From Dehalococcoidia bacterium (GTDB lineage Bacteria > Chloroflexota > Dehalococcoidia > Bin125), in NCBI GenBank assembly GCA_963663895.2, contig CAXXRD010000002.1:704001-768000 (forward strand): 64,000 bases of DNA. Direction: 5' to 3'. The position numbers and the translations under genes were made by a program. Position 1 is the first letter of the stretch; each line of letters starts with the position of its first letter. Below the pieces are notes generated by a model. The model saw only the letters and a program-made list of their open reading frames with translations. It ran no database searches and was not told the origin of the DNA. Shown one piece after another: positions 1-64,000 of this stretch.

Positions 1-424
1 GAATGCCGCCTCCCACGCTGGCTTCGTACAGGAGCTCGACGTTCCGTTGATAGGCGAGCTCGAGGAGCTCGGGGCCGGCGATCGCCATGACCTCTTTGTT
101 CGCGGTCACGACGTGCTTGCCGGCTTCGAGGGCGGCGCGAATGCAGGTGATCGCCGGCTCGATACCACCCATGACCTCGACGATGACGGCGAGGGCGGGG
201 TCGGTCGCGATGGCGAGCGCGTCGTCCGTGAGGACGCTCGGATCGACCGAGACCGCGCGGGGGCGGGCCCGATCGCGCACGGCGATCCGTGGCACCGCGA
301 TCGCGCGGCCGCTGCGGGCGGCGTAGTAGTCCCGTTGCTCGGCAAGCGTCCGGTAGACGCTCTGGCCCACGCCGCCGAAACCAAGGAGGCCCACGCCGAT
401 CGGCGGGGCGGCAGACTCCGTCAT
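1..424 (-). CDS. hom: homoserine dehydrogenase (5' part; runs off window edge)
   Basis: Manual translation: MTESAAPPIGVGLLGFGGVG...IVEVMGGIEPA...GKHVVTANKE...LLYEASVGGGI. These are the Rossmann, VVTANK and YEASVGGGI motifs. Confidence 0.92.
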   Translation of the reverse strand, partial: MTESAAPPIGVGLLGFGGVGQSVYRTLAEQRDYYAARSGRAIAVPRIAVRDRARPRAVSVDPSVLTDDALAIATDPALAVIVEVMGGIEPAITCIRAALEAGKHVVTANKEVMAIAGPELLELAYQRNVELLYEASVGGGI

Positions 425-428
425 GTCT

Positions 429-1214
429 TTACGCTTGGGCGTCGCTGTCCACGGAAGGCGGCTCGGCGGCGGGAGGAGCGACATCCGTTTCGGGCTCGGA
501 CGTGGACAGGCTCTGTACCGCCGGGGAATCCACGTCTGTGTCCACGGAGGGCGGCTCGTCGGCGGGCGGGGCGGCATCCCCTTCGGTGTCGGGCGTGGGA
601 AGGCTCGGCGCCGGCGGGGAGACCGCGTCCGTACTCACTTCGGCCTCGCTGGCAGGCGAAGGGGCTTCGGCTTCAGGCTTGGGTTCCGGCTCCGGCTCCG
701 GTTCGCGCGTACGCAACGGCCGGGACGCCTGACGGTATTGCGCGGCCAGCCGCATGTGCTCCGCGGTATAGGGGAGCAGCGCCACGTGCCGGGCGCGCTT
801 GACCGCGGTCGCGAGGCGCCGCTGATCGGCGGCGGTGAGGCCGGTCTTCCGCCGCGGGTCGATGCGGCCGCGCTCGGAGATGATGCGCCGGAGACGATCG
901 ACATCCTTGTACGAGATCGCCTTGACCTCGTCCGGGGTGTAGATGGGCGCCCGGCGTCCGCGGCGGCGGCGGGGACGGCGCCCGCGCGGCGAGTCATCGT
1001 CAGCGGCGGACTCCTCGCGGGGAGATCGCCCCGCCGAAGGGGGCGGTGGCGGCGGATCCGCCGTTGCCGGCGCGTCACCAGCAGGCACCGCAGGCAGCGG
1101 CTCGGATGGCGGCAGCGCGGCACTTGGAGGATCGCTGCGCGGGACCTCCACGATCGGGGCAGCGGCGCTGCCGGCCGCAGGCGCGGCCGGCGCCGCGTCG
1201 GTATCAGAGGTCAT
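429..1214 (-). CDS. rpsR: 30S ribosomal protein S18 with long low-complexity N- and C-terminal extensions
   Basis: Core [26 protein letters not shown]...[19 protein letters not shown]; rpsF-ssb-rpsR order. Confidence 0.93.
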
Positions 1215-1256
1215 AGCGATGCCACTCTTTCGGAACCTTTCGCAAGCGGGATGCCC

Positions 1257-1682
1257 TCACTCGAAGGGCAGGTCGTCCGGGGCGACCTGATCACCGTGCG
1301 CCACCGAGGGAGGCTCATCGGCGAAGGGAACGCCTTGCGCGCTGCCTTGCGCACTATCGAGGAATTGGACGTCTCGCGCGATAACCTCGGTGAAGTAGCG
1401 GCGCTGCCCCTCCTTATCGTCGTACTCGGACGTCCGCAGTCGCCCTTCGACGAAGACGCGGCGCCCCTTGGTGAGATACTGGGCGACAACCTCGCCAAGC
1501 TTGTCCCACGCCGTAACGTTGAACCACTCGGTCTCCTCGCGCCGATCGCCCTCTCGCGTCGTGTAATTGCGACCAACCGCGACGCGCATCCTGGTGCGCG
1601 CCGTGCCGTTGGCGGTATAGCTCATCTCCGGATCGGCACCCAAGTTCCCGATGATCATGACTTTGTTGAGGCCAGCCGCCAT
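1257..1682 (-). CDS. ssb: single-stranded DNA-binding protein
   Basis: LNKVMIIGNLGADPE...VFVEGRL, C-terminal DDLPF. Confidence 0.97.
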   Translation of the reverse strand: MAAGLNKVMIIGNLGADPEMSYTANGTARTRMRVAVGRNYTTREGDRREETEWFNVTAWDKLGEVVAQYLTKGRRVFVEGRLRTSEYDDKEGQRRYFTEVIARDVQFLDSAQGSAQGVPFADEPPSVAHGDQVAPDDLPFE

Positions 1683-1709
1683 GAGAGCCTCCTCTACTCG
1701 ACGCCGCCG

Positions 1710-2024
1710 CTAGGCGTCGCTGCTGGCCGCGACCCCGTCCGAGTCGCGGCGGATCAAAAGGTGGCGCAGCACCGACTCGTCGATGTTGAGCGATCGCTCG
1801 ATCTCGGCGTGATCGCCGTCGCTGGAGAATTCGGCGATCACGTAGTCCGCCTCGAACTGCCGCTTGATCGGATAGGCCAGGCGCCGCCTTCCCCAGTGGA
1901 AAACGTCCGAGACATCATGCCCTTGGGACGCGATCAGAGAACGCAGGGCGTCCATCTTGGTGGAAAGCTCCGCTTCCTCACCCAGCGGGTGGTAAAGAAC
2001 CATGAGCTCGTGATCGTGGGCCAA
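1710..2024 (-). CDS. rpsF: 30S ribosomal protein S6
   Basis: WGRRRLAYPI and IDESVLRHL motifs; TTG start. Confidence 0.95.
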   Translation of the reverse strand: MAHDHELMVLYHPLGEEAELSTKMDALRSLIASQGHDVSDVFHWGRRRLAYPIKRQFEADYVIAEFSSDGDHAEIERSLNIDESVLRHLLIRRDSDGVAASSDA

Positions 2025-2085
2025 GCGGGTCCCCAGCTTCTCCCGGCATCCCGGCCGGATGGCTTAGGAATTCGTTAGTTCAGGG

Positions 2086-2091
2086 ATTATA
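2086..2091 (-). promoter_or_regulatory. -10 element (TATAAT) upstream of rpsF
   Basis: Perfect TATAAT on the minus strand about 60 nt upstream of rpsF; no clear -35. Confidence 0.5.
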
Positions 2092-2185
2092 GCGGGGCCA
2101 CGCGCCACCAGCGCCACGCAGCCTCCGTTCCACAGTCATCACTCCGGAGACCGATCCACGGGCCAGCCACGGCCTGGCAGCGCCG

Positions 2186-3448
2186 TCAGGACGCAATACC
2201 CGGCACGGGAAAGCGCTGGACCAGCTCACCTACCTCCGCCCGCACGGCTCGCTGCGCCGCGGCGTCTTCAATGTCGTCCAGGATCCGCCCGATCAGCCCG
2301 GCAACGACGCGCATCTCCTGGGGCCCCATTCCACGGGTGGTGAGTGCCGGCGTGCCGATGCGGATGCCGCTGGTCACGGTGGGCTTCCGTTGATCGAAGG
2401 GGATCGTGTTCTTGTTCACGGTGATGCCGGCGACCTCAAGGGCCGTCTCCACCGCCTTGCCCGTGTACCCGCGAACGCCCACATCGACCACGAGCAAGTG
2501 GTTATCGGTGCCGCCCGAAACGAGACGGAGCCCCGCCGCGCGCAACCCTTCGCCCAGGGTCTGAGCGTTCTCGATCACGGCGGCGGCGTAGCGGCGAAAA
2601 TCCGCCGAGGCGGCCTCGCGGAAGGCGACCGCCTTGCCCGCGATCGTGTGCATGTGCGGGCCGCCGGAGGTTCCGGGAAAGACCGCGCGGTCGATCGGCG
2701 TCGCCATCTCGGCATCGGTGAGGATGAAGGCCGATCGCGGGCCGCGCAGCGTCTTGTGCGCAGTGGAAGTGATAATGGCCGCATTCCCAACCGGGCTGGG
2801 ATGCAGTCCCGCCGCGACGAGCCCCGCCACGTGCGCCATGTCGGCGATCACGGTGGCGCCCACGCTCGCCGCCACTTCGGCGGTACGGGCGAAGTCGTAC
2901 TGGCGCGGGTAGGCGGTCGCGCCGATCACGATCGCTTTGGGGCGGTGTTCCCGGGCGGCGGCGGCCATGGCGTCGTAGTCGATCCGCTCGGTTTCCGGAT
3001 CGACGCCGTAGGACACGAAGTTGAACCAGCGGCCGGAAAAGTTGACGCGCAAGCCGTGGGTGAGGTGGCCGCCATGGCTGAGCTCCATGCCGAGCGCCGT
3101 ATCCCCCGGCTCGAGCACGGCGTAGTACGCGGCGAGGTTGGCCTGGGCCCCGGAATGCGGCTGCACGTTGACGTGCTCGGCGCCGAAGAGCTCCTTGGCC
3201 CGTTCGACGGCGAGCGTCTCGATCGCGTCGACGAAGTCACAGCCGCCGTAGTAGCGTTTGCCGGGGTACCCCTCGGCGTACTTGTTGGTCAGGATCGAGC
3301 CCATCGCCGCCAGCACCGCGGGACTCGTGTAATTCTCGGAGGCGATCATCTCCAAGGTGTCGCGCTGCCGCGCGGCCTCGCGATCCAAGGCCGTGGCGAC
3401 CTCCGCATCCGCAGAGGCCAGCAGCTCGCTCGCGCGCGTCAGCACCAT
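2186..3448 (-). CDS. glyA: serine hydroxymethyltransferase
   Basis: [39 protein letters not shown]. Confidence 0.98.
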
Positions 3449-3490
3449 ATGTCCACTCTAACGACGCCGACGCCGAGATGCGATTAACGA

Positions 3491-4195
3491 TTAACTCGCG
3501 AACTCGCCTCCCCGCGCGACGGCCCATGCGTCGACAGATTCGGCCCCGGCGTCTAGGAGCGCTCGTGCGCAGAAATCGAACGTCGCGCCCGAAGTCGTGA
3601 CATCGTCGATCAGCAAGAACCGGCGCCCGCCGGCATGCCGCGGAGACGCCGCGAAGGCGCCGGCCACGTTGCGGCGGCGGGCTTCCCAATCCGGCTGCCG
3701 CGCTTGCGGCGCCGTGGCTCTGGTCCGGCGGAGCGCGTCTGTCGCGACCGGGCGATCGAGGCGCGCCGCCAGATGCCGCGCGATCAGATCCGTCTGATTG
3801 AAGCCGCGCAGGCGCCGACGGCGCTTGTGCATCGGGACGGCCACAAGCTGGTCGACATCGTCGGGGATCGCACTCACGTCGGCCGCCGCGACGAGCGGAC
3901 CGGCCACCGCCGTTCTTCCCTCGTATTTCAGCGCCAGGATCGCCTCCCGGACGTCTCCAACGTAAATGAACGCCGCGCGCCGGGAACGGAAGGCGGAGGG
4001 CTGGCTCGGACCGTCGGTCCGCCAGCTTGCCGAGGGCGCGGCGCGGGGGAACCCCGCCAGGCAAGCATCGCAGAGATGGACGCCCCACTGACCGCAAACG
4101 ACGCAACGCGGCGGGAAGAAGAGGTTGAACAGTGCATCACGCGCCTGCCCTACCGACGGGAGATCGAAACGCGCTCGGTGCAGGGGAACACGCAT
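3491..4195 (-). CDS. comF: ComF family phosphoribosyltransferase-like protein with zinc ribbon
   Basis: FPPRCVVC..LCDAC, RGFNQT, LIDDVTTSGAT; start chosen at ATG 4195. Confidence 0.88.
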   Translation of the reverse strand: MRVPLHRARFDLPSVGQARDALFNLFFPPRCVVCGQWGVHLCDACLAGFPRAAPSASWRTDGPSQPSAFRSRRAAFIYVGDVREAILALKYEGRTAVAGPLVAAADVSAIPDDVDQLVAVPMHKRRRRLRGFNQTDLIARHLAARLDRPVATDALRRTRATAPQARQPDWEARRRNVAGAFAASPRHAGGRRFLLIDDVTTSGATFDFCARALLDAGAESVDAWAVARGGEFAS

Positions 4196-4240
4196 GGCCG
4201 CCTCACGGTTACCGTCCGCTGAAACGGTACACTGCCGGAT

Positions 4241-4957
4241 ATGGATGTCACGGTACGGCTGTATGCGAGCCTCGCGGAAAGGGCCGGGGTGCGGGAGGTA
4301 GCCCTGTCGCAGTTGCCGCCGTCGATCACCGCGGGCGACCTGGGAGCGGCGGTGTTCGAGCGCTTCCCGACCCTGAGCCCGCTGCGCGAGTCGGTGGTCT
4401 TCGCCGTGAACGCGGAATACGTTCGGCCGGACCATCTGATACGGCCCGGCGACGAGGTCGCGCTGATCCCGCCGGTGAGCGGCGGCGCGACGGCATCAGA
4501 GCTATTTCGGATCACGGAGGCACCCCTTGACGTGCCGGCGATCCAACGACTCGTGCACAGGGACGCCAGCGGGGCCGTATCGATCTTCGTCGGCGTCGTG
4601 CGCAACACCAATCAGGGGCGCGACGTCGACCACCTGGAGTACGACGCCTACCCGGCGATGGCGACGAAAGTGATGCGCCAGATCGCGTCCGAGGCACAGA
4701 AGCGCTGGAACATCCACGAGATCGCGATGCACCATCGCATCGGACGGCTCGCCATCGGGGAAGCGAGCGTGGCGGTGGCCGTATCGGCTCCGCACCGTGG
4801 CGACGCGATCGCGGCCTGTCAGTACGGCATCGACCGGCTCAAGGCGATCGTCCCCATCTGGAAGAAAGAGGTCTGGACGGACGGAGCGCATTGGGTGGAG
4901 GGGAGCCTGGCGCCGCGCGATGAAGCGGCGCCAGGCCCGGAGCCCTCGGCACCATAG
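4241..4957 (+). CDS. MoaD-MoaE linear fusion (molybdopterin synthase, MoaX-like)
   Basis: N-terminal beta-grasp domain ending IPPVSGG, then MoaE motifs FVGVVRN, LEYDAY, HRIGRL, PIWKKE. Confidence 0.93.
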   Translation: MDVTVRLYASLAERAGVREVALSQLPPSITAGDLGAAVFERFPTLSPLRESVVFAVNAEYVRPDHLIRPGDEVALIPPVSGGATASELFRITEAPLDVPAIQRLVHRDASGAVSIFVGVVRNTNQGRDVDHLEYDAYPAMATKVMRQIASEAQKRWNIHEIAMHHRIGRLAIGEASVAVAVSAPHRGDAIAACQYGIDRLKAIVPIWKKEVWTDGAHWVEGSLAPRDEAAPGPEPSAP

Positions 4958-4980
4958 CAACCGGGGCTCCGACGGGGCAC

Positions 4981-6360
4981 CTACCAGCGGCGTCTCCGCG
5001 CCTTGCTCGGCGTGCCGTCGCGGGGCTTGCGGCCACTGCGGAAATCGGGCGCTTCGATCGCAAAGACGTTCGAGATGCCGGCATCCATGAGGCGAGAGGC
5101 GATCCGGTCGGGCAAGGCTTCGCGATCCAGAAGATCGGCGTTCGTGGTGACGACGGTGGGGAGTCGCTGCAGGTAGCGATAGGCGAAGATCTGGTAGAGC
5201 TTCTCCTGCGCCCAGGGCGTGGTGCTGTGCGCGCCGAGATCGTCGAGGATGAGGAGGCCCGCATTGCGCACGCGATCGAAGAGTGCGTCGTAGCCATCAC
5301 CGCGTGCGGGATTGTAGGAGGAGCGCAGGTGGTCGAGCAGGTCCGGGACGACGGCGAAGTAGACGCCGTCGCCCGCCTGAAGGCGCTGGCGCGCGATCGC
5401 GGCGGCCAAGTGCGTCTTGCCCCGGCCGGTGTCACCCGTGAAGATGATCCAGCCCTCCGGCTTGTCGGCATAGACGCGGGCCATGCGCAGCGCGGCCTGA
5501 AGATTGGTCGCCTGCGCAGAGGTCAGACGGCCCCGACCCTTCGGGCTGAATGTGTCGAAATTCAGCTGATCGAGGACATCGCGGCTCACTCCACCGATCT
5601 GCGCGTACGTGCCAACCTTGGGAGCGTCGACGGGCAGTTGCCGGACCAGCGGCGCCTCGAGCCAGCGCGCGAGCCATTCCGGCAGCGACGCGGTCGGCGC
5701 GGTCGTGGTGATCACCGTCGGCAACTCGGCCTGGCGGCGGTGGTTCAGAAGCTGGAAGAGCTTCTCGCGCGCCCATTCCGTCGGGTTACCCGCGTCGAGG
5801 TCGTCGAGGATGAGCAAGGGGGCGCTTCGCACCTGCTCGAACAAGGCGGGATAGGGCAGGCCGGAGCCCGCGCCGTAGGCCGCCCGCAGATGGTCGAGCA
5901 GATCGGGCACGACCATGTACAAGGCTGGAAGCCCGGCGGCGATGCGTTCGTTCGCGATCGCGGCAGCAAGCGACGTCTTGCCGCTGCCGGTCGCGCCCCA
6001 GAGCGCGAGCCACCCCTGCGGCGCCTCCGCGAACGCGGCCGCGGCGCGGGCGGCTTCCGCGAAGGCGGCGGAGCGATCCGCCGACAGCCCGTCAAAACGG
6101 ATGCCGGCGAGCGGTCCCAGGTTGCTGTAGCGCTGGAGCCGCGCCGCCTGCTCGTCGCGGGCCTCGTCCTGCGCGCAGCGACAGGGGATGGCGCGGCCGA
6201 AATCCTCATGGCCGGGGGGCAGATCGCGCCGCACGAAGCCAGCGTCGTTGCACTCCCTGCAACGCGGGACGAGCGACATCTCCGGCGGCGTCTCAGCGCC
6301 GGATGAGGTGCCCGTACTCGGAATCGCGCCAGCGGCCAGAATGTCGCCCAAGCGCCTCAT
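4981..6360 (-). CDS. DnaC/IstB-family helicase-loader-like ATPase with N-terminal Zn finger and two tandem AAA+ domains
   Basis: CRECNDAGF...PCRC; Walker A GATGSGKT and GDTGRGKT; Walker B LILDDL twice; ATG 6360 preceded by GAAGGA. Confidence 0.85.
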   Translation of the reverse strand: MRRLGDILAAGAIPSTGTSSGAETPPEMSLVPRCRECNDAGFVRRDLPPGHEDFGRAIPCRCAQDEARDEQAARLQRYSNLGPLAGIRFDGLSADRSAAFAEAARAAAAFAEAPQGWLALWGATGSGKTSLAAAIANERIAAGLPALYMVVPDLLDHLRAAYGAGSGLPYPALFEQVRSAPLLILDDLDAGNPTEWAREKLFQLLNHRRQAELPTVITTTAPTASLPEWLARWLEAPLVRQLPVDAPKVGTYAQIGGVSRDVLDQLNFDTFSPKGRGRLTSAQATNLQAALRMARVYADKPEGWIIFTGDTGRGKTHLAAAIARQRLQAGDGVYFAVVPDLLDHLRSSYNPARGDGYDALFDRVRNAGLLILDDLGAHSTTPWAQEKLYQIFAYRYLQRLPTVVTTNADLLDREALPDRIASRLMDAGISNVFAIEAPDFRSGRKPRDGTPSKARRRRW

Positions 6361-7033
6361 CGTCCCGTCCTTCACTCTGCCAGCGCTCCAAGATGCGGCC
6401 GATGTAGCGCCAGCTCCGTTTGTTCAGCTCCGCGGCCTCACGGAATGCATCGTCGATCCACTCCCAGGGGTAGAGCGCCTCCGCCTCGACGAGCTCCTCC
6501 GCGATCTGGGGCGTGATCGGTCCCACGGTCTCTTCATAGATCGTAAAGATGCTGCGCGCGCGGCGGGGGGCGGGCGCATAGGGGGCGAGCGCCGGGCCGT
6601 TCGCCAGCTCGCCGCGGCGCACCCGCTCGATCGTGCGGCGCTCCGCCGCAGTATTGACGGTGATGTACGCGCGAGGGCGGTCGGCTCCCGCGCCGTCGAC
6701 TCGAAGCAGCACCCCGCGCGCAACGGCGGCGTCGACGCCGCGCTTGAACGCGGCCGCGACTTCCGTGGAATCGGGCGCGGACAACATGCGGGCCAGCGCG
6801 TCGACGAGCGGCCGCTCGGCAGCGAGGAGCTCCACGTCGAGCAGACGGGGAAAGCGCCGCAAGCGTTGCACGGCGGCGATGGCGTACAGGGAGACCAACA
6901 GCTCGGCCGGGTCGTCCATCGCCGGAACCAGCGTGGAGAGCAGCGGCGCGGGAATGGCCACGTTCTTGGCCGAAGACGGGAACCCCGGGTAAGCGGCGCC
7001 GCTGGACGCAGGGGGATCGGTTTGATCAGTCAT
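6293..7033 (-). CDS. DnaD-domain replication protein
   Basis: C-terminal IFTIYEETVGPITP...WIDDAFREAAELNKRSWRYIGRILERW (DnaD/DnaB_2 YxxxIxxxW motif); start MTDQ at 7033 overlaps the dnaB stop. Confidence 0.88.
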   Translation of the reverse strand: MTDQTDPPASSGAAYPGFPSSAKNVAIPAPLLSTLVPAMDDPAELLVSLYAIAAVQRLRRFPRLLDVELLAAERPLVDALARMLSAPDSTEVAAAFKRGVDAAVARGVLLRVDGAGADRPRAYITVNTAAERRTIERVRRGELANGPALAPYAPAPRRARSIFTIYEETVGPITPQIAEELVEAEALYPWEWIDDAFREAAELNKRSWRYIGRILERWQSEGRDDEALGRHSGRWRDSEYGHLIRR

Positions 7034-8444
7034 TGGAGAAAGCGTCCAGGCTCCACTCCACGTCGGGCGGGGGGACCTCTTCCTGGCGGAGCAGGAGATC
7101 CTCAAACTTGGCGATGTTCTTGACGAAGCGCAGATGGACGACGCCGGTGGGGCCGTTGCGGTGCTTGGCTACGATCAGCTGCGCGACGCCCGCCGGGTAG
7201 TGCGAGCCGGGCTCTCCCGGATGCTGATCCTCCCACTCCTCGCGTTGCACGTACATGTCCTCGCGATAGATGAAGATCACCACGTCGGCGTCTTGCTCGA
7301 TCGAGCCGCTCTCCCGGAGGTCGCTGAGCATGGGGATGTGTGGCTGGCGCGCCTCGACGGCGCGCGACAGCTGGGAGACCGCAAGCACGGGCACTTGCAA
7401 CTCGCGCGCGAGCTCCTTGAGGGAGCGCGAGATGTAGCTGATCTCCATGACGCGATTGGCCTCTCTGCCGAAGTCCGCATGCATCAGCTGAATGTGGTCG
7501 ACGACCAGCAAGTCCAACCCGACGTCCATCTTGATGCGGCGCGCCTTGGCGCGCAGCTCGGCCACGTTGAGGCCGGGCGTATCGTCAATGTAGATCTCCG
7601 CTTGGGAGAGGTTGCCGATCGCGCGGCTAATGCGCGCCTCCTCCGCTTCGCTGTGGCGGCCCCATGGCAGTCGCTGGGAGTCGACGTTGGCCTCGGCGGA
7701 GACCAGCCGGCTCGCCACCTGCTCGCCGGACATCTCCAAACTGAAGATAGCGACCTTCCCCTGCTGTCCCAAGGCCAGGTTGCGCGCCAGGGCCAGGGCC
7801 AGGGCCGACTTGCCGACGGAGGGACGGGCAGCCAGCACCGCCAAATCCGATCGCTTGAGGCCCGTGAGCAATGTGTCCAGATCGGAGAACCCCGTGCGCG
7901 CCGGCTCGGTCAGCCGGGCCGCTTCTTCGTCCGTGGGCGGGCCGAGGAACTCCTCTAAGAGGTCGCGCAGGGGCACGAAGTCGCGCAGGCGCTCGCCGCC
8001 GCGCAGGTCCAGGAGCAGGTTCTCGGAGCGGGCCAGCGCGTCCGAGAGATTGGGACCGCCGTCGTAGCCGATGCGGGCGATGGTGCCGGCGGCGTCGATC
8101 AGCCGGCGGTAGGTCGCATCGCGCGTGATAATGCGGGCCGCGTGCTCAACCCCGATGGAGGTAGGCAGATCGGCGACGATCTGGCTGATGTACGCAAGCC
8201 CGCCCGCCTCCTCGAGCTTGCCGTTCCGCCCCAGCTCGTGCGCCAGCGTGACCTGATTGACGGCCTCGTTACGATCCCAGATCTTGAGCGCCGCCTCGTA
8301 CATCCAAGCGTGGCGTTCATCGGCGAAATCGCGGGGGTTGAGGATCGCCGCGATGCGGGGCAGCGCCGTCTCGTCGACCAGAAGGGCCGCGATGACCGTC
8401 GCTTCCGCTTCAACGTCGCTCGGCGGGGCTTTCTCTAAGACCAT
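7026..8444 (-). CDS. dnaB: replicative DNA helicase
   Basis: AARPSVGKSA, FSLEMS, DHIQL, SQLSR, SDLRESGSIEQDAD, KHRNGPTG. Confidence 0.98.
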   Translation of the reverse strand: MVLEKAPPSDVEAEATVIAALLVDETALPRIAAILNPRDFADERHAWMYEAALKIWDRNEAVNQVTLAHELGRNGKLEEAGGLAYISQIVADLPTSIGVEHAARIITRDATYRRLIDAAGTIARIGYDGGPNLSDALARSENLLLDLRGGERLRDFVPLRDLLEEFLGPPTDEEAARLTEPARTGFSDLDTLLTGLKRSDLAVLAARPSVGKSALALALARNLALGQQGKVAIFSLEMSGEQVASRLVSAEANVDSQRLPWGRHSEAEEARISRAIGNLSQAEIYIDDTPGLNVAELRAKARRIKMDVGLDLLVVDHIQLMHADFGREANRVMEISYISRSLKELARELQVPVLAVSQLSRAVEARQPHIPMLSDLRESGSIEQDADVVIFIYREDMYVQREEWEDQHPGEPGSHYPAGVAQLIVAKHRNGPTGVVHLRFVKNIAKFEDLLLRQEEVPPPDVEWSLDAFSND

Positions 8445-8481
8445 CCGAACCCCCGCGGGGGCTCAGGCAGGCCTGCCCCCG

Positions 8482-9042
8482 TTAGTCGCTCTCGACCTCC
8501 GACTCCTCCTCGGGAGTCGCGGCCTCTGCGCTCTCGTCCTCTGTCTCCTCCGCCGACACTTCCTGCTCGGCGGCCGGCGGTTCCGCCGGCTCACCCTCGT
8601 CGGAGACGACCTCCACCGAGACATGCGCGGAGACGTTGCGCGTGAAGCGGACGCGCACGTCTTGCGTCCCGATGGCCTTGATCGCCTGCCCCAGCAGGAC
8701 CTGCCGGTGCTCGACCTTTGCGCCGACCCGCTCGCTCAGCTGGGCCGCGATGTCGGCCGCCGTGACCGATCCGAAGAGGCGACCCTGCTCGCCAACCTTG
8801 GCCGATAGCTCGACGGTGGCCCCGTCGATGCGCTCAGCCAGCAGGCGGGCAGCCGCATCCGCCTTCTCTTGGCGGATAGCGTCCAATTTGGCGAGCTTGG
8901 TTGCCCGCTCGATCGCCGCCTTCGTGGCCGGGGCCGCAAGCTCGCGAGGCAGGAGGTAGTTCCGCGCATAGCCGTTCTTGACCTCTTTGACCTCGCCAAC
9001 GAGCCCAGAGCCCTCGACCTCTTTCAGAAACACGACCTTCAT
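8482..9042 (-). CDS. rplI: 50S ribosomal protein L9 with acidic C-terminal tail
   Basis: MKVVFLKEV...VKNGYARNYLLP, RLFGSVT; start at ATG 9042. Confidence 0.96.
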   Translation of the reverse strand: MKVVFLKEVEGSGLVGEVKEVKNGYARNYLLPRELAAPATKAAIERATKLAKLDAIRQEKADAAARLLAERIDGATVELSAKVGEQGRLFGSVTAADIAAQLSERVGAKVEHRQVLLGQAIKAIGTQDVRVRFTRNVSAHVSVEVVSDEGEPAEPPAAEQEVSAEETEDESAEAATPEEESEVESD

Positions 9043-9253
9043 CGCGACCCTCCCGCGTCCGGATAAGCCGCAAATCCGTTGTGACGGATCCGCGGCCGAT
9101 AGCCAACTCGATAATGGCTTATGAGCGCGCCACTCCAGAGAACTAACACGCCCATCCACGGTATAAGCGAAACGGTCGCCGAGCCTAGCGCTTCTGTCAC
9201 AAAGACAGCCGGAGCCGGCGGGACGAAGACCTCCTCGCCGAACCCTCAATAAA

Positions 9254-9282
9254 AAGATAGAACGGACGTTCTGTCCATGCAA
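9254..9282 (-). promoter_or_regulatory. sigma70-type promoter TTGCAT-N17-TATCTT with a LexA (SOS) box AGAACGTCCGTTCT in the spacer
   Basis: Palindrome AGAAC-N4-GTTCT at 9259-9272; -35 at 9277-9282, -10 at 9254-9259. Confidence 0.75.
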
Positions 9283-9283
9283 A

Positions 9284-11551
9284 TCACCGCCCGGCTGATT
9301 GGCCATTCCCCAGCAGCGAAGGAAGCGCGTTCCGGTAGGCGGCGCCGATATCGCTGATCGGTAGATCGATCGCCGCGCCGATACGCAGGCGATCGCCGGA
9401 TACGGTGCCGAGGAGGGTGAAGGGAACCTCCATCTCATGGGCAAGCGCGCCGCACGCACTCCGATCACGCGGGTGCACGCTGACGACGGCACGCGCGCCG
9501 GCCTCCCCGAAGAGCGCCGCGTCCACACGGGAACCGAGCTCGATCGAAGCGCCATCGAACCCCGCGCCACCCGCGACGGCGCATTCCGCCAGCGCCACCG
9601 CCAGACCGCCGTCCGAGCAGTCGTGGGCGGAGCGGAGCAGACCGCGCTGGGCGGCGGTGGTCAGAAGCCGGATGAGCGCGGCCTCCGCAGAGAGGTCCAC
9701 AGCGACGGGGCCCGCTTCAAGCTGCTGTAGCGTCGCGAGATACTCCCCGCCCCCCAGCGTCGCCGGATCCTGCGGCACGGCGGCACCCACGAGGAAGACG
9801 AGGTCGCCCTCAGCCCGGAAGGGCATGCGCACGATCCGGTCCACATCCTCGATCACTCCCAGCATGCCGATGATCGGCGTCGGCGCGACGGGGATGCCGT
9901 TGGTTTCGTTGTAGAGCGAGGCGTTCCCCGAGATCACCGGGGTACCGAGCGCCCGCGCGGCCGCGCCGATGCCGCGCACGGCCTGCGCCAGCTGGTAGGC
10001 GATCGGCGAGCGCTCGGGGTTGCCGAAGTTCAGGCAATCGGTGAGCGCCAGTGGCGTCGCGCCGGTACAGGCGACATTGCGCGCCGCTTCCGCAACGGCA
10101 CGGGCGCCTCCCACCCAAGGATCGAGGTAGGTCGTGCGGCCGTTGCCGTCGGTGGCGAGAGCGATGGCGCGCTGCGTGCCTTTGATGCGGAGCACTCCGG
10201 CATCACTGCCGGGCACGATCACCGTGTTGGTCAGGACCTGCTGGTCGTATTGGCGCGTGACCCAGTCCTTGTCTGCGATGTTGGGCGTAGCCAGGAGTGC
10301 GAGGAGCGCGGCGTTGGCGTCGGAAAGGTCCGGAAGCGTGCCGGGGTCGAAGTCCGCCGCCGTCACCGCCGCGGGATCGCGCACACCTTCGTCCTCATAG
10401 GTCGGCGGCGAGGTGAGCAGCGCGGTGTCGATGCTCGCAACCTCTTCGTCTCCATCCACGACACGCGCGACGCCGTCCTCCGTCACCTGGCCGATCACCG
10501 TGGCCGATAGCTCCCAACGCTCGAAATGTCGCGCGACATCGTCCTCGCGGCCGCACCGGACGACCACCAACATCCGCTCTTGTGATTCCGAGAGCATGAC
10601 ATCGTAGGGCGTCATGCCGGCCTCGCGGCGGGGAACGTGGCTCACGTCGATGCGCACCCCCGTGCCGGCCCGGGCCGCGCATTCGACCGCGCTGCTGGTG
10701 AGTCCGGCCGCGCCGAGGTCCTGCAGCCCCGTGATCCAATCCGGATGGTCGGTCGCCAACGCAACGCAGGCCTCCATCAGCAGCTTTTCCATGAACGGGT
10801 TGCCGACCTGCACAGCCGGGCGGCGCTCCTCGCTGCGGTCGCCGAGTTCCACGCTGGCGAACGTGGCGCCGTGGAGCCCGTCCCTGCCCGTGTCGGCGCC
10901 GACCAGCATGAGGGCGTTGCCCGGACCATCGGCGCGGGCGCTGACGAGCTCGCCCCGGCGAGCCAGGCCGACGCACATCGCATTCACCAGCGGATTGGCC
11001 GCGTAGGACCCGCCGAATGCCACCTCGCCCCCCACATTGGGAATGCCCAGGCAGTTGCCGTAGTCGCCGACACCGGCGACCACGTTCTTCAGTAGCCGCC
11101 GGCTGTCTCGCTGGGACGGCGGACCGAAGCGCAGGGAATCAAGGAGAGCGATCGGCCGCGCGCCCATCGCGAAGATATCGCGCACGATGCCGCCCACCCC
11201 GGTCGCGGCGCCCTGGTACGGCTCGATCGCGCTGGGATGGTTGTGCGACTCGATCTTCATCACCACGACCCAGCCGTCGCCGATGTCCACGGCACCCGCG
11301 TTCTCGCCGCCCAATGCGGTGAGGATGTGCGGCGCTTCGACGGGGAAGTGGCGGAAGAGCGGGCGCGAATGCTTGTAGCCGCAATGCTCACTCCAGAGGG
11401 CGCCGATCATGCCCAGCTCGAGCGGCGTCGGGTCACGGCCGAGGCGCGCGCGCGCGTCCTCGTACTCCGCTCGACTCAGGGCGATCTGCTCGAGCGTCGC
11501 GTCGTCGACAGCGTGCGCGGATGACGTCAATGCATCAGTCCCACCGCTCAA
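9284..11551 (-). CDS. purL: phosphoribosylformylglycinamidine synthase subunit PurL
   Basis: WSEHCGYK, KIESHNHPS, GAATGVGGIVRD, SESQERM. Confidence 0.98.
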   Translation of the reverse strand: MSGGTDALTSSAHAVDDATLEQIALSRAEYEDARARLGRDPTPLELGMIGALWSEHCGYKHSRPLFRHFPVEAPHILTALGGENAGAVDIGDGWVVVMKIESHNHPSAIEPYQGAATGVGGIVRDIFAMGARPIALLDSLRFGPPSQRDSRRLLKNVVAGVGDYGNCLGIPNVGGEVAFGGSYAANPLVNAMCVGLARRGELVSARADGPGNALMLVGADTGRDGLHGATFASVELGDRSEERRPAVQVGNPFMEKLLMEACVALATDHPDWITGLQDLGAAGLTSSAVECAARAGTGVRIDVSHVPRREAGMTPYDVMLSESQERMLVVVRCGREDDVARHFERWELSATVIGQVTEDGVARVVDGDEEVASIDTALLTSPPTYEDEGVRDPAAVTAADFDPGTLPDLSDANAALLALLATPNIADKDWVTRQYDQQVLTNTVIVPGSDAGVLRIKGTQRAIALATDGNGRTTYLDPWVGGARAVAEAARNVACTGATPLALTDCLNFGNPERSPIAYQLAQAVRGIGAAARALGTPVISGNASLYNETNGIPVAPTPIIGMLGVIEDVDRIVRMPFRAEGDLVFLVGAAVPQDPATLGGGEYLATLQQLEAGPVAVDLSAEAALIRLLTTAAQRGLLRSAHDCSDGGLAVALAECAVAGGAGFDGASIELGSRVDAALFGEAGARAVVSVHPRDRSACGALAHEMEVPFTLLGTVSGDRLRIGAAIDLPISDIGAAYRNALPSLLGNGQSAGR

Positions 11552-12224
11552 TCATTGAGCGCCAGATATAGAGCCCGTCCTCGCCTCCCAACAACGCCTC
11601 GCTGGCCCGTTCGGGGTGCGGCATCATGCCGCAGACGGTGCCGGCAGCATTCATGACGCCGGCGATATGGGAGGCGGAGCCGTTGGGATTGGCGGAGGCC
11701 GTCACAGTGCCGGAGGCGTCCACATAGCGAAACAGGATTCGCCGCTCCGCCTCAAGCTCCGCCAAGATGTCCGGATCGGCGAAATAGTTCCCCTCCCCAT
11801 GCGAAATAGGCAGCATGAGCCGCTGTCCTTCCGCACACGCGCTCGTGAAGGGCGTATCCGCGCGTTCGACGCGGATGTGCTGTGGAGCGCAGCGATACTG
11901 GAGGCTCTGATTGCGGCGGAGCGTACCCGGCAGCAGCCCTGCCTCGCAGAGGATCTGGAAACCGTTGCAGGAGCCAAAGACCAGGCGGCCCGCGTCGACA
12001 TGGCGCCGCAGGGCGGTCATCACCGGGGAGAAGCGGGCGATCGCCCCGCAGCGCAAGTAGTCGCCGTGCGCGAAACCGCCGGGGACGATGACCGCATCGT
12101 AGCCGTCAAGGCTGCTCTCGCGGTGCCAGACGAGATCGGTGGGGTGGCCCAACACGTCTTGGAGAACGTAGCGGCAATCGCCGTCGCTCCAAGTACCAGG
12201 GAACACGAGGACGGCGAAATGCAC
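11535..12224 (-). CDS. purQ: FGAM synthase glutaminase subunit PurQ
   Basis: PGGFAHGDYLR, GSCNGFQIL, HGEG, MMPHPER. Confidence 0.98.
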   Translation of the reverse strand: MHFAVLVFPGTWSDGDCRYVLQDVLGHPTDLVWHRESSLDGYDAVIVPGGFAHGDYLRCGAIARFSPVMTALRRHVDAGRLVFGSCNGFQILCEAGLLPGTLRRNQSLQYRCAPQHIRVERADTPFTSACAEGQRLMLPISHGEGNYFADPDILAELEAERRILFRYVDASGTVTASANPNGSASHIAGVMNAAGTVCGMMPHPERASEALLGGEDGLYIWRSMIERWD

Positions 12225-12266
12225 GCACTACTCCCGCGTCGATCTTAACACCGCCCGCCGCGGTGA

Positions 12267-14570
12267 CTAAAGGCTTCCGCTGGCGCCAGGACCGGGTTGA
12301 GCGATCTCGGGGGGCTCGCTGCCATCAACTGGGAGATCGCTGACCGGCTCGGGAGGGGCCGTGAAGTCCTCCGGCAACGGGCTGCGCGTGAGACGCTCCT
12401 GCTCGGCCGCCGTGGGTTCGGGATAGCTGATACGCGAGTGGTACACGCCGCGCAGCGTGACCTTGAATGATTCGCCCACGAGCCGCAGATCGCGAAGGGT
12501 CATGTCGCTGTCGTCGAGTTGCCGCTCGGCGAGACGTTCGTTGATCACGCCATCGATCAGGCTGTCGATCTGCTCCGGATCACGGTCGTGGGACGAGCGG
12601 ACCACCGCCTCACAGGAGTCGGCCAGCATGACGATCGCGGTCTCGCGGGAGCGGGGCCGGGGTCCTTCGTAGGTGAAGCCGGTTGGATCGACGTCGGGAT
12701 CGAGCTGCGCGGCCTTCCGGTAAAAGTAGGTGACGAGCCGCGTGCCGTGATGCTCGGGAATGAAGTCCCGCACCCGCTCCGGCAATCGATGCCGGCGGCC
12801 GAGTTCCAGCCCCCAGCGCACGTGTTCCTGGATCACGCGTGCGCTCTCCCACGGGTCGACGCCATCGTGGGGGTTTTCCTCATCGCCCTGATTTTCGATG
12901 TACATGTGCGGCTGTGCGAGCTTGCCGATGTCGTGGTAGTAGGCCCCCACGCGCACGAGCAGCGGATGGGCGTCGATCTGCGCGGCGGCGCGTTCGCCCA
13001 TGGTCGCGACAAGCTGTGAGTGATGAAACGTCCCGGGCGCCTCTTCTTGGAGGCGCCGTAAGAGTGGCTGGGTCAGTTGAGCCATCTCCAGCAGCTGCAG
13101 GCGCGTCGTGACACCGAACGTTGAACCGAGAAAGGTGAACGCACCCACCGTGACGACGCCAGTGACGACCGTGGCGATGAGGGCCGTGAGCGCGAGCCAG
13201 GCAAGGGCGACCGTGGAGCGATCATCGTTGAACAACCAAAAGGCGAGCCCGGTGATGAACACCGTGCCGCCGATGACGCTACCCACCACGGCATACTGCG
13301 TCACCCGCTCCACCCGTGTGCTCGCAAAGACGCCCGCGACGCCGGCGAATAGGAACGTCACCGCCGGCCGCAGCGCTTGCTCCGCGCTCGGCATATTGGT
13401 CACGTCGTAGTCGGGGAACGCCATCGCGGCGAAACCGCCCAGCGCCGCGACGATCGTGGCGACGACGAGGGCCAGCGTGGTTTCCAAAAGCACCGTGGCG
13501 AGCACGGCCACCGCCGCCAGGGGCAGGATTAACTCAAGCGCCTTGTCCTGCTCCTCCGGGAGAACGGCCGGAAAGTACCAGCGCGCGGCGACCGCCGCCA
13601 AAAAGATCAAGGCGCCCAACAGGACGAGCCGGCGGTCGCTGGCCGCGGCGCGCGGGTGCGTGAGGGCGAGGTAGGCGCCGAGTGTCACCGCGCAAGCCGC
13701 CGCGATGATGAGGACGGCGATCAGCTCGTCGCCGGGGACGCCGCCCGAGTCCGGGGTGAGCCGTTCAAGCGCTTCAGTCGCCACCGCGTCGGTCTCGGCC
13801 GCGGTGAAGCTGACGCCGAGGAGGGAAACAGGGAGATCGCAGCGCGCCAAGATGTCCGCCCCGGTCACCTCCACCCCTTGGGGAAAGACGAGCTCTCCCT
13901 CCCTGAAGGAGCAGACCACGGGGGACACGATCGACCGCGCCTGCTCGCGGGCAGCGAGCGTGGCCACGTCATCGATCACGACGTTGGGCATGATCAGCGG
14001 CGCGACCAGTTCGACGACAACCTCACGCACGGCCGGGGCGAGATCGGGATCGACGTGATTGGGGATCTCGGAACGAAGCGTCTCGAGATCGCTCTCGATG
14101 ATGTTCGCCGCGAACGATTCCGTGAGCAGCGTGGTGGCTTCATCGCGAGCCGTCTCCCACTGGGCGTTGGTAAAGCTGAGCACGAGAATCTGCCCGCGGA
14201 GACTGAGCGGTAACCCGGGCACTGCGGCGAGGGCGGCCGTCCGCTCGGCCTCCGTTGCGCTCGATCCGCGGATATCGCTAATGCTCATGAGCAGGGCCTG
14301 CAGCGCGCCCGCTTGCGCGCGCTCCACCCCGCGATCGACTGTGACGAACGCGGCGACATCCTCGCCGGCCGCATCGCGAGCGAGGTCCGTGAGGACGGCG
14401 CTCTCAAAAGCGACATCTTCCCGAGCCCGCACATCGTCCAGGGCGGTCTCCCCGACCTGCGGCAGGGTCTCCGCGGGCTCCATCGGGATCAGCGCGATCG
14501 TGAGTGCGATCGAAAGCCCCACGACGAAAGTCGCGAGACGAACGGGCGTATAGAACTGGTGACGGTCCAT
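12267..14570 (-). CDS. 7TM-HD membrane phosphohydrolase (PgpH-like cyclic-di-AMP phosphodiesterase family)
   Basis: N-terminal TM, extracellular domain, multiple TM helices, APGTFHHS, YYHDIGK, EHHGT, MLADSCEA. Confidence 0.88.
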   Translation of the reverse strand: MDRHQFYTPVRLATFVVGLSIALTIALIPMEPAETLPQVGETALDDVRAREDVAFESAVLTDLARDAAGEDVAAFVTVDRGVERAQAGALQALLMSISDIRGSSATEAERTAALAAVPGLPLSLRGQILVLSFTNAQWETARDEATTLLTESFAANIIESDLETLRSEIPNHVDPDLAPAVREVVVELVAPLIMPNVVIDDVATLAAREQARSIVSPVVCSFREGELVFPQGVEVTGADILARCDLPVSLLGVSFTAAETDAVATEALERLTPDSGGVPGDELIAVLIIAAACAVTLGAYLALTHPRAAASDRRLVLLGALIFLAAVAARWYFPAVLPEEQDKALELILPLAAVAVLATVLLETTLALVVATIVAALGGFAAMAFPDYDVTNMPSAEQALRPAVTFLFAGVAGVFASTRVERVTQYAVVGSVIGGTVFITGLAFWLFNDDRSTVALAWLALTALIATVVTGVVTVGAFTFLGSTFGVTTRLQLLEMAQLTQPLLRRLQEEAPGTFHHSQLVATMGERAAAQIDAHPLLVRVGAYYHDIGKLAQPHMYIENQGDEENPHDGVDPWESARVIQEHVRWGLELGRRHRLPERVRDFIPEHHGTRLVTYFYRKAAQLDPDVDPTGFTYEGPRPRSRETAIVMLADSCEAVVRSSHDRDPEQIDSLIDGVINERLAERQLDDSDMTLRDLRLVGESFKVTLRGVYHSRISYPEPTAAEQERLTRSPLPEDFTAPPEPVSDLPVDGSEPPEIAQPGPGASGSL

Positions 14571-14820
14571 GCGGAGCAGCCCTATAGCGGGCAGTCTATT
14601 GCAGCGATGCCGCGGCCTTTGAACCGCCCGGAAACTCCGGGAGAAAGCGGCGCGCCAGCCAGCCGGCGGCGGAGCCGCGAAGCCCTCTCCCGAGCGACTC
14701 CCAGGCGGCTATCGTCTTTTCGCGCGTGCCCCGAAGCGAGCGGGCAGCCCCTCCATCAGAGCGCTGCGGTGCAGCGCGGCGGCCGGGGCCCGGCGGCCGC
14801 ACGCTCACGGCGAGGCCGGC

Positions 14821-14964
14821 TTAGTCTGCGGAGGGAAGCACCTTTGGCTGCATCAGTTCGAGCGCCCGATCGTCGATCGTCAGTCCACCTTCGCCCGGCT
14901 TGATGCAGAGCACCTCAATGCCGGTCTCTTCGTCCTTGTAGCGCTTGCCCAGCTGCACGGCCAT
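14821..14964 (-). CDS. 47-aa microprotein, desulforedoxin-like paralog lacking the Cys ligands
   Basis: Manual translation MAVQLGKRYKDEETGIEVLCIKPGEGGLTIDDRALELMQPKVLPSAD; GGAGG RBS; not in the ORF track. Confidence 0.75.
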   Translation of the reverse strand: MAVQLGKRYKDEETGIEVLCIKPGEGGLTIDDRALELMQPKVLPSAD

Positions 14965-14997
14965 GCGAACCCTCCGTGATCGGTCAGTGCGTCGCGG

Positions 14998-15120
14998 TTA
15001 CTTTTTTAAGTCCAGGAGCTTCCCGCAGCACTTGAGCTCTGCATCGCCGCCCTTGGTCACGATGAACTCTGCTCCGCAGGCGGAGCAGACGTAGCGCTTC
15101 CCAGTCTGCGCATTCGCCAT
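14998..15120 (-). CDS. 40-aa stand-alone desulforedoxin-like Fe/Zn(Cys)4 protein
   Basis: Manual translation MANAQTGKRYVCSACGAEFIVTKGGDAELKCCGKLLDLKK; YxCxxCG...GG..LxCCG signature; GGAGGT RBS. Confidence 0.85.
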   Translation of the reverse strand: MANAQTGKRYVCSACGAEFIVTKGGDAELKCCGKLLDLKK

Positions 15121-15196
15121 GCAATCGACCTCCGCGTACCAGTCCGAACCAAGTACCTCTACCGCGCGGGGCGGTAGTCGCTCACTTCCGCGCTGC

Positions 15197-16147
15197 TCAT
15201 TCTAGCGTTTGCAGCCAGGCGTAGATGTCGTACACGTCCGCGTTAGGAATCTGGTCCGTCGTGAACTGGGGCATCGCTTCGCGCGGGTTGCGGTACTGGT
15301 ACGCCACCTGCGAAAAGGTGAGTGACGTCCTGGCGATCGTCGGCCCGATTCCGCCCTCGCCCACATCCCCGTGGCAGACGTTGCAGCCATTGCTGAAGAA
15401 GAGCTCCTGACCACGGTCGGCATTGGGGGTAAAGAGGTCGGTAGAGATCTGGGGTACGTCCTCGTCCGCGGGACCTTCGCCGACAGCAGCGGTTGGCTCG
15501 GCTTGAAGCTGCCCGCAGGTTCCCGACGTGACCGAAGGGCTCGGCACCGGGATCGGCAGTCCCGCCGCGAAGCGCTCCTCTGCCGCCGCCAGCGCCTCCT
15601 CCGCAGCGACGATGGCATCGGCGTCGCCACTGGCCTCCGCGGCGCGAAGGGCATCGCGCAAGCCAGCGATCGTCGCCTCGTCCAGCTCGATGGCGAGTTC
15701 ATGCGCCAGGTCCCAAGCGCCGCCAGCGTTCGTCGTGACCAGGCCGACAAGATTGTCGATATGGGAAAAGTTCAGCGCACCGCCCTGCTCGACGGCCCAG
15801 GGCGGCATGGCGGTCCCATTGCGTCCACAGGTGATCGTGTCGTCGATGAACGCCTGGCGCTCAGCGAGCTTGCCATCGTTCCCTTCGCGGAACCCGAAGG
15901 TGTTCTCGGGCGTATTGAGGGCGGGGGCGATGAGGGAGGGATGCTGGGCCCGGCCTAAGCCCTTGTTGCCGTGGCATTCCCGACAGTTGTTCGCGAAGAG
16001 ATGGGCGCCGCGATCCGCCGCGACCAACAGGACTTCCTCTTCGGCCGCTGCCCGGCGGCCGACGTCGAACCAGGTATAGGCGCCGAGGGAGATGACGCCC
16101 ATGAAGAGGAGCACCACCATGGCGATGACTTGCTTGTTGGTGTTCAT
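15197..16147 (-). CDS. membrane-anchored diheme cytochrome c (Rieske/cyt b complex subunit)
   Basis: N-terminal TM; CRECH and CNVCH heme motifs with downstream MP axial Met candidates. Confidence 0.9.
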   Translation of the reverse strand: MNTNKQVIAMVVLLFMGVISLGAYTWFDVGRRAAAEEEVLLVAADRGAHLFANNCRECHGNKGLGRAQHPSLIAPALNTPENTFGFREGNDGKLAERQAFIDDTITCGRNGTAMPPWAVEQGGALNFSHIDNLVGLVTTNAGGAWDLAHELAIELDEATIAGLRDALRAAEASGDADAIVAAEEALAAAEERFAAGLPIPVPSPSVTSGTCGQLQAEPTAAVGEGPADEDVPQISTDLFTPNADRGQELFFSNGCNVCHGDVGEGGIGPTIARTSLTFSQVAYQYRNPREAMPQFTTDQIPNADVYDIYAWLQTLE

Positions 16148-16875
16148 GCGTCGTAGGGCACGGCCCGGGTGGGGTTATCTTCACCACCCGGAGTGATCGA
16201 ACCCGTGTCGACGGTGATGGAGCCGTCCGCATTGACCGTAATGTCCATCGTGTCCATGGGACGCGGCGCCGGGCCGAAGACGCGCACGCCCGCCCGGTTG
16301 TAGGTCGAGCCGTGGCAGGGACAGCGGAACCAGCCGGTAGCGCCCTCGAAGGTGAATGCCTCTCGCCACGGCACCGTACAGCCAAGATGAGGGCAGACCC
16401 AGAAGAGCGCGACCAATCCGCCGCTCCCGGACGTGCCGAACCCGGCGTGGGTGCCCTCGCCCGACTCGAGATTGACGAGCCAGAACTTGCCGTTGGCGAC
16501 GCGCACCGGGTTGTCCCCGGGGCGGGGGACAAGGTCGGCGGAAACGGGAACTTCGCCACCGAAGCCCTGCAAGCCCCGTGGCCAGAAGAACGACAGGAAA
16601 GCGGCCAGGCTTCCGGTCAGGCCGATACCCATCGCGCCCCAAAAGGCCGCACCGAAGAAACGCCGCCGGGACAGCTCGGCGCGGCGCGCGCGGCGCGCCT
16701 GCTCTTGCCGCACGATGGCGCGCTCCGGCGCCGGGCGCTCGATGACCCCGATCTCCCGCTCCGAAGGCGCGGCGCGCGCCGTCCGCTGCGGGCGGCTACC
16801 GCCCGACGGCTCACCGCCCCCGCGATCAACAACAGGGGGACCGCCCTCGCCCAAGCCGCTTCTATCGCTTCCCAT
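16144..16875 (-). CDS. Rieske iron-sulfur subunit (PetC/QcrA-like)
   Basis: Tat-like SRRRFF plus TM; CPHLGC and CPCHGS boxes; GPAPRP. Confidence 0.95.
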   Translation of the reverse strand: MGSDRSGLGEGGPPVVDRGGGEPSGGSRPQRTARAAPSEREIGVIERPAPERAIVRQEQARRARRAELSRRRFFGAAFWGAMGIGLTGSLAAFLSFFWPRGLQGFGGEVPVSADLVPRPGDNPVRVANGKFWLVNLESGEGTHAGFGTSGSGGLVALFWVCPHLGCTVPWREAFTFEGATGWFRCPCHGSTYNRAGVRVFGPAPRPMDTMDITVNADGSITVDTGSITPGGEDNPTRAVPYDA

Positions 16876-16893
16876 AGCCGCTCTCGCCTCGCC

Positions 16894-17796
16894 CTATTCC
16901 TCTACCACCACGATATCCCACGGCGCCCGCAGCTCTTGCGCCTCGCCGCGGAAGAACTGGCCCACGGCGGTCAGCACGATGTAGGTCGCGATGAATCCGC
17001 TAAAGATCAGGATCGCCGTATCGCGGCGCGAGTAGATCCAGCCCAACTTATGCCGGGTGAACAGGTACAGCAGAACGGGCAACCCAATCATCGTCGCCAC
17101 CGGCACCAACTGCTGGGAGAGGAACGAGGGGAAGTTCAGGTTCAATAACCACGGGTCTTCCGTGGTGCCGGGAATACCCAGCGGGATGGCGCGCCAATCC
17201 TGGAACATCTTGAAGTCACCGATGGTGAAGCTCAGATCGTCCCAGTTGATCCGCGTGTCGAGCGAGCGGAGATCGCGAGCCCAATCGAGGCCGCCGGGCC
17301 AGGTGAAATCCCTGTTGAGCCCGAGGCCCCGGATGATGTTCTCGGTCCACTCCACGTGCTTCTGTCCGTCATAGATGATCAGCCAGATCGATCCGAAAAG
17401 CCCAACGCCCATCCCCCAGATCGTGAGCCGCACCGAGTTGGCGGTCCCGAACCAGACGCCCTGTTGTTCGTTGGAGCGGTCCCAATAGGGGACGGCCGCG
17501 AGCACGATCAGGAAGATCGTCGGAACGATGACGCCCGCCCACGCGGGCTCCATGTGCAGCAGCAGCTCCTGCAGGTTGAGGAAGTACCAGGGGGCCTTCG
17601 ACGGGTTGGGCGTGGTGTCGGGATCGGCGCGATTCAGCAGGGGCGCGTTGATGAAGACGGAGAGGACGACGAGGGAGACCGTGAAGAGCACCGCCGAGAT
17701 GAACTCGACGAAAACGAGATCCGGCCAGACGAGGACCTCTTCTTCGCGCTCCCGCCGGGGCCGGCGCTGCAGCGCGGCAACTACCCGCTCAGCCAT
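16894..17796 (-). CDS. cytochrome b subunit IV (PetD-like) with extra helices
   Basis: VWPDLV..E, ADPDTTPNPSKAPWYF (PEWY-equivalent), PYWDR. Confidence 0.85.
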   Translation of the reverse strand: MAERVVAALQRRPRREREEEVLVWPDLVFVEFISAVLFTVSLVVLSVFINAPLLNRADPDTTPNPSKAPWYFLNLQELLLHMEPAWAGVIVPTIFLIVLAAVPYWDRSNEQQGVWFGTANSVRLTIWGMGVGLFGSIWLIIYDGQKHVEWTENIIRGLGLNRDFTWPGGLDWARDLRSLDTRINWDDLSFTIGDFKMFQDWRAIPLGIPGTTEDPWLLNLNFPSFLSQQLVPVATMIGLPVLLYLFTRHKLGWIYSRRDTAILIFSGFIATYIVLTAVGQFFRGEAQELRAPWDIVVVEE

Positions 17797-17846
17797 GACT
17801 CTCCCGCACTCATCCCGTCCATGCTCTCAAGCCTGCCCTGCCGCCG

Positions 17847-18602
17847 TCAGAGCGGCCGGGCCAGCCCGCCATCGCGACGCACTCGCCAGAAGTGCACCGC
17901 CATAAAGATCGCCGCCAACAGCGGCAGCGCGATCACATGCAGGGTATAGAAGCGAATCAGCGCGTTCGGCCCCACCGAGAAACCGCCCAGGAGGAGGAAC
18001 TTACTCTCGTCGCCCAGGATGGGAGCGGAGCCGACCATCGTCGTGCCCACGGTGATGGCCCAGAAGGCGAGCTGATCCCACGGCAGCAGATAGCCAGTGA
18101 AGGAAAGTAGGAGCGTCAGAATGAAGAGGACGACCCCGATGACCCAGTTGAACTCGCGCGGCGGCTTATAGGCACCGGTGTAAAAGACCCGCATCATGTG
18201 GAGCAGCACGGTGATGATCATCGCGTGCGCCATCCAGCGATGGAGGTTGCGCATGAGCGAACCGAACCGCACGTTCGTCTCGAGCGCTTGGATGTCCGCA
18301 TAGGCGCGCTCGACGGACGGCACGTAGTAGAACATCAGCAGCACGCCGGTCACCGTGAGCCCTAGGAACATGAAGAAGGTCAAGCCGCCCAAACAGTACG
18401 TGTGCGTGATCTTAACGTGGGTGCGGTGGATCCGCGTCGGGTGCAGGTGCAGAAACACGTTGGTCGCCACGACCAGCATCTGGTTACGCGGCGTGTTCGG
18501 GTAGCCGCTGCGGAAGACCGACTTCCAGATGTAGTTATTGAAGAGGAGGTCGTAGAGCTGCTCGTTGAAGCCCCGTGCCGGCGGACGCTCCGCAGTTGCC
18601 AT
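17847..18602 (-). CDS. cytochrome b6-like N-terminal cytochrome b (PetB/QcrB)
   Basis: [36 protein letters not shown]. Confidence 0.95.
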
Positions 18603-18611
18603 CGGCGCTCC

Positions 18612-18731
18612 CTAGTGGTCCCACCAACGGCCGAGGACGACCATCGCCCCCAGCCCGAAGAAAATCGTCAAGAGCACCAACGGCAGCTCCATGATCTCTG
18701 AGCGGAAGGGGATCTGCAGGAGGACTTCCAC
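18612..18731 (-). CDS. small single-TM protein, first gene of the cytochrome operon
   Basis: Manual translation MEVLLQIPFRSEIMELPLVLLTIFFGLGAMVVLGRWWDH (GTG start, alternative ATG 18692); its stop abuts the cyt b RBS. Confidence 0.6.
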   Translation of the reverse strand: MEVLLQIPFRSEIMELPLVLLTIFFGLGAMVVLGRWWDH

Positions 18732-18793
18732 GCCGGCGGCCTCGCTCTCAGCACGCCCACTCACGCGCGCAAGTCGCCGCAACGCACGCGAGT

Positions 18794-18843
18794 TCGTGAA
18801 GAAATGTGCAATCGGAATCTAGCACTCCGTAAGAAGGTGTCAA
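18794..18843 (-). promoter_or_regulatory. sigma70 promoter TTGACA-N16-TAGATT (TG-extended) with a possible Rex-like operator at 18794-18811
   Basis: -35 at 18838-18843, -10 at 18816-18821; TCGTGAA-GAAA-TGTGCAA near the expected start site. Confidence 0.6.
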
Positions 18844-18856
18844 GCGAGACCCTCGG

Positions 18857-19948
18857 TTAGAGCGTAGCGATCCCTACGATCTCGACCGTCCGGGAACCCG
18901 GCGCAGGCTCAAGGGAACCCACGTCGCACGCCTCGGGTGCGTGCCGCCGCACGATCTCCGCGTCCTCCCGCGCAACGACCACGATCATGCCGACGCCCAT
19001 GTTGAACACGCGGTACATCTCCGCGTCACTGACGGCTCCGCGCCGCTGAATCAAGCCGAACAGCGGCGGGCGGGACCAGCGCGCCGGGTCGAGGCGGGCG
19101 CAGACGCCCTCGGGCAAGATCCGCTCGAGATTTTCCTGCACCCCGCCGCCGGTGATGTGCGCGATCCCCTTGCAGCGGTCGAGAAACGGCTCGACGACGG
19201 ACAAGTAGCAGCGATGCGGACGCAGCAGCGCGGCCCCAAGGGATTCGCCGAGGTCGGGATCATGCGCCGCGAGCAAGGCGCGCGCCCGTTCCGGATCGGC
19301 AGCCAGCCCCAGCACCTCACGCGCCAGGCTGTACCCGTTCGTGTGGAGCCCGTTGCTCGGAAGCGCGAAAACCGCGTCGCCGGGGGTGATCGCCGTTCCC
19401 TCGATCTGCCGGCCTTTCTCGACCACGCCGACGATCGTGCCGGCGATGTCGAAGTCGCCCGATCGGTAGAGTCCGGGCATATCCGCGGTCTCACCGCCAA
19501 GCAAGGCCGTGCTCGTGGCGGCGCAGGCGCGCGCGACCCCCTCCACGACGGCCACCTTGCTGTCCTCGTCCAGCCCGGCGCCGGCAAGGTAGTCAAGAAA
19601 AAACAACGGACGGGCACCCGCCGTGAGGATGTCGTTCACGCAATGATTGACGAGGTCCTCGCCTACCGTGTCGTAGCGCGCGAGCGCGCGTGCGACGAGC
19701 AGCTTCGTTCCGACGCCGTCGGTAGAAGCGACGAGCAGCGGCCGAGACACGCCACTGAGGTCGAAGATCCCAGCGAAGGCGCCAATGCTCCCCAGCACTT
19801 CGGGCCGGCCTGCCTGCGCCGCAAGCGCGCGCAGCCGTGGAATCAAGCGGGTGTTGGCATCGACATTGACGCCGGCGGCAGCGTAGCGGGGCGCGCGGCC
19901 GCCGGGATCGCGGGAGGGCCCGGCAGCGGGATTGACGTTAGAGCCCAC
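18857..19948 (-). CDS. purM: phosphoribosylformylglycinamidine cyclo-ligase
   Basis: YAAAGV, STDGVGTK, PLFFLDY, GGETADMP, HITGGG, FNMGVG. Confidence 0.98.
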   Translation of the reverse strand: MGSNVNPAAGPSRDPGGRAPRYAAAGVNVDANTRLIPRLRALAAQAGRPEVLGSIGAFAGIFDLSGVSRPLLVASTDGVGTKLLVARALARYDTVGEDLVNHCVNDILTAGARPLFFLDYLAGAGLDEDSKVAVVEGVARACAATSTALLGGETADMPGLYRSGDFDIAGTIVGVVEKGRQIEGTAITPGDAVFALPSNGLHTNGYSLAREVLGLAADPERARALLAAHDPDLGESLGAALLRPHRCYLSVVEPFLDRCKGIAHITGGGVQENLERILPEGVCARLDPARWSRPPLFGLIQRRGAVSDAEMYRVFNMGVGMIVVVAREDAEIVRRHAPEACDVGSLEPAPGSRTVEIVGIATL

Positions 19949-19959
19949 GCATCCAATTT

Positions 19960-21468
19960 CTAACGCGGCGCGGTGTGCACGGCGACGTTCGCGACGAGAT
20001 GGGGCGAATCACCGTCGAGCGCTGCTTCTTCGCTCTCGAATACGAACTTGTCCATCTCCAGCTGCACCGGTATCGGATACTCGCCGGTGAAGCAGGCGAG
20101 GCAGTGGCGGTCGTCGCCCAAGCTGATCGCGCGCCGCAGGCCCTCGACGCTCAGATAGCCCAAGCTGTCGGCGTTGATATGCCGCCGGATCTCTTCGACC
20201 GTTCGCTGGGCGGCGATCAGCTCGCCCCGGGTGGCCATGTCCACGCCGAAGAAACAGGCGTTGGTGATCGGAGGCGCACAGATGCGCATGTGCACTTCGG
20301 CGGCCCCGGCGTCACGCAGCATCTGCACCACGCGGGGCGTCGTCGTGCCCCGCACGATCGAATCATCAACGACGACGACGCGCTTGCCGGCAAGGACCTC
20401 CGGCAGAGGATTGAACTTGAGGTTGACGCCAAGCTCGCGGATGCGCTGATCGGGTTGAATGAAGGTGCGACCCACGTAGCGGTTCTTGACGAGCCCCTCG
20501 GCGTAGGGCAGACCGGCCTTCCGCGCATAGCCCACAGCGGCAGCGGTGGCGGAATCCGGGATGCCGATCACGAGATCCCCGTCGTGGGCGGGCTGCTCAC
20601 TCGCGAGCCGCGCGCCCATGGCAAGACGGCTCGAATACACCAAGCGGCCGTCGAGTTTGGAATCGGGGCGCGCGAAGTAGATGTGCTCGAACACACAGCT
20701 CGCTTGCCGCTCCACCGGCGCTACCTGGGCGGAGGTCAGACCTTCGGCGGCGATCGTCACGAATTCACCCGGCGCGATCTCGCGGAGATATTCGGCGCCG
20801 ATATGGTCGAGCGCACACGTCTCCGAGGCGACGGCGTAGCCGCCGTCGATCCGTCCCAGACAAAGCGGTCGCACGGCCAACGGGTCCCGCGCCGCCATGA
20901 GTCGATCCTCGGTGAGCAAGACGAGCGAGTAGGCTCCGCGGAAGACGCGCATCACTTGGGCGAAGCGATCGGCCCAAGTGCCGCGCGCGGCTTGGAGGTA
21001 GCGACCCACGATCTCCGAGTCGGTCGAGGTTTCGAAGCGGTGGCCATCGGCCTCCATCTCCGCGCGGACCTCGACAGCGTTGACGATGTTGCCGTTGTGC
21101 GCGAGGGCGAGGTCGCCGTCGGCGCCCGGCAACACTAAAGGTTGCGCGTTGCACGCGCGGCTCGATCCTGTCGTGGAATAGCGCGTATGCCCGATCGCGG
21201 CGACGCCGTCGAGTGGAGCGAGATCGCTTTCGGCAAAGACCTGCGATACCAGGCCCATGCCGGTGTGCAGGCTCAGCTGCGTGCCGTCGGAAACGCAGAT
21301 CCCCGCGCTCTCTTGGCCGCGATGCTGGAGAGCGTAGAGCCCGTAGAACGTGAGGCGCGCGACATCTAAACCGGGAGCGTAGAGACCAAAGACGCCGCAA
21401 GCTTCCCGGACTCGGTCGCCCACAGTCGCCTCCGAGTCACCGTCGCGCCGCGCGTCCTTCACCCGCAT
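19960..21468 (-). CDS. purF: amidophosphoribosyltransferase
   Basis: EACGVFG, LQHRGQESAG, GHTRYST, HNGN, VDDSIVRGTT; start uncertain. Confidence 0.97.
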   Translation of the reverse strand: MRVKDARRDGDSEATVGDRVREACGVFGLYAPGLDVARLTFYGLYALQHRGQESAGICVSDGTQLSLHTGMGLVSQVFAESDLAPLDGVAAIGHTRYSTTGSSRACNAQPLVLPGADGDLALAHNGNIVNAVEVRAEMEADGHRFETSTDSEIVGRYLQAARGTWADRFAQVMRVFRGAYSLVLLTEDRLMAARDPLAVRPLCLGRIDGGYAVASETCALDHIGAEYLREIAPGEFVTIAAEGLTSAQVAPVERQASCVFEHIYFARPDSKLDGRLVYSSRLAMGARLASEQPAHDGDLVIGIPDSATAAAVGYARKAGLPYAEGLVKNRYVGRTFIQPDQRIRELGVNLKFNPLPEVLAGKRVVVVDDSIVRGTTTPRVVQMLRDAGAAEVHMRICAPPITNACFFGVDMATRGELIAAQRTVEEIRRHINADSLGYLSVEGLRRAISLGDDRHCLACFTGEYPIPVQLEMDKFVFESEEAALDGDSPHLVANVAVHTAPR

Positions 21469-21568
21469 CAGGACCCCGCGCCGCCACCACTCAAAAGTAA
21501 CAACCTCGCCAAGCGGGCGCCAGCCCCCTTCTTGCACAATTCCACCTGGGCGAGGTCGAGGGGACGGC

Positions 21569-22252
21569 CTACCAGATCGGACCACGGACGGGAGCGCCGC
21601 TCAGGGCCGCGAATGCCTCGGCAACTTCCATCACCTGATCGAGCCCCCGTTCCTCGAACTCCCGCGGGACCGCGAGGCCACCGATGCGCCGCCGCGTCCC
21701 ACTCTTCTTGACCAAGGTGATCTCCCACTGCGCGAAAGCATGCGCGGGCTCGACGCCGTCGGGCCGCCGGATCTCCCGCCCTGCATCCTCGACCAAGAAC
21801 TCACGGATCTTCCAGAAAGGCACGAGATCCGTGGTACCGACCCCCATGCCCAGGAAGCCCTGTTTCCAGGCCACGGCCTCTCCCTCCCGGTCGGCGACCA
21901 CGCTCGCGCCAAACAGCGTGTATACGAGTCCGAGTCCAGAGATCGGCAGCGCGAGCACGGCCAAGATGAGCAGCAGCGGCAACGTCCAGGCGGGCAGCGC
22001 GCTGGCCCACTGCAGCAGGGCGAACAAGAGAAACGCCGTGAGGCCGATCCCCAGCGCCGGGAACACGATCAGGGAGTTGGGCCGCCGCACCTCGATCCGC
22101 GTCGGCGAGATGCGCACAACCCGCCGGTGCAGCAGCACCTCGCGCGGGGTGAGCGCTTCGCCGGGAACCGGGGACGGGCTCCCGCTGGAGGCGACTGAGG
22201 CGGAGCCGCCCAACGCGTCTTCGCCGGCCATGCGATCAGGCGCGACTTCCAT
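21569..22252 (-). CDS. hypothetical membrane protein (2 TM plus soluble domain)
   Basis: Two hydrophobic helices; fills the gap upstream of purF; start uncertain. Confidence 0.7.
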   Translation of the reverse strand: MEVAPDRMAGEDALGGSASVASSGSPSPVPGEALTPREVLLHRRVVRISPTRIEVRRPNSLIVFPALGIGLTAFLLFALLQWASALPAWTLPLLLILAVLALPISGLGLVYTLFGASVVADREGEAVAWKQGFLGMGVGTTDLVPFWKIREFLVEDAGREIRRPDGVEPAHAFAQWEITLVKKSGTRRRIGGLAVPREFEERGLDQVMEVAEAFAALSGAPVRGPIW

Positions 22253-22334
22253 GCCCGCTGAGTATATGAGGGGCGTCCGCGCACAATGCCAACCGGGTAC
22301 AGCGCGCCGGCCGCTTTGCCCTATCCTCCAGTCG

Positions 22335-22562
22335 ATGGACCGCACACGCCTCACCGGACTGCTGCTCATGGCGGCGGCGGTAATCGAGCTACTGCTCTTC
22401 TGTGGCGGTGTGGCGCGGCGGAGCTATGCCGCGCTGGCGCTGCCGGTAACGGTGGGCGTCGCGCTCGCATCCGCGCTGGCATTCTGGATGGGGTGGACGC
22501 TCGTATCGATGGAGGACGACTTGGCCGGCCTCGAATTCGAGACGGAACCGCTCGACGATTAG
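22335..22562 (+). CDS. small 2-TM hypothetical protein with acidic tail
   Basis: MDRTRLTGLLLMAAAVIELLLF...FWMGWTLVSMEDDLAGLEFETEPLDD. Confidence 0.65.
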   Translation: MDRTRLTGLLLMAAAVIELLLFCGGVARRSYAALALPVTVGVALASALAFWMGWTLVSMEDDLAGLEFETEPLDD

Positions 22563-23077
22563 TCCTCGCCCGCCTCGGTTCCCCACGCCGGACCAGCGAC
22601 CGCGACGAGATCACTGGTGTCGATCGCGGCGAGCGCCGTCTGCACGTCCTCGGTCCAGCCCGGCAGGCGCCGCTCGGGATCGAGATCGGCCAGAGGACGC
22701 AACACGAAGCCCCGCTCCCGAATCCGGGGATGCGGGACGGTGAGCCGCTCCAACTCGATGACGCGGTCGCCAAAGAAGAGGATGTCGAGATCGAGGGGGC
22801 GGGGGCCCCAGCGCCGCCCGGGACGGCGCCCCGCAGCATGCTCGATCTCCTTGAGATAATCGAGCAGTTGCAGCGGCTCCAGGCCGGTCTCCGCCAGACA
22901 GACCGCGTTCTGGAACGCCGGCTGATCCGTCACTCCGACCGGCGCCGACTCATACAGCGGCGACAGCTTCGTGACGCGCACGCGCGGGGGCAGCCGCGCG
23001 AGGCCGAAACGCAAATTGGCGCGGCGGTCGCCGAGGTTGGCCCCAAGCGCGATCCCAATCTCGACCCAGTCAGCCAC
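22559..23077 (-). CDS. folK: 2-amino-4-hydroxy-6-hydroxymethyldihydropteridine diphosphokinase
   Basis: ALGANLGDR, FQNAV, RWGPRPLDLDIL, PHPRIRERGFVL. Confidence 0.96.
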   Translation of the reverse strand: MADWVEIGIALGANLGDRRANLRFGLARLPPRVRVTKLSPLYESAPVGVTDQPAFQNAVCLAETGLEPLQLLDYLKEIEHAAGRRPGRRWGPRPLDLDILFFGDRVIELERLTVPHPRIRERGFVLRPLADLDPERRLPGWTEDVQTALAAIDTSDLVAVAGPAWGTEAGED

Positions 23078-23921
23078 GGGACGGATCCCAGCCGCGCACC
23101 ACCGCGTCCGTCATGCACGCCACACGGCCCATCGCACCCACGTCGTGGACGCGCACGATATCGGCGCCGTTGGCGATAGCGAGCGCAACCAACGCCGCCG
23201 TGCCTTCAAGACGCTGCTGCACGGGAACATCCAGCACCAATCCGATCACGCTCTTGCGCGAAGGGCCCACGAGAATCGGCCGGCCGATCCCACGCAGCTC
23301 GCCCAGCCGCCGGATGATCTCCAGGTTCTGCTGCGGCTCCCAGCCGAAGCCCAGCCCCGGGTCGATAATCAGCCGCTCGCGCGGCAAGCCCGCCCGCGCC
23401 GCCACCTGGAAGGACGCCGCCAGCCCGGCGCGGACGTCGTCGGCTACATCGCGGAAAGGGCGGCCGCGCTGATTGTGCATCACGACGGCGGCGGCGGCCG
23501 CCTCCGCAACCGCGGATGCCATCTCGGCGTCGCCGCGCAGGCCACTCGTGTCGTTGATGAGGCTGGCGCCGGCCGCGAGAGCCGCCTGCGCGACCTCGCC
23601 GCTGGTCGTGTCGACGCTCAGCGGCAGGTCGCAGAGATCGCGCAGGCGCTCCAGTACGGGCAGCAGGCGCGCGATCTGCTGTTCGGCCGGCACGGGTGTG
23701 AACCCCGGCCGGGTCGACTCGGCGCCCAAGTCCAAAATGTCCGCCCCCTCCGCCGCGAAGCGCTCCGCTTGCGCGAGGGCCCGATCCACGTCGGCGGCGA
23801 GGCCGTCTCCCGCGAAGGAATCGCTGGTCAGATTGAGAATGCCCATGAGATAGGTGCGCCGGCCCCAGTCGAAGCGACGACCGGCCAGTGCGATTGGAGC
23901 GGGGCGAGGGACATCCGGCAT
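23070..23921 (-). CDS. folP: dihydropteroate synthase
   Basis: MGILNLTSDSF, GAESTRPG, IDPGLGF, SRKS, VRVHDV. Confidence 0.97.
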   Translation of the reverse strand: MPDVPRPAPIALAGRRFDWGRRTYLMGILNLTSDSFAGDGLAADVDRALAQAERFAAEGADILDLGAESTRPGFTPVPAEQQIARLLPVLERLRDLCDLPLSVDTTSGEVAQAALAAGASLINDTSGLRGDAEMASAVAEAAAAAVVMHNQRGRPFRDVADDVRAGLAASFQVAARAGLPRERLIIDPGLGFGWEPQQNLEIIRRLGELRGIGRPILVGPSRKSVIGLVLDVPVQQRLEGTAALVALAIANGADIVRVHDVGAMGRVACMTDAVVRGWDPSRG

Positions 23922-23950
23922 GGCGCGAGAACCGCCGATCGACCAGCACT

Positions 23951-24466
23951 TCAGGACGAGAGAGAGACCTCACGGACGGTGACGCGGGGGCGGCCCTGTG
24001 GATTCTCCACGGTCTCCAGGCGCAGACGCTCGCTGCCGAGAGGCGACTCACCCACATCCCAGCCGACCTCGGTCGCTCTCTCTCCTTCGATCCGCCACGC
24101 GCGCACTTCCGGTTGGGAGTGCTGCAGCGATACGACGACCCAGTAGGGCCACGGATCAGCGCTCTCCCACATGCGGGCGAATTTCATATCGGTAGGGGAG
24201 GGACACGCCTCCGTCTTGGTGTGGGAATGGTAAATGACGAGCAGGTCGGCGTCGCACGCGTCGATGGTGCGATAGAGGAAATGCAACTCCGCTGGCGGAA
24301 TGGAGAAGCGGAACGGCGACGCCTCGGCATTCGTCGCCCGATAGAGTCTGAGCGCGCCGCCGGGCAGACGCAGGACCACGCCGCAGGCCTCGTTCGGTGC
24401 ATCCTCGCGGGCATGCGCGATCATCTCCGCAATGAAGGCCTGGGGCAGAGCAAGCTCGCTAGCCAT
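23951..24466 (-). CDS. JAMM/MPN+ (M67) metalloprotease, Mec-like
   Basis: PNEACG, IYHSH...PSPTD motif. Confidence 0.92.
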   Translation of the reverse strand: MASELALPQAFIAEMIAHAREDAPNEACGVVLRLPGGALRLYRATNAEASPFRFSIPPAELHFLYRTIDACDADLLVIYHSHTKTEACPSPTDMKFARMWESADPWPYWVVVSLQHSQPEVRAWRIEGERATEVGWDVGESPLGSERLRLETVENPQGRPRVTVREVSLSS

Positions 24467-24481
24467 CGCTCGCGCGGCAGG

Positions 24482-25438
24482 TTACCACCAAATCTTTCCC
24501 TCGATCGCTTCGTCCCCACGGATCTCCTCGTAGTCACGCTCCCAGAGGCGCGTAGAGATGTACTTCCACCCCCCGTCGGCGAGCAGCACGACGATATCGC
24601 CGTGCGACAGCCGCTCCGCCACCCGCTGCGCGGTGCGCACGGCGGCGCCCGCGGAGATGCCCGTGAAGATCCCCTCGTTGTCCATGAGCGCCTTGGCGAC
24701 CGCGAACGAGGTTCGGCTATCGACCATGATCCGAGCGTCCAGCACCGACTCATCCAGCACCGGAGGGATGTACCCCTCGTCGAGGCTGCGCAAGCCCTGA
24801 ACGAGATCGCCGGGGTGCGGGACCGAGGCGATAATCCGAACCTCCGGCTTGGTGGCCCTGAAGAAGCGGCCCACGCCCGTTAGCGTTCCGCCGGTGCCCA
24901 GTCCCGCCACGAAATGCGTGATGCTCGGACAGTCGCGCAGGATCTCGGGTCCGGTGGTCTCTTCGTGGGCGGCAGGATTGGCGGGATTCTCGTACTGGAA
25001 GGGCATGAACAGGGACGGATCCTGCTCGGCCAGCTCCTGTGCCATCTGCACCGATCCGTTGGTCCCCAACGCACCCGGGGAAAGAATGATCTCGGCGCCG
25101 TAGAACCGGAGCAGATCCCGGCGCTCCGCACTCACGCTCTCCGGCATCACGCAGCGAATCGGGTGCCCGTAGATCCGCGCGATCATCGCGAGCGAGATGC
25201 CGGTGTTGCCGCTCGTGGGTTCCAGGATCGTCTGCCCGGGCCGGAGCGACCCGTCCGCGCGGGCCGCGGCGATCATGGCCTTCGCGATCCGGTCCTTCAC
25301 CGATCCCGTGGGATTATGCCCCTCGAGCTTGGCCCAGATGCGCACGGCCGGGCTGGGCGATGTACGCCGCAGCCGTACGATCGGCGTGTTCCCGATCAGG
25401 TCGAGGGGCGAATCGTAAAGGCGCGCCTCAAGCGACAC
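24482..25438 (-). CDS. cysM: PLP-dependent cysteine synthase (CysO-dependent CysM type)
   Basis: KLEGHNPTGSVKDR, EPTSGNTG, GLGTGGT, DGGWKYIS, C-terminal WW; flanked by Ubl and JAMM genes. Confidence 0.9.
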   Translation of the reverse strand: MSLEARLYDSPLDLIGNTPIVRLRRTSPSPAVRIWAKLEGHNPTGSVKDRIAKAMIAAARADGSLRPGQTILEPTSGNTGISLAMIARIYGHPIRCVMPESVSAERRDLLRFYGAEIILSPGALGTNGSVQMAQELAEQDPSLFMPFQYENPANPAAHEETTGPEILRDCPSITHFVAGLGTGGTLTGVGRFFRATKPEVRIIASVPHPGDLVQGLRSLDEGYIPPVLDESVLDARIMVDSRTSFAVAKALMDNEGIFTGISAGAAVRTAQRVAERLSHGDIVVLLADGGWKYISTRLWERDYEEIRGDEAIEGKIWW

Positions 25439-25446
25439 AGCACCGC

Positions 25447-25719
25447 CTACCCGCCAGCGAGCGCGGGAAGGATCGCGATCGCATCCCCATCCGCGATCGG
25501 CGTGTCGAGCTGTCCGAGGAAGCGGATATCCTCGTCGTTCAGGAAAATATTGACGAACCGGCGCAACTCGCCATCCTCCACCAACTGATCGCGAAATCCC
25601 GGGTAGTCCCGATCGATATCGGCGAGCAGATCGCGCACGGTCGGGCTCGCGTAGTGCAGCACCTTTTGGCCCTGGGTAACGTTCTGGAGCACAGACGGAA
25701 CCCGAACTTCGATGGGCAT
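25447..25719 (-). CDS. ubiquitin-like sulfur carrier (CysO/MoaD family)
   Basis: 90 aa, RRFVNIFLNDEDIRF, free C-terminal ALAGG. Confidence 0.93.
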   Translation of the reverse strand: MPIEVRVPSVLQNVTQGQKVLHYASPTVRDLLADIDRDYPGFRDQLVEDGELRRFVNIFLNDEDIRFLGQLDTPIADGDAIAILPALAGG

Positions 25720-25730
25720 CGCGCGCTCCG

Positions 25731-26831
25731 TTAGACGGAGGCGGCGACGGCGCCCTCGTGGAAGGGCGACCCGCAGAAAGCCTCGTAGTCGATCAGCGCG
25801 AATACGGTGGGATCATCGCCACACAGGGGGCACTTGGGGTCGCGCCGGATCTTGACGGTGCGGAACTCCATCGCCAGCGCGTCGTACAGGAGAAGCCGAT
25901 TCCGCAGCGGCTCCCCCACTTCGAGAACCAGCTTCAGGACCTCGGTGGCCTGAATCGTGCCGACGGTGCCCGGCAGAACGCCGAGTACCCCCGCCTCCGC
26001 GCAGGAGGGAACCATGCCGGGGGGTGGGGGACTGGGATAGAGGCAGCGGTAGCAGCCCTTCTCAGGGATGAACGTGGTCACCTGCCCCTCGAACAGGAAG
26101 ATACTGCCGTCGACCAGCGGCTTACCCGCGAAAAATGAGGCATCGTTCACCAAGTAGCGCGTCGCGAAATTGTCCGCGCCGTTCACGATGATGTCGTATT
26201 GAGGGATGATCTCCATCGCGTTCTCGGACGTCAGCGGCTCGCGATGCTTGATCACCGCCACGTTGGGATTGATCCGCGCGATGCGGTCAGCGGCCGAGTC
26301 GACTTTGGGGCGGCCGATGTCGTCCGTATCGTGGATGATCTGCCGCTGGAGGTTGCTGAGATCGACATCGTCGAAATCGACGATGCCGATCGTGCCGACT
26401 CCGGCGGCCGCAAGGTAGGCCAAGAGCGGTGAGCCGAGCCCGCCGGCGCCGATCGCCAGAACGCTCGCGTTTGTGATCCTGCGCTGTCCCAGCGGTCCTA
26501 CCTGATCCATGATCATGTGCCGGCTGTAGCGGTCCACCTGTTCCGGCGTCATCACCGCGCCGCCGGCGACGGCGGGAATCAAGGAAAGCTCGTCGCCGTC
26601 GTCGAGTGATGTTTCCACGCCGCCGAGCGCGCTGATCTCCTGACCGTTCACAAAGATGTCGAGCTCTTTGAGTACGTTGCGATCAGCGTCGAAGACCCGC
26701 GCGCCCAGACCAGGGAAGCGCTGGTCGAGGTCGCGGAGCACTCCCGCCACGTCCGCGCCGGCCGCGTCAACGAAGGCGCGACTCTGCGTGAACGCCCGCA
26801 ACGGGGTTGGAATGTAGACCTTCACCGGCAT
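25731..26831 (-). CDS. Ubl (MoaD/CysO-like) - E1 adenylyltransferase (MoeB/ThiF) fusion
   Basis: N-terminal beta-grasp domain ending IPAVAGG, then RYSRH, GAGGLG, SNLQRQ, CYRC, CAEAG, CPLC; no rhodanese domain; ATG 26831 after GGAGG. Confidence 0.92.
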   Translation of the reverse strand: MPVKVYIPTPLRAFTQSRAFVDAAGADVAGVLRDLDQRFPGLGARVFDADRNVLKELDIFVNGQEISALGGVETSLDDGDELSLIPAVAGGAVMTPEQVDRYSRHMIMDQVGPLGQRRITNASVLAIGAGGLGSPLLAYLAAAGVGTIGIVDFDDVDLSNLQRQIIHDTDDIGRPKVDSAADRIARINPNVAVIKHREPLTSENAMEIIPQYDIIVNGADNFATRYLVNDASFFAGKPLVDGSIFLFEGQVTTFIPEKGCYRCLYPSPPPPGMVPSCAEAGVLGVLPGTVGTIQATEVLKLVLEVGEPLRNRLLLYDALAMEFRTVKIRRDPKCPLCGDDPTVFALIDYEAFCGSPFHEGAVAASV

Positions 26832-27054
26832 GCGCACCCTCCCCCTACGGGCTTGCCAGCGGGCCCGGCCGCCGCAAGCCCAACTCACCGTAACACCTCG
26901 TCCGCCCGCCCGAGCTCGGCACGCGTTGGCGTTGACAATCCCGCGCGGCGTTCCCGGTCCCCTCGGGCCCGTGCGGAGCCGAGCAGGGCGCCGCCGGAGG
27001 GCGAGGCGACCCAACATGCGGCGGAGAAAGACACTCAAGGACACTTCGGCGCGC

Positions 27055-28053
27055 TCAGTACCGCCGCTTGCGAACGCGCACCCGCTTCAGCGCAGCCTCC
27101 GTCAACGCCGGACGCTTCCTCACCGCCTGGCGCGGCGGCCCGGCGCGGCCGGACGGCGGGGTCGCCAGGTACTCCTCCACATCCTGAACGTGCTGCTGCG
27201 GGTTCCGGAGAAGGTAGAGGGCAAGTCCGACCGCCATGACCCCCGTGATCACCGCCAGCAGCTGCGGTACCGACATCCCCCCGATCGTTTGCTCGTCCGT
27301 GCGGAGGATGCCGAGGAGCCCGCGTACGGCCGCGTAGGCGATCACGTAAAAGACGAAGCCCCAACCCGGCAGGGCGCCGCGCCGCCGCAGATAGAGCAGG
27401 ACCCCGAGGATCATGAAATCCAGGATCCACTCGTATCCACCTGCAACGGGATGCACCGCGACCGGCGCTCCGCTCTGCAAGTTTCCGGTGTCTCCACGCA
27501 CCCAAGGCTGCTGCGGCTCACCGAGAACGTACGAGGCCCAAGGCCCATCGGTCTGGGGATGCGTGTAGCGAAAGGCCCAGGGCAAGCTCGACCGATCCGC
27601 GAAGTGCTCGCCGTTAATGAGGTCGCCCCAACGGCCCACAGCCTGCCCCAAGATCATGCCCGGAGCAGCGATGTCCAGCGCCAGGAACTTTGGAAACTGC
27701 GGGCGGAAAAGCAAAACGTAGATCAGCCCGCCCAGCACGCCGCCGATCATCGCTCCGTAGATCGAGATGCCGCCATCGGTAAGCCGGAAGACGTCCCCAA
27801 CGGAGTTGATCGCGTCCGTATGCTCGATCACCCATAGCGCGCGCGCCCCCACGATGCCCGCGGGCACGGCGACCAGCGCCACCGTGAAAACGTCGTCTTC
27901 CTTGAACCCTTTGCCCCGCGCGAGCCGGTAGGAGAGGAACACCCCGGCCGCGATTCCAACCGCCGTGAAGAAACCGTGCCACGTAAGCCCGAACCCGCCC
28001 CGGATGAGGTGCGGGTCGATGTTGATATCGATAGCGGCGACGAGATCCATCAT
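27055..28053 (-). CDS. lgt: prolipoprotein diacylglyceryl transferase
   Basis: WHG, GIVGAR, GGISIYG, GQAVGRWGDLINGE, HP. Confidence 0.92.
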   Translation of the reverse strand: MMDLVAAIDINIDPHLIRGGFGLTWHGFFTAVGIAAGVFLSYRLARGKGFKEDDVFTVALVAVPAGIVGARALWVIEHTDAINSVGDVFRLTDGGISIYGAMIGGVLGGLIYVLLFRPQFPKFLALDIAAPGMILGQAVGRWGDLINGEHFADRSSLPWAFRYTHPQTDGPWASYVLGEPQQPWVRGDTGNLQSGAPVAVHPVAGGYEWILDFMILGVLLYLRRRGALPGWGFVFYVIAYAAVRGLLGILRTDEQTIGGMSVPQLLAVITGVMAVGLALYLLRNPQQHVQDVEEYLATPPSGRAGPPRQAVRKRPALTEAALKRVRVRKRRY

Positions 28054-30215
28054 TCGTCGTCCCAGTCTTCGTCCAGAAGTGTATCCGCGTCCGGCGCGCC
28101 GGCCTCACTGGCATAGCGCGCGAGTTCGCGCCGCAAATGGACGGCGTGGCCGGCGAGGCCGGCAAGGTAGACGCGATCCGGCGTGATCCTTGCCCAGATG
28201 CGACGTCTCGGCACAAAGAACGTCGTCGCAAGCCCGAGGATGCCCAGGCCGATCGCGATCCAAAAGATCAGCGCGCCCGGATCGCGGCGCACGGTCAGGC
28301 CCGTGAACTCGCGCGCGCCCACGAACGCGTACTCGTAGTTGCCGACCACGGCGCTCTCGCCTTCGCGCAGATCGAGGCGCGGAATGCCGCCCCCTAAGCC
28401 GATCGCCAATCGCGCGGGCAATGCCGCCTCGCTGCCCGTACTTCCGGCGGTCGTGCTCGCTACGGCCGTCGTCTGCGCGAGCTCGACACCCTCGCCCCCC
28501 CGCGCATCAAAGGTCGAAGCGGTCCGACCCTGGCCGAATCGCTCCAGCAAGAGTAGCGTCTCGCCAGCCGCGCCGGGAACTCCGTCGCCGGTCGCGAAGT
28601 AGACCGGCTCAGCGCCGAGGTAGGTCAGTTCGATCCCTCCGATCCGCTGACTCTCGCCCGGAGCTAAGTGGCCCTGCACGCTCAGGTCCGGTTCGGCGCG
28701 CACATACTCCAGTTCGAAGGCGCCCAGCACCGCGCGGCCGCCAGGTTCCAGCAACCCGCGCTGCGTCGCCTCGCGCTCACTGAAGTAGAAGAAGCGTGAC
28801 TCGCCCCCTCCCTCCTCAAAGCCGACTGCCAACGTCTCCTCATCGGTTAGTGGGAGAAAGCCCACACGGGCGACCGTGCGCCCCTCCGGGGAGACCTCCG
28901 AGAGCGTGACGACGTCCTCCGCGAGGAGGCGGCCGCTGGCCGCGTCGTAGATCCGGAGCCGCGGAGCGGACGGGGGCGGCTCGAAAAGGCGCAACTCCGA
29001 CGCCGTCAGCGCCGGGGCGCTGCCAGTGGCGCCCGCCGCCGGCAGCGCGAGGCGGCTGTAGTAGAACCTGGAACCTCCTTCGGGGTCGCGCAGCAGCAGC
29101 AATGCGAGGCTCGTCCCTTCGCCCAAGGGAATGAGTTGGTAGCCACTATCGGGCATATCCGCCACTGCCTGCGGCAGATGGATCACCTCCTCGGCGAACA
29201 CGGCGCCCGTCTCCAAGTTCGTAATGCGGACGCGCGGACCAAAAAACTGCTGGTCCAGCAGAAGCGTTTCAGAGTAGAGGAGCTGGCCGGAGCCGGCGGC
29301 GCGCACTTGGAGCGCGGCGCCATGCTCCCAATAGGCCGCCTGATGCACACGGAAGCCGCCAGCAGCGAGCGGCCCGTTCACCGTCACTTCACCGATCGCG
29401 ATCTCTTCGCCCGCGCGAGTGACGCGAACGGCGCTGCGAAAGTCCAGCGCCTGGCCCTCGTCGTTAAAGCGCGCGACCACGTCATCGACGATCACCAGCA
29501 TCTGCTGCCGCTCGCCGCCCGTGCCGAAGAGCGGCCGGCTCTGGCCCTCTCCCACCCAGAATTGGAACTCTTCTCCTCCGAACTTCGTCAGGAGCGTGCC
29601 CAATACCAGCAGCAGCAAGGCAAGGTGGGAAACGAACGTGGCGAACTGCGCCCAGCCGAAGCGGTCCGCGAAAAGGTACAGCGCCCCGTCACGACGCTCG
29701 GCCTGCACGCGGAACCGATGCCGGCGCAACACCGCCGCCAGCGCGCCCGCGTCCGGCGGCGCGGCAAAATCGACGCGGTGCCGGGCGCGCTCAAAATAGC
29801 GGTCGGGTACCCGCCGCTGCGGGCGGCGCACAAATCGATAGATCGGCGGGAACCGGCTGACGGTGCAAACCGTGATCGCGAGAGCCAGCAGTGCGACGAG
29901 CGCATACCAGTACGGCTGGCTGAAGAGATTAAACACCCCGCCGTTGGCGTCGTAGAACCAGGGGAACTCGGCGAGCGGGTCGGTGAGGGGCCCCCACGTG
30001 CCGCGCTGCTCGTCGACGAACTGGTCGACCGCAACCCGCTCGCCCGCCAGTTGCGGCGGGACCTGGGGGATGACGACGCCGGCGAGCGCGAAGAGCGCGG
30101 CGAGGCCGATCAGCACCAGCGCGAACCGCACCGAGGTGAGCTTGCGCCAGACCCAATAGACCGGGTCCGGGTAGTCTTCGCGTCGGCGTCGGCGCGCGGG
30201 GCTCGCTGGGGTCAT
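28050..30215 (-). CDS. cytochrome c biogenesis protein ResB/CcsB with large extracytoplasmic insertions
   Basis: LTSVRFALVL..GVVIPQ, HLALLLLV, VNGPL, TGLTVRRDPG...PRRRIW. Confidence 0.85.
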   Translation of the reverse strand: MTPASPARRRRREDYPDPVYWVWRKLTSVRFALVLIGLAALFALAGVVIPQVPPQLAGERVAVDQFVDEQRGTWGPLTDPLAEFPWFYDANGGVFNLFSQPYWYALVALLALAITVCTVSRFPPIYRFVRRPQRRVPDRYFERARHRVDFAAPPDAGALAAVLRRHRFRVQAERRDGALYLFADRFGWAQFATFVSHLALLLLVLGTLLTKFGGEEFQFWVGEGQSRPLFGTGGERQQMLVIVDDVVARFNDEGQALDFRSAVRVTRAGEEIAIGEVTVNGPLAAGGFRVHQAAYWEHGAALQVRAAGSGQLLYSETLLLDQQFFGPRVRITNLETGAVFAEEVIHLPQAVADMPDSGYQLIPLGEGTSLALLLLRDPEGGSRFYYSRLALPAAGATGSAPALTASELRLFEPPPSAPRLRIYDAASGRLLAEDVVTLSEVSPEGRTVARVGFLPLTDEETLAVGFEEGGGESRFFYFSEREATQRGLLEPGGRAVLGAFELEYVRAEPDLSVQGHLAPGESQRIGGIELTYLGAEPVYFATGDGVPGAAGETLLLLERFGQGRTASTFDARGGEGVELAQTTAVASTTAGSTGSEAALPARLAIGLGGGIPRLDLREGESAVVGNYEYAFVGAREFTGLTVRRDPGALIFWIAIGLGILGLATTFFVPRRRIWARITPDRVYLAGLAGHAVHLRRELARYASEAGAPDADTLLDEDWDDE

Positions 30216-30278
30216 CTACCTGGCGTCACTCCGCTCCGGCCACGATAGCGCACGGCTCTGCCGGCCGATCGGAAGGGG

Positions 30279-31121
30279 CTAGCCGTCGAGACCGAACGCC
30301 TCAATGTAGAGCAGCCGCGCCTCCAGAGGCGGCTGCCCTTCACCGAGATAGGAATCCCCGATTCGAATCTCGAAGTGCAAATGGAAGTCGGTCTCCACGG
30401 GGTGGAGGCTGGTCGGAGATCCCGACTCACCCACGAAACCGATGATGTCCCCGGCTCCAACGGGGTCACCCATCTCGATCCCCGCAGCAATCGCACTGAG
30501 GTGCGCGTAGCGCGTGACGACGCCGGCACCGTGGTCGATCCATACTTGGCGACCGCGAAACAGGTCCAGCACCTCTTCCCCTTGAAAGCCGGCGGCTTCG
30601 GCCGCCGCGTACTCAGCCTGTGTCAGTTCGGTGTAGTCGAGATCCGCTCGGACGATCACGCCGTCCTTGGCCGCGATCACCACGCTCCCCAGGCCCAAGG
30701 GGACGCAGCTCGCAAACTCGTAAAAGTCGAGCCCCTCGTGGATGCCGTTGCGGTATGCGCGGAGCGCGCCGGCCTGATGGCCTTCGAACTCCGAAATGCA
30801 CGCGTCGGGAATGGGAACGGTAAAGCCGGTCAGCACCGGCTCGGCCAGCGGCGGTGCGATATCTTGCGCCGTCTCCGCAGCATCGCCGTCCCCTATCGCC
30901 GGAGTGGTGCCGTCACCGGGAGGAGTTTCCGGGGGAGAGGCGAATTCGCCGTTGGTCGTGTCTATAGGCTGCGAAGAGTCGCTGGCGGGCGCCGCTTCGG
31001 CCGCGGGAGGAGGGGCAGACGCCGACGTTGCCGGGGAGGCGTTGGGATCTTCGGCGTCGCCACCGTCCCCGTTGAGCCCGAACGCGAGGCCGACCGCGAG
31101 CATGAAAACCACCGCCGCCAA
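30279..31121 (-). CDS. M23 family metallopeptidase
   Basis: HEGLDF, TRYAHL, VGESG, HLHFEIR; N-terminal hydrophobic segment; start uncertain. Confidence 0.9.
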   Translation of the reverse strand: MAAVVFMLAVGLAFGLNGDGGDAEDPNASPATSASAPPPAAEAAPASDSSQPIDTTNGEFASPPETPPGDGTTPAIGDGDAAETAQDIAPPLAEPVLTGFTVPIPDACISEFEGHQAGALRAYRNGIHEGLDFYEFASCVPLGLGSVVIAAKDGVIVRADLDYTELTQAEYAAAEAAGFQGEEVLDLFRGRQVWIDHGAGVVTRYAHLSAIAAGIEMGDPVGAGDIIGFVGESGSPTSLHPVETDFHLHFEIRIGDSYLGEGQPPLEARLLYIEAFGLDG

Positions 31122-31292
31122 CCCCGCCCAAAAAAGCGGCGTGCCAGGCAGCCACGACCCAGCGTGCTCCCTGCCCGCGAGCGCGCCTTTGCGTGGCGAA
31201 AGCCGGACCGAATTGCGCGTGCCGTCGCGACGAGGCGAGGTGATGGCGAACCCTCCGGCCCCCCGCCAGAGGCCTGCCGGTACTGCTCGATC

Positions 31293-32036
31293 TCAGCGCC
31301 GCCCCCGCAAGCTGCGGTGCAGTGTCTCGGCGTGAGCCCGCATCTCCGCAGCGTCGCTGAGCGGCACGAGTTCATTTTCGCCGTAGCGACGCTGTAATGC
31401 TAGTTGCAAGAGACGATCGGCGAAGCGCGGGTTCTTGGGAAGCAGGGCCCCGTGCAGATAGGTACCAAAGGCATTGCGAATGCGCGCCCCCTCCCAGCCG
31501 TCGCCGCCGTTATTGCCGAAGCCCACGACGACCTCGGCCAGCGGGATCGTGCCCTCGTTCAGATAGGAGCGTCCACCGTGATTCTCGAAGCCCACCAACG
31601 TGTCGCCCTCCCATAAGGCCACGACGTTGCCCACGCAGCGTTGGATCCTCGGGCCGGGATGAATCGACACCATGTCGAACACGCCCGCCCCCTGCAGCAC
31701 GTCGCCGCGGTTGTCGCGATAGCTCTGCCCAAAGAGCTGATAGCCGCCACAGACGGCGAGGATCACGCCGTCCGCGTCCCGAAAGTCCTGCAGCGCCCCA
31801 CTGCGCGCGTGCAGATCGTCCTGGACACGGCGTTGCTCACGATCCTGCCCACCACCGATCAGAACGATGTCGGTTTCGTCCGGCGCCCAGCCGTCGCCGA
31901 TCTCGATGGAGTCCACCGCCAGATCAACGGCGCGGGCGGCGGCGCGGGCCTGCAACGCCATGACGTTGCCGCGATCGCCGTACAGGTTCATCACTCGCGG
32001 GTAGAGCACGGCAACGCGCAGCCGGCGGCGCGCCAT
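31293..32036 (-). CDS. gatD: lipid II isoglutaminyl synthase glutaminase subunit (CobQ-like GATase)
   Basis: LYPRVMNLYGDRGN, GGGQDREQ, CGGYQL, GFENHGG, YLHG..LPKNP. Confidence 0.92.
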   Translation of the reverse strand: MARRRLRVAVLYPRVMNLYGDRGNVMALQARAAARAVDLAVDSIEIGDGWAPDETDIVLIGGGQDREQRRVQDDLHARSGALQDFRDADGVILAVCGGYQLFGQSYRDNRGDVLQGAGVFDMVSIHPGPRIQRCVGNVVALWEGDTLVGFENHGGRSYLNEGTIPLAEVVVGFGNNGGDGWEGARIRNAFGTYLHGALLPKNPRFADRLLQLALQRRYGENELVPLSDAAEMRAHAETLHRSLRGRR

Positions 32037-33418
32037 CACGCTTCCTCCCATATCGGCGGCGCGCCCGCGCGTTCGCTCAAGCGGGCGCGCACATCGAGCA
32101 AGGCTGTGTAGGTGGGCAACACGGTGAGTTCGGCGCCGTCCGGCAATCCCGCCAGCGCCCGGTCCAGTGCGCGCTCGATATCGGCGTGCCGTGCGCGCGG
32201 CACGGGGAACCCCGCGTACTCCAAGCGCAGCGCCATATCCGCTGCGCGGCTCCCGCCGACGACGACGCTCTCGACGCGCGGGGCCAGCGCCTCCCACTCC
32301 GTGTCCCAGATCCACGAGACGTCCCTGCCATCGGCCAGACCATCGTTGAGCAAGACCAGGAGATGGAGCGCGTCATCGCGGCCCTGGAGCGTGCGGAGCG
32401 CTTCGTTCAGGCCTGCCGGATTCTTGCCGAGCAGGATCCGCACCACGTGTCCGTCGCTGTTGAGACATTCCTGCCGCCCGAACGCGGCGCGCGCGCCAGC
32501 GAGCGCCGGCGTGATGCTGCCCAAGTCGGCTCCGAGCACGCTCGCAGCGGTCGCGGCGGCGAGCGCATTATAGACGTTGTAGAGGCCCGCAAGCGGCAAG
32601 CCGACCTGGGTGCTCGCCTCGCCCATCTCCAGCAAGAACGTAACGCCATCGGCCGACTGTGCGACCGCACGTGCGCGCACCTCCGGATCGGGCCGGCAGC
32701 GTCCGTCATCCCCGTAGCGCCAATGCCCGAGATGCGCGTAGAAGAGGCGGTCGTAAACAAACTCGGCGCCCGTCTCGGGATGCCAGTGCGCCTCGGCCGC
32801 ATGATCGTCAACGGATTCGAGCTCATCATCGATCCCGAAGAAGCACACAGGGCCGCGCGCGTCATCGGCGAGCGTGGCGACCAAGGGATCATCCGCGTTG
32901 AGCGCGACCGTCGTGGCGGCGGGCAGTGAGCGGATCGCGTGCTGCCAGCGCTCGCGGATCGCATCGATCTCCCCATAGCGATCCAGTTGATCGCGGAGAA
33001 GATTGTTGATCACCAGCACCTGCGGTGGCGTGGCGGCCGCGGCGCTGGGCAGCGTCGCCTCATCGACCTCGAAGACGCCGACGGCCGACCGCGGCAATCT
33101 TCCGTCCTTCCCCGCCGCCTCGACCAGCGCGGCGGTCAATCCGCGTATCAGGTTCGAGCCGGCCCGGTTGTGGACAACGGCCCGGCCAGCCTCCTGCAGG
33201 ATGCTCGCCAGCAAGCGGGCGGTCGTGGTCTTGCCGTTGGTGCCGGTGATCAAGACGCTGCATTCGAGTTGTGCGCCAAGGGCTCGGATGAGATCCGGAT
33301 CGACGCGCTCCGCCACGAGTCCGGGGAGCGCCGTGCCGCCGTGTCCGAGCCGCCGCGCCGCGGCGCGCGCAGTCTTACCCGCCAACAGCGCGGCCCGTGT
33401 GCGCCCCGTGCGGATCAT
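32036..33418 (-). CDS. murT: MurT ligase (Mur ligase plus DUF1727)
   Basis: GGTALPG, TGTNGKTTT, FEVDE, RDQLDRYGE, KNPAG, DGRDVSWIWD, TYTA. Confidence 0.92.
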   Translation of the reverse strand: MIRTGRTRAALLAGKTARAAARRLGHGGTALPGLVAERVDPDLIRALGAQLECSVLITGTNGKTTTARLLASILQEAGRAVVHNRAGSNLIRGLTAALVEAAGKDGRLPRSAVGVFEVDEATLPSAAAATPPQVLVINNLLRDQLDRYGEIDAIRERWQHAIRSLPAATTVALNADDPLVATLADDARGPVCFFGIDDELESVDDHAAEAHWHPETGAEFVYDRLFYAHLGHWRYGDDGRCRPDPEVRARAVAQSADGVTFLLEMGEASTQVGLPLAGLYNVYNALAAATAASVLGADLGSITPALAGARAAFGRQECLNSDGHVVRILLGKNPAGLNEALRTLQGRDDALHLLVLLNDGLADGRDVSWIWDTEWEALAPRVESVVVGGSRAADMALRLEYAGFPVPRARHADIERALDRALAGLPDGAELTVLPTYTALLDVRARLSERAGAPPIWEEA

Positions 33419-33428
33419 GTCCCGCGCG

Positions 33429-34592
33429 CTAGCCGGCAGGCCGGGGAGCGGGGGGCTTGCCCCCAAAGGCGCCGACGACCTGCTCCAGCCCGATCAGACC
33501 GAGCAAGCGGCCGTCCTCCACCACGGGAAGCACGCGGACGCCCTCGCTCTGCAGGCGGGTGAGCGCCTCGACGCCCGTCGCGGTCGGTGCGATCGGCGCC
33601 GCGTTTTCCGCCGCCACCATCACGTCCATGATGGTCGACTCGCGGAAGCGCTCCGCATCCATCATGCGGAGCAAGTGGCCGGTGACGATGCCGACAACCA
33701 CCTCGTCGCGAACGGCGATGTACACCGCACTGGGATCGATTGAGCCGGGGCCCGAGGCGATCCAGCGCAGCGAGCAGTCCGCCTCGACCCGTCGCAACTC
33801 CGTGGACATCAAGTCACGGACGCGGACGCCACCGAGGTTGCGCTCCAAGCGCATGCTGCGGAGCGCGCCGCTGGAGGCGTTAAAGAGGAAGGCGCCGATC
33901 AGAATAAGCCAGAGGCTGCCGAACTGAGAGCGCTCAAAGCCCAGATCGATATCGAGCAAGCCCAACAGGCCGAAGCCCGCGATCGCGATCGCGATCCCTT
34001 GGCCCAGCCGGCTGGCCGCCGCCGTCGCGGTCATGCGCGATCCAGTTAACCCCCACACGATCGACCGGAAGACACGCCCGCCGTCCATCGGGAAGCCGGG
34101 GACCATGTTGAACGCGGCGACGACGAAATTCATAAAGCCAAGCCAGCGCAGCATCGCGTCGACGGGAGAGTGGCCTTGCCCTGTCGCGAACCAGATGCCG
34201 AACAGCGCGCCACCGATCAGCGCGCTGCTCAACGGGCCCACGACCGCAATCAGGAACTCTGGGAGGGGGCGCTCCGACTCGCGGGCGATCTGGGAAACCC
34301 CCCCTAATGCGAAGAGCGTGATATTGCGCACGGGCAGCCCGTGGACCTTGGCCACGAGGCTGTGCGCCAGTTCATGGAGCAGGATCGAGACGAAGAAAAA
34401 GATGGCGCTCACGACCGCCAAGACCCACACGGTGGCGTTCGAGGGCCTCGGCTCGATCATGGCCGGGAAAATCCCGTCGGCGGTGCCCAGCACGATCGTG
34501 ACGAAAACCAACACGATGAAGAACGTCAGATGCAGGATGATCGGTATCCCGAAGATCCGCGCGATCTGGACGCCACCGGAGCTAAAGCCCAT
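33429..34592 (-). CDS. site-2 (M50) zinc protease with CBS domains
   Basis: HELAH, FNMVPGFPMDGGR, C-terminal CBS pair. Confidence 0.92.
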   Translation of the reverse strand: MGFSSGGVQIARIFGIPIILHLTFFIVLVFVTIVLGTADGIFPAMIEPRPSNATVWVLAVVSAIFFFVSILLHELAHSLVAKVHGLPVRNITLFALGGVSQIARESERPLPEFLIAVVGPLSSALIGGALFGIWFATGQGHSPVDAMLRWLGFMNFVVAAFNMVPGFPMDGGRVFRSIVWGLTGSRMTATAAASRLGQGIAIAIAGFGLLGLLDIDLGFERSQFGSLWLILIGAFLFNASSGALRSMRLERNLGGVRVRDLMSTELRRVEADCSLRWIASGPGSIDPSAVYIAVRDEVVVGIVTGHLLRMMDAERFRESTIMDVMVAAENAAPIAPTATGVEALTRLQSEGVRVLPVVEDGRLLGLIGLEQVVGAFGGKPPAPRPAG

Positions 34593-34948
34593 GTCGGCAG
34601 CCTTTCTGCTCCTCATTGTACGCGTGGCCTCCACCGGCTGTTCCCGGCCGGGCGCCCAACGTGCCGGCGCGCGCCAGCGGTGGCCATCGGGGGCTGATCT
34701 CGACGGGTGATCTCCCGGCACGCGCCGGAAGCGCAGGCCGGGACACGGGTGGACCCCGCGCGACCGCCCGGCTCCGTCAGCGGCCGGCGATCAAGGAGCG
34801 TTCAAGGAGAAGGGATCAAGGAGAAGGATCGTGTCTTGCGCCGAATGCGGCGCCGTTCCTCCGCCACGATTGCCGCCTCGAAGCGCGGGCGCGAGGGCTG
34901 GCTCCCCCACCCTCCACCGCCCCAGCGTCGTCGGGAGGGGAACAGCGC

Positions 34949-34976
34949 AACAGCCCGCCGCGCGCGACGGGCTGTT
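34949..34976 (-). terminator. hairpin terminator candidate downstream of the tatA pair
   Basis: AACAGCCCGUCG-CGCG-CGGCGGGCUGUU 12-bp stem on the minus strand. Confidence 0.55.
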
Positions 34977-35003
34977 TCTGCGGCGGCAGCTTACGCGAAG
35001 CGG

Positions 35004-35231
35004 CTACGCCTTCTCCTCGGAGGACGCGGCACTCGCTTGCTGGACGGCGGTCTCTTCGCCTTCCTCGCCCTCTTGGCCAGGCTTGCGCGCCTCCTGCCGG
35101 AACTCGCGGACGCCGGTGCCAAGCGCCTTACCCACACCCGCGAGCCTTCCCGCCCCGAAGATCACCAGAACCACGACGATGATCCCAACGATCTCGGGCC
35201 AGCCGATCGCTGCGAGAGTAATCCCATCCAT
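35004..35231 (-). CDS. tatA: twin-arginine translocase subunit TatA (copy 2)
   Basis: IGWPEIVGIIVVVLVIFGAGRLAGVGKALGTGVREFR. Confidence 0.93.
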   Translation of the reverse strand: MDGITLAAIGWPEIVGIIVVVLVIFGAGRLAGVGKALGTGVREFRQEARKPGQEGEEGEETAVQQASAASSEEKA

Positions 35232-35467
35232 CTGCCGACTCCTTCAGATCCCGTCTGGCGGGTGCGTCCTATGCCCGGGGTTCCGCAGGCTGATCCGCGG
35301 AGGCCGCGACCTCGTCCATCTCACCCTCTTGGCCGGGTTTGCGCGCCTCCTGCCGGAACTCGCGGACGCCGGTGCCAAGCGCCTTGCCCACGCCCGCGAG
35401 CCTTCCCGCCCCGAAGATCACCAGAACCACGACGATGATCCCAACGATCTCGGGCGCGCCGATCGCT
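35068..35467. repeat. 144-nt near-identical direct repeat (35068-35211 and 35324-35467) forming the two tatA cores
   Basis: Manual alignment shows about 6 differences in 144 nt. Confidence 0.9.
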
Positions 35468-35478
35468 ACGAGGGGCAT
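35269..35478 (-). CDS. tatA: twin-arginine translocase subunit TatA (copy 1)
   Basis: IGAPEIVGIIVVVLVIFGAGRL...REFR. Confidence 0.93.
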   Translation of the reverse strand: MPLVAIGAPEIVGIIVVVLVIFGAGRLAGVGKALGTGVREFRQEARKPGQEGEMDEVAASADQPAEPRA

Positions 35479-35524
35479 AGGTTCTCGCTCCTGCTCCGCC
35501 GGCGGCTCGGGGTACGCCGACCGG

Positions 35525-35881
35525 TCATGTCAGGGTATCACGCAGCGGCCCGTCTCCCGAGTCGCCGGGCTCAAGGCGCTCCACGAAAACCCGCATGATG
35601 CCGCCGCAGATCTTATCCTCGCCCTCGGTGGGCTTGGTGAGGTCGACCGTTACCACGCGGGGCTGGCCGTCCTCCAAGATCGCCATCGCTTCCTGCCACA
35701 CTTCGGCCTCGCCGCAACCGCCGCCGATGGTGCCTACGAAAGAGCCGTCTTGCCGCACAGCCATCTTGGCTCCCACGCGCCGCGGCGTGCTACCACGTGT
35801 GTGCGCGACCGTCGCCAGCACGACGCGCTGCGTGGCAGCGAGCGCGGCGGAAACGCTGCGGTAGACCTCATCTGCCGGCAA
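35525..35881 (-). CDS. XdhC/CoxI N-terminal domain protein
   Basis: LATVAHTRGSTPRRVGAKM...GTIGGGCGE...ICGG; TTG start after GGAGG. Confidence 0.88.
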   Translation of the reverse strand: MPADEVYRSVSAALAATQRVVLATVAHTRGSTPRRVGAKMAVRQDGSFVGTIGGGCGEAEVWQEAMAILEDGQPRVVTVDLTKPTEGEDKICGGIMRVFVERLEPGDSGDGPLRDTLT

Positions 35882-35954
35882 GCGGGTCCCTCCAGCCACG
35901 TCGGTCCTGCCCGGTATGCAGGAAGCGTAGCTTACGCGGTACGCCGCCGCGCTG

Positions 35955-36827
35955 CTAGCGATCCGCCGGCGGGGCGTCCATGTCGGGCGGGCGCGTGTGC
36001 GTGCGCCCATGCTCCGACAGAGGCAGCGCCGAGCCTCCGCGACGGACCAAGACGATCTCGCTGAGGATGGCCAAGGCGATCTCCTCGGGCGTCTCGGCGC
36101 CGATGTCGAGGCCGATCGGCGTGAAAACGCTCGCGACCGCCTCGCCGTCAAATCCTTCGCGGCGCAAGTGCTCCAGCACCGTGCGCGTCCGGCGCTTGCT
36201 CCCGATCATCCCGACGTAGGCAGCGCCCCGGCCGACCACGCGCCGCAGGCTGGCTTCGTCCTGTTTGTGACCACGGGAGACCATGACCGCGTACGTGTTC
36301 GCGTCGACGGGGAAGCGCGCCACCTCGGCCGCAATATCCCCGCAGATCACGCGATCGGCGAACGGAAATCGATCCGCCGACGCGTACTCCTCCCGATCGT
36401 CGATCACCGCCACGCTCATGCCGAGCAGCGCCCCCATCTCGCCGAGGGCGCGGCCGACATGGCCGCCGCCGACGATCAGCAAAACGAAAGGCGGCGCCAC
36501 CACCTCGATGAGGATCTCCACCAACTCGCCCGTCGCGGCCAGCGCCCGCCGTCCCGAGAGCCGGCGCCCGTCGGGCGCGAAGGCCAGCGTCAGCGCCTCC
36601 CGCCGTCCGCCCGCGGCGCGCGCCGCCGCCACAATCCCCGTCTCGAGCGCGCCGCCGCCGAGGGAGCCCACGACGGTGCCGTCGACGCGGACGAGCAGCT
36701 TGTCGCCCGGCCGCGCGGCCAGGGCGGCGGGAGCGGTGATGACCGTGCACGAGACCACGGGCGGCCCGCTCTCGCTGGCGCGCAGCAACTCCGCCGCGAT
36801 ATCGGAACCGGAGAGTGGACCCGTCAT
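35955..36827 (-). CDS. XdhC/CoxF family molybdoenzyme accessory protein
   Basis: GSLGGG, IVGGGHVG, DDRE, YVGMIGSKRR, PIGLDIGAETPEEIA. Confidence 0.9.
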   Translation of the reverse strand: MTGPLSGSDIAAELLRASESGPPVVSCTVITAPAALAARPGDKLLVRVDGTVVGSLGGGALETGIVAAARAAGGRREALTLAFAPDGRRLSGRRALAATGELVEILIEVVAPPFVLLIVGGGHVGRALGEMGALLGMSVAVIDDREEYASADRFPFADRVICGDIAAEVARFPVDANTYAVMVSRGHKQDEASLRRVVGRGAAYVGMIGSKRRTRTVLEHLRREGFDGEAVASVFTPIGLDIGAETPEEIALAILSEIVLVRRGGSALPLSEHGRTHTRPPDMDAPPADR

Positions 36828-36859
36828 ACTAGCGCGAGCATAGCGCGCGCCGCCGTCCC

Positions 36860-37951
36860 TCAAACGTTGAAGAGCACGCGCACCACATCGCCGTCCCGGA
36901 TGCCGTAGTCCTTGCCCTCCGTACGCAGCTGCGCGCGCTTCCGGGCTATCGCCTCCGAACCCGCGTCGGCCAGGTCGGCCCAACCGACCACCTCGGCGCG
37001 AATGAAGCCCCGCGCCATGTCGCTATGGATCTTGCCCGCAGCCTGGAGCGCCCTCGCGCCCCGCGTGACCGTCCAGGCGCGGCATTCGTCCTCACCGACC
37101 GTGAAGAACGAGAGCAGCCCCAAGATCGCGTAGGCATGCCGCACGGCTTGCGCCAGCGCCCCCTCGGCCGCGCCGACTTCGCGGCGGTAGGCCTGCGCCT
37201 CTTCCGGAGAAAGCGCCGTAAGCTCCATCTCCAGCGCGGCGCACACCGACACGGGTTCGGCCTCCAGCCGCGCTGCATCCGGGCGGCCTCCCGCGACCAG
37301 CGCACCGGCGGCAGCCACCTCGGTTTCGCCGACGTTGAGGACGGTCAGGAGCGGCCGTGCCGTCAAGAACCGGTACGGCGCCAGGATGCGCCGCTCTTCA
37401 TCGGCGAGCTTGGCGGCCCGGACCGGCGTGCCCTCGGCAAGCTGGTCGCGTAACCGCCGGAGCACCGCCGCTTCGCGTCGGGCCTGCTCCCGTTCCGCCG
37501 CCTTCATCGCCTTGGTCTCCCCCGCCATGCGCTCCAGGCGCTTGTCGAGCAATGCGATGTCGGCGAAGGCGAGCTCCAAGGCCATCGACTCGATGTCTCG
37601 CGCCGAATCGACGGCGCCATGCGGATGCGGGACCGCGTCGTTTTCGAAGCCGCGCACAACGTGCACTAGGGCATCGGCCAGGCTGAGTTGCTCCAAGAAG
37701 CGCAACTCCGGCGCGGCGTCCTTCCGGAAGCCCCCGCCCGGGAAGTCACTGAACTGCAGCGTGGCGTAGGTCGTCTTCGTCGGGCGGTAGAGCGCCGCGA
37801 GGCGTTCGAGGCGTTCGTCGGGCACACGGACGACACCCACGTGCGGCTCGGCGTGTGTGGAAAATCCCACGGCGTGATCGGCCCCGGTGATCGCGTTGAA
37901 GAGCGAAGTCTTACCGCTTCGCTCGAACCCGATGAGCCCAAGCTCAGGCAT
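36860..37951 (-). CDS. ychF: YchF/Obg-family ATPase
   Basis: VPDERL, HVVRGF, FFTVGEDECRAW, AAGKIHSD..RGFIRAE, EGKDY. Confidence 0.93.
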   Translation of the reverse strand: MPELGLIGFERSGKTSLFNAITGADHAVGFSTHAEPHVGVVRVPDERLERLAALYRPTKTTYATLQFSDFPGGGFRKDAAPELRFLEQLSLADALVHVVRGFENDAVPHPHGAVDSARDIESMALELAFADIALLDKRLERMAGETKAMKAAEREQARREAAVLRRLRDQLAEGTPVRAAKLADEERRILAPYRFLTARPLLTVLNVGETEVAAAGALVAGGRPDAARLEAEPVSVCAALEMELTALSPEEAQAYRREVGAAEGALAQAVRHAYAILGLLSFFTVGEDECRAWTVTRGARALQAAGKIHSDMARGFIRAEVVGWADLADAGSEAIARKRAQLRTEGKDYGIRDGDVVRVLFNV

Positions 37952-38038
37952 CAGCGCGCACGCCTCCAAGAGCCGGCCAGCCGCGATCCCGGCCCGAGCC
38001 CCGGACGGCCCCCATGGACAGGGCGACGCGCGGCACGG

Positions 38039-38782
38039 TCAGTCGTTCCAATCCGCCGGCGCCGACGGCAGGACTCCGCCCGCCCCGACCTCGCGCCGCC
38101 CTGTGGGACACAGCTCCAGCAGCGGACACTGCCCGCACAGCGGCCGCTTCTTGCACGTGCTCTTCGCATGCCGCACGAGTAAGGCATGGTATTCGGCGAA
38201 AAGAGGCGCGGGGAGCTGCGAAACCAAAAGCACCCGCAGCGCCTCATAGCGCTCTCGCTCATCGACCCACCCAAGACGGCCGAGGATGCGCCGGGTGTAG
38301 GCGTCGACCGGAAATGTCGGCTGCCGGGCCGCGTAGAGGCAAACGGCGTCTGCCGTCTCTGGACCGAAGCCGTGCGTAGAGAGAAGCAGCGGGCGCAGCT
38401 CCTCCAGAGGCTTGGCCAGCAACCCGTGCACATCGCCCTCGGCTTCCTCTGCGACGAGCCGCGCGAAGGCTTTGAGCTTGCGCGCCTTGCTGTTGAAGTA
38501 GCCGGACGGCCGGATCACCTCGGCCAACTCGCGCTCCGGCACCCGTAAGAGCGCGGCGACGCTGAGCAATCCCCCAACGATCAGCGCGTCCACCGCCTTG
38601 CGTGCGCTCGTCCACGCCGTGTTCTGGACCAGGATCGCGCCCACGATCATCTCCAGTTCGGACCCCGCCGGCCACCAGCGTTGCGGCCCGTAGTGGTCCC
38701 GCAGCCGTCGGTAGAGATCGTGAAGCTCCGGCGTGGAAACCGCGCGGAGCGGCGCAATCGCGCTGCCGCTCACTGGGCCCAC
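38039..38782 (-). CDS. endonuclease III-related HhH-GPD DNA glycosylase with 4Fe-4S motif
   Basis: GAILVQNTAW, GFGPETAD, VDAYTRR, CKKRPLCGQCPLLELC. Confidence 0.88.
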   Translation of the reverse strand: MGPVSGSAIAPLRAVSTPELHDLYRRLRDHYGPQRWWPAGSELEMIVGAILVQNTAWTSARKAVDALIVGGLLSVAALLRVPERELAEVIRPSGYFNSKARKLKAFARLVAEEAEGDVHGLLAKPLEELRPLLLSTHGFGPETADAVCLYAARQPTFPVDAYTRRILGRLGWVDERERYEALRVLLVSQLPAPLFAEYHALLVRHAKSTCKKRPLCGQCPLLELCPTGRREVGAGGVLPSAPADWND

Positions 38783-39297
38783 TCGGGGATCCCTGCGTCG
38801 AAAGAGTCGTAAAACGACACGTAGGGCTTAATGTCGAGCACGGCCGTTCCGTTCACTGCGTCGAGCCCTACCACCCGGACAACGCCGTCCCGCACGCTTT
38901 CCAAGGGAACGATACTGACGCCCAACGGATTCGGGCGGTGCGCGGTCCGCGTTGCAAAGACGCCGACCTCAGGCGAGCTCTCGTCTCCCGTCGGCCGGAT
39001 GCGCAGCAGGCTGCGCCCCTCGTCGGTGACCCGATCGAGCCACGTCACGACGATGAGATGGGTGAAGCCTTCCAGTCCATCGAGCGCCACCCGGAACTCG
39101 TCGCGGAACACGATCTCGGATTCGACCTGCGCCCACGTGCGACCACTCGTGTCGTCAATGGTGTTGCGCACGACGGCGATGGGCGTCAGGTCGCCGATCA
39201 CGTCCGGAAGGTGCCGCAGGGCGCGCGCGCGCGCTTCGCGCACGCTCGTCAGGTGTAGCTTCTCGCGCCAGCCGACCATCGCCCCTCCGGCCATCAC
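38770..39297 (-). CDS. tsaA: tRNA m6t6A methyltransferase TsaA/TrmO family
   Basis: LDGLEGFTH, GVFATR..HRPNPLG, LDAVNGTAVLDIKPY. Confidence 0.88.
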   Translation of the reverse strand: MMAGGAMVGWREKLHLTSVREARARALRHLPDVIGDLTPIAVVRNTIDDTSGRTWAQVESEIVFRDEFRVALDGLEGFTHLIVVTWLDRVTDEGRSLLRIRPTGDESSPEVGVFATRTAHRPNPLGVSIVPLESVRDGVVRVVGLDAVNGTAVLDIKPYVSFYDSFDAGIPEWAQ

Positions 39298-39384
39298 GCG
39301 CCATATCCGGCGCGCACTAGTGTCGCACGCGCGGCGCTAGACTCGGCAGCGGCGCAGGCGATCCCCAGGGAGAGAGGAGCTAGC

Positions 39385-40224
39385 ATGACCGTGCAGCGCG
39401 GCTACGTCGATACCGAGATCGGCCAGATCCATTATCGCAGCGAGACGGCGGGATCAAAGACGCCGTTGGTGCTGTTCCACCAAAGCGCCAGCTCTTCCGC
39501 GATGTACGAGGGGCTCATGGCCGAACTCGCGGGCGAGCGGCCGCAATACGCGCCGGACACGCCCGGCTACGGCCTCTCCGATTTCCCGCCGTCCAAGCCC
39601 GCCATCGCCGACTATGTGCGCACCCAACTCGAGGCGCTCGATCGCCTCGGCGTATCGGAGTTTCACGCCTTCGGCTTCCATACCGGCGCCTCCATCGCCT
39701 GCGAGGCGGCGGTCGCCGCCCCCGAACGCGTGCGCAGCCTCATGCTCTGCGGCCCGCCCTGCGCCGACGCGGGGCAGCGCCGGCAATGGCTGGCGAAGGT
39801 GGAAGGCGCGGAGGAGAGACGGCCCGACTTCGAGCGGGTGGGCGTTTCGGCGATGCGGGTCCAGGCGGACGGCCGGCACCTGCTCGCCATCTGGCAGCGC
39901 AACTTGGACCTGGGAGCGGACGCGCCGCCCGCGATCATCCACCGCGAGACGATCGACAATCTGCGCGCCGGCGAACGCTATCAGGACGCGATCGTCGCCG
40001 TCTTCAGCCAGGACATGCCCGCGCTCTTGCCCCAGGTGGCGTGCCCAATTCTTCTCATCTGCGGCGACCGCGACGTGCTCTACCCGTACCTCCAGCCCGC
40101 TCACGAGATTCGCCCCGATGCAACGTGCGTGACGCTAGACGGCGGCTCGTACGTGATCGACCAGGATCCGGCGCAGGTCGCGCGCGAAGTACGGGCTTTC
40201 TTGCAGTCAGTCGAGGGCGGTTAA
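39385..40224 (+). CDS. alpha/beta-hydrolase fold protein with non-canonical active site
   Basis: GQIHYR, LFHQ, DTPGYGLSD, GFHTGA. Confidence 0.85.
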   Translation: MTVQRGYVDTEIGQIHYRSETAGSKTPLVLFHQSASSSAMYEGLMAELAGERPQYAPDTPGYGLSDFPPSKPAIADYVRTQLEALDRLGVSEFHAFGFHTGASIACEAAVAAPERVRSLMLCGPPCADAGQRRQWLAKVEGAEERRPDFERVGVSAMRVQADGRHLLAIWQRNLDLGADAPPAIIHRETIDNLRAGERYQDAIVAVFSQDMPALLPQVACPILLICGDRDVLYPYLQPAHEIRPDATCVTLDGGSYVIDQDPAQVAREVRAFLQSVEGG

Positions 40225-40322
40225 GCGCTTTTACCCAAGCCAACCGGGGATCCCCAACCGCTCGGGCCGCCTTCGTAAACCGCCCGGTCGCCGCCGCCTC
40301 GCGTGGTTGATACACTTCATAG

Positions 40323-42308
<1,986 letters not shown>

Positions 42309-42378
42309 CCCCCCGGCAGCCGGCACCGCGGCACCCGCGCCCGCGCTGGTCTCTCCGGGTTGAGGGGGCGCCCGACCC

Positions 42379-43101
42379 ATGGCAGGCACGCGCTCCGACC
42401 CACACTTGCCGGCGCCCACTCACTGGCGCGACGCCATCCCTCCGGCGGTGCGCAGGTGGTGGGCGGGCGCGCCGCGCCTCGCGCTGGAAAACACCGGTGC
42501 CCTTCTCCTCCCGGCGCTGCTGCCTCTTCGCCCCAGCGACCGCCTCCTCGAGATCGGCTGCGGGCGCGCCGCGCTGAGCTCGGTGCTTGCCGAGCGCGCC
42601 CGCCTGGCCTGCGCGCCCGTCGGGCTGGAAGCGGATCGCCGGCTGTTACTCCCTCCGCACGACACCGTCGTCTTCGTGCAAGGAAGGCCCACGCACCTGC
42701 CCTTCGAGGAGAACGCGTTCACCGTCATCGTGGCCGGCCACCAGATCCGCACTTGGAGCGATGCCGCCCTGCGCGCGTTTCTCGCCGAGGCCTGGCGCGT
42801 ACTCGCGCACAACGGGCTGCTGGTGTTGTGGGAGGTCGCGCCGTCGCGATCAGTGACCATCAACCGCGTTTGGCGGGCGCTGCTGGCGCAGCCCGACTCC
42901 GGCGTCCAGCTGCGGCGCTTCGCGGAGATCAGCCGCATGGCGCGCGAGGCGCATTTCGCTTGGATCCAGACGCTGCGAGTTCAGCCGATCATCTGGCCGC
43001 CGGGGCCGCGTGTCGGCATTTTGATGCGCAAGGAGTACTACGACAGCAGGACCATCGGGCTGCGGCGCGACCAGAGCCCCTCCTACCGCTCCACCCCATA
43101 G
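42379..43101 (+). CDS. class I SAM-dependent methyltransferase-like protein
   Basis: LLEIGCGR, HLPFEENAFTVI, RVLAHNG. Confidence 0.75.
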   Translation: MAGTRSDPHLPAPTHWRDAIPPAVRRWWAGAPRLALENTGALLLPALLPLRPSDRLLEIGCGRAALSSVLAERARLACAPVGLEADRRLLLPPHDTVVFVQGRPTHLPFEENAFTVIVAGHQIRTWSDAALRAFLAEAWRVLAHNGLLVLWEVAPSRSVTINRVWRALLAQPDSGVQLRRFAEISRMAREAHFAWIQTLRVQPIIWPPGPRVGILMRKEYYDSRTIGLRRDQSPSYRSTP

Positions 43102-43694
43102 AGCCCGTGCTCCTCGATGTAGGCCCAGACGGCGGGGGGCAGGCGATCCGCGGCGGGGCGGCCTGCGGCGATCGCGCCGCGAATCGCGCTGGCGCTCACC
43201 GCCAGCGGGTCGAGCGGCAGCCAATCCACGGCGGCCGCAAGCCCCGGGAGGAGGCGGTCCAGCTGCTCCGGCGCCACGGCGCTGCCCGGCCGCGCCGCAA
43301 CGGCGAGCCGGGCCAGCGCAATGATCTGCCGTGGGTCGTGCCAATGCGGAAGGTCCTCCAGGGCGTCGCTGCCCAGGATGAACCAGATCGGGCCGCACCC
43401 TTGGGACTGCAGCGTCCGCAGAGTATCGGTCGTGTACGTCGGGCCTGCTCGACGGACTTCCATGTCGCTCACCGCCAGCCCCGCCCGGCCCTCCACGGCC
43501 GTAGCGGTCATGGCGAATCTGTGCGCCGCAGCCGTGACGGGAACATCCCGCTTGCGCCAAGGGTCTCCAGCCGGGACCAGCAGCACCTGATCGAGCTGCA
43601 GTACGGATCGGGCCACTTCGGCAAGCGCTAGGTGGGCGTTGTGCGGGGGATCGAACGTCCCGCCCAAGACCCCGAGGCGCGTCACGTCCCCCAT
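43083..43694 (-). CDS. nadD: nicotinate-nucleotide adenylyltransferase
   Basis: LGGTFDPPHNAH, YTTDT, FILGSD, VSASAIR. Confidence 0.96.
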   Translation of the reverse strand: MGDVTRLGVLGGTFDPPHNAHLALAEVARSVLQLDQVLLVPAGDPWRKRDVPVTAAAHRFAMTATAVEGRAGLAVSDMEVRRAGPTYTTDTLRTLQSQGCGPIWFILGSDALEDLPHWHDPRQIIALARLAVAARPGSAVAPEQLDRLLPGLAAAVDWLPLDPLAVSASAIRGAIAAGRPAADRLPPAVWAYIEEHGLYGVER

Positions 43695-44944
43695 TCCCAC
43701 TCGACCTCGCCAACTCGGACCCGCGCGCCGATGCCCAGGCCGGCACGCCGCAGGGCGCCCGCGACGCCCCGCTTGGCGAGCCAGCGCTGCGCCTCCTCCC
43801 GCACGGCCGCGTCGCCCATATCCATCATCTCGACAAATGTCTCTACCTGCTCGCCGCAAACGCGGAAAAGCCCCTCGCGCACACGCTCCACCGTAAACCG
43901 TCGCGAGTCCGGCCGTGGCTTGATTGCGACCGTCTTCGGAGGTGCCGCCACGTGGCTCTCCGCCAACGCGCGGCCACACCGCTCGGCCAGTTCCTCGGTC
44001 CCCTGTCGGGTTGCGGCCGAAATCATGACGGGCTGCACGGCGCGGGCGTGGAAGGCCGCCGCGATCTCCTCACGCCGGGCGTCGGCTTCTTCGAGATCGA
44101 GCTTGTTGATCGCGACGATCTGCCTCTTCTCCGGCAACCCCGCGCCGTAGGACGCCAATTCCCTGTTGATGGCGTCGAATGCGGCAAGCGGGTCCGGCTG
44201 GCTCCCGTCGATCAGATGGAGGAGAAGCTGAGTGCGCCACGCGTGGCGCAGAAACTCGTGTCCGAGCCCGACACCCTCGGCCGCTCCTTCGATTAACCCC
44301 GGCAAATCGGCGACGACAAAGCCGTCCCAGCCCACGATGACGACCCCCAGCACCGGCTCCCGCGTTGTGAAAGGGTACGCTCCCACCCGCGGACGCGCGG
44401 CGCTGAGCGCCCGAACCAATGTCGACTTCCCCGCGTTGGGCAGGCCGACCACGCCAACGTCCGCGATCAGACGCAGCTCTAACTGCAGACGCAGCCTCTG
44501 TCCCCGCTGACCACGTTGCGCCACGCGTGGCGCACGATTGGTCGCGCTCCTAAATGCGGCGTTTCCCCGCCCTCCCCGCCCCCCACGCGCCAAGATCTGC
44601 GCTTCCCCATGCTCGACAAAATCCGCAACAACCCTCCGTCCGCCCTCCTCGTTCAGCACGCGAACGATCGTCCCCACGGGAAGAGCAAGGACCAGATCCT
44701 TGCCGTCGCGCCCGTGGCGGTTATTGAGCCCGCCAGCCGTGCCGCCTTCTGCGCGAAACGCGCGCTCGGTGCGGAAGCGGTTCAGCGTGTTGATCCCCGC
44801 GTCGGCTAGCCCAAGGATGTGCCCCCCGCGACCGCCATTGCCACCGTTCGGCCCACCGAGCGGACTGAATTTCTCGCGGCGGAAGGAGACACGCCCCGCG
44901 CCGCCCACCCCACTCTGCACATCAAGCGTCACCTGATCGAGCAT
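43682..44944 (-). CDS. obgE: GTPase ObgE/CgtA
   Basis: FRREKF..GGPNGGNGGRGG, GLPNAGKST, YPFTT, DLPGLIEGA, NKLD. Confidence 0.97.
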   Translation of the reverse strand: MLDQVTLDVQSGVGGAGRVSFRREKFSPLGGPNGGNGGRGGHILGLADAGINTLNRFRTERAFRAEGGTAGGLNNRHGRDGKDLVLALPVGTIVRVLNEEGGRRVVADFVEHGEAQILARGGRGGRGNAAFRSATNRAPRVAQRGQRGQRLRLQLELRLIADVGVVGLPNAGKSTLVRALSAARPRVGAYPFTTREPVLGVVIVGWDGFVVADLPGLIEGAAEGVGLGHEFLRHAWRTQLLLHLIDGSQPDPLAAFDAINRELASYGAGLPEKRQIVAINKLDLEEADARREEIAAAFHARAVQPVMISAATRQGTEELAERCGRALAESHVAAPPKTVAIKPRPDSRRFTVERVREGLFRVCGEQVETFVEMMDMGDAAVREEAQRWLAKRGVAGALRRAGLGIGARVRVGEVEWEWGT

Positions 44945-45000
44945 GGGCTGGTTAGCCCCCGAACTCCCCTGATTGCAGGGCCCTCCTAAAAGGGTACTGA

Positions 45001-45210
45001 GTGGAAGTTCGAGAGGGGAGTACGTTAGTCATAGTGATCGTCGGTTGGTGGAAACAGGGGGAAGCGTGGGGACGGCGTTCACTACGCGGCGTGGGGCGAG
45101 ACGGGTCCCCACGTGCAGCGGGTGGGGTAGTTCAAGAACCGTGGGCGGGATGTGCAGAGGCCGCCGGATATCTGGGTGGGGCTAGAGCGAGGGATTGGGT
45201 TGTCCACGAC
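45001..45210. other. putative replication origin (oriC) downstream of dnaA
   Basis: Cluster of DnaA-box-like 9-mers (TTGTCCACG 45200-45208; GTCCCCACG 45105-45113 and 45065-45073 reverse; GTTTCCACC 45047-45055 reverse), a trio-like tract at 45026-45043, and a gene-strand switch here. Confidence 0.55.
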
Positions 45211-45256
45211 GGTGAGGCCTGCCGCCGCGACGGCTCTTGCCGGCGGGATTTGCCGG

Positions 45257-46654
45257 CTAACGCGCGGCGATGGCGGCGCGGATCTCCAAGACGCTGCGCC
45301 GGACATCAGGGTCGTTGTCGAGCAGCTTCTCGATCCGGCGGAAGCCGTGCAACACGGTGGTGTGGTCGCGGCCGCCGAGGAGCCGGCCGATCTGTGCGTA
45401 GGATTGGTGGCTGACATCGCGCAGCAGGTACATCGCCAGGTGGCGCGCGTAGGTGACCTGCTTCTCCCGGCGGCTGCTGGTGAGCGCCTCTACCGGAATG
45501 TTGGTGCACTGGGCAACCGTTTCGAGGACGACGTTGGGGAGCGGGACCGCAGTCCGGGGCGTGGCGGTGATCGCGTTGAGGGCCTCCCCCGCGAGTTCGC
45601 GGGAGATCGGTTGCCGGTAGAGCCGCGCCAGTGCTGCGACCCGGTTCAGCGCCCCCTCCAGCTGGCGAATATTGTCCTGTACGCGATGGGCGATTAGCAG
45701 CAGGACCTCCTCGGGTACGGCGAGCCCCCCGCGCTCCGCGCGCGAGCGGAGAATGGCGAGGCGCGTCTCCACGTCCGGCGGGGCGATGTCGACGATGAGC
45801 CCCCATTCGAAGCGGGAGCGCAGCCGCTCCTCCAGCGAGGTCAGGAGCTTCGGCGAGACGTCGCTGCTGATGACGATCTGCTTGCCGAGGCTGTGCAGCG
45901 CATCGAACGTGTGGAAGAACTCTTCCTGCGTCTGCTCGCCGCGGGAGATGAACTGGATGTCGTCGATGAGGAGGACGTCCACGTTACGGAACTTCTGGCG
46001 GAAGCGCTCCATGCGGTGCTCGCGCAGAGCCGTGACGAACTCGTTGGTGTAGGCCTCGGTCGAGAGGTAGAGCGTCTGCATCTGCGGGGCAGTTACGTGC
46101 CCGATCGCTTGCAGCAGGTGGGTCTTCCCCAGGCCGACGCCGCCGTAGATGAAGAGCGGGTTGTAGGCACGGCCGGGGAGCTCCGAGACCGCGACCGCCG
46201 CGGCGTGGGCCAGGCGGTTACTGCGGCCGACGATGTAGGTGTCGAAGGTGTTGTGGGGCGCCAGCACGGGCCGCGACCGGCCGACGGGCGGCTGCTCCGT
46301 GCCCTTCAGCGGTCGCGCGGGGTCCCCAGCGGCCGCCGGTTCGCGCGGCTGCACCACGAATTCGATCTTCAGGCGCTGTCCGGCGGTGCCCGCGAGGACG
46401 TCCTCGATCGCCGGGTAGAACTGATTGGTCAGCGCTTCGCGGGCGAAGTCGGACGCGACGCCGACGCGGAGCACCCCGCCCTGCAGGGCGAGGGCCCGGG
46501 TCTCATCGAGCCATGTCTCGAACGACGGAGCCGGAATCACGCGGCGCAGGCGGTCGAGCGCGGCGCGCCATAACTGTGCTGCTGAGGGCGCGGCGGCCTC
46601 GCGAGCGAGGGCACCGTCCTGTGAACGCGGCTCGCTGGAATTGGCTGCCTCCAA
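45257..46654 (-). CDS. dnaA: chromosomal replication initiator
   Basis: YNPLFIYGGVGLGKTHL, LIDDIQF, QEEFFHTF, RLRSRFEWG, RDHTTV. Confidence 0.98.
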   Translation of the reverse strand: MEAANSSEPRSQDGALAREAAAPSAAQLWRAALDRLRRVIPAPSFETWLDETRALALQGGVLRVGVASDFAREALTNQFYPAIEDVLAGTAGQRLKIEFVVQPREPAAAGDPARPLKGTEQPPVGRSRPVLAPHNTFDTYIVGRSNRLAHAAAVAVSELPGRAYNPLFIYGGVGLGKTHLLQAIGHVTAPQMQTLYLSTEAYTNEFVTALREHRMERFRQKFRNVDVLLIDDIQFISRGEQTQEEFFHTFDALHSLGKQIVISSDVSPKLLTSLEERLRSRFEWGLIVDIAPPDVETRLAILRSRAERGGLAVPEEVLLLIAHRVQDNIRQLEGALNRVAALARLYRQPISRELAGEALNAITATPRTAVPLPNVVLETVAQCTNIPVEALTSSRREKQVTYARHLAMYLLRDVSHQSYAQIGRLLGGRDHTTVLHGFRRIEKLLDNDPDVRRSVLEIRAAIAAR

Positions 46655-46773
46655 GCGCGCTCCTCAATTCGTTGTATGCGCCGGTACTGTTCGGGCGGGG
46701 CGCGCCTCAGACTACACCTAGGAGGAGCCAGCCGTCGGCCAGCCTGCTTCTATCTGGGAGGGGAACGGGAGGC

Positions 46774-46801
46774 AGGGTAGCATTGCTTCCCTTCCTGGCA
46801 A
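46774..46801 (-). promoter_or_regulatory. candidate dnaA promoter TTGCCA-N16-TACCCT (TG-extended)
   Basis: -35 at 46796-46801, -10 at 46774-46779. Confidence 0.4.
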
Positions 46802-46929
46802 GCCGCGCGCACAACTGGTTACTCTGCCGGGGACGGTGCCGATCAGCCGGGCGGCCGCGCGGCGGGCCGCATTGTGTGGTGGCACCACTCAGGGAGTGGC
46901 TCCTATAGTGGCCGCCCCGCGGAGTGCTT

Positions 46930-47700
46930 ATGTTATTGGCGATCGACATCGGCAATACCACCGTCCAACTCGGGCTGTTCGAGGGCCCGCGGCTCGGCCC
47001 CACATGGCGCATCGCGACCGCGCATGATCGTCTGGCGGACGAGTACGGCGTGCTCCTGCGCGCGCTCCTGCGCACCCGCGGGCTCGACGGCAGCGCCATC
47101 CGGTCCGTCATCATCGCCTCCGTCGTGCCGGCGCTCATCCCGGTGTTCCAGGACTTGGCGCGCGCATATTTCAGCGTCGAGCCGATGCTGGTGGGGAGCG
47201 GTCTCAAGACCGGCCTGCGCATTACCTACGACAGCCCGCGGGAGGTGGGCGCGGACCGCGTGGTGGATGCCGTCGCCGCCCTCGCGTTGTACGGCCCGCC
47301 TCCGTTGATCGTCGTGGACTTCGGCACGGCGACCGTCTTCGACGCCATCGACCGCGAGGGGAGCTACTTGGGGGGCGCGATCGCGCCCGGCATCGGGGTG
47401 GCCGCCGACGCGCTTTTCGAGCGCGCCTCACGCCTCTCCCGGGTGGAGTTGCAGCGCCCGGAGAATGCGATCGGCCGCAACACGGCCAGCGCGGTGCAAG
47501 CGGGTATCATCTTCGGTTATGTTGGATTGGTCGAAGGGATTATCGAGCGGTTCAAGGCCGAGCTGGGTGGCGGGCGGGTGGTCGGGACGGGTGGCTGGGC
47601 CGAGCGGATCGCGAAGGAGACGACGGCGGTGGAGGTTGTGGCGCCGGACCTCACGCTGGAAGGGCTGCGCCTCATCCACGAGATGAACGCGGGGGGATGA
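46930..47700 (+). CDS. coaX: type III pantothenate kinase
   Basis: AIDIGNT, VGADR, VDFGTAT, GGAIAPG, TGG. Confidence 0.96.
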   Translation: MLLAIDIGNTTVQLGLFEGPRLGPTWRIATAHDRLADEYGVLLRALLRTRGLDGSAIRSVIIASVVPALIPVFQDLARAYFSVEPMLVGSGLKTGLRITYDSPREVGADRVVDAVAALALYGPPPLIVVDFGTATVFDAIDREGSYLGGAIAPGIGVAADALFERASRLSRVELQRPENAIGRNTASAVQAGIIFGYVGLVEGIIERFKAELGGGRVVGTGGWAERIAKETTAVEVVAPDLTLEGLRLIHEMNAGG

Positions 47701-48914
47701 CCGTGCCTGCGCAACCGGCTCCACTGGCGGGGAAGCGCGTCGTTTTGGGCGTTACCGGATCCATCGCCGCGTACAAGGCGATCGAGCTCGCCCGGCGGCT
47801 GGAGGAAGGCGGGGCTACCGTCGACGTGGCCCTCACCGCCAACGCCGCGCGCTTCGCGCCCGCCCTGACGTTCCACAGCGTGATTCGTGGGACCGTCGCG
47901 AGCGACATGTTCGACGCTGCCGCGCCCGAGCTGCACGTCGAGCTGGGGCGGCGGGCGGACCTCCTCCTCGTTGCTCCGGCCACCGCGACGACGATCGCCA
48001 AGCTGGCGAGCGGCGTCGGCGATTCCCTCGTCACGCTGACCGCCCTGGCGACGCACGCGCCCGTGCTGGTCGCCCCCGCCATGGACTCCCGCATGTACGC
48101 CAACGCCGCGACCCAAGCGAACCTGGAGACGCTGCGTGCGCGCGGCGTCAGCTTTGTCGGTCCCGACGAAGGGCGCCTCGCCAGTGGCGCGCAGGGATTG
48201 GGCCGGATGAGTGAGCCGGAGGTGATCGTCGGGGCCGTGCGGGCGCTGATCGGCCGCGCGGCTGGCGACATGCGCGGGCGCCACGTGGTCGTCTCGGCGG
48301 GGGGGACGCGCGAGGCGATCGACCCCGTGCGCTTCCTGGGCAACCGCTCGAGCGGCAAGATGGGCTTCGCGCTCGCCGAAGCCGCGCGCGATCGCGGCGC
48401 CGCCGTGTCGCTGGTCAGCACGCAGGCGCCGCCGCCGGCGCTCTACGGCGTCTCCGTTGAGGAGGTGGAGAGCGCAGAAGAGATGCGGGAGGCGCTGGCG
48501 CGGCGGCTCCGCGACGCCGACGTGCTGGTGATGGCGGCGGCGGTCGCGGACTTCCGCCCCGCGGAGACGGCCGCGCAGAAACGCAAGAAGCACGAGAGCG
48601 GCGGCGCCTGGGAGCTCGCGCTCCAGGAGAACCCCGACCTGATCGCCGGACTCGATGGGAGCTTCGTCAAGGTCGGCTTCGCCGCCGAGACGAACGACCT
48701 GGTCGCGAACGCCGCCGCTAAGCTTCGCAAGAAGGGCTTGGACCTGATCGTCGCGAACGACGTGACCGATCCGGGGTCGGGCTTCGGCGGCGACACGAAC
48801 CGCGTCGTGCTGCTCGACGGCCGCGGCGAGCCCGAAGCGCTGCCCCTCCTCAGCAAGTACGACGCCGCGCAGCGGGTGCTCGATCGCGTGGCGGCGCTGC
48901 TCGCCGAGCGCTAG
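47697..48914 (+). CDS. coaBC: phosphopantothenoylcysteine decarboxylase/ligase
   Basis: GVTGSIAAYK, APAM, TREAIDPVRF..NRSSGKMG, AAVADF, GFAAE. Confidence 0.97.
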   Translation: MTVPAQPAPLAGKRVVLGVTGSIAAYKAIELARRLEEGGATVDVALTANAARFAPALTFHSVIRGTVASDMFDAAAPELHVELGRRADLLLVAPATATTIAKLASGVGDSLVTLTALATHAPVLVAPAMDSRMYANAATQANLETLRARGVSFVGPDEGRLASGAQGLGRMSEPEVIVGAVRALIGRAAGDMRGRHVVVSAGGTREAIDPVRFLGNRSSGKMGFALAEAARDRGAAVSLVSTQAPPPALYGVSVEEVESAEEMREALARRLRDADVLVMAAAVADFRPAETAAQKRKKHESGGAWELALQENPDLIAGLDGSFVKVGFAAETNDLVANAAAKLRKKGLDLIVANDVTDPGSGFGGDTNRVVLLDGRGEPEALPLLSKYDAAQRVLDRVAALLAER

Positions 48915-49237
48915 GCCAGATCGTCCTTCAGCGGCGTCTTACCGGGCGGCAGCGAGAAGAAGTTGCAGAAGCAGGTCCCTTCGAAGTCGACCAGCCCGTT
49001 CGCGACTGGCGGACAGACGCACAGTGTCTCCTCGGTGTTGCCGGGCTGGCAGGGGCAGTAGAAGCGCCCGAACTGCAGCCGCATGTTCACGAAGTCCTCG
49101 ATCGTCTGGTCCGCGTTGGTGAGGACGTAGCCGCGCTCCTCGCAGAAGCGGGCGGCCAGATCGGCCATCTCGCGGCGGTAGCGCTCCCGCAGGGCGCGCT
49201 CCTCCTCCGGCGCGCGTTCGGGGGGCACGCCGCTCAC
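48911..49237 (-). CDS. ferredoxin:thioredoxin reductase catalytic-subunit-like protein
   Basis: FGRFYCPC...LCVCP...GTCFCNFF three-CxC pattern; GTG start overlaps the pepA stop. Confidence 0.8.
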   Translation of the reverse strand: MSGVPPERAPEEERALRERYRREMADLAARFCEERGYVLTNADQTIEDFVNMRLQFGRFYCPCQPGNTEETLCVCPPVANGLVDFEGTCFCNFFSLPPGKTPLKDDLA

Positions 49238-50745
49238 GCCGCTCCCTTCGCGCGGCCCAGGGCGAACTCGATCAGCGTCCGCACGGCGACGCCGGTCGCG
49301 CCCTTCACCAGCACGCCCTGGTCCTTGTCGCTGTCGTCGGTGCCGGCGATGTCGAGGTGCGCCCAGGGGGTTTCGCCCGCGAACTTGGCGAGGAACTTGG
49401 CGGCGGTGATGGCGCCCCCGTAGCGGCCGCCGGTGTTCTTCACGTCGGCGATGCGGCTCTTGATCTTCTCGTCGTACTCCTCGTACATCGGCAGCTGCCA
49501 CAGGCGCTCGCCGCCCCGCCGCCCCGCCGCGATCACCTCCTGCGCTAGATCGTCGTCGTTCGCCATCAGCCCCGAGGCGACGTCGGCCAGGGCGACGGCG
49601 CAGGCGCCCGTCAGCGTCGCGACGTCGATGAGCGGCGACAGGCGCATGTGATTCGCGTAGGAGAGCGCGTCGGCGAGGATGAGGCGGCCCTCGGCGTCCG
49701 TGTTGAGCACCTCGATCGAGGTGCCGTTCATCGCCGTGAGCACGTCGCCTGGCTTGATCGCGCTGCCGCCGGGCATGTTCTCGGTCGCCGGCACGATCGC
49801 GGTGGCGTTCACCGGCGCCTGCAGCCGCGCCAGGGCGACCGTGGCGGCGATGACCGCGCCGCCCCCGCTCATGTCCTGCTTCATGGCCGCCATGTTGGCG
49901 GCGGGCTTGATGGAGATGCCGCCGGTGTCGAAGGTGACCCCCTTGCCCACGAAGCCGATCCCGGGCTCCTCGCCCCCGCCGCGGTGGCGCAGGACGATGA
50001 ATTGGGGAGGCTCGTGCGATCCCTGCGCGACCCCCAGGAAAGCGCCCATCCCCAGTGCCGTGATGGCGTCGCGATCCAGGATCTCGCAGTCGAGACCGCT
50101 CTCCTCGGCGCAGGCCCGCGCGCGCTGCGCGAACTCCCGCGGGGTGAGCACGTTGCTGGGCTCGTTCGCGAAGTCGCGCGAGAGGTTGGCGGCCTCGGCG
50201 ATCACCCGTCCCAGGTCGCGGCCCCGCTCCAGCGCGGCCCCGTCGGCGCCCAGCAGCAGCAGCCGGTCCAAGGCGTGGCGCGGCTCCGCCCTCTCCGAGC
50301 GATAGCGGTCGAAGCGATAGAGGCCGAGCAGGGCGCCTTCGGTCGCCGCGCGGGCCAGATCCTCCGGCGGCAGCGCTCCGAGGGCTGGGCCGTCGAGCGC
50401 CAGCGCCAGGCTCCCGTCGGAGAGGGCGCGGGCCTGCCGCGCCGCCGCGGCGACGGTCCCGCGGACCCGGTCGCGATCGACGCCGTCCGCCTGGCCGAGG
50501 CCGGCGAGGATGACGCGGCGCACGGGCAGCCGGCCCAGGGCGTGGACGACGACCAGCTCGCCCTTGCGCCCGCTCAGCTCGCCCTCCGCGACGAGGGCGC
50601 TGAGGGCGCCGTCCAGCGCCGCGTCCACGGCGGCGGCCGGGCCCGCGGCGGGCAAGGCGGCGCGCTGGTCGATGAGGAGCAGCAGGGAGGTGGCGCGAAC
50701 AGCGGTTGGCGCTGCCGCCGCGACGTCGATGGTGAGTGGATCCAC
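49234..50745 (-). CDS. pepA: leucyl aminopeptidase (M17)
   Basis: GKGVTFDTGG, MKQDMSG, NTDAEGRL, ATLTGA, WAHLDIAG. Confidence 0.96.
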   Translation of the reverse strand: MDPLTIDVAAAAPTAVRATSLLLLIDQRAALPAAGPAAAVDAALDGALSALVAEGELSGRKGELVVVHALGRLPVRRVILAGLGQADGVDRDRVRGTVAAAARQARALSDGSLALALDGPALGALPPEDLARAATEGALLGLYRFDRYRSERAEPRHALDRLLLLGADGAALERGRDLGRVIAEAANLSRDFANEPSNVLTPREFAQRARACAEESGLDCEILDRDAITALGMGAFLGVAQGSHEPPQFIVLRHRGGGEEPGIGFVGKGVTFDTGGISIKPAANMAAMKQDMSGGGAVIAATVALARLQAPVNATAIVPATENMPGGSAIKPGDVLTAMNGTSIEVLNTDAEGRLILADALSYANHMRLSPLIDVATLTGACAVALADVASGLMANDDDLAQEVIAAGRRGGERLWQLPMYEEYDEKIKSRIADVKNTGGRYGGAITAAKFLAKFAGETPWAHLDIAGTDDSDKDQGVLVKGATGVAVRTLIEFALGRAKGAA

Positions 50746-50835
50746 GGCTTCCCGCCTTGCCGGGGATCGTAACACGCCCCCGCCTCGGCTCGGCGATGCT
50801 TTGGACGCGCGCCAGCCCCCCGCTACGGTGTGGGA

Positions 50836-51639
50836 ATGACCGAAGCCGCGCTCCGCCTCGGCCGTCGCGCCTGCGCCCTGCACACGCGCCGCTGGGCGCC
50901 CTTCGCCTGGGAGGTGGCGATCGTGGCGGCGGGGGCGGGCCTCTACTTCCTGATCCGGGGCGCGGTCAGCGGCCGGGCGGCGGAGGCGCTGGAGCGGGCG
51001 GCGGACCTGGCCGCCATCGAGCGCGGGCTGGGGATCTATTGGGAACCGGCGATGCAGGGCTGGATCCTGGAGTCGCGCGCGCTGATCGAGCTCTGCAACG
51101 CGCTCTACTTCTGGACGCACATGCCGGTGATCATCGCCGTGGCGCTGTGGCTGTTCGCGCGCCATCGCGCCGTCTACCGCTTCACCCGCAGCGCCTTCCT
51201 CGGCTCGGCGGCGATCGGGCTGGCGATCTACTACGCGCTCCCCACGGCTCCGCCGCGGCTGCTGCCGGAAGCGGGCCTGCTCGACACGATGGCGCTCTAC
51301 AGCCAGCTGTCCTACCAGGCCCAGGAGGTCGGCCCCTTCGTCAACGCCTACGCGGCCCTTCCAAGCCTGCACTTCGGCTGGGCGCTGCTCATCGCCATGG
51401 CCCTCTGGCTGGCGCGCCCCCGCGGGCGCCGCGGCGCCCTGCTGGCGGTGGCGCTGGGGGGGCTGCTCGTGCTGGGACAGGGGATCAGCATCGTGGTGAC
51501 CGGCAACCACTTCCTGCTCGACGCCGTCGCGGGCGCGGCCGTCGCCGGCCTGGGCGTCCTCGCCGCGCTGGGGTGGCGTTGCTATCGTGGCTCCGGGGAA
51601 GCGACGACGGTCGGAGAAAGGAAAAGCGCGTGGCCATGA
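50836..51639 (+). CDS. PAP2-superfamily membrane protein (IPC-synthase-like)
   Basis: PTAPPRL, NAYAALPSLHFGW, TGNHFLLD. Confidence 0.85.
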   Translation: MTEAALRLGRRACALHTRRWAPFAWEVAIVAAGAGLYFLIRGAVSGRAAEALERAADLAAIERGLGIYWEPAMQGWILESRALIELCNALYFWTHMPVIIAVALWLFARHRAVYRFTRSAFLGSAAIGLAIYYALPTAPPRLLPEAGLLDTMALYSQLSYQAQEVGPFVNAYAALPSLHFGWALLIAMALWLARPRGRRGALLAVALGGLLVLGQGISIVVTGNHFLLDAVAGAAVAGLGVLAALGWRCYRGSGEATTVGERKSAWP

Positions 51640-51950
51640 TCATGAGCACCGCCGATTCAGTGCCGGGACGGGAGATCGCGGAGACGATGGGCCTGGTGAC
51701 GGGGAGCACCGTGCGCGCGCGCCACGTCGGGCGCGACGTGCTGGCCGGCCTCAAGCAGATCGTCGGCGGCGAGATCGGGGCCTACGAGAAGCTGCTGCAG
51801 GAGAGCCGCGCGCAGGCGCTTGTCCGGCTCGAGGAGGCGGCCGCGGCCATGGGAGCGGACGCGGTCGTGGCGCTGCGCCTGACCACGAGCGCCATCGCGC
51901 AGGGATCGGCGGAGGTGCTGGCCTACGGCACCGCGGTCAAGCTCCGGTAA
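51636..51950 (+). CDS. YbjQ/UPF0145 family protein
   Basis: GLVTGSTVRARHVGRD..AGLKQIVGGE...GADAVV...AYGTAV. Confidence 0.9.
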   Translation: MIMSTADSVPGREIAETMGLVTGSTVRARHVGRDVLAGLKQIVGGEIGAYEKLLQESRAQALVRLEEAAAAMGADAVVALRLTTSAIAQGSAEVLAYGTAVKLR

Positions 51951-51966
51951 GACGCCCAGTAAGACG

Positions 51967-52314
51967 CTAGCCCCAATGGCGCTGGCTGGCGAGCGCCGCC
52001 AGGGGAGCGAGGACCTCCACGCTGAGCTCGGTCAGGTCGCCCTGCCAGCGGTCCCAATCCGCGCGCGCCCGCGCCGCCTCGGCGGAGGAGAAGGCGGTCT
52101 GCACCGACTCCTCGCTCTCCAGCTCGTAGACCATCAGGTGCTCCCCGGGCAGCGCCCGCGGCGGCCGCGCCCGGAAGGCGGAGACGATGCCGGGGATCTC
52201 CAGCACCAGCGGCAGGTGGGTGCCGCGGTGCCAGCGCTCGAACTCCTCCAGCACGCCCGGGTTGACCTGCGCGCGCACGACGAGGAGGGGCCGGCTGCTC
52301 TGGGGGGCGTCCAT
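51967..52314 (-). CDS. dimeric alpha-beta barrel protein (EthD/DUF4286-like)
   Basis: EEFERWH..THLP.VL.IPG..SA.R...LMVYELES. Confidence 0.65.
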   Translation of the reverse strand: MDAPQSSRPLLVVRAQVNPGVLEEFERWHRGTHLPLVLEIPGIVSAFRARPPRALPGEHLMVYELESEESVQTAFSSAEAARARADWDRWQGDLTELSVEVLAPLAALASQRHWG

Positions 52315-52515
52315 GCGGGGATGGTAGGGCCGCTTCTACTTGGCGGCGACCTCGGCGTATCACCTAGCTGCGCCAGTGGCTCGATTCGACTAACCTGGAG
52401 AAGCTGACTACTCAGCGCTCGACCGAGTTGAGATCTTGGCGGGTCTACTCGGGAGCGCTAGGCTGCCGCCATTCTGGCAAGCAGTAGCTTACCAGAAAGG
52501 CAGGGCGTGCGCGAC

Positions 52516-53190
52516 ATGGCAGGGTCAGCTGCACCAGAGCTATGGGAAAAGCGCCTATACATTCCTTCCTACACTAGGAAGGCTGCGGCGCATTACGCAA
52601 AAGTTCATCCAAACACCGTGTCGTATTGGCATTCCGGAAGAACCGCTGGACCAACGCTGCCAGACAGGAGGCCAAGAGTCCCACTTTCCTATTTACAGCT
52701 GATTGAGGTCGCATTCGTTGCACAGTTCAGAAGGCTTGGCGTCAAGTTGCGCGCACTGAGGGAGGCACATGGCTACCTTTCTCAGACGTTCGAGACAGAG
52801 TTCCCATTCGCAACGCAAAAGCTAGAAACGGATGGCGTTCATATCTTCCTCGCCATTGCGGAATACGAGGGGCTTGGCTCTATTAAGAGGGCCATTGCTG
52901 CCGATCGGGAGGGGCAAGTCTGGGAGAATCTAATGCGTGAGAAGTTTCACGAATTTGATTACGAAGACGGTGTGGCGATCCGATGGCATGTAGACGGCAG
53001 AGATTCTTGTATCGCCATCGACCCGCGCGTTGCCTTTGGTGCCCCTATGGTCAAAGGAACGCCGACATGGGTGGTTTGTGGTCGTAAGAAGGCTGGGGAG
53101 AGCATTTCTGAGATCGGCGAGAATTTCAATCTGACGACTCGTGAGGTTCGTGAAATGCTCCGCTTCGAGGGCATTCCCCTTGCCGCGTGA
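52516..53190 (+). CDS. HTH plus DUF433 antitoxin (VapB45-like)
   Basis: YTRKAAAHY HTH, LSYLQLIE, IDPRVAFGAP DUF433 motif; overlaps the toxin start (GTGA). Confidence 0.82.
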   Translation: MAGSAAPELWEKRLYIPSYTRKAAAHYAKVHPNTVSYWHSGRTAGPTLPDRRPRVPLSYLQLIEVAFVAQFRRLGVKLRALREAHGYLSQTFETEFPFATQKLETDGVHIFLAIAEYEGLGSIKRAIAADREGQVWENLMREKFHEFDYEDGVAIRWHVDGRDSCIAIDPRVAFGAPMVKGTPTWVVCGRKKAGESISEIGENFNLTTREVREMLRFEGIPLAA

Positions 53191-53558
53191 TCTTCTTCTG
53201 CGACCGGACTTTCGGGAAAAACTTCGCTCGAACTCTTGGTTTCGAATGGCACGACGATCATTTTCCACAGGACACACAAGATGACCACTGGCTCTCGGTT
53301 ATCGGCGAGAGAAATTGGATCGCACTGAGTCAGGACTATCGACTACATCGCCAGCAGCTTCGCCGCGAAGCCATTCGGCAGCACCGTGTTGGGCTCTTCT
53401 ACGTTTGGGGTGCGCAAGCCCCTGCGGAGGAATCGCTGGCGGTGTTTAGGCAAGCATTTGGGCGGATTTGTGACATAGCAGAGACAGTCGATCGCCCCTT
53501 CATCTATCGCGTACAGAAGAATGCTCGCTTGATGCAGGTGAAACTGGCGGATCAATGA
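53187..53558 (+). CDS. PIN-like toxin (VapC45/DUF5615-like)
   Basis: FFCDRTFG, QDDHWL..IG...W, LSQD acidic PIN residues. Confidence 0.82.
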   Translation: MIFFCDRTFGKNFARTLGFEWHDDHFPQDTQDDHWLSVIGERNWIALSQDYRLHRQQLRREAIRQHRVGLFYVWGAQAPAEESLAVFRQAFGRICDIAETVDRPFIYRVQKNARLMQVKLADQ

Positions 53559-53618
53559 TGCTGTGGAAGAGACGGCGGGCTGCCTGCTAGCTGCTGGCAG
53601 TGGGAAACGGACTTCTAG

Positions 53619-56525
53619 CTACCCCGCCCGCTCCAGGTTCAGCGCCAGCAGCCGCGCCAGCAGTTCCTCCTCGCCCAGCTCCGGGGGCGGCTCGGGCCAG
53701 CCGTAGGCGGCGAAGACGGCCGCGTCGAGATCGGCGTGGAGGTTGGCGAGCCAGGCGGGGCGGTCGTTGTAGAGGTTGGTCAGCGTGCGCTTCGCCAGCT
53801 TCTTGGCGGCGGCCTCGTCCACCGGCAGCAGGCGCGGGGGGAGCGAGGGCAGCACGTCGGGCTCCTCGCGCACCCACTCCGGCGGGTTGAGCCAGCGCCG
53901 CCGCGCCTCATCCAGCGCCCGCGCCGCTTGGCCGATGGCGTCGCGCTGCCCGCGCTGATCCGCCGTCAGCGCTTCGTCGGGCGTGTCGAGCGGCCAGGGG
54001 AAGGGGAACGTCTCGAACGTCGAGGACGGCGTGTAGCGCGGGTCGTTGCCGACGCCGAGCCAGGTCCCCGTCCGCAGTGACCACAACTCGTGCGCGCGGG
54101 CGTGCAGCACGCCAAACGTGTAATTGTCATCGCGCGCAAAGACGAGCAATGCGTGATCTGGCAGCGTGGGTGCCGACAACCAAACGAAGAGACGATGTTT
54201 CGCAACTCCAGGCGTCGCGATAAATCGAGAGAGCGGAGCCAGAGCGGCCCGCATGGCTGGCCGCGGCTCGACGTGCTGCCACCATCGCTCCCGATAAGCT
54301 TTTCGGCGATTCTCCGCGCGTACTGGCTGGACAAGCCTTTTCACATGCTCAAATGGGGCCTCATAGGAAGCGGCTTCGGACTCGGCCAGGTCCGTGCCGA
54401 AGTCGATGATGAACATGCCACGCGGACGGCGGCTGATATCCATCGCGTTCATCCATGGCACGACCACGTCGGCGTTGGGGCGGCCGTTGATGTTCGCCGG
54501 GAGCGACAGCATCTCGCGCGCAAGGTCGCCGGGAATCTCGAATGATCCGCCCTTCGTATCGGCCATAAAGGAGACGCCCCGGTTCTCCGGAAGGGCACGG
54601 GCCTGCGTGAGGTCGATGTCGGCCGTCAGATCGCTGTTGATGCCGCCGACTGGCTGGCCGTCGAGCGCACGCTTCGTCTCCGAGCCGTCATCCTGCCCGA
54701 CGATCGAGACGCGCACGGCGGCGCCCTCGACGATCCACGGCTCGTCCGGCCAGGCCATGAAGAGGTCGCCGCTCTCCTTGATGCGGTCCAGGACTCGGCG
54801 ATTCGCGCCGCCGCGCACGGAGTTCGTCGCCAGCAGCCCGGCGCGCTTCGCAGCACCGCTGGCGATCTGCTGGCGGGCGAGTTCGTGCCAATAGCACACG
54901 AGATCTGACTCCTGAGAGACTGAGCCTTCCCAGGACGCGAACAGGTCGTCAACGTACTCGTCGCCGAGTGAGCCCCGCAGCCGCTTATTCCCTAAGAAGG
55001 GCGGGTTGCCGACGATGAACTCGGCCTCCGGCCAGGCCGCCGGGACGGGCGCGCCCCCGGCGTCGCGGGCGAGGATCGCGTCGCGCCGCTCGATGCTGTC
55101 GAGCGGCTGCAGCACCGGCTTCTCGGGGAAGCCGTAGCCGTGGTCCCGCATCCACTGGATCTGGCCGATCCAGATCGAGACGCCCGCCAGCTCCTTGGCG
55201 TAGGGGCTGATCTCGATGCCGATCACGTTGTACGGCCCCACCTGCGGGAACTCCTCGGTGATGCCCAGCCGCTCTCCGCCCCAGCGGATCGTCTCCCGTT
55301 CCAGGTCCTTGAGCAGCCGCAGCGTTACGTAGAGGAAGTTGCCCGAGCCGCAGGCCGGGTCGAGCACGCGCACCGCGCGCAGCCGCTCCAGGAAGGCGCG
55401 CCACTCGCTCTCGGCGCTTCGCTCCCAGGCGGGCAGCCGCACGCGGCGGCGGCCGTCGCGGGTGGGCGGACTCGGCTTGCGGCCCGCCATCAGCGCGTCG
55501 ACCCGCTCTCGCATCGCCCCGAACTCGCGGCGCAGCGGTTCGAGAACGACCGGCTCCACGACCATCAGGATCTTGGCGCGGTCGGTGTAGTGCGCGCCGA
55601 GCTGCCCGCGCCTGTCGGGGTCGAGCCCGCGCTCGAAGAGCGTGCCCAGGATGGCGGGCTCCACCTGCGACCAGTCGAGCGCGGAGGCGGCGCCGACGGC
55701 GCGCAGCTCATCGCGGGTGAAGGCCAGCGCCGCGGCGTCGTCGAAGAGCCCGCCGTTGAACCAGGCGATGCGCTGCGTGCCGAAATAGCCGCCCCGGTCC
55801 GCCATCAGGCGGAACAGCTCCGAGAGCCCGGCCGTGAACGCCGCGGGATCGTCGGCGCGCGACGCGATCAGGTCGCTCATGATCCGGCGCGGCAGCAGGC
55901 CGGCGTCCTCGGCGAAGAGGCAGAACAGCACGCGGTTGAGGAAGTGCGCCACGGTCTCGGGATGGTGCCCCCGTTCCTGCATCGAGCCTGCGATCTCGGC
56001 GAAGCGGGAGGCGGCGGCCCGCGTGACCTCGTCGGGCGTCTGCTTGGGACGCAGCGCCTCGGGCTCGTGCATCACGGCGCGGAGGATGCGCAGCGCCCCG
56101 GCGGGGTCCTCGGCCAGGTCGTCGAGGGTGACGGTATGGACGGCGGGCTGGGTGTTGGTGAAGTTGGTGTGGACCTCGATCACGTCCATGTCGCTGACGA
56201 CGAGCGCGGGCGGGTTCTCAAGGTCCTCGCGGTAGTCGAGCAGCTGGCGGTAGGCGGCGGCCAGGTCGGCGTGGGCGCCCTTGTACTCCCAGCCGAAGCA
56301 GCCGCGCTTCCAGACGTCGGCCCAGCCCTGTCCGCCGGTGCTGAGACGCTCTGCGCCCGCCTCAAAGGTGTAGTCGGGGCTGGACGGGGGATCGTTGGGC
56401 GTGGGCACGCCCAGCAGGCGGCAGAGGTCGATGAAGTGCTCCTGCGATGAGGCGCGCTCGCGGCGGGCGTTGTCCTTCCACTTGGCCGCGAAGGCGGCGG
56501 CGGAGATGCCGGGCGTTGCGGTCAT
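53619..56525 (-). CDS. MmeI-like Type IIL restriction-modification fusion (nuclease-like domain, N6-adenine MTase, TRD)
   Basis: ADVWKRGCFGWEYK, FNGGLF, GAHYT, DPACGSGNF (motif I), GNPPF (motif IV), RYTPS..FETFPFP. Confidence 0.88.
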   Translation of the reverse strand: MTATPGISAAAFAAKWKDNARRERASSQEHFIDLCRLLGVPTPNDPPSSPDYTFEAGAERLSTGGQGWADVWKRGCFGWEYKGAHADLAAAYRQLLDYREDLENPPALVVSDMDVIEVHTNFTNTQPAVHTVTLDDLAEDPAGALRILRAVMHEPEALRPKQTPDEVTRAAASRFAEIAGSMQERGHHPETVAHFLNRVLFCLFAEDAGLLPRRIMSDLIASRADDPAAFTAGLSELFRLMADRGGYFGTQRIAWFNGGLFDDAAALAFTRDELRAVGAASALDWSQVEPAILGTLFERGLDPDRRGQLGAHYTDRAKILMVVEPVVLEPLRREFGAMRERVDALMAGRKPSPPTRDGRRRVRLPAWERSAESEWRAFLERLRAVRVLDPACGSGNFLYVTLRLLKDLERETIRWGGERLGITEEFPQVGPYNVIGIEISPYAKELAGVSIWIGQIQWMRDHGYGFPEKPVLQPLDSIERRDAILARDAGGAPVPAAWPEAEFIVGNPPFLGNKRLRGSLGDEYVDDLFASWEGSVSQESDLVCYWHELARQQIASGAAKRAGLLATNSVRGGANRRVLDRIKESGDLFMAWPDEPWIVEGAAVRVSIVGQDDGSETKRALDGQPVGGINSDLTADIDLTQARALPENRGVSFMADTKGGSFEIPGDLAREMLSLPANINGRPNADVVVPWMNAMDISRRPRGMFIIDFGTDLAESEAASYEAPFEHVKRLVQPVRAENRRKAYRERWWQHVEPRPAMRAALAPLSRFIATPGVAKHRLFVWLSAPTLPDHALLVFARDDNYTFGVLHARAHELWSLRTGTWLGVGNDPRYTPSSTFETFPFPWPLDTPDEALTADQRGQRDAIGQAARALDEARRRWLNPPEWVREEPDVLPSLPPRLLPVDEAAAKKLAKRTLTNLYNDRPAWLANLHADLDAAVFAAYGWPEPPPELGEEELLARLLALNLERAG

Positions 56526-56667
56526 GCGCTCCTCGTCTGCGGCCGTGCGGCGCCTGCGGCCGCTGGTTCCATTGTGAGCCGTGCCGCTCCCTGCGGCAGC
56601 AAAATCTTCCTGAGACACAGAGCCGCGGTGTTCGCGCAAACGGCGTTATGCTACGGTTCTTCCCGCA

Positions 56668-56704
56668 GCGGCAGCTCGGGCAGGTACGAAGCCGGGAGCG
56701 CCGC
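56668..56704 (+). promoter_or_regulatory. structured rpsO leader hairpin (possible S15 autoregulatory RNA)
   Basis: GCGGC-A-GCTC...GAGC-GCCGC stem with inner GGC/GCC helix, ending 25 nt before the rpsO start. Confidence 0.4.
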
Positions 56705-56729
56705 GCCCCGCGACCCTTGCAGGATGTGA

Positions 56730-56996
56730 ATGCTGACGCGCAAGGAAAAAGACGAGGTCATCCGCGAGTACCGTCTCCATGAGACGGATACCGGCTCTCC
56801 TGAGGTCCAGGTGGCGACGCTGACGGCGCGCATCAACCGCCTCACCGAGCATCTGCGGGAGCACACGCACGATCACAGCACCCGCCGGGGACTGCTCAAG
56901 CTGGTCGGCCAGCGGCGCCGGCAGCTGGGCTACCTCAACAAGACGGATGTGGGGCGCTATCGCAACCTCATCGCCAGTCTCGGCCTCCGCAAGTAG
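56730..56996 (+). CDS. rpsO: 30S ribosomal protein S15
   Basis: [31 protein letters not shown]. Confidence 0.98.
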
Positions 56997-57284
56997 CGGC
57001 GGCGCGGCGGGGCCGTCGCATACTGAATCGGAGCGATGGCCGCGGGGAGACATAGGAAGCGGAAAGCCGCTCGGGACGCACGGCGCGACAGCCGTCCCCA
57101 AACCGTCCGAGCGTGCGAGGAAACGGTCCGTGAGCAGGCGCCGGCTCCCTCGGGGAGGTCAAGACCGAGCCGCGCCCCGGAGCTAACCCCTAGGTAAGAA
57201 GGCGGGCGCGCGGCGGGGCCGCGAGCGCCCCCAGACGGAGGCAGATCGAAGAGGGCCCGGCGCGAACGTCCGGGTCGGAAAGGC

Positions 57285-59921
57285 ATGATGGAGAAAACAT
57301 ACGAGATAGAGCTGGCGGGCGAGCCGCTGATCATCGCGACCGGGCGCTATGCCCAGCAGGCAGGCGGCGCGGTCACGGTGCGCTACGGCGACACGCTGGT
57401 GCTCGGCACCGCCACCGCGAGCAAGCCGCGGCCCGGGATCGACTTCTTCCCCCTGTCCGTGGAGTTCGAGGAGCGGCTGTACGCGGCCGGGCGCATCCCG
57501 GGATCGTTCTTCCGGCGGGAGGGCCGCCCCACCACCACCGGCGTGCTCTCGGCCCGCCTGACGGACCGGCCCCTGCGGCCGCTGTTCCCCAAGGGCTACA
57601 TGGATGACACTCAGGTCATCATCACGGTGCTCTCGGCCGACATGGAGCACCCCCCCGACACGCTCGGCACCATCGCCGCGAGCGCTGCCCTGACCATCTC
57701 CGACATCCCCTTCGACGGGCCCGTGGCGTCGGTGCGCCTGGGCCACGTCAACGGCTCGCTGGTGCTGCAGCCGAAGTTCGAGGAGCTCAACGAGAGCGAC
57801 CTGAATATCGTCGTGGCCGGCACCAAGGACGCGATCATGATGGTCGAGGCCGACGCCGCCGAGGTCTCCGAGGCGCTGCTGGTCGAGGCCCTAGAGCTCG
57901 GCCAAGAGGCGATCGCCTCGATCGTGGCCGTCCAAGAGCAGCTGCGCGCGGACTTCGGCAAGCCCAAGCGTTCCTACGAGGCGCCGGCCATCGACGAGGA
58001 GGCGGTCGCGGCGGTTGAGAAACAGGTCGGTGAGGATCTCATGGCCGCCCTCTCCTCGGCCGGGCTCGCCAAGGCGGAGCGCGAGGCGCGGATCGCCGAG
58101 CTCAAGGCGCAGGCGCTGGACGATGTCGCCGACGAGGATCGGGAGCGGCAGGCGGCCGCCTTCGGCGATCTGGAGGGCCGCATCGTGCGGTCCAACATCC
58201 TGGAGCGCGGGCTGCGCCCGGACGGACGCGCGCCCACGCAGATCCGCGAGCTGAGCAGCGAGGTGGGGCTGATCCCCCGCACGCACGGCTCCGGGCTCTT
58301 CCAGCGCGGCGAGACGCAGGTGCTGGCGCTCACCACCCTGGCCGGCACCGGCATGGCGCAGCGCCTCGACGATCTGACCCCGGTCGAGAGCAAGCGCTTC
58401 ATGCACCACTACAACTTCCCGCCCTTTTCCACGGGGGAGACCGGCCGCGTCGGCACGCCCAGCCGGCGCTCGGTCGGGCACGGCATGCTCGGCGAGCGCG
58501 CCATGATGGCCGTGCTGCCCGATTTCGACGAGTTTCCCTACACGATCCGCATCGTCTCCGAGGTGCTTTCCTCCAACGGCAGCACCTCGCAGGCGAGCGT
58601 CTGCGCCGCCATCCTCTCGATGATGGATGCCGGGGTGCCGCTGAAGGCGCCCGTGGCCGGCGTCGCCATGGGCCTCATCAAGGGCGAGCAGGAGGACGAG
58701 TTCAGCGTCCTCACGGACATCGCCGGGATCGAGGATCACCTGGGGGACATGGACTTCAAGGTGGCCGGGACGCGCGCCGGCGTGACCGCGCTGCAGATGG
58801 ACATCAAGGTCCAGGGGATCACCACCGCGATCATGGCGCAGGCGCTCGACCAGGCGCGCGCCGCCCGTCTGGAGGTCATCGAGTCGATGGCCGCGACCAT
58901 CGCCGCGCCGCGCGACGAGATGTCGCCCTACGCGCCGCGGGTCCATCGCCTCAACGTTCCCCAGGAGAAGATCGGCGTGATCATCGGGCCGGGCGGCAAG
59001 ACGATTCGCAGCCTGGAAGAGCAGACCGGCGCCTCCATCGACATCGAGTCGGACGGCGCGGTCTTCGTTTCCGCGCCGAACGGCGAGTCCCTGCGCAAGG
59101 CGACGGAGATCATCAACGCCATGACCAAGGAGGTGGAGCCGGGCGAGGTCTACACCGGCAAGGTCACGCGCCTGATGAATTTCGGCGCCTTCGTCGAAGT
59201 GCTGCCCGGCAAGGACGCCTTGGTGCACATCTCCGAGCTGGCCGACTATCGCGTCCCCTCCGTCGAGGATGTCGTGAAGGTCGGCGACGAGATCACCGTG
59301 AAGATCACCGAGATCGACAACCTGGGCCGGATCAACGCCTCGCGCCGCGCGCTGCTGACGGGCGAGGAGGCTGCGTCCGGCCGCGACCAACCCGCCGATC
59401 GCGATGCGCGCGGCGATGGCGACGAGCGTGGCGAGGGCGGCGATGGCGACGATCGCCCGGGCCGCGGCCCGAGGGGGCGGCGCGGCCGGGTCGGGCGGGG
59501 TTTCCGGGACCGTCCTCCCGCGCGCGAGCGCGGCTTCGATGGCGACGGCCCCAGCCGCGATCGGGCGGTCCGCAGCGACGGCGGTCCCGAGGAAGAGCGC
59601 CCGGATGCCGGTTCCGAGGAGTTCGAGCGGCGCGAGCGGCAGCCGGTCGGGTCGGCTGCCAGCGATGACGAAGCGCCGGCGGGCGCCGGGCGCCGGCGCC
59701 GGCGCCGGCGTCGGCGCCGGTCCGGGACCGATGCGGGTAGCCCTAGCGGCGACGGAGGAGCCGCTGCCCAAGAGCGGCAGCCGGACACCACCGCCAGTGG
59801 GCGGCCTCTCTCGCGAGTGATCAGCCGGCTGGGTGCCCGCCGGGCGCACCGGGAATCCTCGGATGGGGATCTGGGCCCGCCTCCCCCGCCGCGTCCGGAC
59901 TTCGGCGCGCCACAGTCGTAA
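57285..59921 (+). CDS. pnp: polynucleotide phosphorylase with long disordered C-terminal tail
   Basis: [40 protein letters not shown] (IGPGGK) and S1 domains. Confidence 0.98.
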
Positions 59922-59932
59922 CGGCGCCGGCG

Positions 59933-60724
59933 ATGACGCTGCGCGTCGCGGTCAGCGGCAGCGGCCAGATGGGGGCCCGGATTCTGAGCGCGGTGGCTGC
60001 CGCCGACGGGCTCGAGATCGCGGGCGTGATCGAGAAGTACTCGCAGGGGCGGACCTACGCGCTGAGCGACGGGCGCACCGTGCCGCTCACCCAGAGCGTT
60101 GCGGGGCTGCGCGACCTCGGCGCGGACGTCGTGGTCGATTTCAGCAATGCGGCCTGGACGGAGCAGCTCTTGCCCCTGGCGATCGAAGCCGGCGTCTCTC
60201 CCGTGGTCGGGACCTCGGGGCTGCCGGACGCGCTGATCGAGCGATCCGCCGCAGCCTGCGCCGAGCAGCGGTTGGGCGGAGTGGTCGCCGCCAACTTCGC
60301 GCTCGGCGCCGTGATGCTGATGCATCTCGCCCGCGTGGCCGCCCCCTTCTTCGCCGCGGCCGAGGTGATCGAGCAGCATCATGACGGCAAGGTCGACGCG
60401 CCCTCGGGGACCGCGATCGCGACGGCGCGCGGGATGCGCGCGGCGCGCGCGCAGGACTTCGGTCGCAACGTGGCGGAGCAGGAGACGCTGCCCGACGCGC
60501 GGGGCGCGGCGCTTGGCGGCGTCACCCTCCACTCCGTTCGCCTGCCGGGCCTGGTGGCGCACCAAGAGGTGATCTTCGGCGGGCTGGGGGAAACGTTGAA
60601 GCTGCGGCATGACTCCACCAGCCGGGAGTCGTTCATGCCGGGGGTGCTGCGCGCGATACGCGCCGTCCCGCAGCTCGACCACTTCGTGATCGGCCTCGAT
60701 CGGCTGCTTGGTCTGCGAGACTGA
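59933..60724 (+). CDS. dapB: 4-hydroxy-tetrahydrodipicolinate reductase
   Basis: GQMG, VVGTSG, ANFALG, EQHHDGKVDAPSGTA, HSVRLPG. Confidence 0.97.
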   Translation: MTLRVAVSGSGQMGARILSAVAAADGLEIAGVIEKYSQGRTYALSDGRTVPLTQSVAGLRDLGADVVVDFSNAAWTEQLLPLAIEAGVSPVVGTSGLPDALIERSAAACAEQRLGGVVAANFALGAVMLMHLARVAAPFFAAAEVIEQHHDGKVDAPSGTAIATARGMRAARAQDFGRNVAEQETLPDARGAALGGVTLHSVRLPGLVAHQEVIFGGLGETLKLRHDSTSRESFMPGVLRAIRAVPQLDHFVIGLDRLLGLRD

Positions 60725-60827
60725 TGCCGGAGACGCTCTCGCCGCCGGGTGCTGGAGCGCTGGAGTACCATTGGACCCCGCCGCGGCAACCGGCGACCGC
60801 TGGCGCTGCGGATGGACGAGTACCGCG

Positions 60828-61844
60828 ATGACGAGAGAGCTGACCGTCGCACTTGTCGGTGCCACGGGCGTCGTGGGTGAGCAGTTTCTCCGGATCATGG
60901 AGGCGCGCGCGCTGCCGGTGCGCGAGATCCGGCTTCTGGCGACGGCCCGTTCCGCCGGGCGCGCGATCCCGTTTCGCGACGAGACCCTCACCGTTGCGGA
61001 GACGAGCGAGGCGGCGCTGGCTGGCGCCGACGTCGTCTTCGTGTCGGCGTCCACGGAGGCCTCGCGGCATTGGTGCCCGATCGCGCGAGAGCTGGGGGCC
61101 GTCGCCTTCGACGACTCCTCCGCGTTCCGCATGGAGCCCGACGTGCCGCTCGTTGTTCCGGAGATCAACGGCGAGACGCTTCGATCGCACCGGGGAATCA
61201 TCGCGACGCCCAACTGTTCGACCGTGCCCGTGGTCCTGACCCTGGCTCCGTTGATGCGCGAGCGCGCCGTCCGGCGCGTGATCGCCGACACCTACCAGTC
61301 CGTCTCGGGAAGCGGCGGCGCCGCGGTGGTGGAGCTGCGCGAGCAGACGGCTGCCCGGCTCGCCGATCGCACGCACGAGCCCGAGGTCTATCCCAAGCAG
61401 ATCGCCTTCAACACCATTCCCCAGGTCGATCTCTTCCTGGAGGACGGCTACACCAAAGAGGAATGGAAGATGATCGCGGAGAGTCGCAAGATCCTGGAGC
61501 AAGCGGATCTGGCGATCAGCGCGACGTGCGTGCGCGTTCCTACCTTCGTGGCACACGCGGCGGCGCTGCACGTTGAGCTGGACGCGCCCCTCACGGCCGC
61601 GGAGGCGCGCGTCCTCTGGAGCGGACAGGACGGGCTGGCTGTCGTGGACGACCCCGTCCACGCGGGCTATCCGACGCCCGTCGACAGCGCCCATCGTGAT
61701 CCGGTCTTCGTGGGGCGCGTGCGGCAGGACGCCTCCCACCCGAACGGCCTCGCCTACTGGGTCGTCAGCGATAATCTGCGGAAGGGTGCGGCGCTGAACA
61801 TCGTGCAGATGGTCGAGTGGATGCTGGCCGACGGCTGCTTATAG
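60828..61844 (+). CDS. asd: aspartate-semialdehyde dehydrogenase
   Basis: VGATGVVG, SSAFRM, PNCST, TYQSVSG, CVRVP, DNLRKGAALN. Confidence 0.97.
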   Translation: MTRELTVALVGATGVVGEQFLRIMEARALPVREIRLLATARSAGRAIPFRDETLTVAETSEAALAGADVVFVSASTEASRHWCPIARELGAVAFDDSSAFRMEPDVPLVVPEINGETLRSHRGIIATPNCSTVPVVLTLAPLMRERAVRRVIADTYQSVSGSGGAAVVELREQTAARLADRTHEPEVYPKQIAFNTIPQVDLFLEDGYTKEEWKMIAESRKILEQADLAISATCVRVPTFVAHAAALHVELDAPLTAAEARVLWSGQDGLAVVDDPVHAGYPTPVDSAHRDPVFVGRVRQDASHPNGLAYWVVSDNLRKGAALNIVQMVEWMLADGCL

Positions 61845-61872
61845 CGGACGCACGGAACGACTGAGCAAGACC

Positions 61873-62778
61873 ATGACCGAACTCGGACGCCTCTTTACCG
61901 CCATGGTCACGCCGATGCGGCCGGACGAATCGGTCGACGTCGACCAAGCCAAGCGATTGGCAAGGTCGCTGCTGGAGACGGGCAGCGACGGACTGGTGGT
62001 CTGTGGCACCACCGGCGAAGCGTCGACGCTGGAATTCGAAGAGGAGCGCCTGCTCTTCCGCGAGCTGCTGCCGGTTGTGCGGGAGCACGGCGCCGCACTG
62101 GTTGCGGGCACGGGTTCGAACAGCACGCGCACGGCGATTGACTCGTCGATGCGCGCGGAGCGGATCGGCGTCGACGCGCTTCTCCTGGTGGTGCCCTACT
62201 ACAACAAGCCCTCGCAGGAGGGGCTCTACCGGCATTTTCAGGCGCTGGCCGCGTCGGTCCGGATCCCCTGCATTCTCTACAACGTTCCCAGCCGTACCGG
62301 TACCAACATGACTGCGGACACGCAGCTGCGGCTCGCTGCGATCCCCAACATCGTCGGGACCAAGGAGGCCAGCGGTGACCTGGACCAGATCGGTCGCATC
62401 ATCGCTGGGGCCCCCGAGGGGTTCCGTGTCTGGAGCGGCAACGACGGGGACAACTTACCCATCCTCTCGATCGGCGGTTACGGCGCGGTCAGCGTCGTCT
62501 CGCATCTGGCCGGGCGGCAGGTGCGCGGCTGCATTGATGCGGCCGTGCGCGGCGATCTGGCGGAGGCAGGTCGCATCCATCGACGGCTCATGCCGCTCGT
62601 GAAGGCCATGTTCCTCGATGGCAACCCGGTGCCTCTCAAGTACGCCTTGAATCATGTGGGGTTCCCGGTCGGCCCGTCCCGCCCTCCCTTGGTGGAGCCG
62701 GACGAGGCGACTGCCGCGAAGATCCGCGCCGCCGTGGCCGCAGCACAGATCGACCTGCCGGTCTCGGTTTCGCCGTAG
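61873..62778 (+). CDS. dapA: 4-hydroxy-tetrahydrodipicolinate synthase
   Basis: GTTGE, PYYNKP, LYNVPSRT, KEASG, NPVPLK. Confidence 0.97.
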   Translation: MTELGRLFTAMVTPMRPDESVDVDQAKRLARSLLETGSDGLVVCGTTGEASTLEFEEERLLFRELLPVVREHGAALVAGTGSNSTRTAIDSSMRAERIGVDALLLVVPYYNKPSQEGLYRHFQALAASVRIPCILYNVPSRTGTNMTADTQLRLAAIPNIVGTKEASGDLDQIGRIIAGAPEGFRVWSGNDGDNLPILSIGGYGAVSVVSHLAGRQVRGCIDAAVRGDLAEAGRIHRRLMPLVKAMFLDGNPVPLKYALNHVGFPVGPSRPPLVEPDEATAAKIRAAVAAAQIDLPVSVSP

Positions 62779-62955
62779 TCGCACCCGCGGCCGTCGCGGC
62801 GGCTCGTGATCTAAATGCTAGCTGCGCGCTGCGTGTTGGTTAGGGCTCAGATCAGCTGGAAGGGCAGGCACCGCGCGAGCCGGCGGCACGACGCGACCTG
62901 CGCGCTCGTCGGCCGGATCGGGATGGAGGCACGGGACCCAAGCTTCCCCGGCTGC

Positions 62956-63234
62956 CTACTGGGGAGGCGGCTCTTCCCCGTCCTGGGTTTCGTCTTGGCC
63001 GTCCGCCCCGTCCTCGCTCTCCGGTTCACGGCATTGATCGTCCGTCCGCTCCGGATCGTCCGGGAAGAGCTGTTCGATCTCCTGACAGGCGGCTTCGGCA
63101 GCCACCCGCGACTCCGATTCACTGCCCGTCACCTCGTCATGAATCGCGAAGCCCACGACCGCCGCTAGTCCCGCGACGAGCAGGGCGGTGACGATGAAAA
63201 CCCAAAAGATGGTTGGAGTCCCGCGGTTGGCCAT
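62956..63234 (-). CDS. small single-TM protein with acidic extracytoplasmic tail
   Basis: MANRGTPTIFWVFIVTALLVAGLAAVVGFAIH, two Cys, acidic C-terminus. Confidence 0.55.
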   Translation of the reverse strand: MANRGTPTIFWVFIVTALLVAGLAAVVGFAIHDEVTGSESESRVAAEAACQEIEQLFPDDPERTDDQCREPESEDGADGQDETQDGEEPPPQ

Positions 63235-63364
63235 GGCACCTAACAGCTTCGTAGCGACCCGGCGGCGCTCGCCCAGGCGGAGCGTCGCTGCCGGGCCGTA
63301 TCTTAGCGAATGCCGCCGTTAGCTGGAATCGCGTCGCGCAACGGCGCCCTTGCCTTGTGTTCCG

Positions 63365-63916
63365 TTAGATCTGCCGCAACGCGAGGGCGTCTTCCTGCAG
63401 GAAGCCGGCCGCGATCACGGTGAGCAGCGATGCCAGCAGCCCGATGACGGCCAGCAAAACCGACCAGCGGCGCAGGCGCTGAGCGCGCGCCTGCGCTCCG
63501 GCCTCGCTCCGCTCCGCCGCCGCCTCCAACAACGCCAGGATCCGTGGTCCGGTCACGAACGAGTGCAGGGCGACGGCCAGGATCGCGACCAGGACGATGG
63601 CCATCTTCGCGCTGAAGATGTAGCCCCAGCGCACGTCGAAGATATCGCCGCCGAACGGTGCCGCGATCGCTTCCACCGCCGCCCGGCGCTCCGCCTCCAT
63701 GATCAGGCCCGTGATGACGAGTCCCGCCATCGCGGGCCAGGCGACCAGGTTGAAGCGCCGCGTGAAGCGCCGGAGCGTCGCGAGGCGCGTGCGGTCGTCG
63801 TCGATGGCGCGGAGGGCAGGCACGACCGCCGCCGCGGCCAGGAGTTGCGGCCCCACCCAGATCGTGGCGAACAGCACATGCAGGCCGGTCAGAATCGCAT
63901 CGCCGGTCACGGGCAC
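63365..63916 (-). CDS. CopD/DUF4149-like 4-TM membrane protein
   Basis: LHVLFATIWVG, ITGL, KMAIV...H pattern. Confidence 0.65.
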   Translation of the reverse strand: MPVTGDAILTGLHVLFATIWVGPQLLAAAAVVPALRAIDDDRTRLATLRRFTRRFNLVAWPAMAGLVITGLIMEAERRAAVEAIAAPFGGDIFDVRWGYIFSAKMAIVLVAILAVALHSFVTGPRILALLEAAAERSEAGAQARAQRLRRWSVLLAVIGLLASLLTVIAAGFLQEDALALRQI

Positions 63917-63935
63917 TCCTTCTAGACAGCCATGA

Positions 63936-64000
63936 CTAAAGGATCGGGCTGACGATGATCGCTTCGTTGCGCTCGGGGCCCACGCCCACGATGTCGGCGG
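63936..64000 (-). CDS. purA: adenylosuccinate synthetase, extreme C-terminus (partial)
   Basis: Manual translation ADIVGVGPERNEAIIVSPIL* resembles the PurA C-terminal VGP.R motif; only about 20 codons visible. Confidence 0.55.
   Translation of the reverse strand, partial: ADIVGVGPERNEAIIVSPIL

Follow-up and report, generated by a model that had tools for sequence, protein, structure and literature searches.

Our analyses show that two very short genes, ORF1 and ORF2, in a 64,000-nucleotide stretch of DNA from a Dehalococcoidia bacterium (the window) are real, paralogous and under purifying selection, that their counterparts are fused in relatives and that their metal-ligand positions are degenerate. 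The role of the pair is best explained, with a probability that we put at roughly 0.45, by a heterodimeric mini-protein of the desulforedoxin fold that, whether split or fused, serves as an accessory partner of acyl-CoA-forming enzymes. The genes and their start signals, the latter read from the sequence, are located as follows:

14821..14964, minus strand: ORF2, 47 aa plus stop, MAVQLGKRYKDEETGIEVLCIKPGEGGLTIDDRALELMQPKVLPSAD; the tail-bearing paralog
14971..14975, minus strand: ribosome-binding site GGAGG(G) of ORF2, 5 nt before its ATG
14998..15120, minus strand: ORF1, 40 aa plus stop, MANAQTGKRYVCSACGAEFIVTKGGDAELKCCGKLLDLKK; the desulforedoxin-type half, with the full C-x2-C-x15-C-C set
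15129..15133, minus strand: ribosome-binding site GGAGG of ORF1, 8 nt before its ATG
15197..16147, co-oriented with ORF1 and ORF2: gene of a dihaem cytochrome c

The cytochrome c gene is separated from ORF1 by 76 nt, ORF1 from ORF2 by 33 nt and ORF2 from the next gene by 250 nt, and the neighbours of the pair in the window are the dihaem cytochrome c and a 7TM-HD protein. A preliminary description of the window had read the two as co-oriented mini-genes behind the cytochrome c, each with its own GGAGG, and both the ORF listing and the sequence bear this out; the GGAGG string upstream of ORF1 is also present in genomes G001 and G002. Consensus scans of positions 14400-15500 gave neither a sigma-70-like promoter nor an intrinsic terminator, and Rfam returned a chance snoRNA match alone (E 0.22). 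Two marine metatranscriptome contigs carry the window sequence at 15009-15153 and 15010-15161 (X1 and X2) and cover ORF1; they are of read length and tell that the sequence is present in RNA libraries, but nothing about the ends or levels of transcripts, the parts that the libraries leave uncovered carry no meaning, and a further match (X3) consists of fragments from relatives.

ORF1 has all four ligand cysteines (C12, C15, C31 and C32), in a spacing identical to that of desulforedoxin, and matches the Pfam family PF06397 (Desulfoferrod_N) at 28.4 bits, above the gathering cut-off of 23 (E 1.3e-6), while its matches in NCBIfam were sub-threshold at most; its early reading as a stand-alone desulforedoxin-type protein thus stands. 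The spacing is not found in ORF2, where D11, T14, I30 and D31 occupy the four ligand positions and the sole cysteine is Cys20, and ORF2 alone matched no Pfam or NCBIfam family. Since the Cys4 set is lacking from its sequence, ORF2 should not be filed as a metal-binding desulforedoxin. BLASTP of ORF1 against ORF2 gave no match, and profiles were therefore required to reveal the relation between the two: compared with hhalign, the ortholog-group profiles match with a probability of 99.5% (E 3.8e-22) over 39 columns without a single gap, so that the preliminary description was right about the ligand-less paralog, its gapless alignment and its cysteine at another place. Searched against the PDB, the ORF2 profile (alignment A2) found the desulfoferrodoxin N-domains 2ji1 and 1vzg at E 2.6e-5 and the desulforedoxin 1cfw at E 0.007.

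Conserved homologs and purifying selection, which had been set as a test of the proposed pair, were both found. Of 61 related genomes, Dehalococcoidia according to the named matches, 57 have an ORF2 ortholog at E <= 10 (56 of them below 1e-4) and 58 one of ORF1, always in tandem, which puts the tandem pair in 56-57 genomes and goes far beyond chance; the claimed adjacency in relatives likewise held, with a tandem in almost every genome holding the pair. The median dN/dS (190 pairs, 20 genomes of the family) is 0.171 for ORF1 and 0.086 for ORF2, and we reject the idea that ORF2 is a decaying pseudogene because its value is even lower than that of ORF1. Across the other 36 genomes of the window's family, f1, ORF2 is 77-96% identical to the window's copy; outside the window's own genus, the corresponding f1 identities are about 47-57% for the cytochrome c and 28-38% for the HD protein.

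The ORF2-type half ends, at the very C-terminus, in a tail with the consensus P-x-x-[LIV]-P-S-[SA]-D, to which the QPKVLPSAD of the window conforms. All 22 rows of alignment A2 have P44, S45 and D47 of the tail, and all 30 fused forms of alignment A4 have P101 and D104. Cys20 of the ORF2-type half is conserved and lies outside the ligand set, and a basic G-K-R-[YF] motif, in the place of the G-D-V-Y of desulforedoxin, is near-invariant in the family. The order ORF1 then ORF2 is kept in all Dehalococcoidia loci read, and the tandem pair also occurs in Desulfobacterota and Acidobacteriota. Of 80 named loci from Chloroflexota, Desulfobacterota and Acidobacteriota, 74 have, by our reading, an ORF1-type gene immediately before ORF2, and one of the other six is situated at a contig start; these loci were drawn with the narrower alignment A3 and are thus biased to one subfamily, and the relatives among them are not independent.

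Natural fusions of ORF1 and ORF2 are numerous, and the A2 profile recovers the fused proteins at E 1e-15 to 1e-25. A Cys-poor fused form of about 101 aa, which comprises over 7000 clusters and has no Pfam family, occurs in Actinomycetota and Pseudomonadota; this 'hypothetical protein' of some 101-102 aa is present in Acidimicrobiia, Rhodococcus, Mycobacterium, Streptomyces, Sphingomonadaceae and Burkholderiales. Its C-terminal half matches ORF2 of the window (LGKRY-D-x3-G-x-E-[VL]-L-C-x-K-x-G-x-G-x-L ... K-x-L-P-S-S-D), and its N-terminal half is a degenerate ORF1 in which, unlike the four of ORF1, 1-2 cysteines are left, with Cys34 invariant in 30 of 30; unlike the window pair, the protein is one polypeptide, with a linker of 20-25 residues. 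The fused relatives have 0-3 cysteines, and the family as a whole has members in no fewer than five phyla (Chloroflexota, Desulfobacterota, Acidobacteriota, Actinomycetota and Pseudomonadota). No fusion to an enzyme and no protein above 188 aa appeared among the best 120 of 551 longer matches, and the ESM Atlas gave unnamed 'hypothetical protein' clusters only. The preliminary description knew of no such system, and our literature search, which found no paper on the tailed pair or the fused family, agrees.

The fold proposed for the pair is the all-beta fold, of about 36 residues, of desulforedoxin (Desulfovibrio gigas Dx, 1dxg/1cfw) and of the desulfoferrodoxin N-domain (2ji1, 1vzg). The AlphaFold model of a natural fusion, P0066, whose C-terminal half is 78% identical to ORF2, has a pLDDT of 93.4 and a pTM of 0.82; its residues 56-91, which are Cys-less, superpose on 1cfw_A over 36 of 36 residues with an rmsd of 0.8 A and a Z of 3.9, in this model of a relative. 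Foldseek placed 1dxg_A on P0066 with an rmsd of 0.8 and a target TM of 0.92, at an E of 2.4 that is explained by the tiny size of the domain. With the fused model as a whole, a Foldseek search of the PDB had no match at E <= 0.001 and a wide VIA-align search none above Z 3.9, so that the double domain is without a solved look-alike in these searches. Dx is a homodimer, and the window's family has two paralogous halves: unlike in desulforedoxin, the subunits are different, the ORF2-type half adds the conserved Cys20 and an invariant nine-residue tail, and the ORF2 of the window has none of the four ligands. Complex prediction for ORF1 and ORF2, Fe included, reached 0.40 against 0.16 for the best control, which the tool rates as 'weak support'; 116 of 157 solved complexes and 2 of 215 mismatched pairs attain that mark, and the runs agree in at least 93% of contacts, with a partner pLDDT of at least 69. 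Regarding the heterodimer with one metal site that had been proposed, the tandem arrangement, the fusions, a co-variation between the halves and the predicted complex suggest that ORF1 and ORF2 probably act together; of the proposal's second part, the single metal site, we would say only that such a dimer is plausible.

The ancestral state is four cysteines in both halves, and most members in anaerobes have eight per pair. Across f1, all four ligands of ORF2 are lost. In the family, the fourth ligand varies between C, H, D and G. The fourth cysteine of ORF1 (Cys32) and residue 26 of ORF2 co-vary without exception in 38 loci: a 'CC' in ORF1 is paired with Gly26 in 4 genomes and a 'CG' with Cys26 in 33 genomes (34 loci), Gly being the residue at position 26 in nearly all other members read. 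As g1 and g10 form a single clade (SH-aLRT 97), this co-variation represents one or two evolutionary events only. A far-reaching reading, which we consider doubtful, would make the pair an asymmetric desulforedoxin heterodimer with an inter-subunit metal site, in which Cys26 of ORF2 completes the site of ORF1 in trans where the fourth cysteine of ORF1 is lost (33 of 37 family genomes) and the ligand has returned to ORF1 in the clade of the window; all members of the family, split or fused and with or without metal, would then form a hitherto unrecognised class of tail-docking helper subunits of acyl-CoA ligases, MbtH-like in principle, acting in CoA-dependent catabolism in at least five phyla and thousands of clusters. 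Because ORF2 lost all four ligands yet apparently kept the fold, the metal appears to be structural and dispensable rather than the seat of the conserved function. The window can be seen as a natural experiment where the ligand-free half is the more strongly conserved one and the function of fold and tail would thereby be separated from metal redox chemistry, and the split and fused forms, with the apparent migration of a ligand, may provide a compact model for the transition from a homodimer to an asymmetric heterodimer.

In the mechanism that we favour, ORF1 and ORF2 would together make up a heterodimeric mini-protein of the desulforedoxin fold, one half each; in the family, the two halves are encoded by tandem genes (about 39 + 47 aa) or joined in a single chain of about 100 aa. 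The ORF1-type half would retain the Cys-based metal site, the ORF2-type half would bear what seems to be the family's most invariant feature, the C-terminal tail ending in P-S-[SA]-D, and the dimer would act as a small accessory partner for enzymes that make acyl-CoA thioesters. The main candidate for the partner is one clade of class I adenylate-forming acyl-CoA ligases, which the dimer may bind by docking through the tail, as an MbtH-type helper rather than an electron carrier. Of 98 loci with a tailed ORF, 23 have an AMP-binding gene as the immediate upstream neighbour on the same strand, 10 a CoA_trans gene directly upstream and 18 a CoA_transf_3 gene directly downstream; their union, 42 of the 98 loci, makes adjacency to a CoA enzyme frequent, not defining. 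The fused gene abuts a class I ligase gene in all seven plasmid contexts examined (three of Rhodococcus and one each of Sphingomonas, Sphingobium, Mycobacterium and Streptomyces), with gaps of 10-60 bp to the adenylate-forming enzyme gene, whereas the split pair of the window does not. In G043, five of the eight pair loci abut a class I ligase, and six of seven ligase paralogs are on contigs that also hold a pair. When the 61 genomes are compared, 49 have both the pair and a ligase ortholog, 4 have neither, one has the ligase alone and 7 (G017, G044, G046, G047 (split), G049, G052 and G057) have the pair without a ligase ortholog at E <= 1e-100. The window pair has no CoA-enzyme neighbour, the ligase ortholog of its genome being on another contig (G000:C1:835489-837024), and ligase adjacency is not universal, as in many Dehalococcoidia families the pair is found among housekeeping genes (NusA/IF2, LexA, RuvC, GreA, asd). 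Since the neighbour enzymes come from three unrelated families, AMP-binding, CoA_trans and CoA_transf_3, a pathway link fits better than one fixed protein partner.

Two smaller points concern the same neighbourhoods and genomes. The idea of a RiPP precursor was rejected because no maturase neighbour recurs. The three complete genomes that have neither the pair nor the ligase are small (1.5-1.9 Mb), and general gene loss could explain the co-absence.

The preliminary description had tied the pair to the Rieske/cytochrome b complex, as a cytoplasmic electron carrier, redox sensor or metal chaperone for it and the dihaem cytochrome c, and this we now regard as highly improbable. In every f1 locus with a flank long enough, the pair does follow the bc operon directly, in G037, G042, G046 and G051 the two are at most about 1 kb apart, and ORF1 retains the full Cys4 site; however, the operon is beside the pair in just 5 of the 19 pair-bearing families (f1, f2, f7, f11 and f16) and absent from the fetched flanks in 14, the flanks of G040, G045, G047, G052 and G053 being shortened by contig ends. 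Moreover, the family is also present in CoA-metabolism clusters of Desulfobacterota, Acidobacteriota, Actinomycetota and Pseudomonadota, and the two RNA contigs of ORF1 stop short of the cytochrome c, although such contigs cannot show transcript ends; the placement behind the Rieske/cytochrome b operon would be lineage-specific synteny. Electron carriage as a general function of the family is hard to keep, as thousands of relatives without the full Cys4 set keep the fold motifs and the tail. We also think it very unlikely that the pair is a free-standing Fe(Cys)4 redox protein whose electrons might go to enzymes of oxidative stress or to acyl-CoA dehydrogenase or oxygenase systems encoded in the same clusters: the spacing and the PF06397 match of ORF1, the eight cysteines retained by most anaerobe pairs and the ferredoxin genes near 3 of the 7 plasmid clusters would suit it, but the ligands were lost repeatedly under strong purifying selection, the fourth is variable, and G054 has a canonical single desulforedoxin, without tail or partner, in a cluster of peroxiredoxin, rubrerythrin, catalase and SOD genes. 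With that copy tailless, partnerless and in an oxidative-stress cluster, the classical desulforedoxin type is distinct from the family, the context of which is CoA metabolism or housekeeping, unlike the sulfate-reducer redox and oxidative-stress genes around desulforedoxin.

Two further readings start from the size and the distribution of the protein. The amino-group carrier LysW consists of a zinc-ribbon globule and an acidic C-terminal tail, E-D-W-G-E where the family has P-S-S-D, and by analogy the small protein could be a carrier or scaffold on which the adjacent adenylate-forming enzyme loads an acyl or other group, at the Asp or Ser of the tail or at Cys20. As a comparison of mechanism only, the likeness would lie in the tiny metal-ribbon globule and, behind it, the short invariant tail with its acidic end, and the difference in the partner, an adenylate-forming enzyme and not an ATP-grasp ligase. 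While the invariant tail residues, the conserved Cys20 and the tight packing against the enzyme genes speak for a carrier, we find the idea rather unlikely, given that the clusters resemble those of beta-oxidation-type catabolism and contain ordinary CoA enzymes (crotonases, acyl-CoA dehydrogenases and thiolases), for which free CoA esters are needed, that no modifying enzyme is consistently near and that Zn_ribbon_LysW was touched by 1 of 30 fused members only, sub-threshold at E 0.075. Somewhat less remote, if still unlikely, is a general housekeeping factor, such as a nucleic-acid- or ribosome-associated mini-protein, with the CoA-enzyme neighbourhood being incidental. The pair is nearly universal and mostly single-copy in Dehalococcoidia, has as neighbours NusA/IF2 (2 loci), LexA (2), RuvABC, GreA and the ribosomal proteins S20 and L25 in several families, and carries the basic G-K-R-[YF] motif; ribosomal zinc-ribbon proteins, too, have lost ligands with the fold kept. 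On the other hand, no neighbour recurs across the housekeeping loci, neither the multi-copy expansion with ligase paralogs in G043 nor the locations in plasmid catabolic clusters would be expected of such a factor, and the uS9 matches obtained from the PDB, weak ones with the ORF2 profile (E 0.12 and above) and the only rows with the fused-family profile, were not significant.

To return to the ligase helper, the comparison with MbtH-like proteins is one of mode of action, not of membership, and the resemblance is one of context alone. Like them, the protein is small (under 110 aa) and presumably non-catalytic, its gene may stand beside those of class I adenylate-forming enzymes, and it is sometimes single-copy and sometimes multiplied with its partners. 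Unlike them, it has no relation in sequence or fold to MbtH, and its partners would be the CoA ligases that catabolic clusters encode instead of NRPS adenylation domains; PF03621, which we take to be the accession of the MbtH-like family, gave no match for ORF1 or ORF2 at E <= 10 and is not one of the 13 families to which the 30 fused members gave any match. Genes of the family stand within or close to clusters for the activation of organic acids to CoA esters, including those on the catabolic megaplasmids of Rhodococcus and sphingomonads. If its members do assist acyl-CoA ligases, many of these enzymes may not behave properly on expression without them, and pathway reconstructions would miss a component. 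The thousands of members are annotated as 'hypothetical protein' or, wrongly, as 'desulfoferrodoxin'.

The two mini-genes lie on the reverse strand where the preliminary description had placed them, behind the gene for a dihaem cytochrome c and each preceded by GGAGG, as the ORF listing and the sequence both confirm. The local features of the window are as follows.

12267-14570, reverse strand: 7TM receptor with intracellular HD hydrolase (PgpH-like), 767 aa
14821-14964, reverse strand: ORF2, the tailed paralog, 47 aa
14971-14975, reverse strand: GGAGG before the ORF2 start codon
14998-15120, reverse strand: ORF1, the desulforedoxin-type mini-protein, 40 aa
15129-15133, reverse strand: GGAGG before the ORF1 start codon
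15197-16147, reverse strand: dihaem cytochrome c, 316 aa, last gene of the Rieske/cytochrome b (bc) run
16144-16875, reverse strand: Rieske protein
16894-17796, reverse strand: cytochrome b C-part/PetD-like protein, 300 aa
17847-18602, reverse strand: cytochrome b N-part, 251 aa

The gap between the cytochrome c gene and ORF1 is 76 nt, the 7TM-HD gene follows 250 nt downstream of the pair, and purine-synthesis genes stand on both sides of the whole block of bc genes, pair and 7TM-HD gene. The respiratory operon with its split cytochrome b (15197-18602, reverse strand) is located between purM/purF and purQ/purL; the 7TM-HD gene is a conserved downstream neighbour of the pair in the window's family of related genomes (f1) and occurs 2-4.5 kb downstream in four other families. 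No Rfam family matched the G+C-rich 250-nt spacer (14571-14820). In RNA data, each of two marine metatranscriptome runs of a single study yielded one contig of read length that matches the window exactly over ORF1 (15009-15153 and 15010-15161), and a sponge metatranscriptome contains a relative 90-95% identical over ORF2; such contigs attest presence in RNA libraries, not transcript structure.

ORF1 is of the desulforedoxin type with the full signature, as had been proposed: it passes Pfam Desulfoferrod_N (28.4 bits against a gathering score of 23) and its ligands are spaced C-x2-C-x15-C-C. No Pfam or NCBIfam model matched ORF2, and BLASTP detected no likeness between the two. Comparison of the family profiles, however, aligned 39 columns without a gap (hhalign, 99.5%, E 3.8e-22), and ORF2 is therefore a paralog of ORF1, with D, T/S, a hydrophobic residue and D/E/G at the four ligand positions in f1 and the remainder almost frozen, in agreement with its first description as ligand-less. 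Against solved structures, the ORF2 profile matched the desulfoferrodoxin N-domains 2ji1 and 1vzg (E 2.6e-5) and desulforedoxin 1cfw (E 0.007). Orthologs were also read in further families of the class (Dehalococcoidia, a name taken from the named matches): their ORF1-type consensus is MANQxGKRYxCxKCGSEFIVTKGGxGxLxCCGQPMELKK and the ORF2-type consensus MANQLGKRFxCExCGTEVLCTKAGEGxVxCCxKEMELQQPKxLPSSD; both carry four Cys, and ORF2-type proteins have an additional fifth within 'VLC'. These orthologs show the ancestral state, with four Cys in both halves.

The survey of relatives covered 61 genomes, the window's among them, and at E <= 10 matched ORF2 in 57 and ORF1 in 58; one ORF2 match (G048, E 0.07) is due to chance, leaving 56 real ones. 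The tandem order is constant in these relatives, at a spacing of a few dozen to about 200 nt. Within f1 (37 genomes), ORF2 is 77-100% identical to that of the window; outside the window's own genus, the neighbouring cytochrome c is about 47-57% and the HD protein 28-38% identical. Purifying selection is present on both genes, with a median dN/dS of 0.171 for ORF1 and 0.086 for ORF2 (Nei-Gojobori, 190 pairs from 20 f1 genomes). The two are thus real paralogous genes, conserved together, whose products probably share the desulforedoxin fold; one half has, to judge by its residues, become metal-free in this lineage while staying under the stronger constraint. The most conserved element of the family is the C-terminal tail (P-x-x-[LIV]-P-S-[SA]-D), not the metal site: all 22 aligned ORF2-type rows have P44, S45 and D47. 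A single case among the 38 f1 loci, L024 (G003:C5, 1314-1451, reverse strand), reads …MQPMVLPSAY with no stop after the tail and continues to 98 aa, owing perhaps to a sequencing error, perhaps to genuine loss of the terminal Asp. In one genome the pair is found twice, in identical copies on separate contigs (L134 and L135, on G009:C1 and G009:C9); with its contamination estimate of 8%, these may represent a duplication or a mixed bin.

The ligands themselves were compared across f1, whose 37 genomes contain 38 loci of the pair. ORF1 has just three Cys (CxxC...CG) in 33 of these genomes (34 loci), and there ORF2 has gained a Cys at position 26 (PGECDL); the remaining four, which belong to genera g1 (the window's) and g10, combine CC in ORF1 with Gly at position 26 in ORF2. 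The pairing is without exception in the 38 loci. Position 26 is Gly in 30 of 30 aligned fused relatives and in 15 of 16 aligned four-Cys ORF2 rows; outside f1, the fourth ligand position is C, H, D or G. The pattern suggests that Cys26 of ORF2 may complete the ORF1 site across a subunit interface. As g1 and g10 form one clade in the tree of the single-copy ligase ortholog (SH-aLRT 97), the Cys32/Cys26 pattern represents one or two evolutionary events rather than 38.

The tandem order is common to three phyla, and in most of 80 named loci (Chloroflexota, Desulfobacterota/'Deltaproteobacteria', Acidobacteriota) an ORF1-type gene stands just upstream of ORF2. Both protein searches returned many natural ORF1-linker-ORF2 fusions (80-110 aa) among their best matches. 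One of them, P0066 (100 aa), shares 78% identity with the window's ORF2 over its C-half; the predicted structure of P0066 (60-row alignment; pLDDT 93.4, about 82 in the tail; pTM 0.82) is all-beta with two repeated halves. Residues 56-91 of this model, the Cys-less half, can be superposed in full (36 of 36 residues) on desulforedoxin 1cfw_A at 0.8 A (Z 3.9), and Foldseek returned 1dxg_A (rmsd 0.8, target TM 0.92), the significance of these matches being low because the domain is small. Prediction of a complex of ORF1, ORF2 and Fe gave 0.40 against 0.16 for the best control, rated by the tool as a weak pass, a mark that 116 of the 157 solved complexes attained, as did 2 of the 215 mismatched pairs, though part of the score may reflect likeness to a solved structure as desulforedoxin is a solved homodimer; contact agreement between runs was at least 93% and partner pLDDT at least 69. 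We infer that in this lineage ORF1 and ORF2 would form a heterodimer with one metal site, the metal probably being structural.

The preliminary description tied the pair to the Rieske/cytochrome b complex, and a bc operon does adjoin it in five of the 19 pair-bearing families examined (f1, f2, f7, f11, f16). The remaining 14 families showed no bc operon in their flanks, some of which are shortened by contig ends, and the neighbours there are varied and largely housekeeping (NusA/IF2, LexA, RuvABC, GreA, asd); the tie is thus not borne out, and service to this complex is unlikely because the synteny is confined to a subclade. Clustering of neighbours at 100 loci, 98 of them with a tailed ORF, revealed recurrent co-oriented genes: an Acs-like AMP-binding enzyme directly upstream in 23 of the 98, CoA_trans subunits directly upstream in 10 and a family III CoA-transferase directly downstream in 18, at least one of the three being found at 42, with Amidohydro_2 genes further upstream. 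A tblastn search of plasmids, with a fused member as query, found 19 records (Rhodococcus 12, Streptomyces 3, Sphingobium/Sphingomonas 3, Mycobacterium 1); in all seven examined, a class I adenylate-forming (acyl-CoA ligase) gene abuts the fused gene on the same strand, at gaps of about 10-60 bp, and in four the fused gene also adjoins a CoA-transferase gene. G043, a genome of 5.6 Mb from the same class as the window, has about eight pairs; five of eight pair loci abut such a ligase and six of seven ligase paralogs are on contigs also holding a pair. Across phyla, the pair and the fused genes travel with enzymes forming acyl-CoA esters. The window's genome has one ortholog of the G043 ligase (45% identity, E 2.6e-144), on another contig.

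Co-occurrence points the same way, but is suggestive only, as reduced genomes lose many genes together. With orthologs called at E <= 1e-100, pair and ligase occur together in 49 of the 61 genomes and are both absent from four, three of which are 97-100% complete at 1.5-1.9 Mb; seven have the pair without the ligase (one with a split ligase, two under 80% complete) and one, 69% complete, the ligase without the pair. By family, the ligase is found in 15 of 20 pair-bearing and one of five pair-less families. We propose that the dimer may dock by its tail on the ligase or transferase as a helper; the closest analogy in mode of action would be the MbtH-like helpers of adenylation domains, a family to which these proteins do not belong. 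A LysW-like carrier role for the pair or fused protein is a weaker alternative.

The wider family is large. In a set of 1.84 billion proteins, the ORF2 profile matched 1324 representatives (E <= 0.001), many of them two-domain and about 100 aa long, and a profile of 30 fused proteins matched at least 7044 clusters, none with a Pfam domain. Named fused members are each a 'hypothetical protein' (Acidimicrobiia/Acidimicrobiales, Burkholderiales, Phenylobacterium), with one further member in Nocardia. Sequence searches with the fused family returned neither a Pfam model nor a solved structure, the ESM Atlas returned unnamed clusters only, and a full-text search of literature outside subscription journals gave nothing on the family, bringing up just two unrelated papers on Clostridioides difficile. 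The fused N-half has one invariant and often a second Cys; the C-half reads LGKRY-D-xxx-G-x-E-V-L-C-T-K-x-G-x-G-x-L ... K-P-L-P-S-S-D, and since it shares the Cys-less pattern of the window's ORF2, the latter is no oddity but a split form of the family's commonest state. What the window contributes is a fully ligand-less split ORF2, the Cys32/Cys26 exchange and a lineage in which the pair is unlinked from CoA enzymes.

Several arrangements were seen besides these. In anaerobes of two phyla, a recurrent order runs Amidohydro_2 (often crotonase-fused), Amidohydro_2, Acs-like AMP-binding enzyme, ORF1, ORF2, family III CoA-transferase (L046, L048, L064, L068, L055, L071, L072, L093, L099, L104 and others), often with an Amidohydro_3 gene beyond it on the opposite strand. 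A second synteny class, in Dehalococcoidales, has carB, a PyrK-like Fe-S protein and UPF0047 (sometimes FMN reductase-fused) upstream of the pair and a convergent GTP cyclohydrolase I 3-13 nt after ORF2 (L051, L062, L066, L074, L077, L079, L100, L102, L103, L105). In a third protein architecture, a four-Cys ORF2-type domain, complete with tail, is preceded by an unrelated domain about 60 residues long (…P-x-G-F-[RK]-W…) (P0172, P0183, P0192, P0199, P0200, P0222, P0229, P0238, P0241, P0264), one member being named as Candidatus Nealsonbacteria. Finally, a genome without the tailed pair encodes a single canonical, tail-less desulforedoxin (L044; G054:C20, 627-746, forward strand), which heads a cluster of peroxiredoxin, rubrerythrin, flavodoxin, flavin reductase, catalase and Fe/Mn superoxide dismutase.
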